Shown: piece after piece, positions 1 through 64,000 of the stretch
Position numbering within the stretch: the first letter of the stretch is position 1
Layout of the letters: the number at the start of each line of letters is the position of its first letter
Source of the DNA: an uncultured Methanosarcinales archaeon
GTDB taxonomy: Archaea; Nanobdellota; Nanobdellia; Woesearchaeales; CAIVOO01
Reading direction: 5' to 3'
DNA: 64,000 nt
NCBI GenBank assembly: GCA_964485195.1
Contig: CAZAIK010000005.1
Span: 3,773-67,772 of the forward strand
Made by a program: the position numbers and the translations under genes
The notes under the pieces: model-generated
What the model was told of the DNA's origin: nothing
Databases searched by the model: none
The model's input: the letters and a program-made list of their open reading frames with translations, nothing else

Positions 1-104
1 GGGGAGTCATTCCCGTTGATTATCTTGACTATCTCCTCATCCTCAGAAGCGCAGCCAGCCAGCAGGATGGCTATTAATAACCCCAAGATAATGAATTTTC
101 TCAT
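1..104 (-). CDS. Putative lipoprotein, N-terminus only (runs off the window start)
   Basis: Manual translation MRKFIILGLLIAILLAGCASEDEEIVK; signal peptide with LAGC lipobox. Confidence 0.7.
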   Translation of the reverse strand, partial: MRKFIILGLLIAILLAGCASEDEEIVKIINGNDS

Positions 105-140
105 AACTTTTTTAAAGAACACCGCTAATTTATAAATATT

Positions 141-557
141 ATGCCTCAGGAATTTTCAGCAGGACTTATAGCTTTCAAAAGGGCTGAAACCCTCAAATTC
201 CTGCTCCTGAAGTATCCTGGCGGGTACTGGGGCTTTCCAAGGGGCAATGTGGAGGAGGGGGAAAACAGCAGGGAAACTGCCATAAGAGAATTTAAGGAAG
301 AGACAGGACTGTCCCAAAAGAAAATTTTTGAGGGCTTCAAGCACAGGATAGAGTATTTCTACAGGAGGGAAGGCCAGACCATCCACAAGGACGTTGTTTT
401 TTACCTTGCAGAGGCAGAAGAAGGAGATGTTAAGTTGGCAGAGCACACAGGCTATGGCTGGTTTTCCTTTGAGGAAGCAATGGAAAAGCTGAAGTTCAGG
501 AACAACAAGGAAGCCCTTGAGAAGGCAAGCCAGTTTTTGAATGAATACTATCAATAA
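141..557 (+). CDS. NUDIX hydrolase, Ap4A hydrolase-like
   Basis: Nudix box GNVEEGENSRETAIREFKEETGL; WGFP motif; TATA-like TTTATAAA just upstream. Confidence 0.9.
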   Translation: MPQEFSAGLIAFKRAETLKFLLLKYPGGYWGFPRGNVEEGENSRETAIREFKEETGLSQKKIFEGFKHRIEYFYRREGQTIHKDVVFYLAEAEEGDVKLAEHTGYGWFSFEEAMEKLKFRNNKEALEKASQFLNEYYQ

Positions 558-779
558 GTTTTCATATTTTGATCCTTTAGCTGTTTCATGACAGATTTAA
601 GACCAGAAGATGATTCTTTAGATATGGCAATTAACCTGCAGGTGATTTAGAAGAAAAGCCAGCTTCTGAAGATTATTAATCTCCTTTTTCAAGGGGCTTG
701 TTGCAATAGGATACGGAATCAAAGCAATTGCTGGTATGGGCTATGAAACAGCAATGAATTATTTGAGGAGGTAAAAAAA

Positions 780-1127
780 TCATTTCCTTGGAACAGCTTT
801 TGTTCCTTTTGTTCCTTTGCCTGAATAGCCAGCTCCGTCAACACCCTGAGCAAGGCAATAATTGTATAACACTTCCAGTGCTTCTATTGCTTTCCCAATT
901 TTTACTGTTGAACCGATAGTGTACGCGCTTGCTTCATCAATCTTTTGACCGATGTAAGAGGCAAGAGCTGTATACAAAGGCTTTTTTGCCTCATCTGGCA
1001 GAGGGGCCAGCTCCAGTGCAGCCAGCGTTCCTATTGGATTCTCTGCTAAAGCGCCGGATAGTCGCGCTGTGATATCTGACTCTTCCCTGAACCTGTCTAA
1101 AGGTCCTGTTTGATCATCTTTTGACAT
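780..1127 (-). CDS. Hypothetical protein
   Basis: 115-aa ORF with GAGGT RBS upstream; no recognised motif. Confidence 0.6.
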   Translation of the reverse strand: MSKDDQTGPLDRFREESDITARLSGALAENPIGTLAALELAPLPDEAKKPLYTALASYIGQKIDEASAYTIGSTVKIGKAIEALEVLYNYCLAQGVDGAGYSGKGTKGTKAVPRK

Positions 1128-1194
1128 TCTAAACCTCGTACCTACCCAACAGGGATTAAATAATATATAAACTTTTCCATTAATATTGGAGATA

Positions 1195-2112
1195 TTAATT
1201 TAGTTTTAATGAGCCCTTCAGCACCCCGATAATCTCGCATTTCTTGCAGGTTTTTCCTGCAGAGGGCTCCCCGCACATTTCACATTCTCCGACAGCCCCG
1301 TTATCATAATCATCCTGCTTGTGAAGCGTCTCCAAAAAGAAATTGATGATGTTGTATTTCACTGAAGGATGCCTTTTCTCAAACCCGTCAAGATAGTCCC
1401 TGAAATTCTTCCTGTAGGCGTCGGCAGAGCAGGGGCATCTTTCATACTTCACAGGGAATCTCATCAATTTTGAATATGCTGTTGTCTCCTTTTCCGAACA
1501 CAGGTATAGCGGCTTGGCCCTGGTCACGAATGCCTTGTTGCCTCCCTTCCCCGCTATTGGCCCCTGCCTTTTGGCGAGGGAAACGTCATTCCTGAAAATG
1601 TTCATCAGGAATGCCTGCGCCTCGTCATCAAGGGTGTGGCCTGTGGCGACAATGTCAAACTTCATCTGCTTTGCATACTTGTTAATAAGGTATCTCCTGA
1701 GCACTCCGCAGATAAGGCAGGACTGCAATTTCCGCTCCTTCCTGTTCTTATTCACAATTGACTTTATGTAGCAGAGGGAATAGCCGAATTCTTCCCTGAA
1801 AGATATTTCCTTCAGGGAAATATCATATTTTTTGCAAACGCTCCTGAGATTCTCAAGATTTTTCTTTGTATAATTCCCGATAACAGCGTCAACAGTCATT
1901 CCCGTGACATCATATTTCAGCTTCTTGAGGACATAAAGCAGGACCGTGCTGTCCTTGCCCCCTGAAACAGCAACAGCAATCTTCTGCCCGTGATTGAAAA
2001 GCCTGAACTTCCTTATTGTCTTTTTGACCTTCTCCTCAAAATACCTTCGGAAATGCTTCTGGCAAAATCCGGAACATACCGCCTTTTCCTGGCATTTGAC
2101 ACAGGCTTTCAT
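1195..2112 (-). CDS. tRNA 2-thiolation protein (TtuA/Ncs6 PP-loop family)
   Basis: SGGKDS PP-loop, CxxC pairs, ATGHTLDDEAQ, terminal Zn-finger cysteines. Confidence 0.9.
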   Translation of the reverse strand: MKACVKCQEKAVCSGFCQKHFRRYFEEKVKKTIRKFRLFNHGQKIAVAVSGGKDSTVLLYVLKKLKYDVTGMTVDAVIGNYTKKNLENLRSVCKKYDISLKEISFREEFGYSLCYIKSIVNKNRKERKLQSCLICGVLRRYLINKYAKQMKFDIVATGHTLDDEAQAFLMNIFRNDVSLAKRQGPIAGKGGNKAFVTRAKPLYLCSEKETTAYSKLMRFPVKYERCPCSADAYRKNFRDYLDGFEKRHPSVKYNIINFFLETLHKQDDYDNGAVGECEMCGEPSAGKTCKKCEIIGVLKGSLKLN

Positions 2113-2160
2113 AACCAAAAAATTGAGAATAAGGCTTTTAAAGGTTTTGATTATCCAATT

Positions 2161-2298
2161 TCAAAGCTGTTCTTCAGGTTCCAGACGTTCTTCCAAAAGA
2201 AAAGCGAATTTTTCATCCTCTTAATTATCCCAAATCTCTCTCATCTTATGTTACTGTATCTTATGCAGAAATTCATCGTAATGTTCCTTTAACCTCAC
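2161..2298 (-). pseudogene. Decayed antitoxin-like ORF
   Basis: VRLKEHYDEFLHKIQ*HKMREIWDN*EDEK, with in-frame stops at 2251-2253 and 2221-2223; WDNxED motif recalls small antitoxins found beside mazF genes. Confidence 0.4.
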
Positions 2299-2337
2299 TT
2301 TTTGTTCTTATTAATCTCTAAAACAGAATATTTTTGG

Positions 2338-2568
2338 CTATTCTTTCACGCTAAACAATTTTGCGGTCTCCCTTGTTATTTTTTCAAATACGCTCTTTTT
2401 AATTCTGCCTATTTTCTTTTTAATCGGCGATTTCTCCAGAGCAAAGGTTTTGTCAGCTCTTATCCTGCTTTTAACAGGCAAACTTACTGTTGTCAGGCCG
2501 TTATTGTTTAGCAAGGCAGAGTGATTGGTATTTTTCAAATTTGAGGTTAATTCGCAACAACAAAGGAT
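2338..2568 (-). pseudogene. 5'-truncated PemK/MazF toxin remnant
   Basis: ILCCCELTSNLKNTNHS...LPVKSRIRADKTFALEKSPIKKKIGRIK matches the C-terminal two-thirds of MazF; the N-terminal KxRP motif is absent. Confidence 0.65.
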
Positions 2569-5469
2569 TCAGTCAATCTCTTTCTTAACTGTGCACAGGA
2601 ACCTCGCTATCTCGTCTCCCCAGTATCTGGGCACTGCCTTTGAGCAGAAGTCAGAGAGCCATTTCCTGAAATTGTCAGAGAAGCCCTTTCTCTCCCCTTC
2701 AATCAATCGGTTGATGTCGTAAACAATCATCTCCCCAACATCCCCTTTTATTTTTGCCTTGTTGAGCTGCCACCTGAGCCTTTCCCTCTCGTCCATCTCC
2801 TCTTTTGTCTTCTGCTTTTCCTGCCTTTCCCACAATTTTTCATAATTTATGGAAAAGCCGTCGCCAAGGTCCACCTCTTTCTTCGCCCTTTCGCCGTGCT
2901 TCACAGCTATCTTTGCAAGCACCATCTGGTGCATTCTCTTCAGGAATTCCATCTTGTCCTCTATCTTCAACAAGTCTATGTAGCCCTGCATTATCAGGTT
3001 GAACGCGAATGGCGAGGGTATTGTTGTCCTTATTTCCTTTACCCTCATCTTGCCGTCCTCTACCATCTCAATGACTTTCTTCGCGTTTTCAATGTCCATC
3101 AAGTCCTCAAGCACCTCCCTTCTCGCCTCCTTGAGTATCGGGAAATTATTGCTTATCCTTCTCACCGCATTCAGCAGTATCATTGAGCTGACCTGCTGCC
3201 TGCCCACTCTTTTTTCCCTTCCCTTGTATGTCCGCAGGATCATAAGCGCCCTGGAGGCGCAGTGCCTGAACCTTCTTTTCAGCACTTCTGTTGACTCAAT
3301 CGCGTTCTCAAGCACTTCGCGAAGCTCCCCTGAGTTGAGCATCCTCAGCGCCTTCACGGCATCAAAGCCCTTTTTTGACGCAACGTAAAACCCGTTGTCA
3401 TTGATGCCCACTTCCACGTCCCTGTGCTGGCTTCTCGCTATGGCATACGCAACTGCCCTTGAAAGCGCGTCGCAAACCCTCCTTCCGTAAAGGGCGTGGA
3501 AAACTGCATAGTGCTTTCCCTCTTCCTCGTAATTCTCCAGCAAGAGCTTCTTGTCATTGGGAACCTCCCCGCAGTAAAGGAACTGCTCCCTGAAATATTC
3601 ATAAATTGCGTTGGCCGCATTCTCGTCCACATAGAGATGTTCATTGATGAAGCTTATCACTTCCTTTTTCAGCTCGTTGCTTTTGAACCTGTCCTCCACG
3701 AGCCTCCTGAATTTTCCTATGTCCTTTGCAAGGTCAAAGGAGAGGGGAAGCATTTCTGAAAACCAGGATGGCACTGTGGGCTTTTTCCCGATAACAGGCT
3801 CAACCTGGGCAGCCATCCCCCTGGAAAACCTGAACTGGTAGGTGTCCCCGCCCAGCACGAAGATGTCCCCTCTTTTCAGACGTTCCAGGAAGGCCTCGTC
3901 AATTGTTCCTATTGTCTGCTCCCCAATCTTGACCTTTACAGAGGATTCCTCGGGAATCGTGCCTATGTTTGTCATGTATATTACCCTGCTCATCTTTCCC
4001 TTCTTGCCAATCATTCCTGTCTCCTCGTCGTGCCATATCTTTGCATAGATGTGCCTGTCCTCCAATGAAACAAATTTGCCCGCAAGATAATCTATGAGCT
4101 CCCCGAAATCTTTCCTTGAAAGCTCCTTGTAGCAATAACTTTTCCTGACCAGCTTGTAAACGTCATCAATGTGCTGCATTCCCTCCAATGCAATGCCGTC
4201 TATCTGCTGGGCCAGCACGTCAAGGGCGTCAGTGGGAATGTGTATCCTGTCTAGCTTTTTTTCCACTGCGTTTTTCAGGAGCACGGAGCATTCAACTAGA
4301 TCATCCCTGTCAAGAATGATAATCCTTCCCTTTGTCGTGGCGTGGAGCTGGTGCCCGCTTCTCCCCACCCTTTGCAACGCCCTTGCAACTGATTTGGGGC
4401 TTCCCAGGAGTATGACCAGGTCAATGTATCCTATGTCTATTCCCAGCTCCAGCGAGGTGGAGCAGACAACTGCCTTCAGCTTTCCTTCCCTGAGGTTCTG
4501 CTCTATCTTTTTCCTGTGCGTTTTTGAGAGTGAGCCGTGATGGGCGCCGATGTTTTCAGTGTAATTCTTCGGGAATTTTTCCTTAAGGTGATGCACAACC
4601 CTTTCTGTCGCCGCCCTTGTGTTCGTGAAGATAAGCGTTGTCTTGTGCTCCTGTATCAGCCGGTCCATCAGCTCGTACAGCTTGCTGTGGAGGTAATCGG
4701 CATTTATGTCCACGAGATTGCGGACAGGGCTCAGCACTTTCAGGTCAAGGTTCTTGAGAAACTGCACGTCAGCTATGAGGCAGTTTCTTTCATTCCCCAC
4801 GAGAAACCTGGCGATTTCCTCAAGCGGCGCAACTGTGGCGCTCAGCCCCACTCTTGCGAAATTGCATATCCTCTGCATCCTCTCCAGAGTGAGCGAGAGG
4901 TGCACTCCTCTCTTGTTCTCGGCAAGCGCGTGTATCTCATCAATTATCGTCCACTCCACCGCCCTAAGATGCTCCCTGAACTTCAGGGAGGTTATCATTA
5001 TTGCGAGGGATTCAGGGGTTGTTATCAGGATGTGGGGCGACTTTTTCAGCATCCTTGCCTTTTCGCTTGCGCTTGTATCCCCTGTCCTCACCCCGACCCT
5101 AATTCCAAATTTCTTTCCAGCTATTTCCTCAATCTCTTCCAGGGGCTTCAGAAGGTTCACTTCAATGTCATAGTTCAGTGCTTTCAGGGGGGAAACATAA
5201 ACTGCGTAAACCTTGTCCTCCAGCTTTCCCTTCTGGGCCAGGTCCACCAGCTCGTTAAGGATTGACAAGAATCCTGTCAGTGTTTTTGTTGCTCCTGTGG
5301 GAGCGCTGACAAGGATGTTTTCCCTGCTGTGAATGGGCATAACTCCGTAAAGCTGGGGAACTGAAAAGCTGGGGAATTCGGAGAAGAACCATTCCTTAAC
5401 TATGGGATTGAGTAGGTTAATCAGCTGCTCTGGCTTTTCCGGCTCCTTCTTGTAAGTGATTTTTTGCAT
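2569..5469 (-). CDS. lhr: Lhr-family SF2 ATP-dependent helicase
   Basis: APTGATKT, SPLKAL, DEIH, HHGSLS, TSLELGIDIG, QRVGRSGH; Lhr-core C-terminal domains. Confidence 0.95.
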   Translation of the reverse strand: MQKITYKKEPEKPEQLINLLNPIVKEWFFSEFPSFSVPQLYGVMPIHSRENILVSAPTGATKTLTGFLSILNELVDLAQKGKLEDKVYAVYVSPLKALNYDIEVNLLKPLEEIEEIAGKKFGIRVGVRTGDTSASEKARMLKKSPHILITTPESLAIMITSLKFREHLRAVEWTIIDEIHALAENKRGVHLSLTLERMQRICNFARVGLSATVAPLEEIARFLVGNERNCLIADVQFLKNLDLKVLSPVRNLVDINADYLHSKLYELMDRLIQEHKTTLIFTNTRAATERVVHHLKEKFPKNYTENIGAHHGSLSKTHRKKIEQNLREGKLKAVVCSTSLELGIDIGYIDLVILLGSPKSVARALQRVGRSGHQLHATTKGRIIILDRDDLVECSVLLKNAVEKKLDRIHIPTDALDVLAQQIDGIALEGMQHIDDVYKLVRKSYCYKELSRKDFGELIDYLAGKFVSLEDRHIYAKIWHDEETGMIGKKGKMSRVIYMTNIGTIPEESSVKVKIGEQTIGTIDEAFLERLKRGDIFVLGGDTYQFRFSRGMAAQVEPVIGKKPTVPSWFSEMLPLSFDLAKDIGKFRRLVEDRFKSNELKKEVISFINEHLYVDENAANAIYEYFREQFLYCGEVPNDKKLLLENYEEEGKHYAVFHALYGRRVCDALSRAVAYAIARSQHRDVEVGINDNGFYVASKKGFDAVKALRMLNSGELREVLENAIESTEVLKRRFRHCASRALMILRTYKGREKRVGRQQVSSMILLNAVRRISNNFPILKEARREVLEDLMDIENAKKVIEMVEDGKMRVKEIRTTIPSPFAFNLIMQGYIDLLKIEDKMEFLKRMHQMVLAKIAVKHGERAKKEVDLGDGFSINYEKLWERQEKQKTKEEMDERERLRWQLNKAKIKGDVGEMIVYDINRLIEGERKGFSDNFRKWLSDFCSKAVPRYWGDEIARFLCTVKKEID

Positions 5470-5575
5470 CAGGAATGTTTACGCACCTCAGAAACCCCTA
5501 TTTTTAAAGGCTAAGAAGTCATATTTAAAGCTTTTGGTGAAGCATTTTTAAATTTTTTATTGTTCCAAGAGCGGG

Positions 5576-6571
5576 ATGGAGCTTGAAACCAGGATTCTGG
5601 ACAGCGCGCCCAAAAAAAGGCAGAGGCTGAGAAGGTTCTTCAAGAGCATTGACAGGACAACAAGCTGCGGCCTGGAGGAGGGAACGATCAACAGCATCTC
5701 CAGGAAAGGCTGGGTAAAGGCGCACGAAAGCAATCATATGGAAGGTGTCTTCAGATTATTGTTCAGCGCAAAAGCTTTTGAGCTGATGCAGGAAAACAGG
5801 AGAGCTGCAATGGATTATTTCACTGCCGCCAAAATTCTTGAAGAGCGCGGCACTTTTGCCTGCAGGGTAAGCGCGACCCATAAGGCAATTGATAATTTCT
5901 TGGCAGAAGCAAATCCCGACTTTGAAAAAGCAGGGAAAGCCTATCTTTTGTTGAGCAGGTCTCAGCAAACAAGAATTGACAAGCTCAGGAGCATAAGGGA
6001 TGCCCAGGCAAGTTTTATGTGCGGGGGGGAGGACATAGAATTGTTCTCAGAGTATTTTGACACGCTGAAAGAGATTGGCACAAGAACCTTAGACTCTGCT
6101 CTTATAAATTATACTCTTCATACCAGTCTTGACTTTGAAACAGCAGAGAAACTATTAAGCGAGATAATGTTTGCGGAAAAAGAGAATGATTTAAGATTGG
6201 ATGAAATAAAAGCGCTTGCGAAAGACGAGAGAAGGCTGTATGTTAAAACGGCCCTTAACCTGCTATTAACAAGGCATTTTGAACTGGAATGCAGGTACAA
6301 CAAGGCTGCAGTCAAGTACTCATTTGCCGGGGAGCACATAAGTGAGAAGCTAAGGCGGATTGCTTCAGGGCTTTATGTAAAGTCAGCCTTGAATTATACA
6401 AGGGCAGGTGAACAAAACCTCAAAAATGCAGGCTACGCCCTCCTGAGATCTTCTGAATTCAGCAATTTTGAGCCTTTATCCAGGGGGCTTTTCAAAAGGG
6501 CAGAATATTTTTTCAAGAAAGTGGATGTGCCCATTGAGAAAGCCTGGCATTCTGTTAAGGATTTCGGATAG
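5576..6571 (+). CDS. Hypothetical alpha-helical (TPR-like) protein
   Basis: 331-aa ORF with repeated A-x-x-Y/A helical patterns. Confidence 0.65.
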   Translation: MELETRILDSAPKKRQRLRRFFKSIDRTTSCGLEEGTINSISRKGWVKAHESNHMEGVFRLLFSAKAFELMQENRRAAMDYFTAAKILEERGTFACRVSATHKAIDNFLAEANPDFEKAGKAYLLLSRSQQTRIDKLRSIRDAQASFMCGGEDIELFSEYFDTLKEIGTRTLDSALINYTLHTSLDFETAEKLLSEIMFAEKENDLRLDEIKALAKDERRLYVKTALNLLLTRHFELECRYNKAAVKYSFAGEHISEKLRRIASGLYVKSALNYTRAGEQNLKNAGYALLRSSEFSNFEPLSRGLFKRAEYFFKKVDVPIEKAWHSVKDFG

Positions 6572-6579
6572 TTTAAATA

Positions 6580-7296
6580 ATGTTTTCCATTCTTAACATT
6601 ATGCGTTATGAGAAAGACATCGGATTTGCAAGAATTTTCAGCAATAAAAAAACAGGGAAAAGCCTTGAACTAATTTTCAGGAACGCCTGGCTGAAAAACA
6701 AAAGGATATTCAGGAAAACACCCTCAAAATTCAGGATAGTCATTTGCGACACTGAAAGGGAAATGAAAAAGAAGGCAAAATATTATTACAAGCCGAGGAT
6801 TACTGCCACTGTTTTGCGCGACAACACCCTTGTGACAAGAAGCCCCGGGTTTATTGAAAAAATCGGAAAATTCAGCAGGAAGGATTTTCCGAAAATCGTC
6901 AATCACGAGATGAACCACGTCTTCTGGAATGATTTTTACAATACCACAAAGCCGGTGTGGCTTTTGGAAGGATTCGCCTGCTATGCAGGTGAGAATGAGA
7001 TGGTCGGCAAGGACAGGATTAAGAAGATAATAAAAGAGAGGGAAGTAGATTATTCAATACTGCATTACAGGTATATTGAAAGCAAATTTGCAAAAGTGAG
7101 ACCTTTCGCCTACAAGATATGGGGAGGCTTCACCAGGTTTATCATTAAAAAACACGGTGCTGGCAGCATTGTCAGGCTGATGAATGAATACTCAAAGAAG
7201 ATTGCAGGAAGGCACTATGACAGGGTTTTCAAAAGAATTTTCAGAAAACCAGAAGAGGAGCTTTTCGAGGACTATTTAGAGAGCTTGAGGGGCTGA
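6580..7296 (+). CDS. Gluzincin/peptidase MA-like protein
   Basis: HEMNH (HExxH) followed by PVWLLEGFACY. Confidence 0.75.
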   Translation: MFSILNIMRYEKDIGFARIFSNKKTGKSLELIFRNAWLKNKRIFRKTPSKFRIVICDTEREMKKKAKYYYKPRITATVLRDNTLVTRSPGFIEKIGKFSRKDFPKIVNHEMNHVFWNDFYNTTKPVWLLEGFACYAGENEMVGKDRIKKIIKEREVDYSILHYRYIESKFAKVRPFAYKIWGGFTRFIIKKHGAGSIVRLMNEYSKKIAGRHYDRVFKRIFRKPEEELFEDYLESLRG

Positions 7297-7382
7297 AAAG
7301 GCATTTCCTTTATAAATAGTCACTCTTTAGTGGCGAAATATTTATAAATGAAGGGCCAGAATCTGTAAATAAGAGGAATACA

Positions 7383-7934
7383 ATGGTTAACAAAGTAAGG
7401 GAGTTTGGAACCGCAGAATACTCCGCAATGGATGTTGAAAATCCTTTTGATGACATAATTCCCAGAAGAGTGGAGAATATTGCTGACAGGTATGTTCTCC
7501 TGCATCCGGAGCAGAGCATAAAAGTCAGGAATGAAAAGCTGGTAAAGAGCAAAAGACACATATTTCAGGACCCATCAGGCATTGACGTTTTCATCAACAC
7601 GATATTTCCAAACAGGCCCGGCAGGGAGCCCTTAAAATCCTTTACCAAAATGCACGGCATTGAAGATGCTTTCAGGCAAACTGATTCCGGAATTCTTGTC
7701 CGCAAGGAAAAAAAAGTGTACAAAGCAGGCGATGTCAATATTCATTGTTCCCTGATGAAAATGGATGACCACCAGTTTGCAATCCTGTCCCTGGTCGGAG
7801 ACAGCCCGGACAAGGTATCTGAAGTAAGGGACAAGCTCGGCCTCACCCAAAAGAATTTAAACCTGCCAGGCTATCTGATGGGGTATGCCCAAGAAACCAA
7901 GGACTGTGGAGCTGGACACTGTATTAGGCTCTAA
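7383..7934 (+). CDS. Divergent CYTH-like protein
   Basis: DRYV..SIKVR and VRKEKKVYK..VNIH resemble CYTH strands; the ExE motif is not evident. Confidence 0.5.
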   Translation: MVNKVREFGTAEYSAMDVENPFDDIIPRRVENIADRYVLLHPEQSIKVRNEKLVKSKRHIFQDPSGIDVFINTIFPNRPGREPLKSFTKMHGIEDAFRQTDSGILVRKEKKVYKAGDVNIHCSLMKMDDHQFAILSLVGDSPDKVSEVRDKLGLTQKNLNLPGYLMGYAQETKDCGAGHCIRL

Positions 7935-9156
7935 AAAAGCCGAGCTTATTTCTGATTTTGACTCAAAAGCTGCTGAAACGGTAGAGTTATTGTATGCTTA
8001 TTACCTCCAGTTCCAGGACAAGCTCGAGCTTTTCAGCCAGCTAAAAGACCTCATAATAAGTGTTAAGTCACAAATATATGACATACAAAACAGGAAGCTG
8101 AAAGAACTGCCTTCCGGAGAATACAGCAGGCTATACGCAGAAGTTGAAAAAGGCCTGGCAAGGCTTACGGAAGAGCTGGGGAAAGTCAGGGAAATTGTAT
8201 CCGCTGAAAAAGCTGAAGAGGAAAAAGAGGAAAGTAATATCAGGTATCTCCTAAATTTCATAGAAAAAAAGCTTCCTGAAAAAGAAATCAGCCCCAAGCT
8301 TGAAAAAAGCCTGAAAAGGATGAAGGCTTTCCTTGCAAACGCGGAAAGAAAAACCTACGGAGTTCACCATCTTCTAACTCTTCAGTTGAATCTGCTGGAA
8401 GACATAACAGGGGCAAGGCGGGAAGCTGATGCAGAAATAAAAAGCAACAAAAAAAGGCTGGTCAGGACATTAAGAATCCTGGAGCTTGAAATAATGAGGC
8501 TGGGAAAGTATCTCAAGGAGGAATCAGAAATAATAAAGCACCCCCTTGCAAAAGTGCGCAAGTTCAAGGATGACCTGCAGGCATTGAGAAGCCTTGGCCT
8601 GGTATACTCAGAGCCGGAGCTCAACAGGCAGAATCTGGAGATAGTGACCACAAGGATAAGAAGCGATGGAAAAATATTTTACGGAGCCAAGGGGATAGGC
8701 ATAATACACCCTGATGACACAGTTGAAGCGAGATTTGTAAAGGGAGGGGCAGAAAAGCATTCAGAAGTGGTCCAGATGCTTCTTGAGGGAATGGCAGGCG
8801 CAAAACTGGCAGACGAGATAGCAATCAAGGCATACCTCCTTTCCCTTCCCCTCGACAGGATAACCAGGATTGCGGGATACGAGCTCCAGCTTGAATTCAA
8901 CCAAAACAACGAGCTGAAAATAGTGAACATAGATTACGCATCAACAATACTTGAAGTGCAGATGGAAAGAAAGGAACTGCACGGGGAATTCATAAGCATA
9001 TCAAAGAAAGATTTCGAAAGGCTTAACTATGCTGTGTTGTTCTCCATCGACAAAGAGCTTTTAGACCAGGAAAAATTCAAGATGAACACAGAAAAAAGAG
9101 GGAACAAGATACACGTCACAGACAGGAGGATTTATCCTCTGAGAGGTGAAGGATGA
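7885..9156 (+). CDS. Hypothetical coiled-coil protein with globular C-terminal domain
   Basis: 423-aa ORF; N-terminal ~240 aa rich in E/K/L heptads. Confidence 0.75.
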   Translation: MPKKPRTVELDTVLGSKKAELISDFDSKAAETVELLYAYYLQFQDKLELFSQLKDLIISVKSQIYDIQNRKLKELPSGEYSRLYAEVEKGLARLTEELGKVREIVSAEKAEEEKEESNIRYLLNFIEKKLPEKEISPKLEKSLKRMKAFLANAERKTYGVHHLLTLQLNLLEDITGARREADAEIKSNKKRLVRTLRILELEIMRLGKYLKEESEIIKHPLAKVRKFKDDLQALRSLGLVYSEPELNRQNLEIVTTRIRSDGKIFYGAKGIGIIHPDDTVEARFVKGGAEKHSEVVQMLLEGMAGAKLADEIAIKAYLLSLPLDRITRIAGYELQLEFNQNNELKIVNIDYASTILEVQMERKELHGEFISISKKDFERLNYAVLFSIDKELLDQEKFKMNTEKRGNKIHVTDRRIYPLRGEG

Positions 9157-9506
9157 GAGAAGCCCAGGAGCAGATAAAAAAATTCAACGACGAGCTGGAC
9201 TGGAGCAGCCCTTCCTGCGTGAAGGACCTGCTTCTCAACATGAACGAGGAGATAGGGGAGCTGTGGAACATCATAAAATGGGTGGACACAGACACGCAGC
9301 TTAAGCTGGTAGAGGAAAACAAGGAAGAGGTTGAGAATTTTGTGGGAGACATGATTTATCTCATCCTTAAAGTGGCCTATCTTTACGGCATTGACTCGAA
9401 AACAGCCATTGACAAAGTGATAAAAGAGTACGAAAAGAGGTTTCCGAAAGAAAAGGCAAAGGGAACCCACGGCAACGTAAGGGCCGGCGGTGTTGACTTA
9501 AAATAA
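9153..9506 (+). CDS. MazG-like nucleotide pyrophosphohydrolase
   Basis: EEIGEL...VGDMIYLI motif; ATGA overlap with upstream gene. Confidence 0.85.
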   Translation: MREAQEQIKKFNDELDWSSPSCVKDLLLNMNEEIGELWNIIKWVDTDTQLKLVEENKEEVENFVGDMIYLILKVAYLYGIDSKTAIDKVIKEYEKRFPKEKAKGTHGNVRAGGVDLK

Positions 9507-9604
9507 GGGAAGAAAATTCTGTTTGGGAAACAAAGGAAATCAAAAAAAGCTCTGATTTTTTAAACCGGTAAGGTATATAAATTTTATCATCTTCTAATCA
9601 GGGC

Positions 9605-10027
9605 ATGGATGCGAAAAAACCCTCAGCATTCTCAGACAGGCAAATTATCCTCGGACTTTCACCCACGACTATGCTCACCCTTCTTGAAGGAGAGAATGTT
9701 GAGGAAAGGGAGAAGGAGAAAGTCATTGGAGAGAATGCATGTTTCTTCAAGGAGGCCGTGCTTGGACTGATATACCTCAGGGAAAGCAATTTTGAGGACC
9801 CCAATTGGGGAAAGAAAGTGAAGAAAGCAAAGATCCTGCAAAGGGCAGTTCCTGACCTGAAAACAATAGAGGACAATGAAGTGATAGACAAACTATCAAG
9901 ATACTCCGCCGGCATTGAAGGGCTGAAAAGCGATTGTTTAAGGTCAGAAGACCTGAAAGGAGAACTGAAAATGATTTACGAATTAATGGCGGCATACGAA
10001 AACAAGGATGTTAAAAGCCCATTTTAG
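9605..10027 (+). CDS. Hypothetical protein
   Basis: 140-aa ORF preceded by TATATAAA. Confidence 0.6.
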   Translation: MDAKKPSAFSDRQIILGLSPTTMLTLLEGENVEEREKEKVIGENACFFKEAVLGLIYLRESNFEDPNWGKKVKKAKILQRAVPDLKTIEDNEVIDKLSRYSAGIEGLKSDCLRSEDLKGELKMIYELMAAYENKDVKSPF

Positions 10028-10079
10028 AATTACAATTAATACAAAACCTTATAAAACAAAATTCTTTTTCCAATTCATT

Positions 10080-10153
10080 GGCCCTGTAGCATAACCTGGA
10101 TAGTGCGGCCGGCTTCGGACCGGTTGATCGGGGTTCGAATCCCTGCAGGGCCA
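10080..10153 (+). tRNA. tRNA-Arg(TCG)
   Basis: Acceptor GGCCCTG/CAGGGCC, anticodon arm GCCGG-CTTCGGA-CCGGT, TTCGAAT T-loop. Confidence 0.95.
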
Positions 10154-10157
10154 TTAT

Positions 10158-10760
10158 TCAGAAAACCCTCTCCAGGAATGAATTCAGTCTGCTGGTGTTA
10201 ATATCAAACGGCTCCATTCCGTTCAGCATCAGTATGTTTTCCTTGGGAACTCCGCTTTCCATCATCACACAATAAGTGTTGATGTAAGCTTTCTTGAGCT
10301 TTTCAAGAAAGGCATAGTTTACTGTTGATGTGTAAATCCTGGGAACCCTTGCTGAAAAATCATTTTGCTGGTGAAAGTTCTCAACTGCTTCCCCCGGCGG
10401 AAGCCCTACTATGACTATCCCCCTCTCAAGATTGCTGAAGCTCTCAAGATAGTCCATCTCGCCCTCGTATTCTGCCCGCGGCAAAAGCTCTTTCATCGCG
10501 CCCATAAAGGCGATATGGTCCCAAAGCCCTCTCTTCAGCAGCAAATACCCTTCATTTGAGAGAAGGCTGTCAATGACTCTCTCTGCAGAGAAGCTGTTGA
10601 ACTGCTCCCTTGTAAGAACCTTTTTTTCCACTCCGATGTATTCCTTTCCGCCCTCGTGGACTCTTGCCTTCACCCCCTTTTCAGCCAGCATTGATTCAGC
10701 TAATCTTACATATTCTCCCAGGCCCGAGTCAGGCATTCCCATGAATTCCACTGCTTTCAT
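10158..10760 (-). CDS. Nucleotide-kinase-like protein with degenerate P-loop
   Basis: VEFMGMPDSGLGE in place of GxxxxGK[ST]; KRGLWD aligns with the dTMP/dNK kinase DR motif. Confidence 0.6.
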   Translation of the reverse strand: MKAVEFMGMPDSGLGEYVRLAESMLAEKGVKARVHEGGKEYIGVEKKVLTREQFNSFSAERVIDSLLSNEGYLLLKRGLWDHIAFMGAMKELLPRAEYEGEMDYLESFSNLERGIVIVGLPPGEAVENFHQQNDFSARVPRIYTSTVNYAFLEKLKKAYINTYCVMMESGVPKENILMLNGMEPFDINTSRLNSFLERVF

Positions 10761-10831
10761 TGCAAAAGCCCATCTAAGAAACCTCTTTTATTCCTAATGG
10801 GGATTTGTATTTAAAGTTTTCCCTAGAAATA

Positions 10832-11380
10832 CTAGCTGGCTTCGCCTATGGCAATCCAGTAGACTTGCCTGCCTGTCCAACTTTGGTATTGGTGTATTCT
10901 AAAGCTGGATTTGGTAACGTCGCGAACATACATTCCCCAATATTTGTTTCCAGTATTTTCACTATTCGTTTCAAAATCATTCCAGTTATTAGAATTGCTA
11001 ATTCCAAAAGGGTTTGATCTATGGTATATCTTAATCAAAGGAATGCTCCCAAAAGTATAACCCATATTCACGGTATAGGTTGACTGCTTCCAATATTGTA
11101 GCCACTAACACTATAACTCTGGGAGGTGTTGAAAGGAACACCTGGCCTGTTGTTGTAAAAACAGGAACATTAACTACAACAGGAGGGGGACCTTACCAGG
11201 AAAAACATAATCACCACCGCCAGCATCAGCGCCGAAAGTCCCAGCCCCTACGCTCTCAGCAGAATGACCAGGATTAGGGACTGAGGACTGGGCAAAAGAA
11301 AAAGTAATAATAAAGAGAACACAAACAAGTGCTATGACAAAATAAAGATGCCTCTTTTCAATGTTTATCTCTATCTTCAT
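10832..11380 (-). pseudogene. Membrane-anchored surface/fibre-like protein gene interrupted by an internal inversion (11078-11193)
   Basis: N-part (-) MKIEINIEK..TM..PNPGH..DYVFPG; middle (+) LTASN..TITLGGVERNTWP..GGGP; C-part (-) VNMGYTF..YWIAIG; flipping gives one 182-aa ORF. Confidence 0.8.
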
Positions 11381-11462
11381 ATCTTAAGACTTCTATTAGC
11401 ACATTGCCTTATTTAAGCTTTTTCAAAATATTTAAAAATAAGTTAATTAAAAGGGTTTTTAA

Positions 11463-11616
11463 GGGGCTGTAGGGTAGCTTGGCCAGCGCAAATCCAGGAT
11501 TTGCTGGATTGCTTTGGAGCAATTATCCTCTCCGCCCGGGGCGCGGGTGACCCCGGTTCAAACGCTGTTGCATTCCCAAAAAAAGGGAATGCTCGCTGAA
11601 AGTCCGGGCAGCCCCA
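11463..11616 (+). tRNA. tRNA-Pro(GGG) with two non-canonical introns (11483-11522 at 19/20; 11563-11602 at 59/60)
   Basis: Acceptor GGGGCTG/CAGCCCC; both 40-nt inserts form BHB motifs (central helices GCTT/GAGC and TTCA/TGAA). Confidence 0.9.
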
Positions 11617-11663
11617 TTTCAAAATCAAAAAAACAAAAGAAATCCAGTTAAAACGCCAGAGAA

Positions 11664-11828
11664 TTACTCCTCTTCCTCTTCAAAAAGGTTTTCATATTCC
11701 TCTTCAAATTCCTTTTCAGTGATCACTCCTTTTTTTATCAGCAGCTCTATCAAAGCGTCAATCTTGTCGTCTGCATAATCCGCTATTTCCCCAGAACTCA
11801 GTTCCTCTTCATTAATGTCTTCTTCCAT
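11664..11828 (-). CDS. Small acidic protein (54 aa)
   Basis: MEEDINEEELSSGEIADYADDKIDALIELLIKKGVITEKEFEEE; AGGAGG RBS; below the ORF-track cutoff. Confidence 0.75.
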   Translation of the reverse strand: MEEDINEEELSSGEIADYADDKIDALIELLIKKGVITEKEFEEEYENLFEEEEE

Positions 11829-11840
11829 CTTAAAACCTCC

Positions 11841-12317
11841 TTATCTTTTCTTTTTTCTTCTGTGCCAGGCTCTTTTCTCGCTTCTTCCTCTTCTCCCAGA
11901 AGGCTCTGACGAGAAAATGTCCAAGTATCCCACAAGCACCACAATGCCAAACACGACAAAGTACAATATCATCTCAAGAACGTTAATAACTGGCATGAAA
12001 CCCCCTATTACTGAGCTGAATATTCCGATTATGTTGAATATGAATATGACAACAAGAACTCCTCCCGCCCCGTTCAGCAAGGGGGCGGGCAGGTTGAACG
12101 GAAATGCCAGCTCCTCTATTATTCCCGATACCAGGAACAGGACTCCTATTATTATCAGGAGAATAAGATTGCTGTTGATGAAACTCACCACGCCTCCAAG
12201 CACTGGGATGTCAAAAAAGCTCACCAGAAGATTGAGTACTGCAACCAGCGCCACAAGCACTATGAGGCCTATTATCTTTGACATTACGTGTCCGAGTATT
12301 GATTTTCCGCGGGCCAT
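11841..12317 (-). CDS. Hypothetical membrane protein (about 4 TM)
   Basis: Hydrophobic segments and a basic C-tail. Confidence 0.75.
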   Translation of the reverse strand: MARGKSILGHVMSKIIGLIVLVALVAVLNLLVSFFDIPVLGGVVSFINSNLILLIIIGVLFLVSGIIEELAFPFNLPAPLLNGAGGVLVVIFIFNIIGIFSSVIGGFMPVINVLEMILYFVVFGIVVLVGYLDIFSSEPSGRRGRSEKRAWHRRKKKR

Positions 12318-12356
12318 AAGAATGCTGAAATCCCCCTGTTTTTAAATATTTTCTGT

Positions 12357-12428
12357 TCAGAATGTCAAAGCAAGGAATAAGGCCATCACTGCCAGAAATG
12401 CTATGCTTATGACAAGCTCCGCTTTCAC
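12357..12428 (-). CDS. Putative 23-aa single-TM peptide
   Basis: GTG start, MKAELVISIAFLAVMALFLALTF; TTTATATAAA box 20-30 nt upstream. Confidence 0.4.
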   Translation of the reverse strand: MKAELVISIAFLAVMALFLALTF

Positions 12429-12511
12429 AATATCGTTATGTTCTTGATTTATATAAACCTTGTCAAAATCCCACAATAACATTTATAAAGAAAACATAAC
12501 TCAGGAACAGC

Positions 12512-14233
12512 ATGGCAGACAGGAAAAACAGCTGGGAGGATGAAAAAAAGAAGTTCTGGCACAGCTCTTCCCACATACTGGCGCAGGCTGTCAAAAGGCT
12601 TTTTCCAGACGCTATTCCTACTATAGGCCCTGCGACAGATGAAGGATTTTACTATGATTTTGACTTCAGGCCTTTCACCCAGGAAGACCTGGAAAGGATT
12701 GAGGAGGAAATGAAGAAGATAATCAAGGAGGATATCCCAATCAAAAGGGTGGAGCTGACAAAGGCAGAGGCAAAAAAGCAATTCAAGGACAACCCTTACA
12801 AAATTGAGCTTATCGACGAGGCAGAGGGAAAGGTTTCTGCATACAGGCAGGGGGAATTCATTGACTTGTGCAAAGGGCCCCACATAGAGTCAACAGGAAA
12901 GGCAAAAGCCGTCAAAGTTTTGAAAAGCTCAGGGGCATACTGGAGAGGCGATTCTAAGAACAAGCAGCTGCAGAGGATTTACGGAATATCCTTCCCCGAG
13001 AAAAAACAGTTAAGGGAATACCTGTTCAAGCTGGAAGAAGCGGAAAAAAGGGACCACAGAAAACTTGGAAGAGAGCTTGACCTGTACAGCTTTCACGAGG
13101 AAGCCCCGGGAATGGTTTTCACGCACCCGAATGGAATGGTAATCTGGAACCAACTGCTTGACTTCTGGAGGGAAGAGCACAGGAACGCAGGCTACAAGGA
13201 AATCAAAACACCAATAATCCTTAACAAGGAATTGTGGAAAAGGTCAGGCCACTGGGAACATTACAAGGAGGATATGTATTTCATAAAAATAGATGAAGCT
13301 GATTTTGCCATAAAACCGATGAACTGCCCCGGGGGAATGCTGGTATACAAAACAAAATCCCACTCTTACAGGGACTTTCCATTAAGAACTGCAGAGATAG
13401 GACTGGTGCACAGGCACGAGTTAAGCGGTGTACTGTCAGGATTGTTCAGGGTAAGGAGTTTTCATCAGGATGATGCCCATATTTATGTAACCAGGGAACA
13501 GCTTGAAACAGAACTGAAAAATGTAATTAAACTTGTTAATAAGATATATGGCGCATTTGGCTTTGAATATCACGTCGAGCTTTCCACAAAGCCTGAAAAG
13601 GCGATGGGAGACAGCAAAACGTGGGAGATTGCTGAGAGCACCCTGCAAAAGGTTCTTGAAGACATGAAAATAAAATTCAAGATAAATCCAGGGGACGGGG
13701 CATTTTACGGGCCCAAGATTGACTTTCACATAAAGGACGCAATCGGAAGGACCTGGCAGTGCGGGACACTCCAGCTGGACTTCCAGATGCCTGAAAGGTT
13801 TGACCTCACTTATGACGGGGCTGACAACAAGAAGCACAGGCCCACTATGCTTCACAGGACTCTCTACGGATCTATAGAACGGTTCATAGGGATATTGGTG
13901 GAGCATTACGCAGGCAAGTTCCCCTTGTGGCTTTCGCCTGTTCAGGTGATAATACTTCCCATTGCTGACAGGCACGCAGATTATGCAAGGGGCGTGAAGA
14001 AAAAACTGTTTGATTCTGGAATAAGGGTTGAGCTGGATGACAGGACAGAAACAACTTCCAAGAAAGTGAGGGATGCGGAATTGCAGAAGATAAATTACAT
14101 CCTTGTTGTGGGGGACAGGGAAGAAAAGAACAGGACAGTTAATGTGAGGACAAGAAACAACGAAGTTCTCGGGGAGAAAAAGACAGATGAATTCCTTAAG
14201 AGCCTGAAGAAAGAGATTGAGGAGAAGAAGTGA
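12512..14233 (+). CDS. thrS: Threonyl-tRNA synthetase, bacterial type, no TGS domain
   Basis: HSSSH and DLCKGPH editing motifs, KPMNCPG, GAFYGPKIDF. Confidence 0.97.
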   Translation: MADRKNSWEDEKKKFWHSSSHILAQAVKRLFPDAIPTIGPATDEGFYYDFDFRPFTQEDLERIEEEMKKIIKEDIPIKRVELTKAEAKKQFKDNPYKIELIDEAEGKVSAYRQGEFIDLCKGPHIESTGKAKAVKVLKSSGAYWRGDSKNKQLQRIYGISFPEKKQLREYLFKLEEAEKRDHRKLGRELDLYSFHEEAPGMVFTHPNGMVIWNQLLDFWREEHRNAGYKEIKTPIILNKELWKRSGHWEHYKEDMYFIKIDEADFAIKPMNCPGGMLVYKTKSHSYRDFPLRTAEIGLVHRHELSGVLSGLFRVRSFHQDDAHIYVTREQLETELKNVIKLVNKIYGAFGFEYHVELSTKPEKAMGDSKTWEIAESTLQKVLEDMKIKFKINPGDGAFYGPKIDFHIKDAIGRTWQCGTLQLDFQMPERFDLTYDGADNKKHRPTMLHRTLYGSIERFIGILVEHYAGKFPLWLSPVQVIILPIADRHADYARGVKKKLFDSGIRVELDDRTETTSKKVRDAELQKINYILVVGDREEKNRTVNVRTRNNEVLGEKKTDEFLKSLKKEIEEKK

Positions 14234-14520
14234 GTTTAAGGCCTGCTTTGAGGATTTACAGGGAAAAATATGGAAAGCCTGTAGCTGTGGTGGAAGAAGG
14301 CAGCTGTGAACACGAATATGCAATAGCAGTTGCAACAGAAGACGGGATTTTTGTGCCTGCTCTGGGGTGCAAGAATCTGGAACAGCTTCAGGAGCAATAC
14401 AAGAAATGGCAGCGGCATCTCCCAAACATAAAAATCATTCCAATTGAGTTCCTTGAAAATACAGGAAAGTACCAAGTTCTGGATCATATGCTTTCTGATA
14501 ATATCGTGCAAAAGAGATAA
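14230..14520 (+). CDS. Hypothetical protein
   Basis: 96-aa ORF, GTGA overlap with thrS stop. Confidence 0.55.
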   Translation: MSLRPALRIYREKYGKPVAVVEEGSCEHEYAIAVATEDGIFVPALGCKNLEQLQEQYKKWQRHLPNIKIIPIEFLENTGKYQVLDHMLSDNIVQKR

Positions 14521-14538
14521 AAAAAAGAAATAAACTCG

Positions 14539-15276
14539 TCATTTTTCAATTAGCCACACCATTTCCTGCTTGTGGTTTTTCAGGGGCTCGCGGTTGAAAC
14601 CGCCGTAAACCTTCCACTTGCTGAAGCCCGCAATTCGCAGTAACAGTTCAAATTCTCTCTTATAAATGAAAGCGATATTAAACTTCTCCTCCCATATTTT
14701 TTTGCCCTTTTCCTTTATGGTATTGATAGATTCAACAATTTGATTTATTTCATCAACGAAATATGACTTGTTAATTAAGATTTTTTTATCTTTGGTTTTA
14801 AGGGTCTCTTTAACCTCTTTCCCGTAAGTTTTTAAGATGATTTCCGGATCTGGAAAGAAAAAAGTAAGGGCTAACTTCCCACTTGGGGCGAGATGGTTCT
14901 TTATGTTCCTCAGGGTTTTTAGCTGGTCCTCAATGGAAAGATTATGCAGAAAAGACCTGAACGGGATTATTATCAGGGAGAACTTATGGTTTAATTTGAA
15001 AGTTCTCATGTCAGCTTTTTTGACTTTTGGCTTCAGCCCCGACTTTTCAGCTTTCTTTTCAAGAACTTTAAGCATGTTTCCTGAAATGTCAATTCCATAT
15101 GCGTCAACGCCATCCTTGAGCATCTCGAGATATATCCTTCCTGTTCCGCAGGCGATTTCAAGAACTTTGCCCTTTGCCCTGCGGGCCTCTTTCCTGTAAA
15201 AATCCAGGTCATCCTTGTATTCCCCATAAATCCAGTCGTAAACCTTTGCCCACTTTTCAAAATTCTGCTTTTTCAT
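14539..15276 (-). CDS. Class I SAM-dependent methyltransferase
   Basis: VLEIACGTGR, GIDIS, ADMR motifs. Confidence 0.9.
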   Translation of the reverse strand: MKKQNFEKWAKVYDWIYGEYKDDLDFYRKEARRAKGKVLEIACGTGRIYLEMLKDGVDAYGIDISGNMLKVLEKKAEKSGLKPKVKKADMRTFKLNHKFSLIIIPFRSFLHNLSIEDQLKTLRNIKNHLAPSGKLALTFFFPDPEIILKTYGKEVKETLKTKDKKILINKSYFVDEINQIVESINTIKEKGKKIWEEKFNIAFIYKREFELLLRIAGFSKWKVYGGFNREPLKNHKQEMVWLIEK

Positions 15277-15487
15277 ATGGGTAATTTGTTTTAGCTTTTT
15301 ATAAAATCTCCTGTTTGACGCAAGCAAAAGAAGGCAGGTTCATAACACTTTTCTTGTTAATTTGAGAGTTAACCTAGCGACCGCAACTTCTTAAACTTAA
15401 ATATTTCCTAAAAAAAGGATAGTCCATTGGGCCTGATGCATGGAACCTGCTAAAGATAACAAAGCAAAAATCATGTTTAAATTTTGT

Positions 15488-15531
15488 GCCGGGATGGCCC
15501 AATCTTGCACGGCGCCAGGTTCAGGGCCTGG
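15488..15531 (+). tRNA. 5' half of an interrupted tRNA (Ser-like body, CAG anticodon)
   Basis: GCCGGGA-TG-GCCC-AATCTTGCA-CGGC-G-CCAGG-TTCAGGG-CCTGG; no T-arm follows. Confidence 0.8.
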
Positions 15532-15536
15532 CGGAT

Positions 15537-17246
15537 TCAAAACTTCCTCTTGTACTTGAAAAAACCGCTTCTTCCAGAAGCCTTTACCAATATCGCAGTT
15601 ATGACAAGGAACAGCGCTGTCCAGCCCAGCAATATCAGGATTCCCCCGACAAATGCCAGTATTCCTGAATGGAAAATAAGAGCCTGCCTCAAAAGGCTTT
15701 CAGCAACAACAAAGGGATTGAACTTCGCTATTGTCTGAACATAGGATGGCATGCTTTCTATGGGAAGTATTGTGTTGGAGAAGAACAGGAACACACAGCT
15801 GAAGGAAACAGCTGCCAGTGTTGTTGTTTCCTCTGACTTGAACCAGTATCCGACCAGCATTCCGAAGAGAACAAAGGTTGATATGATAAAAATAAGGCTG
15901 AGGGCCGCTGTGGGAACTCCTGAAAGAAACTGTATGCTTGTGAATGCAAGCGCAACTATGAGGAAGACTATCAACTGCGCAACTATGATAAGAAAGCTGG
16001 TGGCGTAAGTTCCCAGGTTAAACCAGAAGGCGCTCACTGGGGATATGGCTGTCCTGAACAATGAAGACGATTTCTTTTCATTCATCACTATTGTTGAGGC
16101 CAGCAAGATGGAGGTTATCATAACAATAAGCACTATCAAGGTTGGGAACAGGGAGCTGAAATAGGATGTTTCCATAGTGACCGGCTCTATTTTTGTAGTG
16201 ATGGGGTTTGTTATTCTTGAAGCGTTCTTAACCTCCAAAGTCGTGATTTCATCTTTTATTTTCTCCATAGATGTTTCCAGCAACAGAAGAGAAGATGTCA
16301 GGTTTTCCAGGGCGTTCGTGGCAGTCTTGTCCCTGACTGCCTCATCCCTGATTTCAGACGCCTCTTCAAGCTGCTGCTCTGTCTGGTCTGCTGATTCAAT
16401 CACCGACTCCATCAGCTGGGTAAAGGTCCCGTTTTCAGAAATAGTAAGCAATATCGCCTCTGAAGCCTGCCTCAAGCTGTCCTCAACAGGCTCTATCACG
16501 TCCTCGATGGGATCTGAATCAGAGCAGTTGGCGTCATACACCGCCTCGTCTATGTCTTCAATGATGTTAAGGCTGGTGTTGGCTGCTTCGTAGCACAATG
16601 AAGAAAGGTATTCTGCAGTGTTCTGGAGCTCTTCTGTTTCAAAATCAGCTGACTGCAGGTTCAGCCCGGCCAGTTCATCATAAAGGCCTTCTATTTTTAC
16701 AGAGAGTAATTCCTGTTTTTCAAGCATTTCCCCCAACATTTCCTTGTTTTCCCCTGACTCTTGCTGGGCGCTGGCCAGCTTGTTGAGAAGGACTTCAGTG
16801 AGCTGTGTGCTAATCTCTGTGGATTCTGAGGAGACCTTTTCTGATATTATGTCAAGTATCATCCACACTATGTTTATTCTTGAATAGTCCACATAGAAAG
16901 TTATCTCATTTGCTTCCCCCTTGACATCAAGGTCAGGAGGAAACAGGATGCAGATGTTTGCCCTTCCTCTCCTGACATACTTGACGCAGTCGTTCAAACT
17001 TCTGAACTGGTAAACTGTGAATTTTGATGCTATTTTCTGGATGACAGAGTTTGTAAGTTCGCTGTAATCATCTGAATAAACACCCACTGATAAAGAAAGC
17101 TGGCTCTGGCTGTTGCTGAAGGCGAATCCCACCAGCAGCACTATAAGGAGGGGCCCCAGAAGTATTATGACTGCCGAGCTCCTCGACCTAAGGAGGATTT
17201 TAAAGTTCTTTTTTATTATGGACAAAAAAGCTGAGTTTTTGCTCAT
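15537..17246 (-). CDS. ABC-2 type transporter permease with large acidic extracellular domain
   Basis: N-terminal TM, coiled extracellular region, C-terminal TM bundle with ILPIESMP. Confidence 0.9.
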   Translation of the reverse strand: MSKNSAFLSIIKKNFKILLRSRSSAVIILLGPLLIVLLVGFAFSNSQSQLSLSVGVYSDDYSELTNSVIQKIASKFTVYQFRSLNDCVKYVRRGRANICILFPPDLDVKGEANEITFYVDYSRINIVWMILDIISEKVSSESTEISTQLTEVLLNKLASAQQESGENKEMLGEMLEKQELLSVKIEGLYDELAGLNLQSADFETEELQNTAEYLSSLCYEAANTSLNIIEDIDEAVYDANCSDSDPIEDVIEPVEDSLRQASEAILLTISENGTFTQLMESVIESADQTEQQLEEASEIRDEAVRDKTATNALENLTSSLLLLETSMEKIKDEITTLEVKNASRITNPITTKIEPVTMETSYFSSLFPTLIVLIVMITSILLASTIVMNEKKSSSLFRTAISPVSAFWFNLGTYATSFLIIVAQLIVFLIVALAFTSIQFLSGVPTAALSLIFIISTFVLFGMLVGYWFKSEETTTLAAVSFSCVFLFFSNTILPIESMPSYVQTIAKFNPFVVAESLLRQALIFHSGILAFVGGILILLGWTALFLVITAILVKASGRSGFFKYKRKF

Positions 17247-17980
17247 TTAACTGCTGCCTCAAATACCTGGTCCAGGTTTCTTGCATTGAACTGCTTTTTC
17301 AGGCTGTCAACACTTCCCACTGCAGAGATGTTGTGCCTGTTTATTACTGAAATCCTGCTACATATCTTTTCTATCTCATCGAAGATGTGGGATGCTATTA
17401 TTATCGTTGTTCCCTCTGCATTTATTTTTTTAATCAGCTCTGCCATCTGCTTGCGCGCCATAGGGTCCAGGTCTGCCGTGGGCTCATCCAATATCAGGAT
17501 TCTTGGGCCGTGTATCAGCGCGCAGGCAACGTCAAGCCTTTTTTGCATTCCCCCTGAAAGGTTGCGGGCAAGCGTGTTTCCATCTCCCGAAAGTCCCACC
17601 AGATTTATCAGGACTTCTGCGTTATGCTTCAGGGTGTTCCTGTCCAGCCCGTATAGAGAGCCGAAATACTCCAGGTTTTCCCTGACCGTGAGGCTGCCGT
17701 AGAACGAAGGGCACTGGGCAGCGAAACCGAACTTTTTCTTGATATCCTTATGCCTTCTTGCTGAGACAAGGGAGCCTGCCTGGGAAACAAGCACCTCCCC
17801 CTGCTGAAAGCCGGTGAAGCCCACGATGCATTCCAGCAGTGTTGTCTTTCCTGCTCCGCTGGGGCCCACAATCCCGAATATTTCGCCCTGTCCAATCTCA
17901 AGGCTCACGCTGTTCAGCACCAGTTTATTGCCGTAAAGCTTGTTCAGGTTCGCTATTTTAAGCATCGTGTTCTGCTCCAT
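17243..17980 (-). CDS. ABC transporter ATP-binding protein
   Basis: GPSGAGKTT, LSGGMQKR, ILDEPT. Confidence 0.95.
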   Translation of the reverse strand: MEQNTMLKIANLNKLYGNKLVLNSVSLEIGQGEIFGIVGPSGAGKTTLLECIVGFTGFQQGEVLVSQAGSLVSARRHKDIKKKFGFAAQCPSFYGSLTVRENLEYFGSLYGLDRNTLKHNAEVLINLVGLSGDGNTLARNLSGGMQKRLDVACALIHGPRILILDEPTADLDPMARKQMAELIKKINAEGTTIIIASHIFDEIEKICSRISVINRHNISAVGSVDSLKKQFNARNLDQVFEAAVK

Positions 17981-18106
17981 GGGAACAAATTATCCCTTAT
18001 GATTTTTAAATATTGCCCATAAAATATTCATTTTAAAGATTAAATAGTCAATTCAGAGTCGTTGCAGTCGCTACGGATTAAAATTAATAATAACTTCTAA
18101 CTCTTC

Positions 18107-18134
18107 CAAAAACAAAGAAAGGCCCAAAGGGCCT
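18107..18134 (-). terminator. Hairpin plus U-tract downstream of gyrB
   Basis: Minus strand AGGCCC-TTT-GGGCCT followed by TTCTTTGTTTTT. Confidence 0.4.
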
Positions 18135-18200
18135 GGTGTGTAGAACCTACTATCTATGCGGGTTCGAAACTCACTGCGGGCGAAACTCCCGCTCCCGGCG
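18128..18200 (+). tRNA. 3' half of the interrupted tRNA, with 18-nt BHB intron (18169-18186, position 59/60)
   Basis: CCTGG, 21-nt variable arm, T-stem GCGGG/CCCGC, acceptor 3' strand TCCCGGC complementary to GCCGGGA at 15488; discriminator G. Confidence 0.8.
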
Positions 18201-18216
18201 ACTGGATAATAAGAAT

Positions 18217-21417
<3,201 letters not shown>

Positions 21418-21600
21418 CTATCCTCTGTTTTCCGTCGGGAAATTCGCCTCGCAGAAGCGGTTTCCATACTCAAAACCAATGCCTTTCCATTTATAAAGTT
21501 TTTTGTTTTATAATGGCAGTACAGGCACTGAGCCCCTTTAATTCAGGCTTTTAGCAAGTTTGAAAACCTTTTTAAATGAAACTTTGTTAGCAGTTAAGAT

Positions 21601-22041
21601 ATGCACACTTTCATCCATCTTTTCATAGGTATTATAGGAATGATTGCCCTGGGGCTACACGGATGGCCGGCAGTCATATTCATCCTGGCTTCTGTCATGA
21701 TTGATGCTGACCATATCATAGAGCTTTTCCGGGGAGTGCATAATTTAAAGAAGAAATATGTATGGGACGTGAGAGGGTTCAAGGAAGCCAACTACCAGGG
21801 AAAGCAGAGAAGCATGCACATTTTCCATACCTTTGAGGTTTTGTTTGCGCTTTTCATCGCATCGCGATACTGCCTGCCGTTATTCTATGTGGCCTCTTCT
21901 TTCGCCCTTCATCTGATGACAGACGCCTGGGGGAATTTCTGGAACAGGAACGTCAAAAAGAAAGGGGGAGGCGACTGGATAAAATACTGGTTCCTTGCTT
22001 ATTACATAAAGAAAGGCTCTGTGTTTAACGTGAGAAAATAA
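21601..22041 (+). CDS. Membrane-bound metal-dependent hydrolase-like protein
   Basis: HTFIH, IDADH, HIFHT, HLMTD motifs with TM segments. Confidence 0.7.
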   Translation: MHTFIHLFIGIIGMIALGLHGWPAVIFILASVMIDADHIIELFRGVHNLKKKYVWDVRGFKEANYQGKQRSMHIFHTFEVLFALFIASRYCLPLFYVASSFALHLMTDAWGNFWNRNVKKKGGGDWIKYWFLAYYIKKGSVFNVRK

Positions 22042-22043
22042 GA

Positions 22044-22964
22044 TTATTTGTTTTTGTAAATCCTTAATGCCTCATCAACATTCTTATGCTCCACAGTTAA
22101 CGCATAGACCGCATTGCACATCCTGACCGCCTCGTCCAGCTCTTTCTGGTGGATGTTCCTCCCTGTGGCATTTCCCGACGCGCCAACTGACAGCTGGTCC
22201 TGAAGGGTCTTAAGGAACTCTTTAACGTCTGTTGAGCTTCCCCCTGCGCATATGACTTTTGTCCTGCCCGCAGCCTTTATTGCTTCCCTGAAGATTTCCT
22301 TTGATTTTTTCCCTTTCTTTTTTGGATAATTTACCTTGACAAAATCAGCTCCCAGGGCATTGCCCACCCCGACCGCGCCTGCAATCAGGTGAGGGTCTTT
22401 TTCCTCCCTGACAGCAGCCCCTCTCGGATAAATCCAGAGAATGGCAACCATTCCGTTCTGATGCGCTTTATGCACTACCTGCGCAGCATCCCTCAGCATT
22501 TGCGGCTCGTATTCAGAGCCGAGATAAATTGTGTAGCCCACTCCGCAGATTTTAAGGCCTGTTTGCCCCTGAAAAGCCACTGCCTGCTCCACATCATAAA
22601 GAAGCTCGGAATAGGAATCCTTCTGTTTTGTCGGAATTAGGTTTGTTTTTGAATTGAGCTTTACGATGTAATTGATGTTTTTGTAGTCCTTTCCATACCT
22701 TGATATCATTCCCATCTGAGTAGCAAACGCCCCGATTTTCGCCCTGCTGGCAATCCGGAAAAAATGCTCAGGATTGGCATCATCCTTTGAAACATTTTTC
22801 CCCACAAAATCATCATTAAGGTGCTCAATCCTCTGGTCCCCTGCAAAAAGCATAAGCCTTCCTGAGCCGCGGGTTATCCTCAAATAATTTTTAGAAAAGG
22901 TTTTTCTCATCTGTTTTGGAACATCAAGGGGAATGGGTATGCTTTTCTCTGCAAGTTTTTTCAT
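22044..22964 (-). CDS. Class I fructose-bisphosphate aldolase (DhnA type)
   Basis: FAGDQRIEH, WIYPRG, GADFVKV, ATGRNIHQ. Confidence 0.9.
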   Translation of the reverse strand: MKKLAEKSIPIPLDVPKQMRKTFSKNYLRITRGSGRLMLFAGDQRIEHLNDDFVGKNVSKDDANPEHFFRIASRAKIGAFATQMGMISRYGKDYKNINYIVKLNSKTNLIPTKQKDSYSELLYDVEQAVAFQGQTGLKICGVGYTIYLGSEYEPQMLRDAAQVVHKAHQNGMVAILWIYPRGAAVREEKDPHLIAGAVGVGNALGADFVKVNYPKKKGKKSKEIFREAIKAAGRTKVICAGGSSTDVKEFLKTLQDQLSVGASGNATGRNIHQKELDEAVRMCNAVYALTVEHKNVDEALRIYKNK

Positions 22965-23073
22965 TTCGCCTCCTTTGTGTTTTTTATGCTTCTTAATTTA
23001 TAAGTTTTGCCATAAAGCCTGTGAAAAAGTTTATATACAACATAGGCAAAAGTGCTTTTTGGAGGTGTTTATT

Positions 23074-23400
23074 ATGGTTCTGGAGATAAATAATGAAAAT
23101 TTTGAATCTGAAGTTAAGCAATCAGACATTCCTGTAATAGTTGATTTCTGGGCAGAGTGGTGCGGACCCTGCAAGATGATGGCACCTGTTTTTGAACAGC
23201 TGAGCTCTGATTTTGAGGGCAAGCTGAAATTCGCGAAAGTCAATGTCGATGACAACCGGGAAGTTGCTTCCCAGTTTGGAGTGAGGGGGATCCCCTGCCT
23301 TGTCGTCGTAAACAAGGGCAGCGAAGTGGACAGGATAACAGGCTACGCCCCCAAGGACGTTTTAAAACAAAAGATTGAGGATATACTTTCAAAAATATGA
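23074..23400 (+). CDS. trxA: Thioredoxin
   Basis: WCGPC; GGAGGTG RBS. Confidence 0.97.
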   Translation: MVLEINNENFESEVKQSDIPVIVDFWAEWCGPCKMMAPVFEQLSSDFEGKLKFAKVNVDDNREVASQFGVRGIPCLVVVNKGSEVDRITGYAPKDVLKQKIEDILSKI

Positions 23401-24305
23401 ACTACGACCTTATAATAATAGGAGGGGGGCCCGCAGGCTTGACTGCAGCAATCTACGCTGCCAGGTATAAAATTGATTTTGTTGTTCTCTCTGCCGAGGA
23501 GGGAGGGCTTGCAGCCACGGCCCACAAGATATGCAATTTTCCCTCCCACAAGGAGATTTCAGGAATGGAGCTTATGCAGAGGATAAAACAGCAGGTGGAG
23601 GATTTGGGAGGTGTTATCCTGGATGAAAATGCCACCGGAGTGAAAGAGGAAGGCGCAGGATTTGTGGTGACAACAGGCAAGAATGTTGCGCACACTTCAA
23701 AAAAGCTGATAATAGCTACAGGAACTAAGAGGAAAAAGCTGAACATTCCCGGAGAAAAGGAATTTTACGGCAGGGGAGTGAGCTATTGCGCCACCTGCGA
23801 CGCAGGGTTCTTCAGGGACAAGGTGGTTGCAGTTATAGGAGGAAGCGATGCGGCCCTCACCGCGGCCCTCCTCTTGTCAGAGTTTGCAAAGGAGGTTTTC
23901 ATAATCTACAGGAAAGAGAAGTTTTTCAGGGGAGACCGGATGTGGATTGAGGCAGTGGAGAAAAACAATAAGATCAAGACAATGTTCAGCGAAACAGTGG
24001 AAGAGATTAAGGGAGATAAATTCGTCAGCCAGATAGTTCTCGGCTCGGGGAAATCACTTGGCATAGACGGCGTTTTCATAGAAATAGGCTCTGAACCTTC
24101 ATCCCTGATTTTCAAAAACCTTAACCTGAAACTGAATGAAAAGGGTTACATAGTGACGGACAAAACCCAGAAAACCAACCATAAAGGAGTTTATGCAGCT
24201 GGGGACATTACGGATAACGCTCTCAAGCAGATTGTAACTGCTGCAGGGGAAGGGGCAGTTGCAGCTTTTTCTGCTTACAAGGAGCTTGCTGCTGAACAGG
24301 ATTGA
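23397..24305 (+). CDS. trxB: Thioredoxin reductase
   Basis: GGGPAG, CATCD, GVYAAGD. Confidence 0.95.
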   Translation: MNYDLIIIGGGPAGLTAAIYAARYKIDFVVLSAEEGGLAATAHKICNFPSHKEISGMELMQRIKQQVEDLGGVILDENATGVKEEGAGFVVTTGKNVAHTSKKLIIATGTKRKKLNIPGEKEFYGRGVSYCATCDAGFFRDKVVAVIGGSDAALTAALLLSEFAKEVFIIYRKEKFFRGDRMWIEAVEKNNKIKTMFSETVEEIKGDKFVSQIVLGSGKSLGIDGVFIEIGSEPSSLIFKNLNLKLNEKGYIVTDKTQKTNHKGVYAAGDITDNALKQIVTAAGEGAVAAFSAYKELAAEQD

Positions 24306-24639
24306 ATTTCCTCAACTCGCTAAGAGACTGAAAAACAGGGATTCCAAGCATTTCTGCTTCCTCTTTCTCAATATTTGCACCCCTGCTCGGCCCCAGGAAG
24401 AAGAGCGCATCAGCCCAGTGCCTCAGAAAGCTCAGGTTTATCCTCATAAGTTCATTGTATGTGAGTTCCTCGCCGCAGGGTCCTATGTGGGTGTGAGGGA
24501 CATAAGGGTCATACCCCATTTTTGCCAGCTCCACCCCCAGCTTCCTCGCAGATTCCAGGTTATTTTTCATCAGTTCCTCATTTTCGTGGAATTCTCCTGC
24601 AGGATTTGTTGTGAAAGGGCCTGATATGTAGATTTTCAT
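24223..24639 (-). CDS. DUF4406/nucleoside deoxyribosyltransferase-like protein
   Basis: MKIYISGP, SRGANIEKEEA, GIPV. Confidence 0.75.
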   Translation of the reverse strand: MKIYISGPFTTNPAGEFHENEELMKNNLESARKLGVELAKMGYDPYVPHTHIGPCGEELTYNELMRINLSFLRHWADALFFLGPSRGANIEKEEAEMLGIPVFQSLSELRKFNPVQQQAPCKQKKLQLPLPLQQLQSA

Positions 24640-24701
24640 TTTTGTATATGACCTCTCTTAATTTATAAAAGTTTTGTTTAAAACTGATTAAACCTTTTGG
24701 T

Positions 24702-25265
24702 TTACATTAGCATTATGGTTGTTCCCTCCCCCAGCAGGGTTTTCACTGCCTCATCCAAACTCAGGATTTGGAAAAGCTCAAATGAGGATTTGCAGAACCT
24801 TTTAACTTTCCTGTCCCCGGGCATCGCCTTGGAAACAGCCCTCAATTTTATGCCTTTCTCCACTATCTTGCAAAGCTCTGATTCCGGCATCATTTTCTCT
24901 GTCTGGCCCTTGCCGACACAGCTGAACTTTTCAGGGTTGTCCAAGTGCACGCTGACAGGTTTTGCAGAGAGGTCTATGACAAGGGAGATGGGATACAGCC
25001 TGCAGATGTAAGGCCTGGCCTCTGAATTATAAAGAGAGCATTTGCTGTCCTGCAGGAACACGCAGGGCTCCTCATAATTCGTGTGTCTCAGTATGAAATG
25101 AGAAGGCTCTGTTTTCTCGCGGACAGCCATCCTGGAAACTGGTATGCCCGTGAGCAGCGAAAGCTCCATGACCTCAGCGGGCCTGACAGGAACCGGGCGC
25201 TCGCAGCAGTATCCGCAGGAGGTGTCGCAGCGGTAATACGCATTTTCCGGATTCAGGATTTCCAT
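24702..25265 (-). CDS. YkgJ-family cysteine cluster protein
   Basis: CDTSCGYCC, PCVFL, CSLY..RPYICRLYP. Confidence 0.85.
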   Translation of the reverse strand: MEILNPENAYYRCDTSCGYCCERPVPVRPAEVMELSLLTGIPVSRMAVREKTEPSHFILRHTNYEEPCVFLQDSKCSLYNSEARPYICRLYPISLVIDLSAKPVSVHLDNPEKFSCVGKGQTEKMMPESELCKIVEKGIKLRAVSKAMPGDRKVKRFCKSSFELFQILSLDEAVKTLLGEGTTIMLM

Positions 25266-25401
25266 TTGCACAAAAAAAGGAATAGAGGAAAAAAATAAAA
25301 ATAGTGGCATTTCAACCAAAACACTTAAATAAGACTGTATCGGGCCTTATTCAATAGATATAAACGGGTTTTCTTGCTTGTTTATGTTTAGGAGGGATAA
25401 T

Positions 25402-25827
25402 ATGGCTGTTAAGAAAGGAGACAAGATAAAGGTTGAGTATACAGGAACCTTGGATGACGGCACAGTGTTTGACAGCTCGGAAAAGCACGGCCAGCCCATA
25501 GAATTTGAAGTCGGCTCTGGCCAGATAATAAAGGGCTTTGACGAAGCCGTTGTTGGAATGGAAAAAGAAGAGGAAAAGGAGTTCAAGCTTGAGCCCAAGC
25601 AAGCTTATGGAGAGCACAATCCTGAAATGATCAAGAAAGTCCCAAAGGACCAGCTGCCTCCTGAAGCAAAATCCGGCTCAACACTGCTCTTGAGCCTTCC
25701 CAACGGACAGCAGGTTCCTGTAAAGGTAATGGAAGTGGGAGAGAAAGAGGCCACTCTGGACTTGAACCATCCCCTGGCAGGGAAAAACCTTAATTTCAAG
25801 ATAAAGGTTGTGGAAGTGGCTTCTTAG
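25402..25827 (+). CDS. FKBP-type peptidyl-prolyl isomerase (SlyD-like)
   Basis: GTVFDSS, QAYG, DLNHPLAGKNL. Confidence 0.95.
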   Translation: MAVKKGDKIKVEYTGTLDDGTVFDSSEKHGQPIEFEVGSGQIIKGFDEAVVGMEKEEEKEFKLEPKQAYGEHNPEMIKKVPKDQLPPEAKSGSTLLLSLPNGQQVPVKVMEVGEKEATLDLNHPLAGKNLNFKIKVVEVAS

Positions 25828-25832
25828 AATTC

Positions 25833-27605
25833 TTATTTTGTTAAATTTTTGACTGTTTTAACAATGGCAGATGAGTCTATCCCGTATTTCTTCAGCAGTT
25901 CCCCTGGCTTTCCAGACCTTGGGACTGCCTTTACATAAAGATGACTTATCTTCCCGATAATGCCTGAAACGACACTGCCAATTCCCCCTGCATAATGGTC
26001 CTCAGCAACAATGACATTCTTGCATTCCCTTGCGTGCTTAATCAGTGATTTCCTGTTCACGGGCATTATTGAATACAAGTCAATTACGCGGATGTTTATT
26101 TTTTCCTTTTTCAGCTTTTCATATGCTTTCAGCGCCTCGTGCACTGTCACCCCCGCCCCTATCACAAGGGCCTTGTCCTTTTCGCTCCTGCGCAACACCT
26201 TTAAGCCTCCAATGGGAAATTCCTCTGAGTTTTTGTATAGCACGGGAGTTTTTTCCCTCGTGGTTCTCAGGTAGCATATGCCGTCGTATTTTGCCATCCT
26301 CCTGACAAGCTTTTCTGCAGAAACAGCATCGCAAGGGTAAAGTATCACAGACTCTGCCATGCCCAGAAAAAGCGAAATGTCCTCAAGCCCCATCTGCGAA
26401 GGCCCGTCCTGGCCTATGCTTACACCGCAATGGGAGCCAACTATGTTGAGGTTTGCCCTTGAATACGCAGCCATCCTTATGAAATCGTGAGCCCTTGTGA
26501 GGAAAGCAGAGAATGTGGCAATGAAAGGTACCAATCCTTTTTTTGAAAGCCCGAGAGCCACGCCAACCATATTCTGCTCAGCTATGAATGACTGGAAGCT
26601 TCTCTCAGGAAATTGCCTAAAGAACTTTTCCAGCCTTGTTGAATTCTTAACATCACCGTCTATCGCCACCGCGTTCTTGTTCCTCTTCCCGAGGTTGACC
26701 AGGGCATTCCCAAACCCGTCTCTCGTCGCCACCATCTCCCCCTTCTTGTAATTGTCTGTCTTGAAATCCCTTATTGTTGGTTTTCCCTTGTAAAATTCCA
26801 GCTTGACAGGAATGCTTATTTTCACGTCGCCTATTTCCTCAAGCGCTTTTTTCTTTTCCTTTTCATCAAGTGCCTTGCCGTGCCTGCCCTGCTTGTCCTC
26901 CAGAAAAGAGACCCCCTTGCCTTTTGTTGTTTTGGCGATTATTGCAAAAGGCTTCTTGCTTTTCCCGGCATTTTCAAATGCGTTGAGTATCTGCCTGACG
27001 CTGTGGCCGTTGATAATTTCAGATTCCCATCCGAATGCCTCAAATTTTTTCCTGTAAGCCTGCACGTCGTGGCCGTGCATTGTCTCCTGCGACTGCCCTA
27101 ACCTGTTTATGTCGGCGATTGCCACAAGATTGTCAAGCTTGCAGTAGGATGCAAAATTGGCTGCTTCCCACACCGAACCCTCTGAAAGTTCGCCGTCGCC
27201 AAGCAGCACATAAACATTTTCCTTCTCCTTGACCATCTTTTTTGCCAGGGCCATCCCTGCTCCTGCAGACAAGCCCTGCCCCAGGCTTCCTGTTGCAATT
27301 TTTACCAGAGGCATCAGCGGAGTGGGGTGGCCTTCAAGAACACTGGTCACTTTCCTCAGGTTCATAAGTTCTTCGGCAGGAACCAACCCTGTTTCTGCAT
27401 ATGCGGCCCAGAGTATGGGGGCGGCGTGGCCTTTTGACAGCACAAAATCGTCGGGAGACTTCAGTTCGGAAAAGAACAAACAGCTCATAATTTCAGCGCA
27501 GGACAGGCAGGATGTTGGGTGGCCAGAACCTGCCGCACTGGTTGACTTGATGGAATGCACCCTCAGCTTGTCAGCCATTAATCGCAGTTTCCCCGTCTTA
27601 TCCAT
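25833..27605 (-). CDS. tkt: Transketolase, single chain
   Basis: SKGHAAP, TGSLGQG, GDGELSEG, IAEQNM, QDGPSQM. Confidence 0.93.
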   Translation of the reverse strand: MDKTGKLRLMADKLRVHSIKSTSAAGSGHPTSCLSCAEIMSCLFFSELKSPDDFVLSKGHAAPILWAAYAETGLVPAEELMNLRKVTSVLEGHPTPLMPLVKIATGSLGQGLSAGAGMALAKKMVKEKENVYVLLGDGELSEGSVWEAANFASYCKLDNLVAIADINRLGQSQETMHGHDVQAYRKKFEAFGWESEIINGHSVRQILNAFENAGKSKKPFAIIAKTTKGKGVSFLEDKQGRHGKALDEKEKKKALEEIGDVKISIPVKLEFYKGKPTIRDFKTDNYKKGEMVATRDGFGNALVNLGKRNKNAVAIDGDVKNSTRLEKFFRQFPERSFQSFIAEQNMVGVALGLSKKGLVPFIATFSAFLTRAHDFIRMAAYSRANLNIVGSHCGVSIGQDGPSQMGLEDISLFLGMAESVILYPCDAVSAEKLVRRMAKYDGICYLRTTREKTPVLYKNSEEFPIGGLKVLRRSEKDKALVIGAGVTVHEALKAYEKLKKEKINIRVIDLYSIMPVNRKSLIKHARECKNVIVAEDHYAGGIGSVVSGIIGKISHLYVKAVPRSGKPGELLKKYGIDSSAIVKTVKNLTK

Positions 27606-27709
27606 AACTGCTTTGATTCTTCAGGGTTTTAAGTAGTTTTTGATTCTTTCTGGAAAAACCCAATGTTTATATAAGAGAAAAGTTTATTTTTCAGGGAAGA
27701 GGTGATACA

Positions 27710-27832
27710 ATGGCCAAAAAGAAGGCAAAGAAGAAATCAACAAAAAAGAAAGCTGCCAAGAAAAAGTCAACCAAGAAGAAAACCAAGAAAAAGACCAAAA
27801 AGAAGAAAAAGGCTATCTGCACTTACTGCTAA
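27710..27832 (+). CDS. 40-aa lysine-rich histone H1-like peptide ending in CxxC
   Basis: MAKKKAKKKSTKKKAAKKKSTKKKTKKKTKKKKKAICTYC; GAGGTGA RBS and TTTATATAA box upstream. Confidence 0.8.
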   Translation: MAKKKAKKKSTKKKAAKKKSTKKKTKKKTKKKKKAICTYC

Positions 27833-27896
27833 TATTTTTTGCTGTTAATCTTGAATGCATATGTTTTTTAATTAGTTTTAACGAGGAGGTGTTAAG

Positions 27897-28472
27897 ATGT
27901 TTGAAGTAAAGCCGCTGAAATTTGACCCGAAATCCTTGAAGGGCATTTCTGAAAAGCAGATAACATTCCACCACGACAGGCATTACGCCGGCTATGTCAA
28001 TGGAAGAAACAAAATTCTGGAAAAGCTGGAGAAGGGAGAAACAGTATGCATGAGGGAACTGAAGAAAAAGGAAAGCCACAATGCCTCGGGGCAGGTATTG
28101 CACGAGATTTATTTCAGCCATCTCGGCGGAGAGGGAGGCGAGCCTTCAGGAAAATTATTGGAGCGGATAAGAAAAGACTTCGGAAGTTTTGAGGCCTGGA
28201 AAAAAAGCTTTTTGGAATGTGCAGGCGTTGCAAGGGGATGGGCACTGCTCTGCTACGACTGGAGCGACGGAAAGCTGCACAACTATGCTGTTGATTTCCA
28301 CGACCAGGGGGCTGTTTGGAGCGCTTCACCCATACTCGCTCTTGACCTGTGGGAGCACGCCTATTATTTTGATTACGGGCCTGAAAAGCAGAAATACATT
28401 GAAGCTTTCTTTGAAAACCTCGACTGGAAACCAGTTGAAGAAAAGTTTGAACAATATGCTGTTAAGGAATAG
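27897..28472 (+). CDS. Fe/Mn superoxide dismutase family protein
   Basis: FHHDRHYAGYV, LHEIYF, DLWEHAYY. Confidence 0.9.
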   Translation: MFEVKPLKFDPKSLKGISEKQITFHHDRHYAGYVNGRNKILEKLEKGETVCMRELKKKESHNASGQVLHEIYFSHLGGEGGEPSGKLLERIRKDFGSFEAWKKSFLECAGVARGWALLCYDWSDGKLHNYAVDFHDQGAVWSASPILALDLWEHAYYFDYGPEKQKYIEAFFENLDWKPVEEKFEQYAVKE

Positions 28473-28475
28473 ACC

Positions 28476-30206
28476 ATGGGCAAAAAGAAAGAGGTGTCTT
28501 TTAGCAAATTCGCGGAGCTGTGCAAAAAACTGGAGAGTTTAAGTTCCAATATCTCCATGCGCAATGAGCTTGCAAGATTCTTCAAAGATGTTCCCTCTTC
28601 CTCAGTAAAAATCTCCTCTTATTTTCTGCTGGGAAACATAGGCCCCAAGTATGGGGACATTGATCTCGGGCTGGGAAACAAGACGGGCATAAGGATAGTG
28701 GCACAGGCATTTGGCAGAGATGAAAAGGATGTTAAGAAAAGCTTTGGAAAGAAAGGCGATTTGGGGGATGTGGCAGAATCCTTCAACAGCAGGAAAAGAA
28801 GCGCTCTCACTTTGGAAGAGGTCTTTGAAGAGCTTCGCAAAATCAAAAAAGCTTCAGGAAAGGGAAGCCAGGGAAAAAAAACAAGGATTCTGGCTGAACT
28901 TCTCAGCAATTCCTCATCCCCGGAAAGCAAGTACATCATGCGGATTGCCATGCAGACCCTAAGGCTGGGAGTCGGGGAAATGACAATTCTGGAAGCCTTT
29001 GCCCAGGCATTCACAAAGGACGTTGAAAACAAAAAAGGGATAGAGAACAGCTATAACGTGTGCACAGACATAGGAAAATTGGGAGAATCGCTTTCCGAGC
29101 ACGGCATGGAGGGTGCAAAAAGATTTTCCATATCGCTGGGAAGGCCGGTGCAGATGATGCTCGCCCAGAGAGTAAAGAAAGTTTCAGAGATACTGGAGCA
29201 CCTGGACAGCGACGAGATTGCTGCCGAGGAGAAATATGACGGGGAGAGGGTGCAGGTTCACAAGGAAGGAAGGGAGATACAGCTCTTTTCCAGAAGGCTT
29301 CAGGACATCACGGACCAGTATCCGGACATTGTAAAGCACCTAAAAGGAAACATTAAATCCAAAGAAGCTGTGCTTGACGGGGAAATAGTGGCCTACAAAA
29401 ACGGCAAGATACTGCCCTTCCAGAAGCTGATGCACAGGAGGCGCAAGTATGATGTGGAAAAATACGCTGAAAAGTATCCTGCAGCTGTTTTCCTGTTTGA
29501 CATTATATATGCGAATGGCCATTCCTATCTCAAAAAACCCTATCCCAAAAGAAGGGAGAAACTTGAGAAAATCACAGAGCAGTCAAAAAAAGTGAAGCTT
29601 GCAAACAGAAAGGTGTCCAAAAAGTTTGATGACATCAAGGAATTTTTCAAGAAGTGCGTCAATAAAGGGCTTGAAGGGATTATAGTAAAGTCCACTGCAA
29701 AGAAATCGTTGTATCAGCCCGGCAACAGGGGATGGCTCTGGATAAAGTGGAAAAAGGAATATGCAGAGGGGATGCAGGAAACATTTGATGTTGTTATTGC
29801 GGGAAGCTATCACGGCAGGGGAAAAAGGAAGGGAGGTTTCGGAGCCCTGCTCTGCGCAGTGAGAAACAGGCAAAATGACAAGTTTGCGACATTCACAAAG
29901 GTTGGGACTGGATTCACGGACAAGGATTTTGAGAACCTTTCAAGAAAGCTGAAAAAAATCAAAGTAAAAGAGAAACCAAGGCGTTTAAACGTCAAAAAGG
30001 GCATGAAGCCTGACAGTTATTGCGAATTGACAATGGTGATAGAGGTTATGGGCGCGGAGATTACAAGAAGCCCTGCCCACACAGCGGGAGCGGAAAAAGG
30101 CAAGGGGCTTGCCCTGAGATTCCCGAGATTTTTGAGGGTTCGCGAGGACAAAAGCGCCAATCAGGCCACAACAGTCAATGAAATAAAACAGCTTGCAAAA
30201 AAATGA
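28476..30206 (+). CDS. lig: ATP-dependent DNA ligase
   Basis: EEKYDGERVQ, LDGEIV, EGIIVK, WIKWK, LRFPRF. Confidence 0.97.
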   Translation: MGKKKEVSFSKFAELCKKLESLSSNISMRNELARFFKDVPSSSVKISSYFLLGNIGPKYGDIDLGLGNKTGIRIVAQAFGRDEKDVKKSFGKKGDLGDVAESFNSRKRSALTLEEVFEELRKIKKASGKGSQGKKTRILAELLSNSSSPESKYIMRIAMQTLRLGVGEMTILEAFAQAFTKDVENKKGIENSYNVCTDIGKLGESLSEHGMEGAKRFSISLGRPVQMMLAQRVKKVSEILEHLDSDEIAAEEKYDGERVQVHKEGREIQLFSRRLQDITDQYPDIVKHLKGNIKSKEAVLDGEIVAYKNGKILPFQKLMHRRRKYDVEKYAEKYPAAVFLFDIIYANGHSYLKKPYPKRREKLEKITEQSKKVKLANRKVSKKFDDIKEFFKKCVNKGLEGIIVKSTAKKSLYQPGNRGWLWIKWKKEYAEGMQETFDVVIAGSYHGRGKRKGGFGALLCAVRNRQNDKFATFTKVGTGFTDKDFENLSRKLKKIKVKEKPRRLNVKKGMKPDSYCELTMVIEVMGAEITRSPAHTAGAEKGKGLALRFPRFLRVREDKSANQATTVNEIKQLAKK

Positions 30207-31930
30207 GCACAAACAGGGAGCTTGTGAGAATATTCAGGGAAATGGCTTTGATGCTGGAGCTGAAAGAGGTCAAGTGGAAGCCCCGCGCTTACAGGGAGGC
30301 CGCCTACGGACTTGAGGACTTGAGCGAGGACGTCAAGGACATTTACAGGGAAGAGGGGGAAAAGGCGCTTGAGGCAATTCCCGGAGTGGGGGAGAGCATA
30401 GCAGACCACATTGTGGAATTCATTAAGAAAGGAAAGATAAAGAAATTTGAAAAACTGAGGGAAAAATATCCAGAGGAGGTAACAGAGCTTGTAAGCCTGG
30501 AAGGTCTTGGGCCGAAAAAGGTGAAAAAGCTACTAAAAAAGCTTGACATCATCTCTGCAGAAGACCTAAAAAAGGCTGCGGAAGAGCACAGGATAAAGAG
30601 CATCAAAGGTTTTGGCGAGAAGACAGAAGAAAATATCCTTGACGCGCTTAAGCTGAAAAAGGCAGGCAAGGAAAGAATGCCCCTTAACGAAGCCCTCTCC
30701 ATTGCCGAAGAGCTTGTTGAATATCTCAAGAAAAACGCACCGCTCGACAAGATTGACTATGTGGGCTCCCTCAGGAGGATGAAGGAAACAATAGGGGACA
30801 TAGACATACTGGTGGTTTCTGGCAAGCCCAAGAAGGTAATGGAAAAATTTACAGGAATGGAAGGAATCAAGAAAGTCATCAGCAAGGGAACAACGAGAAG
30901 CTCCATAATGCTGAAGGAAAACAACACCCACGTTGACCTGAGAGTTGTCAAGAAGTCAAGCTACGCAGCTGCAATGCAGTACTTCACAGGCAGCAAGGAG
31001 CACAGCATAGAGTTAAGGAAATGGGCCATCAAGAAAAATTATAAATTGTCTGAATACGGCCTTTTCAAAAAGAAGGATGACAAGAAAGTTCCCTGCACCA
31101 GCGAAAAGACGCTTTACAACAAGCTGGGGATGCAGTACATCCCGCCAGAGCTCAGGGAGAACAGGGGGGAGATAGATGCTGCAAAAAAGAAGGAACTTCC
31201 CGAGCTCATAGAGAAGGACGATTTAAAGGGAGATTTTCACATTCACACCAAATACAGCGACGGCTCTGACACCATAGAGAAGATGGCCAAGGCTGCCCAG
31301 GATATGGGCTACAAATACATAGCAATCACAGACCATTCAAAATCACAAAGGATAGCAAAGGGAATGGACGAGGAGAAAATAAAAAAGCAGTGGAGGGAGA
31401 TAAACAAAATTGCAAAAAAGCACAAGATAAAAATACTGAAAGGAGCGGAAGTAGACATACTGAAGGACGGCTCGCTTGACTATCCTGAAAAAATCCTCAA
31501 AAAACTTGACATCGTTGTCGCGTGCGTGCATTCAAATTTCAAGATGTCAAAAAAGCAGATGACCGACAGGATAATAAAGGCACTGGAAAACAAGTATGTG
31601 GACATACTGGGCCATCCGACAGGAAGGTTGCTTAACAAGAGAAGGCCCTTTGAGGCGGATTTTGCGAAAATCTTTAAAACAGCGTACGAGAACAACAAGA
31701 TATTGGAGATTAACAGCCAGCCGGAAAGGACTGATTTGAATGATGCAAACATACTCTCAGCAAAAGAAAATGGGGCAAAATTTTGCATTGACACTGACAG
31801 CAAGTCAGCAAACGACCTCAGCCTCGCGAGGTTTGGAGTGGGGCAGGCAAGGAGAGGGTGGCTGGAGAAGGATGACGTGGTGAACACCTATTCCTGGAAA
31901 GAGTTAAAAAAGGTATTCAAGAGAATATGA
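30203..31930 (+). CDS. polX: DNA polymerase X with PHP domain
   Basis: GSLRR..IGDIDI, YFTGS, HIHTKYSDG, ITDH. Confidence 0.95.
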   Translation: MSTNRELVRIFREMALMLELKEVKWKPRAYREAAYGLEDLSEDVKDIYREEGEKALEAIPGVGESIADHIVEFIKKGKIKKFEKLREKYPEEVTELVSLEGLGPKKVKKLLKKLDIISAEDLKKAAEEHRIKSIKGFGEKTEENILDALKLKKAGKERMPLNEALSIAEELVEYLKKNAPLDKIDYVGSLRRMKETIGDIDILVVSGKPKKVMEKFTGMEGIKKVISKGTTRSSIMLKENNTHVDLRVVKKSSYAAAMQYFTGSKEHSIELRKWAIKKNYKLSEYGLFKKKDDKKVPCTSEKTLYNKLGMQYIPPELRENRGEIDAAKKKELPELIEKDDLKGDFHIHTKYSDGSDTIEKMAKAAQDMGYKYIAITDHSKSQRIAKGMDEEKIKKQWREINKIAKKHKIKILKGAEVDILKDGSLDYPEKILKKLDIVVACVHSNFKMSKKQMTDRIIKALENKYVDILGHPTGRLLNKRRPFEADFAKIFKTAYENNKILEINSQPERTDLNDANILSAKENGAKFCIDTDSKSANDLSLARFGVGQARRGWLEKDDVVNTYSWKELKKVFKRI

Positions 31931-31964
31931 AAAAAAGAGAAAAAATGTGAAAGGGGGTGTTATT

Positions 31965-33362
31965 ATGAAAGCACTGAAAAAAGGGACAGCCGGCAAGATG
32001 AAGGAATATGATGTTATTGTTATAGGCTCGGGCTCAGGGCTGAGGATTGCGAATGAGGCTGTTTTTGACGGTTTCAAAACCGCATTGGTGGACAAGGGCC
32101 CTTTGGGAGGCACCTGCCTTAACCTTGGATGCATTCCCTCAAAGATGCTCATCTATCCTTCTGACGTGGCTGTTGAGATAAAGGAGTCTGAAAAGCTCGG
32201 CCTTAAGTCCCAGCTCAGGAAAGTTGATTTCAAGTTCATAATGGAGAGGATGAGAAAGCTTGTTGAGGGAAGCAGGAAAAAGATAAGGAAAGGCATAAAG
32301 GAATTGAAGAATCTTGATTTTTATGAGGGGGAAGGCCATTTTGTTGATGATTACACAATAGAAGTCAACGGAAATAAACTGAAAGGAAAGAAGATATTCA
32401 TAGTATCGGGCGCCAGGCCCCTGGTGCCTCCAATAGAGGGAATAGAGGAAGTTGGTTTTCTCAACAATGAAAGCGTTCTCAGGATTAGCAAGCAGCCTGA
32501 AAGCGTCATAATAATAGGTGGAGGATATGTGGGTGTTGAATATGCCCACTTTTTCTCGGGCATAGGCACAAAGGTAACACTTTTTGAGGTAAATGACAGG
32601 CTTATTGCAAGCGAAGAGCCGGAAATATGCAAACTGCTGAAAGAAAGGCTTGGGAAAAGGGTTGACATCCACACAGGCACAAAGATTATTGAGGTTAAGA
32701 AAAAGGGCAGCAAGGTTGCAGTTGTTGCAAAAGGCAAGAGAGGCAAAAAGGAGTTCACAGCTGAAAAAATAATGCTTGCTGCAGGGAGAAAGCCCAATTC
32801 CGACCTGGTCAGGGTAAAGAACACAGGAGTGAAAACAGACAAGCGAGGGTATATCAAAGTCAATTCTTATCTTGAAACCTCAAAGAAAAATATTTGGGCG
32901 GTGGGAGATGCGATAGGAAAGCAGATGTTCAAGCACGTGGCCAACAAGGAGGCAGAGATTGCGTGGCACAACGCCAGCCACAAAAAGAGGAGAAGGGTTG
33001 ATTATTCTGCCGCGCCCCACGCTGTTTTTTCCAACCCCCAGGTTGCCTCGGTGGGGATGAAGGAGAAGGAAGCCAAAAAGGAGCACAAGATTGTTGTCGG
33101 GAAGGCGCATTATTCAGATGTTGCCAAGGGAGAGGCAATGGCAGAGAAAGAGGGGTTTGCCAAGGCAATAGTCGAAAAGAAGACAGGAAAAATGCTGGGA
33201 TTCCACGTAATCGGGCCCTGGGCTTCCATACTTATACAGGAAGTGGTGACTGCGATGGCAAACAACCTGACAGCAGAAGATATAATGAATTCTATGCACA
33301 TCCATCCCGCCCTGAGCGAGGTAATAACAGCCGCCTTGAGAAACTCAGAAAATGCACCGTGA
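31965..33362 (+). CDS. Dihydrolipoamide dehydrogenase / mycothione-reductase-like flavoprotein
   Basis: GGTCLNLGCIPSK, GGGYVG, HIHPALSE. Confidence 0.9.
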   Translation: MKALKKGTAGKMKEYDVIVIGSGSGLRIANEAVFDGFKTALVDKGPLGGTCLNLGCIPSKMLIYPSDVAVEIKESEKLGLKSQLRKVDFKFIMERMRKLVEGSRKKIRKGIKELKNLDFYEGEGHFVDDYTIEVNGNKLKGKKIFIVSGARPLVPPIEGIEEVGFLNNESVLRISKQPESVIIIGGGYVGVEYAHFFSGIGTKVTLFEVNDRLIASEEPEICKLLKERLGKRVDIHTGTKIIEVKKKGSKVAVVAKGKRGKKEFTAEKIMLAAGRKPNSDLVRVKNTGVKTDKRGYIKVNSYLETSKKNIWAVGDAIGKQMFKHVANKEAEIAWHNASHKKRRRVDYSAAPHAVFSNPQVASVGMKEKEAKKEHKIVVGKAHYSDVAKGEAMAEKEGFAKAIVEKKTGKMLGFHVIGPWASILIQEVVTAMANNLTAEDIMNSMHIHPALSEVITAALRNSENAP

Positions 33363-33385
33363 AGGACCAGGTTTTCTGAATCAGG

Positions 33386-34162
33386 TTATTTTTTCTGGTG
33401 CTTGCTGCAGAAATAGGCAGAGCGCCCTCCTGAGGAAATCCTCTTTATGGTGCCATTGCAGATTCCGCACCTGCTCCCCTCCTCCCTTTTCCCCGTCAAA
33501 TAACTTGAAGGGAAGTTTTCCGGAAGGGCATTGTTGCGTATGGCTGTTTTCAGAACCCTCTGCGTAACAGCGTAGAGCTTTTCTATGTCTTTCCTGCTCA
33601 GTTTTGAGACTTCCTTTTCCGGATGCATGCCTGCCTGGTAAAGTATCTCGTCAGAGTAAATGTTTCCTATTCCCGCCATAGTGCCCTGGTTCATCAATGT
33701 TGACTTTACCTTCCCCCTGGAGCCCTCCACCAGTTCTGTGAATTCCTTTTTGCTGATTTTAAGAACATCAGGACCGATCTCCTTTTCCTTGACATACTTG
33801 TTCTTGTCTTTTATCAGACCTATCCTGCCCAGTTTCCTGACAGAGATCACCGCGAAATTATATCCATTCCTGAAACTGACAATCAGTGCGGTGTGTTCCG
33901 GCTCTTTTTCCCTGTAATATGAAACATCCCCTGTCATGCCAAAGTGAAGCACAAGATAATAATTGTTGCTTGTCTTCAGGAACAGGTGCTTGCCGTGCCT
34001 GTATGTGTTGGTGAACTTCCTGTTCTTCAGTTTTTGCTGAAGCTCCTTTTCCGGGACTTCAGATATTTGCCTGACTTTAACCTGCACGTTCTCAATGGTC
34101 TTCCTCAGGATTTTGGAGCTGCAGTATCTCCTGAAGCTTTCCACGTCAGGCAATTCCGGCAT
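33386..34162 (-). CDS. mutM: Fpg/Nei DNA glycosylase
   Basis: N-terminal MPELP, HFGMTG, GIGNIYSDEIL, C-terminal Zn finger. Confidence 0.93.
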   Translation of the reverse strand: MPELPDVESFRRYCSSKILRKTIENVQVKVRQISEVPEKELQQKLKNRKFTNTYRHGKHLFLKTSNNYYLVLHFGMTGDVSYYREKEPEHTALIVSFRNGYNFAVISVRKLGRIGLIKDKNKYVKEKEIGPDVLKISKKEFTELVEGSRGKVKSTLMNQGTMAGIGNIYSDEILYQAGMHPEKEVSKLSRKDIEKLYAVTQRVLKTAIRNNALPENFPSSYLTGKREEGSRCGICNGTIKRISSGGRSAYFCSKHQKK

Positions 34163-34183
34163 TTTTATGGTTAATGCTTCTTT

Positions 34184-34672
34184 TTATTTAAGCTTTATCT
34201 TTCTGAAGTCCTTTTCAAGTTTCTCTTTTATCTTCGGGAAGCGCATTGCAGCTGCGGGATGGTATGTTTTGATGTATTTTACACCTTTGACTTCCGGAGT
34301 GCTCCAGGCAACTTCTCCCATCAGAACTATTGTTTTTGGCTTTATTACATTAACCTGCTCCAAAAGATAAGGCAGGCAGGCTTTTATCTCGTCTTTTTTA
34401 GGTTTTCTATTGCTAGGGGTTTTGTGCTTCACTACGCTGGTTATGAAGATTTTTTCCCTGCCAACATTGTTTTTTTCAAGCACTTTGTCAAGGTATTTCC
34501 CTGCCCTTCCCACGAAGGGCCTGCCTGTTTTGTCCTCCTCCTTTCCGGGATTCTGCCCTACCAGCATTATTCTTGCGTTTTCCGAACCCTCTCCGGGGAC
34601 TGCGTTACTCTTCCACAGCCTGCATTTTCTGCAATGCCTTATCTTTCTGTTCAGGGCTTCCAGTTTTTTCAT
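34184..34672 (-). CDS. Family-4 uracil-DNA glycosylase
   Basis: CRKC, GQNPG..ED..GRPFVGRAG, TYHPAA. Confidence 0.92.
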   Translation of the reverse strand: MKKLEALNRKIRHCRKCRLWKSNAVPGEGSENARIMLVGQNPGKEEDKTGRPFVGRAGKYLDKVLEKNNVGREKIFITSVVKHKTPSNRKPKKDEIKACLPYLLEQVNVIKPKTIVLMGEVAWSTPEVKGVKYIKTYHPAAAMRFPKIKEKLEKDFRKIKLK

Positions 34673-35382
34673 TTCAGCATTTCACCCAACATTTTTGCAT
34701 TTTTAGGGGCCCTGGCAAGAAGGTCATTGTTGAAATAGCAATATGCATATTTTGCTCTTGTTTTCTTAATCAATCCCTCCCATCTTTCCAGCTCCTTTTC
34801 TGAATAGGAATCCTTGTACCAGTGTTTTTTCCCGTGGAACCTTAAATAAAGAATGTTTGATGTTTTTTTAACGATATCAGGCAGGTTCGGGGCTGAAACA
34901 ACACAGAAAGCCACGTTGTTTTCATCCAGGATTTCATAAATCTCCTTGCAAAACCAGGATTTGTGCCTGAATTCTATCACATTGTTCTTCCTGCTGTCCA
35001 GGTCATTGCAGAATTTCTTCAGCTTTTTAACATCTTTTTCAAGAGAGGGTGGCAGCTGCCACAGGCAGCATCCCAGTTTTTGCTTTAATGCTTTTGTTGG
35101 TTTGTAAAATCTTTCCAGGCTTTTCCTGACATCGTGCAGTTTTTTTATGTGGGTTACCCACTTGCTCCCCTTAAGCGTGAACTTGAAACCAGAAGGCACT
35201 TCATCGTGCCATTTTGAAAATGTTTTTTCTTTTATTGAGCCGTAGAAGGTGGCGTTTACCTCCACAGAATTGAAAGTTTCAGAATAATGTTTCAGCCATT
35301 TTGACTTCGCCAGGCCTTCAGGATAAAACCTTTTCTTCCAATGGTCATACTGCCATCCGGAACAGCCAACAAAAGTTTTCAT
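34669..35382 (-). CDS. DUF72 protein (TIM barrel)
   Basis: GCSGWQY, VEVNATFY, QLPPS, EFRHKSW, YLRFHG, YFNND. Confidence 0.93.
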   Translation of the reverse strand: MKTFVGCSGWQYDHWKKRFYPEGLAKSKWLKHYSETFNSVEVNATFYGSIKEKTFSKWHDEVPSGFKFTLKGSKWVTHIKKLHDVRKSLERFYKPTKALKQKLGCCLWQLPPSLEKDVKKLKKFCNDLDSRKNNVIEFRHKSWFCKEIYEILDENNVAFCVVSAPNLPDIVKKTSNILYLRFHGKKHWYKDSYSEKELERWEGLIKKTRAKYAYCYFNNDLLARAPKNAKMLGEMLK

Positions 35383-35507
35383 TTGCCCTTTGAATGTTTT
35401 TTGGCAAGATATGCCTTGTACGCCTTTTCTGCATTCTTCTTCGTGCTGTAAATGCATTTTCCGCTGCCGATTCTCCACTTTCCGTTAGAACACTTCCTCA
35501 CAGGCAT
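35379..35507 (-). CDS. 42-aa basic protein, translationally coupled to DUF72
   Basis: MPVRKCSNGKWRIGSGKCIYSTKKNAEKAYKAYLAKKHSKGK; GAGGGGGT RBS; ATGA overlap. Confidence 0.75.
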   Translation of the reverse strand: MPVRKCSNGKWRIGSGKCIYSTKKNAEKAYKAYLAKKHSKGK

Positions 35508-35662
35508 ATTACCCCCTCTCTGCTAAGATAAAATATCCTGCATATTATAAAATTTCCGAATAGAGACGAAACAACAACCTTTTTATACCTAAAAAAAATT
35601 ATTTGTAAAAAATGAAGATGCTGAAATCCCCTGAGGTAAAAAGCAGGAAAAGCTAAATTACA

Positions 35663-36229
35663 ATGTACAGTCCGCAATTGGTTGTCGGGGATTTTTTTGA
35701 AGAGAAAGTTGCACAATTATTCGGTTTGGAAAGGCAGGATTCTCCTGCAGAAGGGAAAAAACCTGACTTGATAGCGAAGGACAATTCCTTTGTCGTTGAA
35801 GTCAAGGCCTCTGCTTACAATAACGGCGGGGTTGTAAAGGGAAATCAGCTGTCAAGGTTTTCTGAAGACGAATCTATGAGAAGGTTTTACGCCTTTGCCT
35901 ATCATTCAATAACAGAGGGTATGCTTGAACAGTATCCTTCAAAGGAGGATTTGAGAAATGCCCTGAACTTGCGCTCACTGTATATTTTTCCCTTCAGCAT
36001 AGTCAGGGCCTTTTACCGCAGCAGGAATCCCAGGCAATACAGGGTGACTGACGATTTTGTACAAATGAGAGAAGGTTTGGCGCATTTGATTTTCACAGGA
36101 GAAGTGGGAATATGGAGAACAATGGGGCTTGATGAAGAGGAATACAAGCGATGGTCTTCAGGGAACATATGCATAACCACCAGAAAGGGGGCGCTTGAGG
36201 ATAAGTTAGCAGGCTCCTTGAAGAGGTAG
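35663..36229 (+). CDS. PD-(D/E)XK nuclease-like protein
   Basis: FEE...KPDL...VEVKAS. Confidence 0.65.
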   Translation: MYSPQLVVGDFFEEKVAQLFGLERQDSPAEGKKPDLIAKDNSFVVEVKASAYNNGGVVKGNQLSRFSEDESMRRFYAFAYHSITEGMLEQYPSKEDLRNALNLRSLYIFPFSIVRAFYRSRNPRQYRVTDDFVQMREGLAHLIFTGEVGIWRTMGLDEEEYKRWSSGNICITTRKGALEDKLAGSLKR

Positions 36230-36317
36230 CGGATATACAAAACCTTTATAAACACCCTCTTTTTCCACAGATTCAGGGTTTAGAGGTTCTCAGAGTTGCA
36301 AATGAGAAGGTGAAGAA

Positions 36318-36755
36318 ATGACAAATGTTTATGATACAGACCCGAACGAGCTCATAGAGAGGACAGCTGAGAAACTGTCTGAAATGCCTGAAATGAGCCC
36401 TCCTGAATGGGCCAAATTCGCCAAGACGGGCGTGCACAAGGAAAGGCCGCCTGTAAACAGCGACAAGTGGTGGTTTACCAGGGCGGCAGCTGTGCTCAGG
36501 AAGCTCTATTTGCTGGGCCCAGTGGGGACTGCGAAGCTGAGGACTCTTTACGGCGGCAAGAAGGGAAGGGGTTATCAGCCTCCCACATTCAAGAAAGGCT
36601 CTGGTAACATAATAAGGAAGGTGTTGCAGCAGCTGGAAAAGGCAGGGCTTGCTTCCCAGACCAGCAAGAAAGGGCATAAAGGAAGGGTGGCAACTCCGAA
36701 AGGTGTTTCCTTGCTGGACAAGACCGCTTCCTCAATTGAGCAGAAAAAGGAGTAA
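36318..36755 (+). CDS. rps19e: 30S ribosomal protein S19e
   Basis: KTGVHKERPP, WWFTRAAA, LRTLYGG. Confidence 0.97.
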   Translation: MTNVYDTDPNELIERTAEKLSEMPEMSPPEWAKFAKTGVHKERPPVNSDKWWFTRAAAVLRKLYLLGPVGTAKLRTLYGGKKGRGYQPPTFKKGSGNIIRKVLQQLEKAGLASQTSKKGHKGRVATPKGVSLLDKTASSIEQKKE

Positions 36756-36757
36756 AA

Positions 36758-36931
36758 ATGGCAAGATACATTCACGCAAGCAGGAAGAAAAGGCTGGCCA
36801 AGCACGGCAGGCAGACCAAATGGGCGCCTTTCTGGCTGATTCCGCGCGTGTTCGGGACAGGAAGAAAGATACATCCTGCAAGGCTAACCACTGTTAAGAG
36901 AAGCTGGAGAAGAAGAAAGACCAAGGCTTGA
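36758..36931 (+). CDS. rpl39e: 50S ribosomal protein L39e
   Basis: RKKRLAK..RQTKWAPFW..KRSWRRRK; lies between rps19e and rpl31e. Confidence 0.9.
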   Translation: MARYIHASRKKRLAKHGRQTKWAPFWLIPRVFGTGRKIHPARLTTVKRSWRRRKTKA

Positions 36932-36933
36932 AA

Positions 36934-37545
36934 ATGGCAGTTGAAAGAACATATAACATTCCTTTAAGGAAAGAATTCTTGAGAGCTCCGAGATACAAGA
37001 GAGCCAAGACAGCTGTAAGCGCCTTAAAGAGATTTCTTCAGAGGCATATGAAATCAGAAGATGTTTATATTGGAAAACGGCTGAATGAAAAAATCTGGGA
37101 GAGGGGAATAAAGAACCCGCCTCACCATGTTAAAGTTGACGTGGTGAAGGAGGATGATGGAAAGGTTTATGCTGAACTGTCCGGCTTCAAGTACGAAAAG
37201 CCATTGACAGAGGAAGAGCTTAAGCAGATGGAAAAGGAAAGGAAAAAAGGCAAAAAACCTGAAGCAGAAAAAGAGGAAGAAGCTGGGAAAGAAGAAGAAA
37301 AGACAGAGAAGAAGGAAAAAGAAAAGAAGCCAGAGGAAATCGGGAAAGGAGAGGAAAAGCTGGAGAGGGAGTTCCAGAAGCTTGAGGAGAAAACTGAAAA
37401 GATAAAGGAAGAAAAGGCCAGGAAAGGAGCAGAGAAAGAAAAGAAACTGGAGCAGAGGGCCAAGGGCGTTAAGAAAAAGCCCCCAAAAGAAGAAGTCAAG
37501 ACACCTAATGAGCAAAAAGAGAAAGAGCGCCCTCCTAACGCTTAA
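36934..37545 (+). CDS. rpl31e: 50S ribosomal protein L31e with long E/K-rich tail
   Basis: ERTYNIPLR, LNEKIWERGIKNPP. Confidence 0.95.
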   Translation: MAVERTYNIPLRKEFLRAPRYKRAKTAVSALKRFLQRHMKSEDVYIGKRLNEKIWERGIKNPPHHVKVDVVKEDDGKVYAELSGFKYEKPLTEEELKQMEKERKKGKKPEAEKEEEAGKEEEKTEKKEKEKKPEEIGKGEEKLEREFQKLEEKTEKIKEEKARKGAEKEKKLEQRAKGVKKKPPKEEVKTPNEQKEKERPPNA

Positions 37546-37602
37546 TTCTAGAAACATTTAAAAAGAAAACCTTCAAAACCACTAACCAAGGAGGTTTTTA
37601 TC

Positions 37603-37878
37603 ATGGCAAAGGAGAACAAAGGAAAAGCAATTGCAGGGCTTGTTCTTGGGATTGTTGGTGTTATTTTCTCCTGGGTGCCAATCCTGAACTTTATTCTTGG
37701 GATTCTGGCCTTAATTTTCAGCGGGTTGAGCCTTTCCAAGAAAGAACCAGGAAGAGGAATGGCAATTGCAGGGCTTATCCTGGGTATAGTCACCCTTGTG
37801 ATAAGTGTCATACTTGTAATAATTGCAATTGCTGTTGTAGGCACTTTGGGAGCCTTCACAGTGGGATTAACCGCTTAA
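37603..37878 (+). CDS. DUF4190-like membrane protein
   Basis: AIAGLVLGI ... GMAIAGLILGI. Confidence 0.8.
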   Translation: MAKENKGKAIAGLVLGIVGVIFSWVPILNFILGILALIFSGLSLSKKEPGRGMAIAGLILGIVTLVISVILVIIAIAVVGTLGAFTVGLTA

Positions 37879-37890
37879 TTTTTTATTTTT

Positions 37891-38649
37891 TTATTCTATT
37901 AATATTAAAGAGAACATTATTACTATTCCTAACAAAAATGTTATGAACTGCCAAAAGGCCCTTGTGGTGAAGCCTTTTGCACAAACATCCTTGTGTATTT
38001 CAGGAATCAGATCAGCCCCGGCAATGTATATGAAACCGCCTGCTGCAAAGGGCAGGAAAAAAAGGGCTATCTGCTCTGCTCTTGCCCCTATTATCAGCGC
38101 GACAACAGCGCCCGCCACTGCAAGCAAGGCTGAGATAAAATTGAACATAAGCGCCTTTTTCTTTGAGAATCCTGCGTGCAGCAGAATTCCGAAATCCCCT
38201 ATTTCCTGCGGTATCTCGTGGAGGATTACAGCGATTGTGGCAATGAACCCCAGGGGAATGCCTGCCAGATAAGCCGCGGCTATTATCACGCCGTCTACGA
38301 AATTGTGGATTCCGTCGCCGAAAAGATTCAGGAAACCGACAGGGTGCTTGTGTTTTTTGTTAGTGGGCATATGGCAGTGCCTCCAGTGAATGAACTTTTC
38401 CATTATGAAGAAAACAACAATGCCTGACAAGACGCCTATTGAGACCGTCAGGGAACTTGTCTTCTCAAAAGCCTCGGGAATGAGATGGACAAAAGCCCCT
38501 CCGAAAAGCGCGCCTGCTGCAAAGCTGACAAGATAGATGATGATTTTGTTAAGGGTTTTTGGGTTAAGGGCCAAAGTGAACACTCCAATAATGGAGATGA
38601 GGCTGACAATGACAACACTAAGAATTGAATAAAGCCATATTTCCAACAT
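37891..38649 (-). CDS. ZIP family metal transporter
   Basis: DGIHNFVDG, HEIPQEIGD. Confidence 0.95.
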   Translation of the reverse strand: MLEIWLYSILSVVIVSLISIIGVFTLALNPKTLNKIIIYLVSFAAGALFGGAFVHLIPEAFEKTSSLTVSIGVLSGIVVFFIMEKFIHWRHCHMPTNKKHKHPVGFLNLFGDGIHNFVDGVIIAAAYLAGIPLGFIATIAVILHEIPQEIGDFGILLHAGFSKKKALMFNFISALLAVAGAVVALIIGARAEQIALFFLPFAAGGFIYIAGADLIPEIHKDVCAKGFTTRAFWQFITFLLGIVIMFSLILIE

Positions 38650-38676
38650 TTTAAGCTAAGTTGTTTTTGAGGCTTT

Positions 38677-39666
38677 TTAAAGATTATTATTTAAGATATC
38701 GTAGATCAAAGAAGAAACCTTGAACGGGTCGTGCCTGACAAGAGCTCTTTTGAGTTTATCCCCTTTTTTGACTTTGGGTATTTTCTCACTCAGCAAATCC
38801 CTCCCTACAAATTGAATCTTTTTGCCTGAAAAATTATTAATATCATACTTGACAGGGTATTCCTCCTCTTGAGCGTAAGATTTCGAAAAATCTTCATGCG
38901 GCTCCCTTGTGTTGTAGGTAACATAATCAAAAACGTCCTTCCCCAAGTATTTCTCAAATATGTTCACAAAATCAATAACTTTAAAATTGTGCGTGTGATT
39001 TTTCTGGGTCATTATATTGCAGACGTAAACCTTTTTTGCCTTTGAATGTCTCAGGGCGTCTGCTATTCCTTTCACCATCAGATTGGGGAGGATGCTGGTA
39101 TAAACATCCCCCGGACCTATCACTATCAGGTCGCTCTGCAAAATCTTTCTTATGGCTTCAGGATTTGGCGAAGGTTCTGGTTTAAAATGCAGAGATTTTA
39201 TGGGTTTCGTTTTAAGGTCTATTTTGTGCTCCCCGAAAATGTATTCTCCCCCAGTGGTTTTTGCCGTGAGTTTCACATCGTCCAGAGTTACAGGAATGAT
39301 CCTTCCTCTCGCCTTAAGAATTTCCCCTGCCAGTTCCAAAGCCTTCTCAAAAGAGTTCGTTATCTGCTCCAAGGCGGAAATGAATAAGTTGCCAAAGCTC
39401 TGCCCTTCCAGCGAGCCTTTAGAAAACCTGTGATTGAACAATTCTCTCCATATATTTTCCGATTCAGAAAGGGCCACCAGGCACTGGCGGCTGTCCCCAG
39501 GAGGTAAAGCTCCCATTTCATCCCTCAAAACGCCTGTAGAACCCCCGTCATCGGTCATGGCAACAATGGCGGTCAGGTCAAGGTCGGGATAATTCTTCAG
39601 GCCAGTAAGCATAGTGAAGGAGCCAGTTCCCCCTCCCATGACTGTAACCCTGAACCTTCTCTGCAT
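38677..39666 (-). CDS. YvcK/CofD family protein
   Basis: GGGTG, DDGGSTG, PPGD, GPGDVYTS, RHD. Confidence 0.92.
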   Translation of the reverse strand: MQRRFRVTVMGGGTGSFTMLTGLKNYPDLDLTAIVAMTDDGGSTGVLRDEMGALPPGDSRQCLVALSESENIWRELFNHRFSKGSLEGQSFGNLFISALEQITNSFEKALELAGEILKARGRIIPVTLDDVKLTAKTTGGEYIFGEHKIDLKTKPIKSLHFKPEPSPNPEAIRKILQSDLIVIGPGDVYTSILPNLMVKGIADALRHSKAKKVYVCNIMTQKNHTHNFKVIDFVNIFEKYLGKDVFDYVTYNTREPHEDFSKSYAQEEEYPVKYDINNFSGKKIQFVGRDLLSEKIPKVKKGDKLKRALVRHDPFKVSSLIYDILNNNL

Positions 39667-39773
39667 AAAACTGGTTAAAATGCCTTTATTTAAAATGTTT
39701 ATGAAACAATTCCAGAAGTATTCGCTCTTTTTTGTTCATTTAAGGAAAATTTTTAATTGCTGGTTTTATAAAC

Positions 39774-40259
39774 TTATTGAAATATCACTGTATGGTCAGC
39801 CAGTTTCTTGTCCTCATAGAACAGTTCTGCATTGAAATATTTGGGCTGGTTCAGCCATCCTGTGAATAGCTTGTCGCCTTCCCACATTGGCAGGTCAGTA
39901 AGTTCCTCGTCAGCTATCCACTCAAGTGTGCCTTCCCTGCACTCCTTTTTTGGCTCGCCTTCAAATTCCCCTGCGATGAAAACAGCAACCCTGTAATCCT
40001 CCTCTGTTATGTTGTTACTGAAAATCCTGTTCTTGTTCCTGAAGATTACTGTGCCTTTCGGGACAAGCTGTTTTATTTTTATTCCTGCCTCTTCCAGCAC
40101 CTCCCTGGCTGCGCAGTCCTCGTCGCTCTCTCCGGGCTCGTTTTTTCCGCCGGGTGCAACATACTTGCCGTAATGGAAATCATCTTCTCTCTTGTTGCGG
40201 TGAATCATCAGTGTTTTTCCATCTTTTCTTACGTAGCAGAGTGTTCCTGTTTTCATCAT
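39774..40259 (-). CDS. NUDIX 8-oxo-dGTP diphosphatase (MutX-like)
   Basis: GGKNEPGESDEDCAAREVLEEAG; MWEGD. Confidence 0.9.
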   Translation of the reverse strand: MMKTGTLCYVRKDGKTLMIHRNKREDDFHYGKYVAPGGKNEPGESDEDCAAREVLEEAGIKIKQLVPKGTVIFRNKNRIFSNNITEEDYRVAVFIAGEFEGEPKKECREGTLEWIADEELTDLPMWEGDKLFTGWLNQPKYFNAELFYEDKKLADHTVIFQ

Positions 40260-41599
40260 CCCATCTTGGGCATCTTTCCGCCGAGCCTTTTCATCATCTT
40301 CTCCATATTGCCCCCTTTCATTGTCTTCATCATCTTCTTGGTCTGCTTGTACTGCTTCAGCAAGTCCCTTAATTCGCTCGTGGGCATTCCAGCTCCCTTT
40401 GCAATCCTTTCTATCCTGCCCCCTGTGATTATGTCTGGGTTTTCCAGCTCCTCCTTTGTGCAGGAATCCATAAGATATCTCCACTTTTTCACCTTGCCTT
40501 CCTGGACATTGAGCATTTCCTTGGGAAGCTTCATCTGGGAAAAGCCGGGAATCATCTCAACAACCTTTGACAACGGTCCCATCTTGGACATTGCCTGTAT
40601 TTGCTCGTAAAGGTCAACAAGATTGAACTCTCCTTTGAGCATTTTTTTGCCCAGGTCCTCTGCCTTCTTTTCAGGAATTATTTCCCTTGCCTTTTCAAGC
40701 AGCGATTCCAAGTCCCCCATTCCGAGTATTCTGCCGACAAACCTTTTGGGGTCAAACTTTTCAAAATCGTCAACCTTCTCGCCGACCCCTATGAATTTCA
40801 CAGGAGCTCCTGTCACTGCACACGCTGCCAAGGCCCCCCCTCCCTTTGCAGTTCCGTCCAGCTTTGTTATTATCACTCCGTTGACATCAACAGTGTCGTG
40901 AAATGCCTGGGCCTGCTTTTCAGCTGCCTGCCCCACGTCAGCCCCTATGACCAGCCATCTCTCATTTGCCTTGACTGCCTTGTTGATTTTGTTCAATTCC
41001 TTTATCAGGTCATCAGAAAGGGCATCCCTTCCTGCAGTGTCATAAATGACAACGTCAAACTTTTTCAGGTCAGGTTCAACGCTCTTGAGAATTTTGAGCG
41101 GGTCCTTTTCCTTTGGGCTGCCGAACACCGGCGCATTTACCATCTTTCCCATCTGCACCAATTGCTCATAAGCAGCAGGCCTCCACACGTCCAGCCCAAC
41201 CAGGGCGACCTTGTGCCCCCTTTTCATGAAATATTTTGCAAGCTTGCCCGCTGTTGTTGTCTTTCCGTTACCGAACAGGCCCACAAGCATGATCTTGTAT
41301 GGCTTTTTCTTGATCTCAATCTTTGACTCCTCCTCCCCAAGAAATTTCACAAGCTCATCATAGACTATCTTTATCAGCTGCTCCTTTTTTGAGAGCCCTG
41401 CAGGTGGATTTTCCTTGAGAGCCCTTTCCTTTATTGACTTTGTGAGCTCAAACACCAGCTTTACATTGACATCGCTCTGCAGAAGCGCCCTTTGTATGTC
41501 CTTGACAATCTCGTTTACCAGTTTTTCATCTACAAAAACAGCCCCTGTAATCTTGTTCAGGGAGCTTTTCAGGCTGTCCCCCAGCTTTTCCAGTACCAT
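40256..41599 (-). CDS. srp54: Signal recognition particle protein SRP54
   Basis: GLFGNGKTTT, DTAGR, TKLDGTAKGGG, Met-rich M domain. Confidence 0.97.
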   Translation of the reverse strand: MVLEKLGDSLKSSLNKITGAVFVDEKLVNEIVKDIQRALLQSDVNVKLVFELTKSIKERALKENPPAGLSKKEQLIKIVYDELVKFLGEEESKIEIKKKPYKIMLVGLFGNGKTTTAGKLAKYFMKRGHKVALVGLDVWRPAAYEQLVQMGKMVNAPVFGSPKEKDPLKILKSVEPDLKKFDVVIYDTAGRDALSDDLIKELNKINKAVKANERWLVIGADVGQAAEKQAQAFHDTVDVNGVIITKLDGTAKGGGALAACAVTGAPVKFIGVGEKVDDFEKFDPKRFVGRILGMGDLESLLEKAREIIPEKKAEDLGKKMLKGEFNLVDLYEQIQAMSKMGPLSKVVEMIPGFSQMKLPKEMLNVQEGKVKKWRYLMDSCTKEELENPDIITGGRIERIAKGAGMPTSELRDLLKQYKQTKKMMKTMKGGNMEKMMKRLGGKMPKMG

Positions 41600-41622
41600 A
41601 GGAGGTTTACTGAAGATTTGAT

Positions 41623-42048
41623 TTATAAATGTAATGCTCTTACCTGTTCTGGTGTTGTTCTGGCAAGGGCAAATGCCAGGTCTGTTTTTCCCAGGGAATA
41701 TTGCTTTTTCACCCTGTAAATATTCCTTATCCTCACTTCTGGGCCTTCATAAATGAACCAGCAGGGGTGTCCTTCTATCTGGCACAGGGAATAAGGCTTC
41801 AGTCCGCACTCAATAACAAGGGGGAAGCCCCCGTGCTTTCCTGATAATTCCACAGCCTGGCGGGCAGAACTTTTATGCCTTAACAGGGTTGTCTTGCTGT
41901 TCAGATTCAGCAGGAAAGGGTCTGCAACAAGCCAGATTTTCTCAGGGTTTTGAACTCCCTCAATCAGCCTCTTGTCAAGGGTTTCCTTATGCTGATTAAA
42001 TGCTTCAAGAAATGAAACTGAGTTTATGCCTGTGAAATATCTTGTCAT
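41623..42048 (-). CDS. Hypothetical protein
   Basis: 141-aa ORF. Confidence 0.55.
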   Translation of the reverse strand: MTRYFTGINSVSFLEAFNQHKETLDKRLIEGVQNPEKIWLVADPFLLNLNSKTTLLRHKSSARQAVELSGKHGGFPLVIECGLKPYSLCQIEGHPCWFIYEGPEVRIRNIYRVKKQYSLGKTDLAFALARTTPEQVRALHL

Positions 42049-42111
42049 TAAATGCCTGAATTGTCCCGGATTTTTAAAGTTTTAGTTTTTTGCTATTAGC
42101 ACGTGGTATCA

Positions 42112-42210
42112 AGCCCCTGGCGAGATTTGAACTCGCGACCTCTACCTTTTTGAAGCATTCAAACAAGTTTGAAATACCAAGGTAGCGCTCTACCGCTGAG
42201 CTACAGGGGC
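42112..42210 (-). tRNA. tRNA-Thr(GGT) with canonical 37/38 intron (42148-42174)
   Basis: GCCCCTG/CAGGGGC acceptor, CTACC/GGTAG anticodon stem, BHB central helix TTGG/TCAA. Confidence 0.95.
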
Positions 42211-42218
42211 AAATCGCA

Positions 42219-42345
42219 TTGCCGAATTGCGTGCGGGGGGCGGTAATAAAACCTCCTCCCACTTCAGATAAGAGCTTAGCTCTTATCAGCTCAACAGCAG
42301 GCGTAAAGCCTGCTCACGGCAACTCCTTCATAATCTGAAGGTTGC
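42219..42345 (-). ncRNA. Unidentified multi-hairpin structured element between two tRNAs
   Basis: Perfect stems AGCAGGC/GCCTGCT and GATAAGAGC/GCTCTTATC, a third imperfect stem and a closing helix; strand assumed from flanking tRNAs. Confidence 0.45.
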
Positions 42346-42354
42346 TGAGTTGTA

Positions 42355-42547
42355 TGCGGGGGGAGGGATTCGAACCCTCGGACCCACTAAGGGACAGGAT
42401 ATCTTAATCCATCTCCTATGATGGTTGTCCCATTTCTTAAGTCCTGCGCATTTAGTCCAAAACCGCAGGTTTTTGGCACTCTGCGATTCTTGTTGACCAG
42501 GCTTTGCTCTAAGGAAGGAAAAGCTCATGCTTGACCTTTACCCCCGC
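42355..42547 (-). tRNA. tRNA-Leu(TAA) with three introns (42509-42539 at 8/9; 42452-42492 in D-loop; 42401-42435 at 37/38)
   Basis: Spliced sequence GCGGGGGT|AGCAAAGCCTGGTCAA|ATGCGCAGGACTTAAG|ATCCTG..TTCGAATCCCTCCCCCCGCA; each intron has a 4-bp central helix and bulge geometry. Confidence 0.9.
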
Positions 42548-42549
42548 AG

Positions 42550-42941
42550 GCGCCTGGCTTCTTAGAAACTGGTTTTATGAGCTTTAAAAAGTTTTCTTTT
42601 TCCTTCCTTCTAACTTTCAAGCAGTAAATAGGCTTTCTGTTCTTTTTAATTTCAGGCTTAGGAAAAGTGTGAGTTATATTTAAATCATATAGAGTCTTAG
42701 CTACTTGCTTTATGCCAAGCAGGTTTGTTGAGAATATCCAAAATTTTTTATAAGTAACTTTTGAAAGTGCTCCACTAAAATTTTGTCTTTATTATAAAAT
42801 TCTATACCGGTTTATGGTTTTTGTAGAACCTCCTTTTGCCTTTATCTGTTCCCCAACTCGCCTCGTGATATAACACCCTTCAGCACACAGTAATCCAAGA
42901 ATTTCTGCAAAGGTTGGTGTTATTTTATTTGCGGGAGTCAT
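42550..42941 (-). pseudogene. Frameshifted LAGLIDADG homing endonuclease remnant
   Basis: FAEILGLLCAEGC motif, then IEFYNKDKILVEHFQKLL and KPIYCLKVRRKEKENFLKLIKP in other frames. Confidence 0.7.
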
Positions 42942-43012
42942 ATTTTTAATTACTCCCCACCAAATATAGGTAGGTTAAAACCCTTTAAGAATTTTTGCGT
43001 TATCCAAGAGGG

Positions 43013-43558
43013 TTACAAATAAGCCGGCAACGTGTTTTCCCTTTTCCTTGGCCGGACTGCCCTGTAGAATTTTTTCAGAGCCATTCCCGCACAGGCAAGT
43101 GCGCAGAACGCCAGCAGTGAACTTGGCAGTATGGCTGATTCCAGATGGTTTTCCCTGGTTTCCTTGTACAATGAATTCAGCCTGTTGTTTGTTTCAATCA
43201 GGACGGTGTTTGCAACATCCTGATAAACTTCATCATCCTTCCTGTACAAAGCCAGAAGGTCTGTTATGCGGGCCTGGTCAAGGAACACTGACTCAGCCCC
43301 CTTCTCGTCAAGATGCCCTGCAAGGTATCCCAGGTCTTTTTGCACTTCTCTCAACGAGTCCTTGTTTACCCTGGGCAGGTTCATTGAATAATTTACAGAG
43401 GACACAGCCTTCTTAAAGAATGCATTCTCTTCAGCAAATTTTTGGCTGTCGGCACTTGTCCTGCTGAATGCTGCGAAAACACTGGCTCCGCAAAGGCCGG
43501 CATATGCAGTTCCTTTCCATTTATTGGCCCGTTTTTGCTTTTCAGGTTCTGTTGACAT
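43013..43558 (-). CDS. Hypothetical protein with two terminal hydrophobic segments
   Basis: 181-aa ORF. Confidence 0.65.
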   Translation of the reverse strand: MSTEPEKQKRANKWKGTAYAGLCGASVFAAFSRTSADSQKFAEENAFFKKAVSSVNYSMNLPRVNKDSLREVQKDLGYLAGHLDEKGAESVFLDQARITDLLALYRKDDEVYQDVANTVLIETNNRLNSLYKETRENHLESAILPSSLLAFCALACAGMALKKFYRAVRPRKRENTLPAYL

Positions 43559-43615
43559 AAGCTCGCTTTAATCATAAAATATCAAATATAAAAAGGTTTC
43601 CTTGTTTTTAAGAAA

Positions 43616-45034
43616 TTATTTTCTTTTCCTCTTCTTGGCAGTTTTTGCCGCTGTTCCCGTCTTTTTGGCTTTTGGCTTTATTTTCTCTTCCTTTACCAGC
43701 TTCTTGTAGAAATCACTTTTCTCCCAGACGGGCTTGTATAATCTTCTGACTTCCCTTGAATACTCATCTATTGCCTTTCTTACTTTGGTGTCTGCAATTG
43801 GGTCATCTGCTCCCGGATGGGTAAGCTTGAGTTTGTGCTCTTTCATCATCTCCCTGCTCACCTCTGGGTGGTCTATCCACTGGCAGGGCAGGAACTGGTT
43901 CTCGTGATAGGGCTGCCTCGCTCTCAGCCCCTTGAAATAATCAGAATTCACAACATCCCTCAATGACTTGTTCTTTATGTTGTCAACTGTCATGTGCGTG
44001 AATATGCAGGGCTCTATGTCGCCCTTGCAGGTTATGTGCACATACTCCCTGCCTGCAATGCATCCACCTACCCAGGGAGCGTCGTTCCAGAAATCTATTA
44101 TGAAAAGGGGTTTTGTTTTTCTTATCTCCACATCCCTCCTGTAAAGATGAAGCCTTTGCTTGGGGGTAGGCATAAGTTTTGGGTCCGGCCTGGCGCCCAC
44201 AGGCATATACAGGAAGAACCATCCCAAATATGCCCCTTTCTCTATCATGAAATCTATGAATTCATCGCTGCTGACCTGCTCCGCATTTTTCCTGGTCACT
44301 GCCACTGAGAAGCCGAAAGGTATTCTGTATTTTTTCAGTATGTCCATTGCCTTCATTATTTTTTTGTAGGTGCCTTTGCCCCTCCTTTCATCTGTTTTCT
44401 CCTCATAGCCCTCAATGCTCAGGATTGGAATCGCGTTGCCTGTCTTTAGAAGTTTTTTTGCTGTTTCCTCTGTTATTAATGTGCTGTTGGTGTAAACCTG
44501 AAAAAAGGCGTCCTTGTGCTCCTTCAATATGTCAAAAAGATGCGGCCACACAAAAGGCTCCCCTCCGAGGAAGGTGTAAAATGAAACCCCCATTTGCTTG
44601 CCTTCTGAAACTATCCTGTCCACCAGCTCAAAAGACAGATCATCTTTCCTTGTGTATTCGCTTGCATAGCAACCTATGCAGTTGAGATTGCATCTCATTG
44701 TGGGACTTATAAGAACAGTTGTGGGAACAGTCCCTCCTTCTTGCTGCTCCTTGTCTTTCTTTTTTGAGTTCAATATCAGGCCCTGCACCACAAGGTTCTC
44801 AATTATCTTTTTCTTGTAGAGGGGATGGACATTTTCTATCAGGCGCCTTATGAACTTGTAGCCTGCAGTATTGTCCTCAATCATTGACCTTACTGCCTTA
44901 ACAGCATCCTTGCTGGCCTGGTTGCCAAATTTTTCAAGAAAATGAGTTATTTTTATCAGCCTGGCATCAGAAAGGTTAGTCGCCTTCTGCAATAAAGTGC
45001 ATATTGCCTTTTTCTTCACAGCATTAATGACCAT
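43616..45034 (-). CDS. Radical SAM protein with SPASM/twitch domain
   Basis: CNLNCIGCY, GGEP, GGCIAG..EPCIF. Confidence 0.92.
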   Translation of the reverse strand: MVINAVKKKAICTLLQKATNLSDARLIKITHFLEKFGNQASKDAVKAVRSMIEDNTAGYKFIRRLIENVHPLYKKKIIENLVVQGLILNSKKKDKEQQEGGTVPTTVLISPTMRCNLNCIGCYASEYTRKDDLSFELVDRIVSEGKQMGVSFYTFLGGEPFVWPHLFDILKEHKDAFFQVYTNSTLITEETAKKLLKTGNAIPILSIEGYEEKTDERRGKGTYKKIMKAMDILKKYRIPFGFSVAVTRKNAEQVSSDEFIDFMIEKGAYLGWFFLYMPVGARPDPKLMPTPKQRLHLYRRDVEIRKTKPLFIIDFWNDAPWVGGCIAGREYVHITCKGDIEPCIFTHMTVDNIKNKSLRDVVNSDYFKGLRARQPYHENQFLPCQWIDHPEVSREMMKEHKLKLTHPGADDPIADTKVRKAIDEYSREVRRLYKPVWEKSDFYKKLVKEEKIKPKAKKTGTAAKTAKKRKRK

Positions 45035-45117
45035 TTTTAAGTCCAACCCTTGAAATAAAAATCTAAAGTTCCTTTTTAAGCTTGTTGGTTTCAAAATATA
45101 TACTGTTTATACTCTGG

Positions 45118-45618
45118 CTATTGGTACTTGTAAAGGTTGAGAAAGGACTTGGCCTGTGTTACAAGGTCATTCATCTCCTGTTTCAGCTTGCCTGCGAACT
45201 TGCCGGTGTAAATTTTATAGATGTACTTGTCAACAAGCACTCTCAGGAAATATATTCCGGGCCTTGTGTGCCACGCCTCTTCATAATCGCTTATAAGCCA
45301 GGATTCGAAGTTGATTGAAACCTTGCCTTCATTTATGTTCTTTTTTTCGTCATCCACCTCTATGACAATGTCCTTGACATTCTCCATAATCATGTCTATC
45401 TTTACGACAAACTTCACGTAGTCTGTTTCTTTCCTGTAGGGCTCAAGATGCAGCTCTATGTACTTGCCCTCGGGCTTGACAAATTCAACGCTTTCCTTTT
45501 CTGTCTTGTCATAATTGTTTTTCTTCTGCCAGTCGTCCAGGATCTTGTATAATTCATAAACATCAAAGATCCCTTCATATTGCACTGATGTTGAGCCTAC
45601 TTCCTGTTTCTCTGCCAT
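45118..45618 (-). CDS. Hypothetical protein, paralog of neighbour
   Basis: Shares YxGxFD..LY....W....Y pattern with 45622-46140. Confidence 0.8.
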   Translation of the reverse strand: MAEKQEVGSTSVQYEGIFDVYELYKILDDWQKKNNYDKTEKESVEFVKPEGKYIELHLEPYRKETDYVKFVVKIDMIMENVKDIVIEVDDEKKNINEGKVSINFESWLISDYEEAWHTRPGIYFLRVLVDKYIYKIYTGKFAGKLKQEMNDLVTQAKSFLNLYKYQ

Positions 45619-45621
45619 TTT

Positions 45622-46140
45622 TCACCACGCCGAATAACTGCATTCCATACCCAGGGCCTTTTTGATAGTGGTATGAAGATTGTAAGTTTCTGCCACTAAT
45701 GAGCCTGCCCAGTCCAGTACCATCTTCTTGTACAAAAACGTGTAAACCATCATGTTAAACAATCTCACCCAAAATTCCGACTTGTCATACTTGGAGCTGT
45801 AGTCCATCTGCAAGGTCCACGATAATGTTATTCTGAGCCTTCCTTTATTTAGCTTTTGCTTTTTGCCTTCCTTCATCACTTCCTGTTCTGTGACGTCCCA
45901 GCCTTTGAACAGCACTTCAATTTTGTTCTTCCTGAATTCTGTGACTTTCTTTGAGCCTTTCAGCGACAGCTCTATCTCCACTCCCTTGGGAGTCATTTTG
46001 TGCTTGTAGGTTTCCTGCACTTCATAGCGCTTGCTCTTTAGCCAGTTGTAAATAGAAAGGTATACCTTTTCATAATCAAACTCTCCTGCATATAATATCT
46101 CACCTATTTTTTCACCTACAGAATCCTTTCTCTTGACCAT
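45622..46140 (-). CDS. Hypothetical protein, paralog of neighbour
   Basis: YAGEFDYEKVY...WL...Y, KKVTEF, LNKG..DY. Confidence 0.8.
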   Translation of the reverse strand: MVKRKDSVGEKIGEILYAGEFDYEKVYLSIYNWLKSKRYEVQETYKHKMTPKGVEIELSLKGSKKVTEFRKNKIEVLFKGWDVTEQEVMKEGKKQKLNKGRLRITLSWTLQMDYSSKYDKSEFWVRLFNMMVYTFLYKKMVLDWAGSLVAETYNLHTTIKKALGMECSYSAW

Positions 46141-46212
46141 TGCTGTTTTTAAATGTAAATTTGTTTATAAAAGTTTCTCAAACTAAATTATATAAATAAG
46201 TACTATTTTGCA

Positions 46213-46806
46213 GTGGGAATGAACATTTATCTTGTCTGCCCTGTGAGGGGAGTAAGTGAAGAAGAAGCATCTTTTCTGGATAGGCAAGTAGCTCTTATGG
46301 AGGATTTGGGGCACAAAGTCCATTATCCCCCAAGGGATGTTGACCAAAGCGACCCTGTGGGAACTGAAATTGTTTACTCCCATAAGAATGCAATGAAAGA
46401 ATCTGACTTGGTCAAAATATTCTATAACCCTTCAAGCAATGGTTCATGCTTTGATTTGGGGATGGCAATAATGGCTCAAAAGCCGTTGCAGGTGATTGGA
46501 AACCTTGCAGCACAGCCTCTTGATGGCATCGCAATGCTTATTGCAGAATATTCTGGCAGGAGGCCAAGAGTGTCAAATCTTTTTAATGACATTGTTAAGA
46601 GAAAAAGGGAAATAGAGGAAAGCAATTTTATTCAATATAAATCTTGGGACAGCAAAAATCCTTTCTTGCTGCTTGATTTGGGAATGATAATTATGGCAGG
46701 CACTCCGCTGCTGCTTAAAGAAGGGCATAATATCCAGCCAACAGAGGGAAAAAGCTTTGACAATGTTGTGCTCAGACTGAATGAAAAGTTTGGTTGTGGT
46801 CATTAA
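46213..46806 (+). CDS. Nucleoside 2-deoxyribosyltransferase-like protein with internal duplication
   Basis: IYLVCPVR, VHYPPRD, GSCFDLGMA; second copy LDLGMI. Confidence 0.7.
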   Translation: MGMNIYLVCPVRGVSEEEASFLDRQVALMEDLGHKVHYPPRDVDQSDPVGTEIVYSHKNAMKESDLVKIFYNPSSNGSCFDLGMAIMAQKPLQVIGNLAAQPLDGIAMLIAEYSGRRPRVSNLFNDIVKRKREIEESNFIQYKSWDSKNPFLLLDLGMIIMAGTPLLLKEGHNIQPTEGKSFDNVVLRLNEKFGCGH

Positions 46807-47252
46807 TAATTTAAGCTTGCTTTTCTCTCCCACTCCCTTAATTCTATCTTGTCAGCAAGAATGTCAAAAAGGTTTGGCTGCAGTTTCAGTATGTCCTTTC
46901 CTGTCAAGAAACCAACCATGGTTTTCTTGTTCATCACAGGCAGGTGCCTTACATTCTTCTCTCCCATTATCTGGATTGCTTCTGAAATGTCCTTTTCCGG
47001 CCTGATGGTTGGGAATTTTTTCTCCATAATCTCGCTTGCCAGCAGTTTTGAAGGCTCCAGTTTTGGCGCGATGACTTTCCTTACTATGTCTTTTTCAGTC
47101 AGCAAGCCAACCAGCCTGTTTGCCTTCTTGACAATGAGGGAGCCAACGTGATTTTCAGCCATTATCCTTGCGCATTCAACGATGGACGTATCGTGCTCCA
47201 CAGAAATAGGGCGCTGGGTCATTGCATCGCAGACACGATAGCCGGTGTTCAT
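46803..47252 (-). CDS. CBS domain protein
   Basis: Two CBS repeats (VGLLTEKDI; RHLPV..VGFLTGKDI). Confidence 0.92.
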   Translation of the reverse strand: MNTGYRVCDAMTQRPISVEHDTSIVECARIMAENHVGSLIVKKANRLVGLLTEKDIVRKVIAPKLEPSKLLASEIMEKKFPTIRPEKDISEAIQIMGEKNVRHLPVMNKKTMVGFLTGKDILKLQPNLFDILADKIELREWERKASLNY

Positions 47253-47300
47253 CGCTTGAAACAAATTAATTCGTTTTAAATAGCTTGCGCATATAGTGTA

Positions 47301-47708
47301 TTAAGATTTTAATTCAGGGCAGGCATCTTCCAGCACTTCTTCAAGTGCTTTCGAATTGTCATAAGGAATCCTGAGAAAACCCTGGTCAGGTCTTGAGAAC
47401 ATCCTGATCGTAGCCTCGTGCTCATTCCCAACTGAGATGTTGGGATTTTTCCTGAGCTCCATCATCTTGGCATAATCCATCAACCTTGCCCAGAAATAAG
47501 CTTCGCTGTCAGGACTGATGCCTGGATAGCCCTGAACGTGCATAACCTGTGAAAAGTTGTTTGCAAGCCTGTAAAAGGCGTGGACATCATTGCCCTGATA
47601 AATTTCCACATCAGAAACAAATCTTTTTTCCTGGAAATATTTCCCAACCTTCTCCAGCATATCTGTTATTTTTTCCCTTTTTGTTTCTTTTCCAAGGCCG
47701 TCCTGCAT
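47301..47708 (-). CDS. Hypothetical protein
   Basis: 135-aa ORF. Confidence 0.6.
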   Translation of the reverse strand: MQDGLGKETKREKITDMLEKVGKYFQEKRFVSDVEIYQGNDVHAFYRLANNFSQVMHVQGYPGISPDSEAYFWARLMDYAKMMELRKNPNISVGNEHEATIRMFSRPDQGFLRIPYDNSKALEEVLEDACPELKS

Positions 47709-47803
47709 TTTAATTTGCTATAAAAAATAAAAGCTTATAAATTTGCTGTTTTGTTACCATTTTAAAGAGAAAAACTTTTAAACTCAGTAATATTATTTTT
47801 GGT

Positions 47804-48409
47804 ATGCTGAGAATAAACAATAATGTTAAGGGAGTGGTGACAGAGCTTGAGGCTGTCCAGGGCACAGGCGATATCAGGCTGGTTCAGAAGCCTGTTGAAG
47901 AGGAAGCTGACCAGGACAGGAGGATTATCGCGGACTATTCCTACAGGCCAACCCTTTTCTCGCATCTATGGATATTTCTTGCACAGCAGAGCATTCCAAT
48001 TCCCTACAGGGACAGCTGGGAGGAAAAAGTTTACAATGGGAATTTTGAGGAAGGGAGAGCCGGAAACCTGGATGCTGTAACAAGGTTTGAGCTTGAGCAG
48101 ACTTGCGAGGGAGAAATTCCCTTGCTTAAAGGAAAGGAAAATGAGGTAACTGAAAGAATTTTTGCTGCCTGCAACCAGCTTCCCATCGGGGACAACCTGG
48201 AAAAGGGGAAATCATTTTATCCTTTCATATCAGATTCCTGCAATCTCTCCTACTTCTCAACAAGGCTCGGAAAAGAGGTTATAACACTCGGAAAAAGGGA
48301 GGTTCTTGGATTTTTTGAGCAGACAATCCTTGACATGTTTGAGCACAGGGGACACGACTCTGTGGCAGGCATTCTATACAAGAATTTCAAGTACGACAAG
48401 TTTCAGTAA
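47804..48409 (+). CDS. Hypothetical protein
   Basis: 201-aa ORF. Confidence 0.65.
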   Translation: MLRINNNVKGVVTELEAVQGTGDIRLVQKPVEEEADQDRRIIADYSYRPTLFSHLWIFLAQQSIPIPYRDSWEEKVYNGNFEEGRAGNLDAVTRFELEQTCEGEIPLLKGKENEVTERIFAACNQLPIGDNLEKGKSFYPFISDSCNLSYFSTRLGKEVITLGKREVLGFFEQTILDMFEHRGHDSVAGILYKNFKYDKFQ

Positions 48410-50292
48410 TTGACAAGAATCTCAACATTCTCCCCGAATATTTCCTTCATATCCTCAAAAAGCCTTTCTTTTATGAATACCTTTGGCGGCATTTGCATTT
48501 TCATCATGGCATTCTCAAATTCCTCATAAGATGAGCTTTTGATGTTTGATATTCCGCCTTCCTTGGTTATGGAAGCCTTCTGCACCTTCTTTTCCTTCGC
48601 ATCCAGGTCCTCGATAATGTAAGCATTCTCGTCAAGGATGACTACCTCTCCGTATTTTCCGCCGTACTTAACCCTTATCCTTGCCCTTTCCAGCTCCCTG
48701 CCTCTTTTTCTCTGGATGTATTCTATCATCTCCCTGATGAAGGGGCTTGCTGATTTTCTTACTTTTTGTATGTCTGTCTTTGTCAGTTTCTTGGAATCAT
48801 AGTCTTTCTTTGCCTTTAGCAAGTCCTTGAAGCTTCTCAATAGTCTTTCCTGCAGTTTGCCTGTCTCCACCAGCGCGTTCTTGAACATATTTGCAAGCTC
48901 CCCGTCCTTCACTCTCTCTATGCCTTCAAGCCTCAGCGCATCTCTCACCAGTGAGGTTGCAGTGTCATAAACCTGCACAACATTTTCAGCCTCCTTTCTC
49001 TTTTCTATTTCAGAAAACAATTTCTTAAGCCTGGAGAGGTATTTGTCCGCGTCGGACAACAGCTGGTCTATCTCCTTTCCTGAAATATTCTTCTTTGTCC
49101 CGTGCTCCACTGACTTCCTTATCTTGATGACTTTCTCAAGTATGTTTACATAGGACTCCTCAAACAGCTTCTCTTTCTGGACAAATATTTCCCTCAGCAG
49201 CCTGGGAGTTTCATTGGGGGTTGGAGGCGGAATGCCGTGCATCATAAGAGCGGCCTGCGACGGGGTGAGCAAAGCGTAAAACAGGTCTTCTATCCCAATA
49301 TCATTCAGCTTCAGCTGTATCCTCTTAACCAGCTGTTCGCCTGAACTTAAGTACATCTCAATGGCTTCTGAAGAGGGCTTTATCCTGCCCATTTTCAGCA
49401 GCTGTTTCCAGGGCATAAATATTCCCCTGTCATAAAATGGAATGCCATCCCTGAGGAAGGTGAATATTACAGGGTGTGCCTCTTTTATTGAGTCCCAGAA
49501 ATCCGTCAATATGTAAACCTGTATGTTAATCTTGTTTTTTATGCCTGTCAGCTCTCCTGCCTTGACTCCCATTCCTATTATTATGGCCCTGAGCTTGTCT
49601 TTCAGCTCAGCCCTGGTCATCTTCTTGACGTCAGTATCGTCAATTACTATGAAAACGTCTACGTCTGATTCAGGCGTTGCCTTGCCCTGGACGAGGGAGC
49701 CTGCAAGAACATACGCCACAATGTATTTCTCGAACTTTTCCAGGACCATCCTCTTGTGGACTTCGGCAATCTTGATTGCTGAAAGCATTCCCTTGTCATA
49801 AACAGGCGCGGAGTTTGCAATGGTTCTCAGCAGGTCATATTTTGCATCATAGCACGACTGCCAGACCTCTGAAAGAAGCAGGGGCTGGGGTGCAAACTTC
49901 TTGTCAATATCGTCAGCAACCTTATTCATTATCGTTGTAAGCTTCTGTATAAGTTCCTGCTTGCTTATTTTTGAGTCAGTGTCATCAACAAGGACAAGTA
50001 TGTTTATCTTTTCCTTTGCTTTTTTTGCAGCTTCTTCCCCTTCGTGCTTTTTTACCTCTTCCTGCTCTTTTTCAGTAAGGGGAGGCAGCAGGGAAACGCC
50101 CATAATGTATTTGCCGAACTTTTTGTTGACTTCCTTGGAAAATTTGTCCAGCTTTTCCCTTATCTGCTTCAGCTTGTCCTGCACTTCCTTGGGAACGCCT
50201 GCCTTCTCCAGAGTTTCAGCGGGCAGTTCCTTGCTTAAGGTGTCCTTAAGCTCTGATTCCGAGGATTTTTCTTCTTTTTTGGGTTTGGCCAT
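48403..50292 (-). CDS. Protein with tandem nucleotidyltransferase domains and a HEPN-like region
   Basis: GSLVQG..SDVDVFIVIDD intact; upstream degenerate copy INILVLVDD; helical DLFYA..QAALM region. Confidence 0.85.
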   Translation of the reverse strand: MAKPKKEEKSSESELKDTLSKELPAETLEKAGVPKEVQDKLKQIREKLDKFSKEVNKKFGKYIMGVSLLPPLTEKEQEEVKKHEGEEAAKKAKEKINILVLVDDTDSKISKQELIQKLTTIMNKVADDIDKKFAPQPLLLSEVWQSCYDAKYDLLRTIANSAPVYDKGMLSAIKIAEVHKRMVLEKFEKYIVAYVLAGSLVQGKATPESDVDVFIVIDDTDVKKMTRAELKDKLRAIIIGMGVKAGELTGIKNKINIQVYILTDFWDSIKEAHPVIFTFLRDGIPFYDRGIFMPWKQLLKMGRIKPSSEAIEMYLSSGEQLVKRIQLKLNDIGIEDLFYALLTPSQAALMMHGIPPPTPNETPRLLREIFVQKEKLFEESYVNILEKVIKIRKSVEHGTKKNISGKEIDQLLSDADKYLSRLKKLFSEIEKRKEAENVVQVYDTATSLVRDALRLEGIERVKDGELANMFKNALVETGKLQERLLRSFKDLLKAKKDYDSKKLTKTDIQKVRKSASPFIREMIEYIQRKRGRELERARIRVKYGGKYGEVVILDENAYIIEDLDAKEKKVQKASITKEGGISNIKSSSYEEFENAMMKMQMPPKVFIKERLFEDMKEIFGENVEILVNY

Positions 50293-50395
50293 ATCTTGGA
50301 AAGATTGGCTGATCTTTATAAAAGTTTTGGCGCTAGTTAATGTGTTCTGCGCAAAACCTTAAAATTTAAAAACACAGGGAGCTAATGAGTGAATA

Positions 50396-51607
50396 ATGTA
50401 CAAGCTAAAGGATTTTGAGGAGGCAGTGGGTGCGAATGTCATAAAGCAGGTTGAGGAGGAGGTTTCTCCCCTGGTGGGAAAGCACATAGTCCATCTTAAT
50501 TCCACATATTACGGGGGCGGCGTTGCTGAAATGCTCACAAGCCTTGTCCCGCTTTTCAATGACATCGGGATAAGCACGGGCTGGAGGCTTCTTAAGGGAA
50601 ATCCTGATTTCTTCACCATAACAAAAAAGTTCCATAACGCGCTTCAGGGCGACAGGATACACATGACCAATCTCAAGAAAAAGATTTATGAGAAAATGAA
50701 CAGGATGAATTCCAAGTTCACGCACATTTCCCACCACGACTGCATTATAGTGCACGACCCGCAGCCTTTGCCGATGATAAAGAATTACAGGAAAACCCAG
50801 CCGTGGATGTGGAGATGCCATATCGACATTTCCAGGACCAACAGGGAGGTCTGGAACTACCTGAAGCAGTTTGTGCACAAATATGACAGGGTAATCGTGA
50901 GCAAAAACACATTCAAGAGGTCAAAGCTAAAAGTGCCCCAGGAAGTAATTTACCCATCCATCAATCCCCTGAGCAACAAGAATAAGGAGCTTTCGGAAAG
51001 CGATATCAAGAAATACCTGAAAAAGTTTGGCATAGACCGGGACAAGCCAATCATCAGCCAGATATCAAGGTTTGACAAGTGGAAAGATCCCATAGGAGTG
51101 ATCAAGGCTTACAAGAAGGTAAAAAAAGAGAGGGACTGCCGTCTCGTACTGCTCGGCAGTATGGCAATGGATGATCCTGAAGGACAGAAGATTTACCAGG
51201 AGATAGTTGAGATGGTGAAAGGCGATGAGGACATACATATCATAAACTTTGAGAATGAAATTTTAGTGAATGTCCTGCAAAGGGCTTCCTCGGTCGTCAT
51301 ACAAAAATCCCTGAAGGAGGGCTTTGGCCTTACAGTGAGCGAGGCTATGTGGAAAGGAACACCTGTGGTCGCAAGCAATGTGGGAGGCATAAGCCTGCAG
51401 GTCAAGAACGATTATAACGGCTACCTGGTAAATTCCATCAGCGACTGCGCCTCAAAGGTGAAACATCTTCTGAAGCATCCCAAAAAAGCAGAGCAGATGG
51501 GAAGAAGGGGGCACGAGACAGTCAAGAAAAAATTCCTTATCACAAGGCATATGCTTGATTATATTCATCTGCTCAAGAAGCAATTGATAAACTACAAACC
51601 AAACTAA
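50396..51607 (+). CDS. treT: Trehalose synthase-like glycosyltransferase
   Basis: NSTYYGGGVAEML, HDPQP, WRCHID, SRFDKWKDP, EGFGLTVSEA. Confidence 0.88.
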   Translation: MYKLKDFEEAVGANVIKQVEEEVSPLVGKHIVHLNSTYYGGGVAEMLTSLVPLFNDIGISTGWRLLKGNPDFFTITKKFHNALQGDRIHMTNLKKKIYEKMNRMNSKFTHISHHDCIIVHDPQPLPMIKNYRKTQPWMWRCHIDISRTNREVWNYLKQFVHKYDRVIVSKNTFKRSKLKVPQEVIYPSINPLSNKNKELSESDIKKYLKKFGIDRDKPIISQISRFDKWKDPIGVIKAYKKVKKERDCRLVLLGSMAMDDPEGQKIYQEIVEMVKGDEDIHIINFENEILVNVLQRASSVVIQKSLKEGFGLTVSEAMWKGTPVVASNVGGISLQVKNDYNGYLVNSISDCASKVKHLLKHPKKAEQMGRRGHETVKKKFLITRHMLDYIHLLKKQLINYKPN

Positions 51608-51620
51608 GGAGGTAAAAAAA

Positions 51621-51902
51621 ATGCTGTCAAAGATACCAATAAACCTGGAGAATGTTAAAAAAGAGGACATTGACAAGGAAGTGCTAAGGGCTGGGATAAT
51701 TGCAGAGCTTGACGCGGTAAGTCTTTACGAGCAAATGGCTGCAATGACAACAAATGAAAACATAAGAAAGGTTCTTCTTGATGTTGCAAAAGAAGAAAAA
51801 ACCCACGTGGGAGAGTTCCAGGCGCTTCTGTTAAAGCTTGACCAGGAGCAGGTCAAGGAGATGGAAGAGGGCAAGAAGGAAGTGGACGAGCTTACCGAAT
51901 GA
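51621..51902 (+). CDS. Small ferritin-like/rubrerythrin-like protein
   Basis: AELDAVSLYEQ...EEKTHVGE. Confidence 0.9.
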   Translation: MLSKIPINLENVKKEDIDKEVLRAGIIAELDAVSLYEQMAAMTTNENIRKVLLDVAKEEKTHVGEFQALLLKLDQEQVKEMEEGKKEVDELTE

Positions 51903-52377
51903 TTATCTTTTTATCAAATCTGTCCGCAATCCAGGCATATGCCTGCTCCTTGCTGGACACGAGAGGCGGGCCTTTGTTATTGCCGAATATCCTTCCTGCA
52001 TAAGCAGAATACATATCTGCAATATCCGCCAGTGTTAGATACCATCTTAATATATCTTCCCTCTCAGGCAGGCTTCCCAGATGCTCTGCAAGGTCAAGGT
52101 ATTCGCAAAAGCTGAACCTGTCTCCTTCATACTGCCTTCGCAATATCTCAAAGAAGTATTCAAATCTTGTCCCATCCTTCCTTTCTATCCTGTATACCTC
52201 TTCCCCCTCCCTCAGCAATCTTATTTTGTTAAATAGGCAAAACCCTTCCTGCTCCTGGGTTAACCTGCACCCCAGTATTTCCAGCTCTCTCGTCACAACA
52301 TTCTCATTAAACTGGTCGGAATTGTTAAGAATCTCGTAAGCTTTTCCAATCACATCCAGGCAATATTGCTTATCCAT
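51892..52377 (-). CDS. Hypothetical protein
   Basis: 161-aa ORF coupled to the upstream gene. Confidence 0.6.
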   Translation of the reverse strand: MDKQYCLDVIGKAYEILNNSDQFNENVVTRELEILGCRLTQEQEGFCLFNKIRLLREGEEVYRIERKDGTRFEYFFEILRRQYEGDRFSFCEYLDLAEHLGSLPEREDILRWYLTLADIADMYSAYAGRIFGNNKGPPLVSSKEQAYAWIADRFDKKIIIR

Positions 52378-52612
52378 ACTGCTTTAGCTTTCCAGCTATC
52401 CTGCCAATCCACACAGCCATAATCACTGCAAGTATCGTTATTATTACGGCGTAAAAGAAAGGCCCGTATTTCTCAAGCCCTATGTTCTTGATGGTCTGCT
52501 GGATTGCCTCGTTCCACGCCAGTGCTGCTGCCAGTGCAAAACCCGCTGTTATGAATGCTGACAATTTGTCCACTACCTGTTCCTTGACTTGCTTATTGCC
52601 TTTCCTGCTCAT
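52370..52612 (-). CDS. Small membrane protein (DUF5654-like)
   Basis: AALAWNEAI...YAVIIT. Confidence 0.8.
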   Translation of the reverse strand: MSRKGNKQVKEQVVDKLSAFITAGFALAAALAWNEAIQQTIKNIGLEKYGPFFYAVIITILAVIMAVWIGRIAGKLKQYG

Positions 52613-53519
52613 CCTTCATCTCCTTTTCCTTTCTCAACAGGGAATTCCACTTTTCGTCAACGTGTTTTTGGAGTTTTTCCAGTGTCTTGCCATCCAGATG
52701 CTTAAATCTTTTTTGCGCCTGGGCAAACTCTTTTATTGAGATTTTTTTGGAAGGCTTGAAGTTAACAGCATACTTGCCTTTCTCAACCTCGTACAACGGC
52801 CAGAAGCAGGATTTCACCGCCATATCCGCCAGATCCACTCCCTCGTCTGTATCAATGCCCCACTGGTTGCACGGCGCAATGACATTGATGAAAGCAGGCC
52901 CTTTTGTTTCAAAGGCCTTTTTTGCCTTCTTGAACAGGTCAAAGGGATGCGAAGGCGAGGCCTGGGCAACATAGGGAATTCCGTGCGCTGCCATTATCTC
53001 TGTGAGGTCCTTCCTGAAGTTTTCCTTGCCTTTCTTAACTCCTCCTGCAGGGGAGGTTGTGGTGCTTGCGCCGTAGGGAGTGGCAGAGCTTCTTTGGTTT
53101 CCCGTGTTCATATATCCCTCATTGTTGTAGCATACATAGACAAAGTCGTGGCCTCTCTCAGCTGCTCCTGACAGTGACTGCAGGCCTATGTCATAGGAGC
53201 CCCCGTCGCCTCCTATCGCGAGAAACTTGACTTCCTTGCTTATCTTTCCTTTTTTCTTAAGTACCTTGTAAGCTCTCTCAACACCTGATATTGTTGCTGC
53301 CGCGTTTTCAAAGGCATTGTGTATGAAGGAGACGTTCCAGGATGAGTAGGGGTATATTGTTGTTGCGACTTCCAGACAGCCGGTTGCGCAGGAAACAACA
53401 ACCTCCTTGTCTGTTGCTGCAAGAATCCACCTGACTATCGGAGGGCTCAGGCATCCGGGACAGAGCCTGTGGCCTGAAACAATCCTTTTCTCCTTCCCTT
53501 CCAGCTCGTGGAATTTCAT
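52593..53519 (-). CDS. porB: Pyruvate:ferredoxin oxidoreductase beta subunit
   Basis: GHRLCPGC, GGDGG..DIG, YMNTG. Confidence 0.93.
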   Translation of the reverse strand: MKFHELEGKEKRIVSGHRLCPGCLSPPIVRWILAATDKEVVVSCATGCLEVATTIYPYSSWNVSFIHNAFENAAATISGVERAYKVLKKKGKISKEVKFLAIGGDGGSYDIGLQSLSGAAERGHDFVYVCYNNEGYMNTGNQRSSATPYGASTTTSPAGGVKKGKENFRKDLTEIMAAHGIPYVAQASPSHPFDLFKKAKKAFETKGPAFINVIAPCNQWGIDTDEGVDLADMAVKSCFWPLYEVEKGKYAVNFKPSKKISIKEFAQAQKRFKHLDGKTLEKLQKHVDEKWNSLLRKEKEMKDEQERQ

Positions 53520-54661
53520 TCTCTCACTCCAACATATCTTATTTTATTGTTAATTTTCCTGTTTTCCAGGTCATCAAATATCTCTTCAACATCTTTCTCA
53601 AACAGTTCTCTTCCGCCCAGCCCGTAAACACAGCTTTGGATTTCGTTGTCCAGGCTGAAAAGGCTGTTTTTTATTTCCGCGCAGATGGGAGGGGTTGCCC
53701 CGAAAGACTCGCTCCTGTCCAGCACTGCTATTGTCTTTCCCCCCAGGGCATTCCGGACTTCCTCGTAGGGGAACGGCCTGAAAAGAACAGGCTTCAGCAA
53801 GCCAACTTTTTTGCCTTTTTTCCTTAACCTGTCCACCACTGTCTTGGCAGTGCCAGCACTGCTGTTCATAACCACAAGAACAAAATCCGCATCTTCCGCA
53901 TTATATGATTCAAAAAGAGGATATTTCCTGTTTGTCAGCCTTGACAGCTCAGCACTTATGTCCATAAAAACGTTTTTTGCGTTTTCAATGGCTTCCGCGA
54001 CCTGCCTCTTTGTCTCAAAATTATAGTCAGGAAGCTGCAACGCCCCGTATGTTATTTTTTCCTTCAGCAAACTTGTCCCGGGAGTGTATTCCTTTACAAA
54101 GTTCTTTACCGTATGGTCTTCCAGAAGCTCAACTTCCTCAAGCGCGTGCGAGGTTATGAAGCCGTCCTGCATAACCATCACAGGCAGCTCTGCCTTTTCA
54201 GCAATCTTTTGCGCCAGCAGGGTGCTGTCATAAACCTCCTGGCTGTTCTCGCAATAAATCTGCACCCATCCCAAGTCCCTGCAGGCCATGCTGTCGGAAT
54301 GGTCGCAGTGGATATTAATGGGGGCTGACAATGCGCGGTTGACAACGTGCATTGTTATGGGAAGCCTCAGCCCAGAGGCTATGGGAAGTATCTCCAGCAT
54401 AAGCGCCAGCCCGTTCGCAGAGGTGGCAGTCCAGGCCCTTGCCCCTGCAGCGCTCGCCCCCACTGCCGCGCTCATAGAGGAATGCTCGCTCTCAACGCGC
54501 ACCAGCTCAGTATCAACCTCCCCGTCTGCAACAAACTTTGCAAAGGTTTCCATCACAGGTGTTTGGGGAGTTATTGGATACACAGGAGCAACATCAGGAT
54601 TAATCTGCCTCATTGCGTGGGCAGCTGCCTGCGCCCCGGTCATACCCATTTTCTTAGTCAT
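53516..54661 (-). CDS. porA: Pyruvate:ferredoxin oxidoreductase alpha subunit
   Basis: YPITPQT, ESEHS, DHSD, YGLGGR. Confidence 0.95.
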   Translation of the reverse strand: MTKKMGMTGAQAAAHAMRQINPDVAPVYPITPQTPVMETFAKFVADGEVDTELVRVESEHSSMSAAVGASAAGARAWTATSANGLALMLEILPIASGLRLPITMHVVNRALSAPINIHCDHSDSMACRDLGWVQIYCENSQEVYDSTLLAQKIAEKAELPVMVMQDGFITSHALEEVELLEDHTVKNFVKEYTPGTSLLKEKITYGALQLPDYNFETKRQVAEAIENAKNVFMDISAELSRLTNRKYPLFESYNAEDADFVLVVMNSSAGTAKTVVDRLRKKGKKVGLLKPVLFRPFPYEEVRNALGGKTIAVLDRSESFGATPPICAEIKNSLFSLDNEIQSCVYGLGGRELFEKDVEEIFDDLENRKINNKIRYVGVRE

Positions 54662-54935
54662 TTTCCACCTTTACCATCTTGATTGCATTAACAGGGCAGA
54701 CTTTCGCACATAACTTGCATCCCTTGCAATAGTCCATATCAGCAACTATCTTTCCTTCTTTTTCAGATATGCACAGGTCAGGACAGTAAATGATGCACTT
54801 ATGGCAATTGATGCACTTTTCCTGGTCTATAACCGGCCTGAAGGCCTTCCACTCCCCTGTCCTGAACTTCAAGGAAGTTGCCGGCTCTGCAATCCCTGCC
54901 TTTCTGATCTCTTTCCAGCCTTTTTGCCTAATCAT
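54654..54935 (-). CDS. porD: Pyruvate:ferredoxin oxidoreductase delta subunit
   Basis: Two CxxCxxCxxxCP motifs, TGEW. Confidence 0.93.
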   Translation of the reverse strand: MIRQKGWKEIRKAGIAEPATSLKFRTGEWKAFRPVIDQEKCINCHKCIIYCPDLCISEKEGKIVADMDYCKGCKLCAKVCPVNAIKMVKVEND

Positions 54936-55497
54936 TTTTCATTTTCTTGGCAGCTGTTTCAAACGCCTGAAGGTTTTTTTCAGCCACCTTAATGTCTTTT
55001 TTGTTTTTGAAATACTCCTTTAACTCCCATTTCAATAATTTCAATTCCAAAAACCCTGACTTTTCCCATTCTGCAACCTTGGTTAATGCTCCCAGCATAG
55101 AAGTATTCACTATGTTTTTGCCAAAGATTTCAAGAGCAATACTGGTGGCGTCTATCGTGTGAACAGACGCCCTTGTTTTTTCCCTGAAAGCTGAGGCTTT
55201 TTTGCTTGTGTTAACAATCAAAACCCCCTTTTCTCCAAGCCCCTGATAAATTTCTGGCATTTCCATCAGGGAATCGTCAAGCACCACAACAATCGAGGGG
55301 GATGTCACAGGCTCGTGGGTTTTTATGGTTTCATCAGAGACCCTCACAAAGCTTTTCACAGGCGCGCCCCTTCTTTCAGGGCCAAATTCGGGAAATGCCT
55401 GGGCGTGCTTGCCCTGCTTTATGAAAGCATCTGCCAATATCTGGGCCATTATCTTTATTCCTTGCCCTCCCCTTCCGTGAAACCTGATTTCCGGCAT
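54928..55497 (-). CDS. Pyruvate:ferredoxin oxidoreductase gamma subunit
   Basis: IRFHGRGGQG, FGPERRGAPV. Confidence 0.93.
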   Translation of the reverse strand: MPEIRFHGRGGQGIKIMAQILADAFIKQGKHAQAFPEFGPERRGAPVKSFVRVSDETIKTHEPVTSPSIVVVLDDSLMEMPEIYQGLGEKGVLIVNTSKKASAFREKTRASVHTIDATSIALEIFGKNIVNTSMLGALTKVAEWEKSGFLELKLLKWELKEYFKNKKDIKVAEKNLQAFETAAKKMKND

Positions 55498-55604
55498 TTA
55501 AACCCTTTAAAAGCCTTTTATTTTTAAAACCAAAGGTTTCTTTCCTGATATGTCTAAACTTTCTGACGCAAGGCTGATAAAAACAAAAAAAAGAATTAAA
55601 ATTT

Positions 55605-55991
55605 CTAGAACTCCTCTGAGTCCTCTGCTCCATCCTGAACCGGCTCTTCAGCAGGCTGTTCCTCACCTTCAGCTTCCGGCTCTGTCTCCTCAGCAGGCTG
55701 TTCAGAAGGCTCTTCTTCGGGAGTTGACTGCGCTTCTCCTACAACTTCTGCAAAAGCCATCTTCCTGAAGACCTTTGTTATCCTTACCCTTACAGTGTCT
55801 CCCTGCTGGGTTCCCGGGACAAATATAACAAAGCCTTTTTTCTTTGCCACTCCGTCCCCTTTTTCTCCTACTGACTCTATGGTCACATCCAATTCTTCGC
55901 CCACTCTGACAGGCCTGAACCTGTCATTGTTTCCAAATCTGTTTCTTGGCCTGAATCCGCCATATTGGCCATCTTCTTCTCCATATTGCAT
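55605..55991 (-). CDS. Single-TRAM domain protein with acidic tail
   Basis: GEKGDGVAK..GFVIFVPG..GDTVRVRI. Confidence 0.9.
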   Translation of the reverse strand: MQYGEEDGQYGGFRPRNRFGNNDRFRPVRVGEELDVTIESVGEKGDGVAKKKGFVIFVPGTQQGDTVRVRITKVFRKMAFAEVVGEAQSTPEEEPSEQPAEETEPEAEGEEQPAEEPVQDGAEDSEEF

Positions 55992-56089
55992 TTCTTCATA
56001 CCTCAGTTCAACATCGGCCGATGAAGCTCAGCCGGGGTTTTACCCGCCCTACTGGAAGACAGGAGGTTTTATAAAACTATGGGTTTGGC

Positions 56090-56230
56090 GGTTAAGTCAG
56101 CTTGCCTGTGTTAGCGCCAAGCGTAGTCTGCGGTTAACCTGTCAGATGCAAAATAAATCGGACGCTGAACCATTTAACACGATGCCAACGGAGCGCGCTA
56201 ACACAGCTACACAACTAACTTTACTTAACC
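56090..56230. mobile_element. 141-bp MITE-like element with 9-bp target-site duplication
   Basis: GGGTTTGGC at 56081-56089 and 56231-56239; termini GGTTAAGT/ACTTAACC; inner 12-bp inverted repeat. Confidence 0.65.
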
Positions 56231-56273
56231 GGGTTTGGCAAATATTTTAAAACCAAGCATCTTACAGGGCAGT

Positions 56274-56975
56274 ATGATTGAAATCAGGGACCTGTGCCTG
56301 CTGATATGCAAAGAAATCCTTGTCATCAGCGATTTGCACATTGGATACGAGGAAGCCCTCAACAAGCAAGGTGTCTTGATTCCCAGGATGCAGTTTGGTG
56401 AGATTGAAAAAAGGCTCAGGAAAATCCTTGGAAATAAAAAATTCAAAAAAATAATTGTCAATGGCGACCTGAAGCACGAGTTCGGGGAAATCTCCCGGCA
56501 GGAATGGAAGCATTCCTTGCAGCTGCTGGACCTGCTGGAGAAGCACTGCGATAAAGTTCTGCTGGTGAAGGGAAACCACGACACCATTCTCGGCCCCATT
56601 GCCAAAAAGAAAAACATTGAAATAGTTGAAGATGTGAAATTAGGAGATATCCTGGTAATCCACGGGCACAAGGCTGTTGGGAATGAAAAGCTTAAAGATG
56701 TAAAGACAATAGTGATAGGTCACGAGCATCCCGCAATTTCCATACAGGAAGGGTTAAGGTCTGAGAGATTCAAATGTTTTTTGTTCGGAAAATACAAAAG
56801 GAAAAACCTTATTGTGATGCCTTCCTTCAATCCCCTGCTGGAAGGGCCGGACGTTGCCAAGGAAAAACTGCTCAGCCCCTTCATAAAGAACATAGGAGAG
56901 TTCAGGGCAGTGGTGATAACAGAGGACGGGAAGGCGCTGGATTTCGGGAAGATAAAAGAGCTTCAAAATGTTTGA
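56274..56975 (+). CDS. Metallophosphoesterase (Lhr-associated type)
   Basis: DLHIG, GDLKH, GNHD, HGH, GHEHP. Confidence 0.93.
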   Translation: MIEIRDLCLLICKEILVISDLHIGYEEALNKQGVLIPRMQFGEIEKRLRKILGNKKFKKIIVNGDLKHEFGEISRQEWKHSLQLLDLLEKHCDKVLLVKGNHDTILGPIAKKKNIEIVEDVKLGDILVIHGHKAVGNEKLKDVKTIVIGHEHPAISIQEGLRSERFKCFLFGKYKRKNLIVMPSFNPLLEGPDVAKEKLLSPFIKNIGEFRAVVITEDGKALDFGKIKELQNV

Positions 56976-57450
56976 CCTGATAAAGGCTGTTTTTGCACAG
57001 CACAGAGGAGCTGTATCAGCATTGGCGCTTTTGCATATTTTTACTTTCATACCTGCAGCCATGGTTTTCTGGCTTGAGAATGACCCGGCTCATCACCTTG
57101 TTTATTATGCTTTCATAGCTGCTGTGGCTGCCATCACCAGCTGGGTGCTTTCTGCAATCACAAAGGGCGCCAAGCCCGATGTGAATCATTATGTCATAAA
57201 GATGGAGGTAACTTTTGTGCTTCTCGCCCTGATTGTGGCTCCCTTCCTCCTAACTTTTTATCTTAAGACTGCCGTGTTTTTCGCCAATTCTTTTGGGCAG
57301 GTTTACCCTGATGTTTATACCGGGCCAAACAGGGCGGTATCTGCAACAGTTGTGTTCTTGTTTTACAACCTGTTCTTTTACAAGGACTTGTTTGCAGGTT
57401 TAATAAAAAAGAAAACTACAGCTTTGCCTTCACAGCCTTATCAGAGATGA
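56968..57450 (+). CDS. Hypothetical membrane protein
   Basis: About 4 hydrophobic segments; overlaps the upstream stop. Confidence 0.7.
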   Translation: MFDLIKAVFAQHRGAVSALALLHIFTFIPAAMVFWLENDPAHHLVYYAFIAAVAAITSWVLSAITKGAKPDVNHYVIKMEVTFVLLALIVAPFLLTFYLKTAVFFANSFGQVYPDVYTGPNRAVSATVVFLFYNLFFYKDLFAGLIKKKTTALPSQPYQR

Positions 57451-57952
57451 TGACGGAATTTCCTGTCTTGTCCTCTATGATTATTTTGATTTTTTCCTGG
57501 CCCCATATCGCCTTCTGAATTTTCTTCAGCAGGTTCTTCGCCTTTTTCCTGTCATTTTCATCCTCTGCATTCTCCCTCATCTGCTCTATTACATTCTTTA
57601 CCCTTTTCAGCAGCCCTTCCACGTTTGTGATGTATCCCTGGGACTGCGGGCCTGATTCTATTGTGATGACATGAGGTATTTTAACAATGCCCTCCGCAGA
57701 CTTGACTATTCGTATGTTCATATCCTCCTCGCTGCCAACTTCCAGGGTGTATTTCACAGGCGGAAATTGCTCTGCAAACTCCAGGTCAGAGATGTGATAC
57801 TTGCAGTTTTCGCAGGTCAGCGAATAAAGAAAAACTGTTACTTCCCTGTCTCCAAAAGGAATTTTTCTTTCCTGCTGTGTAAGTGTGGCTTTGTCAGCCT
57901 TGCACACAGGACATTGCTGTTCCGTAAGAACCTCTGCATTTTCCTCTGCCAT
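57416..57952 (-). CDS. ZPR1 zinc finger protein
   Basis: CPVC..IPFG..CENC, GYITNVEG, IEDKTGNS. Confidence 0.92.
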   Translation of the reverse strand: MAEENAEVLTEQQCPVCKADKATLTQQERKIPFGDREVTVFLYSLTCENCKYHISDLEFAEQFPPVKYTLEVGSEEDMNIRIVKSAEGIVKIPHVITIESGPQSQGYITNVEGLLKRVKNVIEQMRENAEDENDRKKAKNLLKKIQKAIWGQEKIKIIIEDKTGNSVIISDKAVKAKL

Positions 57953-58018
57953 AAAGGATTTTTTGCATACAAAATTTATAAATCTTTTGCAGAAGTAAAT
58001 TAAGATTAATCTAAAGGA

Positions 58019-58411
58019 CTACTGCTGCTGTTCATTAACCTTTTGCTCCCTGTGGATCCCTGCAAATGAAGGCACTGCTGCCACCCAGTCATCCCCGAAT
58101 CCCGCCAGGTCGCCGTCAATGGCATCGCACGTTTTCTTTAGCTTGTTAACAGCTCTTTTCAGCTCTACCAAATCCCTGTCCCTCAATGACCTTATGTTTA
58201 CAAGGGCTATTGTGTAGCCTTCTCTCAGGGCGTCAAGAACCGGCTTTACGTCCTCGAAGTCTTCAAGTATAAAGGGGCGCACCACAACCTTGCTCCTCGA
58301 GCGCTCCTCAGGCTCAACCTGTATGTAGTCTGATGACTCAACAGGTATCTCGTAATCGTCAGAACCAATGCCCTTTTTCAGTGAATTTGAAAGCCTTTTG
58401 AATATTCCCAT
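58019..58411 (-). CDS. sepF: Cell division protein SepF
   Basis: LREGYTIALVNI..ELKRAV..LKKT...DGDLAG. Confidence 0.9.
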   Translation of the reverse strand: MGIFKRLSNSLKKGIGSDDYEIPVESSDYIQVEPEERSRSKVVVRPFILEDFEDVKPVLDALREGYTIALVNIRSLRDRDLVELKRAVNKLKKTCDAIDGDLAGFGDDWVAAVPSFAGIHREQKVNEQQQ

Positions 58412-58551
58412 AAGAAGATTTTAGAGCGCACTTCTATATAAACTTTTCTATTTTTAATGGCTAAATCTTTTCTCCGGAGTAGTACAAAAAGTCCTGTGGA
58501 AAGCTTTAAATAATAGTGTTTAAAATAATTTATAAGGTGGTTTAAGAAGAA

Positions 58552-58839
58552 ATGGTCAGGAGATTAGACGGCGCTAGGAAAAGGTCACGGCACAAGATGC
58601 AGAAGAGCCGGAAGGCAAAGGGAAAGGTTAGCGTGACAAGGTTTTTCCAGGAGTTCAAGGAAGGCGACAAGGCAGTGCTGAATGCGGAGCCGGCTTACCA
58701 GAAAGGGATTTATCCCCTTCAGTTCCACGGGAAAACCGGGACAGTTAAAGGCAAGAAGGGCAGATGCTACAGGCTGGACTTGAAAGACGGGAAGATAAAG
58801 GCACTTGTGGTGCATCCAATTCATTTGAAAAAGGCATAA
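58552..58839 (+). CDS. rpl21e: 50S ribosomal protein L21e
   Basis: FHGKTGTV, VHPIHLK. Confidence 0.95.
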   Translation: MVRRLDGARKRSRHKMQKSRKAKGKVSVTRFFQEFKEGDKAVLNAEPAYQKGIYPLQFHGKTGTVKGKKGRCYRLDLKDGKIKALVVHPIHLKKA

Positions 58840-58841
58840 AA

Positions 58842-59180
58842 ATGGGAGAAGAAAAAAAAATAAATGAGGAAGCAATAACCCTTGCCGAGACCAAGAGCAT
58901 ACTGGACAAGGTAAAAGAGCGTGATGAGGAATTTGGTTTCAGGGCAGGAAGAACTTATGAGTACCTCAACGTCATAGAGATACAAAATGAAAAAAAGGCT
59001 CAGGAAATGAAGCAAAAGATTGCAGAGCTTGACATTCCGCGGCTGAAAACAGAGCACATAGTGAAGATTGTTGACTTGATGCCCAGGTCGCTGGAAGAGT
59101 TAAAGGTCGTGCTTCAGGGTGTTACGATAACAAATGAGAATCTTAAAAAGATTGAAGGGCTGCTTGGTAATGCGTCCTAA
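58842..59180 (+). CDS. rpo4: RNA polymerase subunit Rpo4 (F)
   Basis: KIVDLMPRS; conserved rpl21e-rpo4-DUF655 order. Confidence 0.88.
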   Translation: MGEEKKINEEAITLAETKSILDKVKERDEEFGFRAGRTYEYLNVIEIQNEKKAQEMKQKIAELDIPRLKTEHIVKIVDLMPRSLEELKVVLQGVTITNENLKKIEGLLGNAS

Positions 59181-59191
59181 AGCGGAAGAAA

Positions 59192-59743
59192 ATGGAAACA
59201 AAAGAAGAATACGCAATCATACTGGATTTCCTTCCGAATGGCTACCCGTTCGACACAAGGCCCAGTTTCAAAAAGACTCCCATAGCCCAGGCTATAGGCA
59301 AGAAGTATTTTTCCCTGCTTGAACTGGTTCCAAAGAGAGAGGTTTTTCTTCAGCTTCACGAAGATGTTTACATAGGAGAGGGCAAAAGAGAGAAAATACA
59401 CCACATAATAGGCAAGATCACTTCTGAAAAGCTTACCACAACTGCAAATGAAGAGCTTAAGCACGTGGTGAAAGAAACAGTTGACAATGATGAAAAAAGG
59501 TTCGTGGATTTCTTCAACAACGCCCAGTCCTTGACCACAAGGATGCATCAGCTTGAGTTGCTTCCCGGTCTGGGAAAGAAGCACATGTGGGAGATTCTTG
59601 AGGCAAGGAAAGAAAAACCTTTTGAATCATTTGAAGACCTAAAGAAAAGGGTAAAGCTGATGCCCAATCCCAAGACCGCGATAATAAAGAGAATCCTGAA
59701 GGAACTTACAGGAAAAGAGAAGCACTGCATATTTGTCAGGTGA
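59192..59743 (+). CDS. DUF655 nucleic-acid binding protein
   Basis: ILDFLPNG, FFNNA..RMHQLELLPGLGKK. Confidence 0.93.
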   Translation: METKEEYAIILDFLPNGYPFDTRPSFKKTPIAQAIGKKYFSLLELVPKREVFLQLHEDVYIGEGKREKIHHIIGKITSEKLTTTANEELKHVVKETVDNDEKRFVDFFNNAQSLTTRMHQLELLPGLGKKHMWEILEARKEKPFESFEDLKKRVKLMPNPKTAIIKRILKELTGKEKHCIFVR

Positions 59744-60113
59744 TTTTTTTGTATTCTATGATAACCCTTGCGTTTGATGATTCTGCTGTCACTTCCTTAT
59801 AATTTTTCTTAAGAAACTCGAACAGGTGGGCAAGCACGACATTATCATTGATTTGCTTTTCAATATCATCCCAAAGCACCGGTGCCAGGGGGACCGTATC
59901 ATCTTTCCTTTTGCTGAAAATCAGTTTCACACTGCCTGAGAATTCTTTGCCTTCCTCGCTGTTAACAGTAGCGGAGAAGGAATGGAGGGAAGAACCTTCA
60001 GGATTTTCTATTACTTTGTCTGTAAGAATGATTGTTATTTCATTTGCGTTTGTTTTTACTAATGTTGCAATGGTGCTTGTAATGCCTGAGATGAATTTTT
60101 GTTTCGGTTTCAT
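59736..60113 (-). CDS. Hypothetical protein
   Basis: ATGA overlap with the eIF2-gamma stop; starts MKPKQKFISG. Confidence 0.65.
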   Translation of the reverse strand: MKPKQKFISGITSTIATLVKTNANEITIILTDKVIENPEGSSLHSFSATVNSEEGKEFSGSVKLIFSKRKDDTVPLAPVLWDDIEKQINDNVVLAHLFEFLKKNYKEVTAESSNARVIIEYKKIT

Positions 60114-61369
60114 TTGCCGCTGATAATCCCGTATCCGATAAGCCTGAACCTTGTCCCGACCCTTCTGGATATGGAAAGTCTTGAGCCTTCGTCTGCGCAT
60201 ATGGGAATTTTCAGTTTGCAGCTGAACTGGTTTTTTGAAATATTGTTAACTATACCCACTGTGGCTGCTGAATTTACATTGAGCATTAAGGGCTCGCCTA
60301 TTTTTATGGGCTCAACCTCTGTTTCTTTTTTCGTTCCCACCACCCGGGCCAGCAGGTGCGTTTCCACAGTCAAGGATTCCCACACCGGCGGAAGCTGGTC
60401 TTTTTTCCCTATTACAACCCCTGCCAGCTGGTCTGACTTGACTATGGAAGGGTCCAGCTCTGTCAGCAATGCTATGGAACCCCCCGGGATTACCTCCTCC
60501 ACATCAGAACCGCCTGTCTTCAACGAGCTGATTTTGGAGAAAAATGATTTCCAGCTAACCTTTCCTTCCTTGTCTGTTTTTCTTCCGGGCTTTATCTCAA
60601 TTTCATCGCCAACTTTCAGCTTTCCTTTTTTCAGCGCCCCTCCAATAACACCTCCCATCATTTTTGATGGTGCTATCCCCGGTTTGTTTATGTCAAATGA
60701 CCTTGCCACCAGCATCAGGGGAGGAGTGTCCAAATCCCTTTCAGGAGTGGGCATCTTTTCCTGGATTGCCTCTATTAGTGCATCTATGTTAACGCCAAAC
60801 TGTGCTGAGATGGGGATAACAGGAGCGTCTTCATACTCAGTCCCCTTGAGAAATTCCTTTATTTCATTATAGTTTTGCGTTGCTTCCTCCTCTGACACAA
60901 GGTCCACCTTGTTCTGGAGAACTATCACATCTTTTATTCCTGTAATCTGCAATGCCATAAGATGCTCCTTTGTCTGGGGCTGGGGGCATTTCTCGTTTGC
61001 AGACACCAGAAGCAATGCCCCGTCAATTATGGTTGCTCCTGAGAGCATAGTTGCCATCAGGGATTCGTGGCCGGGAGCGTCTATCAGGGAAACCTTCCTG
61101 ACAGGCACAGAATCTTCATTGCATTCAAGGCACATTTCCTTCACAGTGTAATTGCCGCATTTGGAGCATTTCCTGAAAACCACATCAGCGTATCCCAGTC
61201 TTATGGTTATGCCTTTCTTGATTTCCTCAGAATGAGTATCGGTCCATTTTCCTGAGAGCCTTTCCGCCAGTGTGGTCTTCCCGTGATCGACGTGGCCTAC
61301 CAACCCTATGTTTACCTCTGGCTGGGGATTCAATTCATTTTCTTTTTTTGATTGCTTTTTTTTTGGCAT
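60110..61369 (-). CDS. eif2g: Translation initiation factor 2 gamma subunit
   Basis: GHVDHGKTT, DAPGHE, QPQTKEH, NKVD, RSFDINKPG. Confidence 0.97.
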   Translation of the reverse strand: MPKKKQSKKENELNPQPEVNIGLVGHVDHGKTTLAERLSGKWTDTHSEEIKKGITIRLGYADVVFRKCSKCGNYTVKEMCLECNEDSVPVRKVSLIDAPGHESLMATMLSGATIIDGALLLVSANEKCPQPQTKEHLMALQITGIKDVIVLQNKVDLVSEEEATQNYNEIKEFLKGTEYEDAPVIPISAQFGVNIDALIEAIQEKMPTPERDLDTPPLMLVARSFDINKPGIAPSKMMGGVIGGALKKGKLKVGDEIEIKPGRKTDKEGKVSWKSFFSKISSLKTGGSDVEEVIPGGSIALLTELDPSIVKSDQLAGVVIGKKDQLPPVWESLTVETHLLARVVGTKKETEVEPIKIGEPLMLNVNSAATVGIVNNISKNQFSCKLKIPICADEGSRLSISRRVGTRFRLIGYGIISGK

Positions 61370-61371
61370 GT

Positions 61372-61512
61372 TCAAGCTATAAGTCCCAGTATCACAAATA
61401 TTATTCCCACACCTATCGCAAGGTAAGCGTATTGTTCGTCTTTGGGCAGCTTGCTGAAATTCTTGAAAAAGCCTTTTATCTTGCTGAAATCAATATTGAC
61501 CTTCTTGCTCAT
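61372..61512 (-). CDS. 46-aa C-terminally anchored membrane peptide
   Basis: MSKKVNIDFSKIKGFFKNFSKLPKDEQYAYLAIGVGIIFVILGLIA; overlaps the rps6e stop and exactly fills the gap to eif2g. Confidence 0.7.
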   Translation of the reverse strand: MSKKVNIDFSKIKGFFKNFSKLPKDEQYAYLAIGVGIIFVILGLIA

Positions 61513-62042
61513 GATTTATCCGCCTCCTTAGATGGTTCTGCTTTTTCCTCTGCTGCTGCTTTCTTTTCCTCTTTTTTCTCTGCCTTCTTCCCTGTCGTTT
61601 CTTCTGCTTTCTGCTCCTGCGGTTTCTCTTCTGTCTTTTCCCCTTTTGACTCTTCCTTGCCTTCTTCCTTTGCTTCCTCCTCTCCAAGAGGGGCCTTGCC
61701 GTACTTTGTGACTTTCATATTTATCTGGGAAGTTTTCTCATATACTGTGCTGCCTGCGACTGTCTTCCTCTGCTTGAGCCCCTTTCCTTTCTTGTTTATT
61801 CCTGTTCCTTCTACTGCAAGGATTTTTTTCCTCAGGGTTCCCTGAACGTCACCGCGCATGGGAAAGCCTGCAGAGTCAGAGCCCCCTGTGATTTTGAACT
61901 GGTATCCTGCAATGCTTATTATCTCGCCTTTAATCTCATCACCTACATTGAACCCCACAAACCTCTTCGCGTTATCATCTTTAACGATTTTTTGATAGCT
62001 CTTCCCTGTCTTGGGGTCAGAAATCACTATTTTCAGTTCCAT
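61509..62042 (-). CDS. rps6e: 30S ribosomal protein S6e with charged tail
   Basis: ISDPKTGKS, ITGGSDSAGFPMR, RKTV; GGAGGT RBS. Confidence 0.96.
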   Translation of the reverse strand: MELKIVISDPKTGKSYQKIVKDDNAKRFVGFNVGDEIKGEIISIAGYQFKITGGSDSAGFPMRGDVQGTLRKKILAVEGTGINKKGKGLKQRKTVAGSTVYEKTSQINMKVTKYGKAPLGEEEAKEEGKEESKGEKTEEKPQEQKAEETTGKKAEKKEEKKAAAEEKAEPSKEADKS

Positions 62043-62148
62043 TTTTACCTCCCGAGGCCAAGCCACTTTTGTGACGCCCTGCCAAGGTGCCTCAGCAGTT
62101 AAACGAGTGTTAGGATATATTTATAAAGGTTTGGATTGGCTTCATCAC

Positions 62149-63099
62149 ATGAGCTTCCAGGACATTCCCAAGATAGAGGACGCAAAATTTTATGTAAACC
62201 TTGCCTTCAAGACAGCCAATGAAAAGGCGCAGCAGGCGAGGCAGAAGGTTTCAAAACAAAGGAGTGTTCTGGAAAAGTCAAAGGTCATAGAGATAGAGAA
62301 GCTGAGAGCTGTGAAGGATTTTCTCACAAAAAAACTGGGCAAAATCATTAAGGATTTTCCAAGCATCAATAACCTGAACAAGTTTTATGAAGAGCTCCTG
62401 AAATGCTATGCAGAGGTTGACAAGCTGAAGAAAGCTCTTGCCTCGCTCAACTGGGCTGCAAACAAGGTTTCTGATTTTTTTGTGATGTACAGGAACAAGA
62501 TAAAGGCCACAAGAAACTTTGAAAAAATCAATGAGTACAGGAGAATGTTTTACGGCAGGGTTTCTTCCGCAATGAAGCAGGTTGACAGGAATCTTGAGAT
62601 CATAGAGAACGCCAGGCGGGCTGTCAAGGATTTTCCTGTGATCAAGGAAGGACTCTTCACAGCAGCCATTTCTGGATTTCCCAACGTGGGAAAGTCAACA
62701 TTGTTGTCAAAGCTTTCCAGCTCCAAGCCTGAGATAGCGGGATATGCCTTCACAACCAAGAGCCTCAATGTGGGCTACATAATGAAAGACAGCAGGAAAG
62801 CGGTGCAGCTCATTGACACGCCCGGAACACTCAACAGGTTTGACAGGATGAACAACATAGAGAAACAGGCTCATCTCGCAATGAAGCATCTTGCCGATGC
62901 AATCGTTTATGTCTTTGACCCCACTGAAACATATCCGATGAAAGAGCAGGAAAAACTGCTGAAAAAGGTCAAGAAGGATTTTGACAGGAAAACAATAGTC
63001 TATGTGAGCAAGACCGACCTCGCTGAAACAAGCAAGAAAGGGTTCACTGATCCTGAAGATCTGAAAAAGGAATTGCTAAAACGCGCCGGGGTTGGCTGA
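62149..63099 (+). CDS. NOG1-family GTPase
   Basis: GFPNVGKST, YAFTTK, DTPG, SKTD. Confidence 0.93.
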   Translation: MSFQDIPKIEDAKFYVNLAFKTANEKAQQARQKVSKQRSVLEKSKVIEIEKLRAVKDFLTKKLGKIIKDFPSINNLNKFYEELLKCYAEVDKLKKALASLNWAANKVSDFFVMYRNKIKATRNFEKINEYRRMFYGRVSSAMKQVDRNLEIIENARRAVKDFPVIKEGLFTAAISGFPNVGKSTLLSKLSSSKPEIAGYAFTTKSLNVGYIMKDSRKAVQLIDTPGTLNRFDRMNNIEKQAHLAMKHLADAIVYVFDPTETYPMKEQEKLLKKVKKDFDRKTIVYVSKTDLAETSKKGFTDPEDLKKELLKRAGVG

Positions 63100-63990
63100 G
63101 ACAAGCTCCTTTATTCCAGGCACCTTGCTGTTCTTGAAGCTGTAGTCTATGTTCCTTGAAAGCGGAGCCATTGCAGGCACGTCGTGAAGCCCCATCTTTT
63201 CAAGCTGTTCCTTCTCCACTCCATATTCCTGCAGGATTAATGAGCAGTTCTCAAGCCCCCTTATTCCTATAATGTAATGGAGTGCATAGGAAATAAGATG
63301 AAGGCTTTCGCTGTCAACTGGCTTTCCCTCGAACACTTTCAAAAGTTTTGCTGTCCTGTCAACTTTGTCCTGAACCTCATAAATCTCATTGGCAAGGTTT
63401 ATCGTTTTCACTGCCCCTGTGTTTATGCTTTTGTATTCAAAAGCAGGCGGGACATTTACGCCCCCTATCCTGTTGGTCAGCGCGAGATAGAAGAGAATGT
63501 CCTTCCTGGAAACATCGTCCAGCATTTCGTCTATGCAAGGCACAGTAAGTTCGCCAAAGCCCTCAAACCTTTTTTTCATGAGCTTGCCTGTAATGTCTTT
63601 CTCTGTTTTATCTATAACTATTTCTGCAGGGGATTCAGGGTCAAACTCATCCATAAATTTGGTTTTTGTCATCTCGTGCACAATCCCCTTAAGGGTTTTC
63701 ACCGCAGAGTCCGTCCTTTTGATTTTCGGTTCGTAAGTTTCTGGTTTGCATTGCTCCCCTGAAGCAGACCTTGCAACAACTCCGTGCAGGGAAGGGCAGT
63801 GATTCCTTACCTCCAAAAACTGCTCGTCAAGAAGCACGTACCAAAAAGGCCCGGCGTGATGGATTATTCCCCAGTTCTGCCCCTTGTTCCGGGCAACATA
63901 CTCATATGCCCTGACCTGGTCGTCCCCGTCAGGAAACAGCCCTTGTATTAACTTGTCAAGCTCCACTGTGTTTTCCGAGAGCATAAGCAT
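63076..63990 (-). CDS. Hypothetical protein (start uncertain at window edge)
   Basis: 304-aa ORF with no recognised motif. Confidence 0.65.
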   Translation of the reverse strand: MLMLSENTVELDKLIQGLFPDGDDQVRAYEYVARNKGQNWGIIHHAGPFWYVLLDEQFLEVRNHCPSLHGVVARSASGEQCKPETYEPKIKRTDSAVKTLKGIVHEMTKTKFMDEFDPESPAEIVIDKTEKDITGKLMKKRFEGFGELTVPCIDEMLDDVSRKDILFYLALTNRIGGVNVPPAFEYKSINTGAVKTINLANEIYEVQDKVDRTAKLLKVFEGKPVDSESLHLISYALHYIIGIRGLENCSLILQEYGVEKEQLEKMGLHDVPAMAPLSRNIDYSFKNSKVPGIKELVSANPGAF

Positions 63991-64000
63991 TTTGGAGGCA

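Follow-up and report, generated by a model that had tools for sequence, protein, structure and literature searches.

The locus at 10832–11380 of the window (the 64,000-nucleotide stretch of DNA analysed here, which lies on contig C5 of its genome) raised the question of why a single surface-fibre gene of a microbial-mat archaeon should lie in three pieces on alternating strands, and whether this arrangement represents a reversible switch, a lasting lesion or an artefact. The genome is a metagenome bin of 1.13 Mb in 32 contigs and is 99.5% complete by marker genes; by the source names of the homologues it belongs among Candidatus Woesearchaeota. The first-pass annotation of the window had described two minus-strand fragments around a plus-strand fragment, had stated that re-inverting 11078–11193 gives one 549-nt ORF with both junctions in frame, and had placed the breakpoints on TA dinucleotides inside imperfect inverted repeats. 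All three observations were reproduced. A minus-strand ORF of 68 aa (11380..11174) and a minus-strand ORF of 79 aa (11071..10832) flank a plus-strand stretch between 11080 and 11193 that is open for 38 codons. Reverse-complementing 11078–11193 by script produced an uninterrupted minus-strand ORF between 11380 and 10832 (549 nt, 182 codons and a stop), without any other lesion; a 116-bp segment is thus reversed inside one gene. Inverting 11077–11194 or 11076–11195 instead gave the identical ORF, as the TA dinucleotide at each end makes the breakpoint ambiguous and the three choices equivalent, and the inverted length is accordingly 116–120 bp. The features of the locus, read from the start of the gene, are as follows.

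11194–11380, minus strand: N-terminal piece (codons 1–62), with the start codon, a hydrophobic signal/anchor helix, the PNPGHS motif and the GTFG...GDYVFPG stalk start
11198–11361, minus strand: 164-nt tract, 99.4% identical (one mismatch) to positions 35–198 of contig C20 of the same genome, with unrelated flanks on both sides
11190–11197: right junction, with the short repeat ACCTTACC (reverse complement GGTAAGGT) and the breakpoint within the TA at 11194–11195
11078–11193, plus strand: inverted segment, of which 11080–11193 codes for the neck (TASNIVATNTITLGGVERNTWP) and for the head's first strand (KTGTLTTTGGGP)
11072–11080: left junction, with the short repeat GGTATAGGT and the breakpoint within the TA at 11076–11077
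10832–11077, minus strand: C-terminal piece, with most of the head domain (PLIKIY, DFETNSEN, YWIAIGEAS), the stop codon and weak Pfam matches

In the arrangement present, the N-terminal frame continues into the inverted piece and reaches a stop at 11174, giving a 68-aa stub that consists of the anchor, the stalk start and six foreign residues. The C-terminal piece is without a signal peptide and its sole possible start is an internal GTG at 11071. The inversion extends from just past the FPG that is conserved in the stalk as far as the head's first strand; it lies wholly within 11078–11193 and leaves the sequence upstream of the 11380 start untouched. Read in the gene's own frame the flipped segment contains stops, and a plus-strand ORF of 65 codons runs through it (11080–11277). 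Gene callers would report a lesion of this type as three unrelated small ORFs.

Contiguous homologues of the restored 182-aa protein, for which the first-pass annotation had proposed a search, were found. P0001 (L002 8..661), encoded on contig C16 of a genome of the same family (G003), is intact, is 217 aa in length and contains all three parts in order; local BLASTP aligned the restored product to it at E 8e-28 over residues 1–180, with all three pieces included. The restored product was the query in local BLAST, and natural intact homologues stood in for it elsewhere. A six-frame search of the whole genome with the L002 protein as query matched C5 on the minus, plus and minus strands in turn (query ranges 3–48, 102–135 and 139–215). 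By six-frame search the plus-strand piece was also 64% identical to residues 80–112 of P0004 (E 3.4e-7 per genome). P0004 reads FPDNL...ITASNITSTNTITLGGVARSTWP on one strand, unbroken through the position of the right junction, and P0007, P0008 and P0012 read G-x-T...VTF...PLIKIY unbroken through that of the left junction. The left-junction reading was taken from these three proteins, which were among the six obtained at E 0.001 or better in an exhaustive search of 1.84 billion representatives with the head domain; the other matches (P0009–P0011) were short multi-stretch matches in long proteins. The N-terminal piece has homologues in the N-termini of P0001 and P0004 and, within the genome itself, in those of the paralogues on C2, C9 and C20; the C2 paralogue (C2:81920–82753, an open frame of 278 residues) has the same N-terminus followed by ITLGNVRKTEWP. 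As the plus-strand piece is homologous to the family and the three pieces are colinear on the strands −, +, −, the inversion is more than a chance arrangement of reading frames; judged from these alignments, the restored order is the natural order.

No near-identical orthologue in the ancestral orientation was found, so the ancestral state was read from family-level homologues of 31–64% identity, in which the uninverted order was seen. In G001, a genome of the same genus, no orthologue was found: a DNA search matched tRNA-like stretches only, and the restored product had a best match of only E 0.27 at the G001 locus beside the matching tRNA-like site. A scan of metagenome contigs with the head piece gave 48 pattern matches, one of which was a distant relative (36% identity, E 8e-5) and none a near-identical copy in either orientation. 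By re-inversion and comparison with the colinear homologues the in-place exchange was exact, without gain or loss of bases, at a resolution at which small in-frame indels at the junctions are possible.

The inverted form was present in the DNA of two samples from one study, represented by Logan contigs (k=31): X1, possibly the source sample, and X2, from another sample and library. In X1 one contig of 2006 nt (record 1, depth 8.9) covered 10300–11227, in X2 one contig of 333 nt (record 11, depth 4.9, about 4–5x) covered 11024–11356, and each ran through both junctions, with flanks of over 31 letters on each side. Both covering runs had the inverted form (2/2) and neither had the restored form (0/2); no joint or loose end fitted the restored form, contigs of this type dropping rare variants. 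At these contig depths, about 9x in X1 and 4–5x in X2, a minority of the restored orientation may have gone unseen. A third run of the study, X3, contained next to none of the stretch, only 18–21-nt pieces of an unrelated contig, and was uninformative. Loose ends at 11198 and 11361 matched the C20 paralogue, not the alternative orientation, and word depth was doubled across the tract.

The contigs also differed from the window at two positions, both at low depth. At 11083 the X2 contig had T in place of A (Thr to Ser in the inverted neck piece), and at 10948 the contigs of both runs had G against T in the window, a change of Asn to His in the head. Each of the two differences is non-synonymous and falls within the broken gene. 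Slightly different haplotypes may carry the same inversion, and single differences at a depth under 5 may be errors.

The locus is probably best explained by a single spontaneous in-place inversion of 116–120 bp which inactivated one paralogue of a multi-copy Woesearchaeota surface-fibre family. A recent knockout of a surface fibre/adhesin-like gene had been one of the options in the first-pass annotation, and it is the one that gained support: intact colinear homologues exist, and a homologue with 43% identity has a head whose model resembles H-lectins and phage fibre tips (see below). After the inversion the N-terminal frame would meet a stop after 68 codons, and the head would be left without a promoter, a signal peptide or an evident start. 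Since other copies of the family remain in the genome, loss of the window copy should be tolerable. The absence of further lesions shows only that the event is recent on the scale of neutral mutation, which fits a knockout and a reversible OFF state alike.

The junctions show microhomology, with a TA overlap at both ends, GGTA/TACC outside and AGGT/ACCT inside. A replication or repair error could have used 2–4 nt of this microhomology at each end, the nascent strand switching to the opposite strand and then returning (an inter-strand template switch). Alternatively, the event could have been tied to recombination that copied 164 nt between the window gene and its C20 paralogue. A site-specific recombinase would be unnecessary.

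Inter-strand template switching is the basis of the Ripley model, and Schofield, Agbunag and Miller reportedly described micro-inversion or illegitimate recombination between short inverted repeats in 1992. The closest known kind of event is a spontaneous micro-inversion, either between short inverted repeats or by template switching. In the four-point model of Loytynoja and Goldman, as far as it is set out in the part of the paper used here (PMC5453318), template switching can invert a fragment in place. The window inversion is like such template-switch micro-inversions in being an exact in-place reverse complement with no gain or loss. As in those, a few bases are complementary at each switch point and an enzyme-specific site is lacking, and the contigs show one orientation. 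Unlike the typical case, one of its breakpoints lies 3 nt from the end of the 164-nt tract that it shares with a paralogue, a hint that recombination may have been involved in its origin. Spacer inversions inside yeast coding genes, in the sections of Abraham and Hazkani-Covo drawn on here (PMC8604942), have arms of >9 bp and spacers of 2–5 bp and recode one or two residues, whereas the window inversion has arms of 4 nt and a flipped piece of 116 nt, which places it at the short-arm, long-spacer extreme of these events, and would destroy its gene.

The shared tract ends 3 nt from the right breakpoint. From its identity to C20 it is a probable gene-conversion or recombination tract, and by a rough estimate the chance of a tract end falling this close to the breakpoint in a 549-nt gene is a few per cent. 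This proximity suggests that the inversion and the recombination or gene conversion between the paralogues may belong together; another possibility is that exchanges favour the FPG module boundary. The assignment of the upstream region to C5 and not to C20 rests on the original assembler, the tract being longer than the contig word size. This caveat spares the junctions, because they lie outside the tract and inside single contigs.

On C20, the minus strand of positions 1–217 encodes a second family member, of which codons 7–61 are 99.4% identical in DNA to the window's gene and which differs from it in start, promoter side and continuation (FPSNILVLGNAKG). The C20 contig of the bin stops 34 nt past the common tract, and a Logan contig of X1 extends at least 255 nt more. 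Around a 100-N gap further along (C20:1146–1484) there are exact 55-nt repeats (1146–1200 is identical to 1322–1376, and 1301–1355 to 1430–1484). This region, which has a 75% identical relative on C1 (103959–104263), is either a repeat array or a scaffolding artefact.

A programmed reversible inversion within the gene is unlikely. Under that reading the gene would alternate between ON (intact fibre) and OFF (68-aa stub) as phase variation of a host-attachment protein, and both samples would be mostly OFF. The restored gene is exactly in frame across the two junctions and carries no secondary lesions, the three pieces are still free of stops and frameshifts, which fits a reversible OFF as well as a very recent knockout, and the target is a surface-fibre gene, surface-protein genes being the usual targets of phase variation. 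Intragenic invertons were described in bacteria and one archaeon by Chanin et al. (PMC10028968); in the portion of that work considered here they include examples with premature stops, one of them in an archaeon, and are characterised by both orientations coexisting in reads, by einverted-detectable repeats and by recombinase-mediated flipping. The contigs of the two covering runs, however, showed the inverted orientation only, with no branch at either junction.

The repeats at the junctions bear on the same question. An imperfect inverted repeat of 8–9 nt spans both junctions: alignment of GGTATAGGT with GGTAAGGT gave 4+4 complementary nt with a one-base indel (local score 6), a mildly unusual match, since among 20,000 pairs of positions drawn at random from the genome with a spacing of 116 nt, 2.8% equalled or bettered it (p about 0.03). 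These arms compare with an 11-nt repeat in one published inverton, again from the part of the source used (PMC10028968), and a repeat search found no longer repeats at the junctions. The first-pass annotation had suggested looking for the junction motif elsewhere; the inverted motif pair within 1.5 kb occurred once in the 1.13 Mb, at the present locus (0.6 expected from 17 + 14 single sites). Additionally, 121 genomes of the order were searched for adjacent opposite-strand pieces, with limited sensitivity for a 33-residue piece; 12 of these had family matches (E 0.05 or better) and only the present genome had the arrangement.

A tyrosine recombinase gene is present in the genome, which leaves a candidate enzyme for such flipping, but this single PF00589 (Phage_integrase) match lies on another contig, C13, and scores as the archaeal XerA equivalog (230 bits, cut-off 220), a housekeeping enzyme. 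PF00239 (Resolvase), the family of the serine invertases, had 0 matches in the whole genome (99.5% complete, 32 contigs). The remark in the first-pass annotation that no invertase is visible in the window is in line with these genome-wide results, and its suggestion of a recombinase elsewhere led to the XerA equivalog only.

The window inversion is like intragenic invertons in lying inside one gene, in the premature stop of the non-functional orientation and in affecting a cell-surface gene, and is unlike them, as they are presented in the part of the source drawn on, in its one orientation in contigs, its minimal repeat and the lack of any invertase found. It resembles premature-stop invertons in outcome and departs from them in three defining features, namely repeat size (about 10 nt or more), invertase and recurrence; the fourth, coexistence of the two orientations, was assessed on contigs. 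With the inverted form in 2/2 covering runs, minimal repeats, no dedicated invertase and no recurrence, the invertible ON/OFF switch put forward by the first-pass annotation found no positive support. It is improbable that a DPANN archaeon here uses a repeat of about 9 nt, flipped by a XerA-type recombinase or an unknown enzyme, to turn a fibre on and off, with mat populations nearly all OFF. Under that reading the unbroken frames of the three pieces would reflect selection for reversibility. If both orientations were to turn up in raw reads, this would be among the first phase-variable loci in DPANN archaea.

Fibre or pilus tips are switched by site-specific inversion in the phage Mu G segment (Gin), the P1 C segment (Cin) and the plasmid R64 shufflon (Rci). 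These systems swap alternative C-terminal cassettes between long specific sites and have a linked recombinase gene. The window locus is like them in that DNA inversion changes a fibre gene, here one with a putative receptor-binding role, beyond an N-terminal part that stays constant. Unlike them, it has no alternative cassette, since the flipped segment has stops in the gene's frame, and it has no such sites or recombinase gene.

It is very doubtful that the rearranged locus is still used, for example through a function of its own for the 68-aa anchored stub or for the plus-strand 65-codon ORF (11080–11277). Both small ORFs are open and the region upstream of the 11380 start is unaffected by the inversion, but no homologue was found with a short form ending at that point, the short members P0007 and P0012 (146–147 aa) keep a complete head, and the plus-strand ORF is fully accounted for as inverted coding sequence plus read-through into antisense. 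It is very unlikely indeed that the gene is truly intact and that the inversion stems from a chimeric read, a fold-back during amplification or a mistake of the assembler, and the chimera option of the first-pass annotation is contradicted: the genome is a 32-contig metagenome bin and its assembly graph is tangled where the 164-nt repeat shared with C20 abuts the right junction and C20 ends, but single Logan contigs from two samples and libraries (depths 8.9 and 4.9, the X2 copy with its own letter at 11083) bridge both junctions, so that every junction 31-mer is present in reads, the junctions fall outside the common tract, and the flanking repeats of 9 nt or less are far under any assembler word size.

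The gene that the single spontaneous inversion probably inactivated belongs to a family with a shared architecture. Its members have an N-terminal part with EKRHLYF, a hydrophobic helix and a (PNP)GHS motif, followed by the stalk start GTFG...F-P-(G/D/N)-N-L and, usually, by the neck N-(L/I)-T-L-G-G-x-x-R-x-x-W-P. The heads vary: the window gene has the YWIAIG head, those of P0002, P0004 and P0005 are cysteine-rich, and P0003 has two collagen-IV NC1 domains. On this pattern, the intact window gene would encode, in order, a signal/anchor helix with the GHS motif, a short stalk, the neck LGGxxRxxWP and a C-terminal H-lectin-like head. Family copies were found on C5, C20, C9 and C2 of the present genome, and there were seven matches in G001 and four in G003. 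P0003 (340 aa, an ENA metagenome protein) combines an archaeal N-terminus and the neck LGGVSKDIWP with its two NC1 domains (Pfam C4, E 3.7e-56), a head that is unexpected for a DPANN-type surface fibre.

The first-pass annotation had noted a resemblance of the head to gp53-like and H-lectin domains, which gained support at the level of fold and fell short of the Pfam thresholds. The head piece of the window, scored without its first strand, which sits in the inverted segment, matched Gp53-like_C (PF21882) at E 0.0093 with 16.9 bits, below the cut-off of 24.9, and H_lectin (PF09458) at E 0.011 with 16.3 bits, below the cut-off of 24. P0001 scored 14 bits for H_lectin, and its residues 93–122, which are homologous to the inverted segment, scored 25.0 bits for Phage_spike (PF18715), below the cut-off of 28.2. 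The 38-aa plus-strand piece of the window had no Phage_spike match in Pfam. None of P0001, P0004, P0012 and the two window pieces matched a PHROGs family, and a sequence profile search of the PDB (alignment A2) returned only RuvC, at a chance-level E of 1.7.

An AlphaFold2 model was made of the intact homologue P0012, whose head is 43% identical to that of the window, from a 7-row alignment. The mean pLDDT was 71.6, with the head mostly at 84–93 and one loop at 42–55. Foldseek matched the model to H-lectins (rows 1–3, 5, 9, 11 and 13) and to phage or pyocin fibre tips (rows 4, 6–8 and 14–19) at E 2e-3 to 6e-2; VIA gave Z 5.4–7.8 over 68–83 residues at an rmsd of 2.2–4.3, a range rated middling by the tool. 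The matches included Helix agglutinins, discoidin I/II, SLL-2, AP22 gp53, phage tailspike and fibre tips and R-pyocin fibres. The P0012 head model aligns with H-type lectins (Helix pomatia/aspersa agglutinin and discoidin I/II) and with the fibre tips of Acinetobacter phage AP22 gp53 (4mtm) and R2 pyocin (6cl6), and these two groups occupy the top of both lists. In contrast to these, the window head scores under the gathering cut-offs in Pfam; moreover, what was modelled is a homologue with 43% identity, and a Z below 8 can reflect a common beta-sandwich. The head probably serves as a tip that binds sugars and attaches to cells. Attachment to host cells, a putative role, would fit this architecture and general views on DPANN archaea, as expressed in the portions of the literature drawn on here.

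Analysis of the neighbourhood revealed a tRNA-like sequence on the plus strand at 11463–11616, with acceptor ends GGGGCTG ... CAGCCCC and an apparently interrupted T arm (CCCCGGTTCAAA ... TCCGGG). This organisation would point to a tRNA gene interrupted by more than a single intron. The sequence was called neither by ARAGORN (with and without the intron option) nor by Rfam, and an ARAGORN intron run on 11400–11700 was empty; over the first 72 nt, the sequence shares 88% identity with G001, the genome of the same genus. The neighbouring ORFs at 10158–10760 (minus strand), 7885–9156 (plus strand), 9605–10027 (plus strand) and 11841–12317 (minus strand), of 140–423 aa, had no Pfam family at E 0.001 or better. 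The only neighbours that could be named were a MazG-like ORF, under the cut-off, and threonyl-tRNA synthetase (12512–14233). A promoter and terminator scan gave 0 sites of each with bacterial-type models, which are uninformative for an archaeon.

As a mutation, the inversion represents a known though rare type of lesion, the exact micro-inversion with microhomology, in a clean natural form. It shows that sequence alone can reveal lesions of this type and that independent contigs can be used to check them. Of more biological interest is the gene family, through which small-genome, probably host-dependent archaea carry several modular fibres that combine a constant anchor and neck with exchangeable heads (H-lectin-like, cysteine-rich or collagen-IV-NC1-like). 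The near-identical N-terminal tracts between paralogues, together with the exchangeable heads, suggest a rapid turnover of attachment specificities by the gain, exchange and loss of copies, of which the broken copy would be one snapshot.

What the first reader, a model, noticed from the sequence alone, without database searches (positions are those of the whole stretch)
15488..18200. tRNA gene split by a 2.6-kb antisense ABC-transporter cassette
Seen: the 5' half (15488-15531) and 3' half (18128-18200) fit together. The acceptor GCCGGGA pairs 7/7 with TCCCGGC, A15 is matched by U48, and the 3' half keeps a perfect BHB intron at 59/60. A 9-bp direct repeat AGGGCCTGG bounds the gap, so deleting 2605 bp restores a full cloverleaf. 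The gap holds only an ABC ATPase and permease on the opposite strand, with no integrase. Unlike normal integrated elements, the tRNA is not regenerated. I could not build a clean BHB across the large gap, though the trailer GGGCCT can pair with the leader AGGCCC. Inference: a trans-spliced tRNA, a giant gene-containing intron, an excisable cassette acting as a switch, or a recent disruption.
Basis: partly seen in the sequence, partly recalled or inferred. Interest (0 to 1): 0.9.

Follow-up and report, generated by a model that had tools for sequence, protein, structure and literature searches.

The report
Broken accessory tRNA flanking ABC operon
Two matching pieces of one unusual transfer-RNA gene really do sit on either side of a transporter operon in a tiny archaeon, but they lack the signals needed to be joined and are most likely the wreck of a dispensable gene.

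Summary
Window 15488-15531 and 18128-18200 carry the 5' and 3' parts of one long-arm tRNA with anticodon CAG. They share a 9-bp repeat. Joined in silico, and with the 18-nt T-loop intron removed, they give a full 90-nt cloverleaf. Independent contigs from two samples bridge both junctions, so misassembly is unlikely.

The trans-splicing reading is not supported. None of the 10 junctions allowed by the repeat gives a bulge-helix-bulge motif, and no long leader-trailer helix forms.

The gene is not a housekeeping tRNA-Leu. It has G73, like the Ser tRNAs. It belongs to a patchily distributed set of G73 long-arm tRNAs with Leu, Ile or Phe anticodons in the same order. Most members have an A-rich run and a partial self-copy upstream.

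Fragments of this set occur elsewhere, including in this genome and in the congener. In another genus the ABC operon sits between gyrB and ThrRS without any tRNA pieces.

Best reading: a disrupted, non-functional accessory tRNA gene (about 0.6). A functional split tRNA remains possible (about 0.15).

The parts
15390..15406 (+). AT-rich TATA-like box upstream of the left unit (cttaaacttaaatattt)
   Evidence: Read by eye. It occupies the same place as the upstream TATA-like box of related units. No archaeal promoter tool was available.
15410..15419 (+). A-rich run (aaaaaaagga) preceding the partial copy
   Evidence: The same element (consensus AAAATAAAGAAAAAA) precedes the partial copies in related loci.
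15420..15451 (+). Same-sense partial copy of the tRNA's anticodon-arm 3' strand and variable arm (GGGCCTGATGCATGGAACCTGCT)
   Evidence: Compared by eye with 18129-18151 (GGGCCTGGTGTGTAGAACCTACT); the two differ at 5 sites. Such a copy is present in 21 of 25 related non-Ser tRNA loci at z>=4.
15476..15485 (+). Second TATA-like box (tttaaatttt), just upstream of the 5' piece
   Evidence: by eye.
15488..15531 (+). 5' piece of the tRNA (positions 1-43): acceptor 5' strand, D arm, complete anticodon arm, anticodon CAG, G37. The D loop has TTG where relatives have TGG or AGG.
   Evidence: The D-loop GG is present in 30 of 30 related loci (read by eye).
15523..15531 (+). Left copy of the 9-bp repeat AGGGCCTGG (tRNA positions 35-43)
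15537..17246 (-). ABC-2 type permease, 569 aa
   Evidence: Pfam PF12698 3.2e-30 and PF01061. 48% identical to G003:C14:6424-8154.
17243..17980 (-). ABC transporter ATPase, 245 aa
   Evidence: Pfam PF00005 1e-30. 63% identical to the G003 neighbour of the permease homologue.
18076..18095 (+). AT-rich TATA-like stretch upstream of the 3' piece (ggattaaaattaataataac)
   Evidence: by eye. It also lies in the promoter region of the divergent ATPase gene.
18108..18120 (+). A-rich leader AAAAACAAAGAAA directly upstream of the 3' piece
   Evidence: Fits the A-rich consensus of the group. The motif AAA.AAAGAAA occurs 59 times on both strands of the 1.13-Mb genome.
18121..18133 (+). Hairpin GGCCC-AAA-GGGCC, formed by the leader with the start of the 3' piece
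   Evidence: Present in every cofold.
18128..18200 (+). 3' piece: right copy of the 9-bp repeat (18128-18136), 21-nt variable region, T stem GCGGG/CCCGC, T loop TTCGAA..T, acceptor 3' strand TCCCGGC, discriminator G (18200)
18169..18186 (+). 18-nt intron after position 59, with a strict bulge-helix-bulge
   Evidence: Worked out by hand. Removing it gives the T loop TTCGAAT and a full cloverleaf. Introns at this T-loop position occur in other tRNAs of the genome.
14539..15327 (-). Flank: SAM-dependent methyltransferase. Not found at the syntenic place in G001 or G003.
   Evidence: Pfam. No homologue in G001 and only distant ones elsewhere. Layouts.
18217..21414 (-). Flank: DNA gyrase subunit B carrying an intein
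   Evidence: Pfam. Used as a synteny anchor.
12512..14233 (+). Flank: threonyl-tRNA synthetase, used as a synteny anchor
   Evidence: Pfam. 75% identical to G003 and 78% to G001.

Best explanation
The two pieces are the remains of a dispensable, accessory tRNA gene and no longer make a working tRNA. The gene belongs to a group of long-arm tRNAs with a serine-type discriminator (G73) and leucine, isoleucine or phenylalanine anticodons. Members sit behind a characteristic upstream module: TATA-like box, A-rich run, partial self-copy, second TATA-like box. Fragments of such genes occur at several other sites. Each piece may still be transcribed, but nothing marks them for the archaeal splicing endonuclease, so they stay unjoined. 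Shown: the anatomy, the absence of a splice motif, the group membership, and the gene layouts in two relatives. Inferred: the loss of function and the route to the break. Two routes fit about equally well. (a) One gene was broken at positions 35-43 by a local rearrangement or insertion that duplicated 9 bp. (b) Two units once flanked an ABC operon that was already there. The left unit then lost its 3' part, and the right unit lost its promoter-proximal 5' part by recombination between its upstream partial copy and the gene.
For: No bulge-helix-bulge at any of the 10 possible junctions. The best is 37/38, with the outer helix 5 of 5, the central helix 2 of 4 and the intron helix 1 of 6. In contrast, the T-loop intron of the same gene is a perfect motif (by hand).

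The cofold gives each piece its own hairpin at the junction and no long leader-trailer duplex.

The gene has G73 and a D loop like the genome's four Ser tRNAs, whereas its Leu tRNAs (GAG, UAA, CAA) have A73.

All 30 top model hits in the order have G73. Of these, 25 carry A35 anticodons (UAG, CAG, UAA, CAA, GAG, GAA, GAU, UAU) and 5 are Ser.

The group is patchy: 5 members in G079, 1 each in G001, G022 and G031, and none found in the one-contig genomes G091 and G102. G091 has a normal A73 tRNA-Leu(CAG).

Fragments of such genes occur elsewhere. G000:C4:88505-88660 is an A-rich run plus an abridged 5' part plus a 3' part, and no partner was seen in the listing. In congener G001 the counterpart of this tRNA survives only as 18-nt and 13-nt end fragments around another unit.

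The 5' piece has T at the D-loop position where 30 of 30 relatives have G.

In G003 the ABC operon lies between gyrB and ThrRS with no tRNA pieces. In G001 gyrB and ThrRS are direct neighbours.

The leader of the 3' piece matches the group's A-rich element.
Against: Both pieces are otherwise intact: 7 of 7 acceptor pairs, all stems paired, canonical T loop, perfect intron motif. Homology stops sharply on both sides of an exact 9-bp overlap. This fits a very recent break, or selection.

Each piece has a TATA-like box upstream, as functional split tRNA halves do (by eye only).

No other intact NAG anticodon hairpin in a tRNA-like context was found in the genome: 17 hits, of which only this one sits in such a context. 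No housekeeping tRNA-Leu(CAG) or (UAG) was located, and the C20 array stayed unsolved. This could therefore be the only CAG tRNA in the assembly.

The G-to-T change in the D loop is a single difference.

No close relative was available to date the break. The nearest genomes share only about 75-78% identity in conserved proteins.
Confidence: 0.6

Rival explanations
1. A functional split tRNA. Both pieces are transcribed from their own promoters and pair through the 7-bp acceptor helix. They are then either joined by a route that does not need a canonical bulge-helix-bulge, or they act as a two-piece tRNA nicked between the anticodon stem and the variable arm.
For: The pieces are complementary and give a complete cloverleaf. 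All helices and the T-loop intron motif are intact. A TATA-like box and an A-rich leader lie upstream of the 3' piece, and a TATA-like box lies upstream of the 5' piece (by eye). The leader hairpin GGCCC-AAA-GGGCC would stop the duplicated 36-40 segment from competing with the anticodon stem of the 5' piece. The genome plainly has a broad-specificity splicing system, since it has many non-canonical introns. There is a precedent for halves a few kb apart: S. marinus tRNA-Lys(CUU), 4,500 nt (PMC3218864, section 6).
Against: 0 of 10 junctions shows the splice motif. No 12-14-nt leader-trailer duplex, as seen in known split tRNAs, forms here (PMC3218864, section 6). The same type of 5'-abridged piece exists at C4:88505, where no partner was seen and the intron motif is broken (motif by eye). 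No split was found in G001 or G003. No RNA data exist.
Confidence: 0.15
2. An intact tRNA gene was hit by a mobile or excisable ABC cassette. The 9-bp repeat is a target duplication or att core, and recombination between the repeats could restore the gene, acting as a switch.
For: An exact 9-bp direct repeat sits at sharp homology breakpoints, and deleting 2605 bp restores the gene. tRNA genes are known integration and rearrangement sites (PMC3218864, discussion passages).
Against: No integrase or transposase domain in the two ORFs. No terminal inverted repeats were seen just inside the repeats (by eye). The best inverted match between the two intergenic regions is marginal: 8 of 500 shuffles reach it. 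ABC orthologues (63% and 48% identity) occupy the same gyrB-ThrRS interval in G003 with no tRNA remains. No empty-site or circle joint appears in contigs of 2 samples, but contigs drop rare variants.
Confidence: 0.12
3. An assembly artefact: the two pieces were brought next to the ABC operon by a chimeric join at the repeat.
For: The genome is a 32-contig metagenome assembly with scaffold gaps. Coverage is low, 5-9x.
Against: Logan contigs assembled independently bridge both junctions with 0 differences. X1 record 2 covers 15436-17164 and record 3 covers 17170-18400. X2 record 6 covers 15300-15637 and record 9 covers 17178-18400. A 9-bp repeat is too short to mislead an assembler.
Confidence: 0.02

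Closest known systems
Split (trans-spliced) tRNA genes of Nanoarchaeum equitans and Staphylothermus (for example S. marinus tRNA-Lys(CUU), halves 4,500 nt apart)
   Same: Two collinear pieces that together give a complete tRNA, separated by protein genes, each with AT-rich promoter-like sequence upstream. The host is a small DPANN-like archaeon with many disrupted tRNA genes.
   Different: Known cases have a canonical bulge-helix-bulge at the junction plus a perfect leader-trailer helix of about 13 nt (PMC3218864, section 6, read in full). Here neither is present. The pieces overlap by a 9-bp duplication, so the 5' piece contains a whole anticodon arm.
Partial tRNA fragments left by integration or rearrangement at tRNA loci in archaea
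   Same: Incomplete tRNA copies next to unrelated genes. tRNA loci are breakpoints of synteny. [quoted passage not shown]
   Different: Here both complementary parts survive 2.6 kb apart on one strand. No integrase or provirus is present, and the gene belongs to an unusual tRNA group. Supplementary Table S3 of that paper could not be seen.
Serine-type tRNAs with non-serine anticodons: tRNA-Ser(CAG) of CTG-clade yeasts (recalled) and bacterial allo-tRNAs (PMC5389517, listing abstract only)
   Same: A long variable arm and G73, which in studied systems direct serylation independently of the anticodon. In Haloferax, G73 blocks LeuRS (PMC9976931, passages). The anticodon reads a leucine codon.
   Different: Allo-tRNAs have 8/4 or 9/3 acceptor/T stems and are bacterial. 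This group is 7/5, archaeal, carries T-loop introns and has an upstream partial self-copy. Charging was not tested.
Archaeal tRNAs with non-canonical bulge-helix-bulge introns
   Same: The 18-nt intron after position 59 is a textbook motif, and introns at this T-loop position occur in other tRNAs of this genome.
   Different: This applies only to the small intron, not to the 2.6-kb gap.

Membership tests
Trans-spliced split tRNA (N. equitans / Staphylothermus type) | Two separately encoded pieces that together form a complete cloverleaf | tested here: met
   In-script join of 15488-15531, 18137-18168 and 18187-18200 gives a 90-nt class II cloverleaf.
Trans-spliced split tRNA (N. equitans / Staphylothermus type) | Bulge-helix-bulge motif formed in trans at the exon junction | tested here: not met
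   0 of the 10 junctions allowed by the repeat fits. The best is 37/38, with the central helix 2 of 4 and the intron helix 1 of 6.
Trans-spliced split tRNA (N. equitans / Staphylothermus type) | Extended GC-rich pairing between the 5'-half trailer and the 3'-half leader | tested here: not met
   Nine cofolds with different flank lengths show at most 3-6 bp of weak inter-strand contacts. Each piece forms its own hairpin.
Trans-spliced split tRNA (N. equitans / Staphylothermus type) | A promoter upstream of each piece | tested here: inconclusive
   TATA-like AT-rich boxes were seen by eye at 15476-15485 and 18076-18095. No archaeal promoter model was available, and the second box lies in a divergent promoter region.
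Trans-spliced split tRNA (N. equitans / Staphylothermus type) | A joined mature RNA exists | not testable with these tools
   No RNA run holds the stretch.
Trans-spliced split tRNA (N. equitans / Staphylothermus type) | The split arrangement is conserved in relatives | tested here: not met
   G003 has the ABC operon without tRNA pieces. G001 has neither at the syntenic site and holds only end fragments of the counterpart elsewhere. These relatives are distant.
Integrated mobile element in a tRNA gene | Direct repeats of tRNA sequence flank the inserted DNA | tested here: met
   9-bp AGGGCCTGG at both ends.
Integrated mobile element in a tRNA gene | Integrase/recombinase or other mobility genes in the insert | tested here: not met
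   Pfam finds only ABC-2 permease and ABC ATPase domains in the two ORFs.
Integrated mobile element in a tRNA gene | The insert is absent from the syntenic site of relatives | tested here: inconclusive
   Absent in G001, but an orthologous operon is present in the same gyrB-ThrRS interval in G003.
Archaeal tRNA-Leu | Discriminator A73 with a long variable arm | tested here: not met
   The base after TCCCGGC is G (18200). The genome's Leu GAG, UAA and CAA genes have A73, as do Leu GAG and CAG of G091.
Serine-type (class II, G73) tRNA | G73 plus a long variable arm | tested here: met
   These features are shared with the four Ser tRNAs of the genome.
Serine-type (class II, G73) tRNA | Charged with serine | not testable with these tools
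   Inferred only from identity rules in other organisms (PMC9976931, passages).
Allo-tRNA (Mukai et al.) | 8/4 or 9/3 acceptor/T-stem configuration | tested here: not met
   Acceptor stem 7 bp and T stem 5 bp.
Accessory G73 long-arm tRNA group of this order (defined here) | G73, long variable arm, A35 anticodon, and an A-rich run plus same-sense partial copy upstream | tested here: met
   Anticodon CAG and G73. A-rich run 15410-15419 and partial copy 15420-15451 (by eye). The covariance model hits both pieces. Group features are shown.

The most novel reading that the evidence does not exclude
The pieces are a living split gene of a previously undescribed accessory tRNA class. Members are serine-type (G73, long arm) tRNAs that read leucine, isoleucine or phenylalanine codons. 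They are expressed from modules whose leader mimics the tRNA's own anticodon and variable arms. In this genome the two halves, each behind such a module, would assemble through the acceptor helix or be joined by a non-canonical route. Production of a CUG-reading serine-type tRNA would then depend on co-expression of both halves, giving a conditional recoding or mistranslation device.
Probability: 0.1. Interest if true: 0.9.

Novelty: new variant of a known kind. Interest (0 to 1): 0.5.

Why it matters
If the pieces were joined, this would be a split tRNA without a bulge-helix-bulge signal, in an archaeon from a microbial mat metagenome. All seven species known in 2011 to harbour split tRNAs are hyperthermophiles (PMC3218864, discussion passage). 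It would bear on how split tRNA genes arise. The evidence points the other way, so the locus itself is mainly a caution: complementary tRNA fragments are not enough to call trans-splicing. The more useful result is the context. Genomes of this order carry a patchy set of G73 long-arm tRNAs with Leu, Ile or Phe anticodons and self-mimicking upstream copies. These could mischarge or recode, and they help explain why standard tools report incomplete tRNA sets in these archaea (preprint 10.64898/2026.05.13.725050, passages).

Tried and rejected
**Standard finders.** ARAGORN and Rfam at E<=10 see neither piece.

**BLASTN of the 3' piece.** Run against 41 genomes of the order, it gave only chance-level matches; the best foreign hit was E 0.0067 over 18 nt.

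**ABC loci of G002 and G003.** They show no tRNA pieces within the fetched flanks.

**Metagenome scan with the permease.** It gave 7 loci. The best full-length identity was 37%. One 29-residue match at 83% (L103) has no DNA similarity to the window. No close relative was therefore available.

**Similarity between the two intergenic regions.** It is marginal: 35 of 500 shuffles reach the direct score and 8 of 500 reach the inverted score. I do not build on the shared 13-mer.

**G001 gyrB-ThrRS spacer.** It looked to me like a decayed upstream module, but it has no significant similarity to either G000 spacer, so I dropped the idea.

**Neighbour of the G001 unit.** The aaRS next to it is 38 kb from the G000:C4 fragment, so the two are not syntenic.

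**Intron-removal pipeline.** My bulge-helix-bulge removal plus ARAGORN pipeline recovered Leu(CAA) at C1:104086 but did not solve the C20 array. The presence of a housekeeping tRNA-Leu(CAG/UAG) therefore stays open.

**Expression.** No RNA holder is listed for the stretch, so expression is untested.

**Empty site.** No empty-site or circle joint appears in contigs of 3 runs. Contigs drop rare variants, so this says little.

**Neighbours of eight related units.** They are housekeeping genes, with no mobility genes in the 17 ORFs scanned.

**Literature.** The terms found no description of G73 long-arm tRNAs with Leu/Ile/Phe anticodons in DPANN archaea, nor of split tRNAs lacking the splice motif. 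This covers only the held library.

**Long outputs.** Several of my scripts printed very long or truncated lists. I used only what is quoted.
Full report
**What is there**

Window 15488-15531 (plus strand) reads GCCGGGA-TG-GCC-CAATCTTGCAC-GGC-G-CCAGG-TTCAGGG-CCTGG. This is an acceptor 5' strand, a D arm and a complete anticodon arm with anticodon CAG and G37.

Window 18128-18200 reads as follows:
- AGGGCCTGG;
- a 21-nt variable region;
- GCGGG-TTCGAA;
- an 18-nt insert;
- T-CCCGC;
- TCCCGGC;
- G.

The 9-mer AGGGCCTGG (tRNA positions 35-43) occurs at 15523-15531 and 18128-18136. The acceptor strands pair 7 of 7.

By hand, the 18-nt insert after position 59 is a strict bulge-helix-bulge. The T stem forms the outer helix, UUCG:CGAA the central helix, and there are two 3-nt bulges and a 3-bp inner helix.

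I joined the pieces by coordinates and removed that intron. The result is a 90-nt class II cloverleaf with T loop TTCGAAT, which ARAGORN calls tRNA(cag).

Between the pieces lie only an ABC-2 permease and an ABC ATPase, both on the minus strand.

ARAGORN and Rfam see neither piece. A covariance model that I built from six contiguous relatives hits each piece separately (24.5 and 24.9 bits, E about 1e-5 in 3.1 kb).

**Is it an artefact?**

The genome (G000) has 1.13 Mb in 32 contigs at 43% GC and is 99.5% complete.

Two runs of one microbial-mat study hold the stretch. Their independently built contigs bridge both junctions with no differences and no alternative joints. One run may be the source of the assembly, and depth is only 5-9x. 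Misassembly is unlikely.

**Can the pieces be spliced?**

Known split tRNAs have a canonical bulge-helix-bulge at the junction and a leader-trailer helix of about 13 nt. The S. marinus tRNA-Lys(CUU) halves lie 4,500 nt apart and meet both conditions (PMC3218864, section 6, read in full).

The 9-bp duplication allows 10 junctions, from 34/35 to 43/44. None gives the motif. The best, 37/38, has the anticodon stem 5 of 5 but the central helix only 2 of 4 and the intron helix 1 of 6.

In nine cofolds the acceptor helix forms between the strands. However, the 5' piece folds its own anticodon arm, and the 3' piece's leader folds on itself as GGCCC-AAA-GGGCC. No long leader-trailer duplex appears.

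The same argument rules out a 2.6-kb cis intron.

**What kind of tRNA is it?**

The genome has many multi-intron tRNAs. Rfam finds 22 above its cut-off, and my own scan finds about 36.

Its Ser set has G73 and D loops of the type [TC]AATCTGGT:
- GGA at C2:105214;
- CGA at C1:74494;
- UGA at C7:22288;
- GCU at C1:51180.

Its Leu genes have A73:
- GAG at C3:54424;
- UAA at C5:46319;
- CAA at C1:104086.

The split gene has G73 and a Ser-like D loop, but a Leu anticodon.

In studied systems G73 plus a long arm directs serylation independently of the anticodon. In Haloferax, G73 blocks LeuRS (PMC9976931, passages). Charging was not tested here.

**The group it belongs to**

The 13-mer CCCGCTCCCGGCG occurs exactly in seven other genomes of the order. 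It sits in a tRNA context in G001, G065, G079 (three sites) and G085, and in coding-like context in G072, G101 and G141.

A model of six contiguous genes was run on 150 genomes. All 30 fetched top hits have G73:
- 25 carry anticodons with A35: UAG 2, CAG 2, UAA 3, CAA 1, GAG 5, GAA 4, GAU 6, UAU 2;
- 5 are Ser.

Per-genome counts are patchy:
- G079 has five (UAG, CAG, and GAA three times);
- G001, G022 and G031 have one each;
- none was found in the one-contig genomes G091 and G102.

G091 has normal A73 Leu(GAG) and Leu(CAG). G022 also has an ordinary class I gene whose anticodon loop reads GAU, beside its long-arm GAU gene (by eye).

Of the 25 non-Ser loci, 21 have upstream a same-sense partial copy of tRNA positions about 28-59, at z>=4 against shuffles. 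The copy lies mostly 40-90 nt upstream. In the examples I read, it follows an A-rich run (consensus AAAATAAAGAAAAAA). None of the 5 Ser loci has it.

In a second set, 4 of the 19 Ser or A73 genes reached z 5-9. I did not inspect them.

The five G079 units share a module of about 300 nt, in this order:
- a palindromic motif;
- a TATA-like box;
- the A-rich run;
- the copy;
- a second TATA-like box;
- GTTGGGTAAA;
- the tRNA;
- CCCAAT.

Their neighbours are housekeeping genes.

In five GAU-type loci the variable-loop sequence differs between genomes, yet each copy matches its own tRNA. One difference is constant: TGAG[AG]C in the tRNA against TAAGAC in the copy. I cannot explain this.

G000's left piece has the full module: A-rich run at 15410-15419, copy at 15420-15451, TATA-like box at 15476-15485. 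The right piece is preceded directly by AAAAACAAAGAAA and a hairpin. The motif AAA.AAAGAAA occurs only 59 times on both strands of the genome.

**Fragments elsewhere**

G000:C4:88505-88660 consists of:
- an A-rich run;
- an abridged 5' part;
- a GAU anticodon arm;
- a T arm with a 70-nt insert whose splice motif is broken (by eye);
- CGGCGCC;
- G.

The listing showed no tRNA-like 5' partner for it.

In congener G001, an 18-nt 5' fragment (GCCTGGATGGCCCAGTTC) and the 13-nt 3' end of the counterpart tRNA flank a complete unit of another member.

So broken copies of this group also exist in this genome and in the congener, at different places in the two.

**History of the locus**

In G003 (another genus of the family) the order is gyrB, ATPase, permease, then a convergent ThrRS. 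The gyrB-ATPase spacer is 158 nt and AT-rich, with no tRNA remains.

Identities to G000 are:
- 78% for the GyrB C-terminal part;
- 63% for the ATPase;
- 48% for the permease;
- 75% for ThrRS.

In G001, gyrB and ThrRS are direct convergent neighbours.

The ABC operon is therefore probably old in this interval. The methyltransferase and the tRNA pieces are particular to G000. This argues against a cassette arriving from elsewhere, but it does not exclude a local rearrangement.

Two routes fit:
- (a) One unit was broken at positions 35-43, with a 9-bp duplication.
- (b) There were two units. The right one was reduced by recombination between its upstream copy and the gene, an event that the direct repeats of every unit invite. 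The left one was truncated up to 5 nt before the permease stop codon.

Sharp homology breakpoints and the exact overlap favour (a). The group-type leader of the right piece and the C4 fragment favour (b).

**Verdict**

The most likely state is a non-functional, two-piece remnant of an accessory tRNA (about 0.6).

Several points count against this reading:
- both pieces are almost flawless apart from one D-loop change, T where 30 of 30 relatives have G;
- I could not locate another CAG or UAG tRNA in the assembly;
- no close relative or RNA data exist.

A functional split (about 0.15) and an excisable cassette (about 0.12) remain open.

Noticed in passing
Loci L053-L082, L104-L132 (for example L053:1501-1622, L108:1501-1620, L113:1501-1605 minus, L065:1501-1612): Genomes of the same order carry long-arm tRNAs with G73 and Leu, Ile or Phe anticodons, all with A35: UAG, CAG, UAA, CAA, GAG, GAA, GAU, UAU. 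They make up 25 of the 30 top model hits and are patchily distributed: 0 to 5 per genome in the 6 genomes inventoried. By known identity rules they look serine-type. Charging is untested.
   Followed up: partly
Upstream 40-130 nt of the same loci (for example L053:1420-1452, L063, L065, L072, L073, L075): 21 of 25 such tRNAs have an upstream same-sense partial copy of their own positions about 28-59; in the examples read it follows an A-rich run (AAAATAAAGAAAAAA). 0 of 5 Ser tRNAs have it. In five GAU-type loci the copy tracks its own tRNA's variable loop but always differs at one site (TAAGAC against TGAG[AG]C). Function unknown; candidates are a leader mimic, an antisense RNA or a recombination scar.
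   Followed up: partly
L031/L052 (G001:C1, about 35700-35968): In the congener, an 18-nt 5' fragment and a 13-nt 3' fragment of the counterpart of the split tRNA flank a complete unit of another G73 long-arm tRNA (anticodon loop TTGACCG, with a pyrimidine at position 37). It looks as if one unit replaced the middle of another.
   Followed up: partly
G000:C4:88505-88660 (outside the window): A second 5'-abridged tRNA of the same group: A-rich run, defective D region, GAU anticodon arm, T arm with a 70-nt insert whose splice motif is broken, CGGCGCC, G73. No tRNA-like 5' partner was seen in the listing.
   Followed up: partly
G000:C20:1016-1490 (outside the window): One A73 long-arm tRNA with unresolved introns, followed by at least two repeats of a 3' fragment of about 129 nt with identical T arm and acceptor end. 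A 100-N scaffold gap interrupts the array. It may be a Leu tRNA array, shared 3' halves or an assembly problem.
   Followed up: partly
window 42355-42547 (minus) and genome-wide: tRNA genes here are heavily interrupted. One example is a tRNA-Leu(UAA) of 193 nt with three inserts. Introns after position 59 in the T loop are seen in several genes. Rfam's tRNA model finds only 22 genes above its cut-off in a 99.5% complete genome.
   Followed up: partly
window 18217-21414 (minus): The DNA gyrase B gene carries an intein (Pfam Intein_splicing, residues 441-863). The G001, G002, G003 and G004 homologues have open frames of about 630-690 aa, so they appear to lack it.
   Followed up: no
window 15375-15387 and 18061-18073: A 13-mer (TAGCGACCGCAAC, and its reverse complement with one change) lies upstream of the TATA-like box of both pieces, in opposite orientation. 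Overall similarity of the two spacers is only marginal (8 of 500 shuffles).
   Followed up: partly
A2 columns about 205-225 (G079 units); also upstream of L056, L066, L069, L071: Palindromic motifs of the type TTTCG...CGAAA or GATTTTCCGGAAAATC sit upstream of the first TATA-like box of several units. They could be an operator for a regulator. Seen by eye only.
   Followed up: no
window 17680-17771 (plus): Weak Rfam match to a C/D-box snoRNA family (snoU83B, 26.6 bits, below the gathering score of 35, E 0.021), antisense inside the ATPase gene. Probably chance.
   Followed up: no

Follow-up and report, generated by a model that had tools for sequence, protein, structure and literature searches.

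Two separated pieces of a tRNA gene, probably a fragmented and inactive copy belonging to a rare archaeal family with serine-type marks and a CAG anticodon

The window, that is the whole stretch of 64,000 nucleotides analysed here, contains two pieces of a tRNA gene that lie apart from each other and fit together at their acceptor strands. With a probability of roughly 55%, we regard them as a fragmented and probably inactive copy of a gene from a tRNA family that is itself real and unusual. Judged by sequence, the members of this family are rare archaeal class II tRNAs that combine serine-type identity marks with a leucine anticodon. A tRNA with an anticodon that contradicts its identity is raw material for changes of the genetic code and for regulated mistranslation, and natural cases of this kind are known in yeasts, nematodes and bacteria. 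The contiguous homologues described below, which exist next to a normal leucine tRNA, could miscode. The locus in the window appears to show how a tRNA gene breaks into complementary halves through duplication and deletion, and it may be a snapshot either of the origin of a split tRNA gene or of the loss of a dispensable, possibly harmful tRNA.

Anatomy of the locus

The 5' piece comprises tRNA positions 1-43 with the anticodon CAG (Table 1). It consists of the acceptor strand GCCGGGA, the dinucleotide TG, a 3-bp D stem (GCC/GGC) closing an 11-nt loop, G26 and the anticodon arm CCAGG-TTCAGGG-CCTGG with G37; the D loop has a T in place of the first of the two customary G residues. Its sole 3' partner in the genome (hereafter G000; 1.13 Mb, 99.5% complete) was found 2.6 kb away on the same strand, at positions 18137-18200, and an ABC transporter operon encoded on the minus strand lies between the two pieces. 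The acceptor strands GCCGGGA and TCCCGGC (18193-18199) form seven out of seven Watson-Crick pairs and are followed by G73, CCA not being encoded, and the combined pieces would possess a 7-bp acceptor stem and a 5-bp T stem. A 12-mer of the 5' end and a 13-mer of the 3' end are both unique across the 1.13 Mb, and neither piece was reported by ARAGORN or Rfam. A script verified the coordinates of the 5' piece, its acceptor strand, G73 at 18200 and the 21-nt variable span, as they had been given in an earlier reading of the window made from the sequence only. The variable arm described there does span 21 nt, but forms a stem of only 3-4 bp. Since contigs from a second sample of the same study (X2) are identical over both pieces and have the same flanks, the locus is not the product of a local misassembly.

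Table 1. Features of the tRNA locus and other genes mentioned in the text (positions in the window)
Feature	Position	Strand	Description
Copy A, decayed upstream partial copy	15417-15458	+	D-arm remnant, anticodon-stem 3' strand, variable-arm-like stretch
5' piece	15488-15531	+	Ser-type acceptor strand and D arm (T in place of G18), complete anticodon arm, loop TTCAGGG
T-arm remnant directly 3' of position 43	15532-15544	+	11/13 nt identical to 18159-18171; no variable arm; decayed
ABC-2 type transporter permease gene, outside the tRNA	15537-17246	-	ORF; Pfam ABC2_membrane_3, E 3.2e-30
ABC transporter ATPase gene	17243-17980	-	ORF; Pfam ABC_tran, E 1e-30
Leader of the 3' piece	18121-18136	+	Exactly 15496-15502 joined to 15523-15531; hairpin GGCCC-AAA-GGGCC (cofold)
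Variable region	18137-18157	+	21 nt, stem of only 3-4 bp; 7-nt tail before the T stem
T stem 5' strand GCGGG and T-loop positions 54-59 TTCGAA	18158-18168	+	Sequence
BHB intron at tRNA position 59/60	18169-18186	+	18 nt; minimum-energy fold
T60, T stem 3' strand CCCGC, acceptor 3' strand TCCCGGC, G73	18187-18200	+	13-mer unique in the genome
gyrB ORF	18217-21414	-	1065 aa
tRNA-Thr(GGU)	42112-42210	-	One intron
tRNA-Leu(UAA)	42355-42547	-	Several introns, A73; missed by both tRNA finders

Remnants of further tRNA copies surround the pieces. The leader of the 3' piece corresponds to the tRNA minus 20 nt (15503-15522), and the same junction recurs in copy A and in a genome of the same genus (G001). 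The 9-mer AGGGCCTGG is duplicated, being present in the leader (18128-18136) as well as in the 5' piece (15523-15531). Copy A matches the 3' piece in 33 of 56 columns (alignment A1) and is orthologous to the element designated 'piece 1' in G001, with which it agrees in 32 of 59 columns. By their sequences, the 5' and 3' pieces seem to be what is left of duplicated copies, each preserving the part that the other lacks.

The T loop is not aberrant and turned out to be a normal TTCGAAT loop interrupted by an 18-nt BHB intron. The motif consists of the central helix TTCG/CGAA, the bulges AA|A and AC|T, the outer helix GCGGG/CCCGC and an inner helix of 3 bp. For positions 18158-18192, this hBHBh' arrangement is the fold of lowest energy (-10.6 kcal/mol), and excision of the intron restores the 7-nt loop. 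Bare BHB geometry is not unusual, with 34 sites in 4 kb as compared to a mean of 30.8 in 20 shuffles when G-U pairs are allowed, and the weight of the intron call therefore lies in its context and in the use of the same position by other tRNAs. Introns at position 59/60 are also present in the tRNA-Asp, tRNA-Lys, tRNA-Ser(CGA), tRNA-Ser(UGA) and tRNA-Leu(CAA) genes of G000, and in all four contiguous homologues. Many tRNA genes of this genome carry two or three BHB introns, located in the D loop, in the anticodon loop or at T-loop position 59/60, and Rfam yielded only 22 tRNA matches above the cut-off in the 99.5% complete assembly.

Serine and leucine features and the meaning of CUG

To measure likeness to serine and leucine tRNAs, pairwise identities were calculated over the first 27 nt. 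The 5' piece scored a mean of 20.1/27 against six serine tRNAs and 13.7/27 against eight leucine tRNAs, on a scale on which serine tRNAs reach 19.6 among themselves and 13.4 when compared with leucine tRNAs. The class II tRNAs of G000, which are complete and contiguous, comprise a serine set (GGA, GCU, CGA, UGA), invariably with G73, and a leucine set (UAA, GAG, CAA, UAG), invariably with A73; pattern scans for tRNA halves were noisy and served only to locate these serine and leucine genes, and both BHB introns of tRNA-Leu(UAG) were checked by hand. A73 is present in all leucine tRNAs that were parsed, by eye rather than by a tRNA caller, from G000, G001, two further genomes (G303 and G304) and three relatives from the same order. 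The leucine tRNA with which the pieces had originally been contrasted is the intron-containing tRNA-Leu(UAA) of the window, which indeed carries A73.

In Haloferax volcanii, leucine identity depends on A73 and on specific bases of the variable loop, and the exchange of A73 for G73 switches identity from leucine to serine, while G73 and the G30-C40 pair are determinants for archaeal as well as bacterial-type SerRS (PMC9976931). Of the archaeal serine marks, the pieces contain G73, G30-C40 and the 21-nt variable region with its weak stem. As to the leucine signature of the variable loop (A47c and G47d, appearing as a TTAG or TCAG loop in this lineage), the G000 copy contains TAG within a poorly paired region. 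According to archaeal identity rules, the joined tRNA, if it is ever made, is predicted to be charged with serine rather than leucine. G000 encodes one SerRS gene, at C1:54386-55633, and one LeuRS candidate, at C3:56607-59294.

Other parts of the molecule resemble leucine tRNAs. CAG is a leucine and not a serine anticodon, the loop TTCAGGG is identical to that of the canonical tRNA-Leu(CAG) of relatives, as had been proposed for the anticodon arm, and tRNA-Leu(UAG) of G000 has exactly the same anticodon stem. The T arm differs from those of tRNA-Leu(CAA) and tRNA-Leu(UAG) by one compensated pair, and the variable region, which contains UAG, agrees with the variable arm of G000 tRNA-Leu(UAG) at 10 of 15 positions in a hand alignment. 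Both arms are nearer to leucine than to serine tRNAs, the variable arm less closely so. Because of this likeness, together with the leucine-type anticodon stem, we consider the tRNA a mosaic of serine and leucine parts. The initial description of a serine tRNA body carrying a leucine anticodon arm is therefore partly supported: the serine-like first 27 nt and the serine discriminator G73 were confirmed, whereas the T and variable arms lie closer to the leucine type. The loss of G18, which is replaced by T, was likewise confirmed by comparison with the homologues.

To learn how CUG is read in this organism, G000 ORFs were aligned to the corresponding loci of relatives (109 HSPs). CTG is the commonest leucine codon, accounting for 911 of 2444 aligned leucine codons, and it pairs with leucine in 61% of cases, similar to CTT, CTC and TTG, with serine falling outside its top six partners. 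Since CTG is both the commonest leucine codon and aligned with leucine, CUG is not reassigned and means leucine, in agreement with what had been concluded from individual conserved codons. The tRNA-Leu(UAG) of G000 is normal and can cover CUG. The search for a separate tRNA-Leu(CAG) had two outcomes: such tRNAs with A73 exist in G303 and G304, but no canonical tRNA-Leu(CAG) was found in G000 by pattern scans, among the matches listed.

Contiguous homologues and the age of the layout

Homologues were searched for by their signature of a serine-type 5' end and a CAG loop, both in a metagenome scan and among GTDB species representatives. The metagenome scan returned three loci, two of which (L067 and L068) are homologues. 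The third (L069; SDBU01000024.1, about 5327, reverse strand of the locus) was set aside as a seemingly unrelated tRNA-like gene with a short variable loop; its anticodon is CAG, its acceptor strand matches poorly, and a second tRNA-like gene follows about 190 nt downstream. Among the GTDB representatives, two genomes were retrieved (L070, in G303, and L071, in G304). A looser signature was met by two of 401 sampled genomes of the order, namely G000 and the genome containing L070.

All four homologues are encoded in one piece. They share the 5' strand GCCGGGG with a paired 3' partner (one G-U pair in L068), a serine-type D arm that has retained GG, the invariant anticodon loop TTCAGGG and G73. 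Their variable arms measure 17-19 nt with a stem of 5-6 bp and end in ACCC, TCCC or TTCCC loops, i.e. they lack the leucine-type TTAG loop and with it the leucine loop signature. RNAalifold gave a fold other than the cloverleaf when applied to truncated sequences, and the cloverleaf was therefore tested explicitly. In alignment A2, all 47 of 47 cells pair, with five pairs changing on both sides, as compared to 11-51% pairing in slid controls. G303 and G304 each also encode a canonical tRNA-Leu(CAG) in which the D arm is of the leucine type, the variable loop reads TTAG and the discriminator is A73, and thus the odd tRNA is not simply the tRNA-Leu(CAG) of this lineage. A tRNA-Ser(GCU) pattern had no match in these two genomes, in which BLAST gave tRNA-Ser(GGA) only. 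L068 resembles the window in having thrS on the same strand, at a distance of 2.7 kb.

A partial copy comprising the D, anticodon and variable arms lies 30-60 nt upstream of every member of the CAG/G73 family. In the four contiguous loci, the variable arm of the upstream copy matches that of its own tRNA and differs between genomes, a sequence pattern that points to concerted evolution or a function of these copies.

BLAST searches with both pieces against 40 relatives gave matches at chance level only, except for 18 nt shared with the 5' end of a tRNA-Ser(GCU) in G004. G001 contains an orthologous layout, condensed within 320 nt and at a genomic site different from that in G000. It includes a copy resembling the start of the 3' piece (43 of 59 columns identical to G000), the same AT-rich spacer, a broken 5' piece in which the anticodon arm is gone but the same T-arm remnant is kept, and an orphan 3' end; hence, only decayed remnants of the CAG tRNA persist in this species. 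At the position in G000 that is orthologous to the G001 locus (C4:50.3-51.1 kb), no tRNA piece was seen. The presence of the orthologous layout in G001 indicates that fragmentation took place before the two species diverged; their orthologous proteins share 60-74% identity. Among 301 sampled genomes of the order, G000 and G001 are the only two that share the element. The remnants in G001 adjoin an intact-looking class II tRNA gene (L063:1392-1490) with a serine-type D arm and G73, whose loop TTGACCG provides the anticodon GAC and a pyrimidine at position 37; a degenerate relative of it with the loop CTGATGC is found in G000 (C4:~88490-88600).

Insertion of the ABC operon into a tRNA gene was considered and ruled out: G003 has gyrB, the two ABC genes and thrS in the same order and no tRNA pieces, its ABC-2 permease ortholog being 48% identical. 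Within this gene neighbourhood, the gyrB ORF of the window carries a large insert in its conserved core, starting with CFSGNT and ending with VHNS, which is absent from the 635-aa ortholog in G003 and, by its sequence, looks like an intein.

Joining of the pieces and the readings weighed

Could the two pieces be united into one tRNA? All junction pairs between 15500-15619 and 18060-18174 were scanned for a BHB motif formed in trans, and the junctions within the shared 9-mer were enumerated by hand. No strict BHB yielding the correct tRNA was found at any junction scanned, and joining at the best-scoring pairs would remove the anticodon arm. Only the palindrome GGCC inside the 9-mer offers a central helix of 4 bp, with UGG bulges and outer helices of 1 bp. 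A minimal symmetric BHB can be drawn from it (GGCC/GGCC with UGG bulges), and the correct junction would result. A GC-rich stem between leader and trailer was not found, as cofolding gave only AU-rich pairing of approximately 9 bp. Excision via the 9-nt repeat was likewise rejected, there being no contig with a joint, although contigs are blind to rare variants.

According to PMC3218864, the junction of known split tRNAs is marked by a canonical hBHBh' motif, after which trailer and leader form a GC-rich stem of about 14 bp. The pieces resemble the split tRNAs reported there from Nanoarchaeum equitans, Caldivirga, Aeropyrum and Staphylothermus in their separate 5' and 3' parts with perfectly complementary acceptor strands, and the organism resembles those hosts in being rich in non-canonical BHB introns. 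They differ from the cases described in that source by lacking both the junction hBHBh' and the GC-rich stem; moreover, the break lies at or after position 43 and the pieces overlap by 9 nt.

Upstream sequences were compared with those of the tRNA genes of G000, about 17 of 26 of which have a TTTAWAAA-like box near -34 to -27. By this comparison, the locus has no strong TTTAWAAA box at -34 to -27. The 5' piece is preceded only by the weak TATA-like element TAAAGATA at -37 to -30 (15451-15458, the 3' end of copy A), and the 3' piece by an AT-rich run at -43 to -28.

As neither a canonical BHB nor a complementary leader/trailer pair is present and both G18 and a proper variable stem are lost, the locus most likely gives rise to no mature tRNA. 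The signs of decay are apparent from comparison with the homologues, which have G18 and a variable stem of 5-6 bp. It is these losses, together with the missing joining motif, the missing strong promoter box and the loss of the gene in the sister species, that favour a fragmented copy. Such a copy could have arisen from a one-piece gene that contains a T-loop intron and is closely preceded by a partial copy, the organization seen in related archaea. Duplication and deletion in the genus of G000 would then have left a 5' part (positions 1-43) with a T-arm remnant and a 3' part with a D-arm remnant, and these halves would have come to flank the ABC transporter operon in G000.

Several observations speak against an inactive copy. 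The acceptor, D, anticodon and T stems, the anticodon loop and the T-loop intron are all intact, and it is the redundant copies that have decayed instead (33/56 columns for copy A, 11/13 nt for the T-arm remnant). Neutral DNA should by now be scrambled, as the layout predates the divergence of G000 and G001. In addition, no other tRNA with a CAG anticodon was found in G000, although CTG is its top leucine codon, and about 9 of 26 other tRNA genes of the genome likewise have no obvious TATA box. Because the helices and the intron have remained intact despite the age of the layout, we retain a working split tRNA as a possible, if minor, alternative that comprises two versions.

In the first version, which we judge doubtful, the pieces would be transcribed separately, paired by the 7-bp acceptor stem and either joined by splicing endonuclease and ligase at a relaxed BHB within the shared 9-mer or used as a two-piece tRNA, and charging with serine would cause low-level leucine-to-serine miscoding at CUG. 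This proposal accommodates the intact helices and intron, the decay of the redundant copies and the old layout. G73, G30-C40, the long variable region and the serine-type 27 nt comply with the archaeal serine rules set out in PMC9976931, and a single SerRS gene is present in G000. However, it lacks the canonical BHB and the GC-rich stem of the split tRNAs described in PMC3218864, G18 and the variable stem are lost, and the gene has been lost in G001. A serine-charged CAG tRNA would also be costly to G000, given that the codon it would misread is the commonest leucine codon. The proposal of a CUG mistranslator generated by splicing or excision, as put forward in the sequence-only reading, finds a better match in the contiguous homologues than in the locus for which it was made, where the BHB with a GC-rich stem is absent.

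In the second version, which appears distinctly improbable, the split tRNA would be charged with leucine and would represent the missing tRNA-Leu(CAG) of G000. It would explain why no canonical tRNA-Leu(CAG) was found in a genome whose top leucine codon is CTG, and it is in line with the anticodon stem shared with tRNA-Leu(UAG), the resemblance of the variable region (10/15, including UAG) and a T arm that is one compensated pair away. On the other hand, the discriminator is G73, whereas the leucine tRNAs parsed from four genomes and three relatives of the order all have A73, which is, along with variable-loop bases, a leucine determinant in H. volcanii according to PMC9976931; the D arm is of the serine type, and the problem of joining is the same as for the serine-charged version. 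Scars of mobile-element integration at a tRNA gene, a coincidence or an assembly artefact, none of them backed by a functional tRNA family, are very improbable explanations: partial tRNA copies are frequent around class II tRNA genes here, the locus occupies different sites in G000 and G001, and tRNA fragments in other archaea have tentatively been ascribed to integration or rearrangement (PMC3218864), but no integrase or mobile gene is near the locus, gyrB, the ABC operon and thrS form an ancestral syntenic block, the second sample is identical in sequence, and four contiguous homologues exist whose cloverleaf is kept by compensatory changes and whose anticodon loop and G73 are invariant.

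Returning to the family as a whole, its closest parallel in coding terms is the tRNA-Ser(CAG) of the Candida CTG clade. Both are of the serine type with a CAG anticodon and G37 and could read CUG as serine (PMC2246281 and PMC9502446). In Candida, CUG is reassigned or ambiguous proteome-wide according to the same sources, whereas CTG is here the commonest leucine codon and aligns with leucine; moreover, the odd tRNA of the relatives, unlike that of Candida, coexists with a normal tRNA-Leu(CAG). As this coexistence is seen in two genomes with contiguous copies, a deliberate, partial reading of CUG as serine may follow. A DPANN-type archaeal family with the full serine identity set (G73, serine-type acceptor and D arm, long variable arm without the leucine loop signature) and the anticodon CAG might then read some CUG codons as serine on purpose. 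Archaea would thereby provide their first natural example of Candida-type ambiguity at a sense codon, and in G000 the tRNA would be made from two pieces without a canonical BHB. We put this forward as a speculation that is more probably wrong than right by a wide measure.

Two further groups of mismatched tRNAs invite comparison. The nematode nev-tRNAs are likewise class II tRNAs with a mismatch of anticodon and identity and occur as lineage-restricted minor species beside the normal set. They derive from tRNA-Leu, are charged with leucine and carry glycine or isoleucine anticodons, whereas the present family is archaeal and has serine-type marks and a leucine anticodon (PMC3333845). The bacterial allo-tRNAs are similarly rare, mostly metagenomic and of serine identity with assorted sense and stop anticodons, and have been proposed to act as missense suppressors or regulatory RNAs; they differ in their 8/4 or 9/3 acceptor/T arrangement from the family described here, which has a normal 7/5 arrangement and an archaeal BHB intron (PMC5389517). 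A full-text literature search found no archaeal case of a tRNA with mismatched identity and anticodon.

Finally, repeated elements were noticed elsewhere in these genomes. In G000, one or two additional partial 3' halves lie downstream of both the tRNA-Leu(CAA) and the tRNA-Leu(UAG) gene (C1:103750-104090 (-) and C20:1300-1483 (+)). They consist of a hairpin, a variable arm, an intron-bearing T arm and an acceptor strand that matches its counterpart in the preceding tRNA, and runs of N marking assembly gaps adjoin them. Extra partial 3' halves also follow the tRNA-Leu(CAG) and tRNA-Leu(UAA) genes of G304 (L073 and L085). An intergenic GC-rich repeat of approximately 45 nt with the motif CTGCCTGGCGCAGTTGCCAAC is present on several contigs of G000, at sites including C1:39705, C2:6247, C2:80032, C3:5595, C6:7251, C6:20378 and C13:7196.
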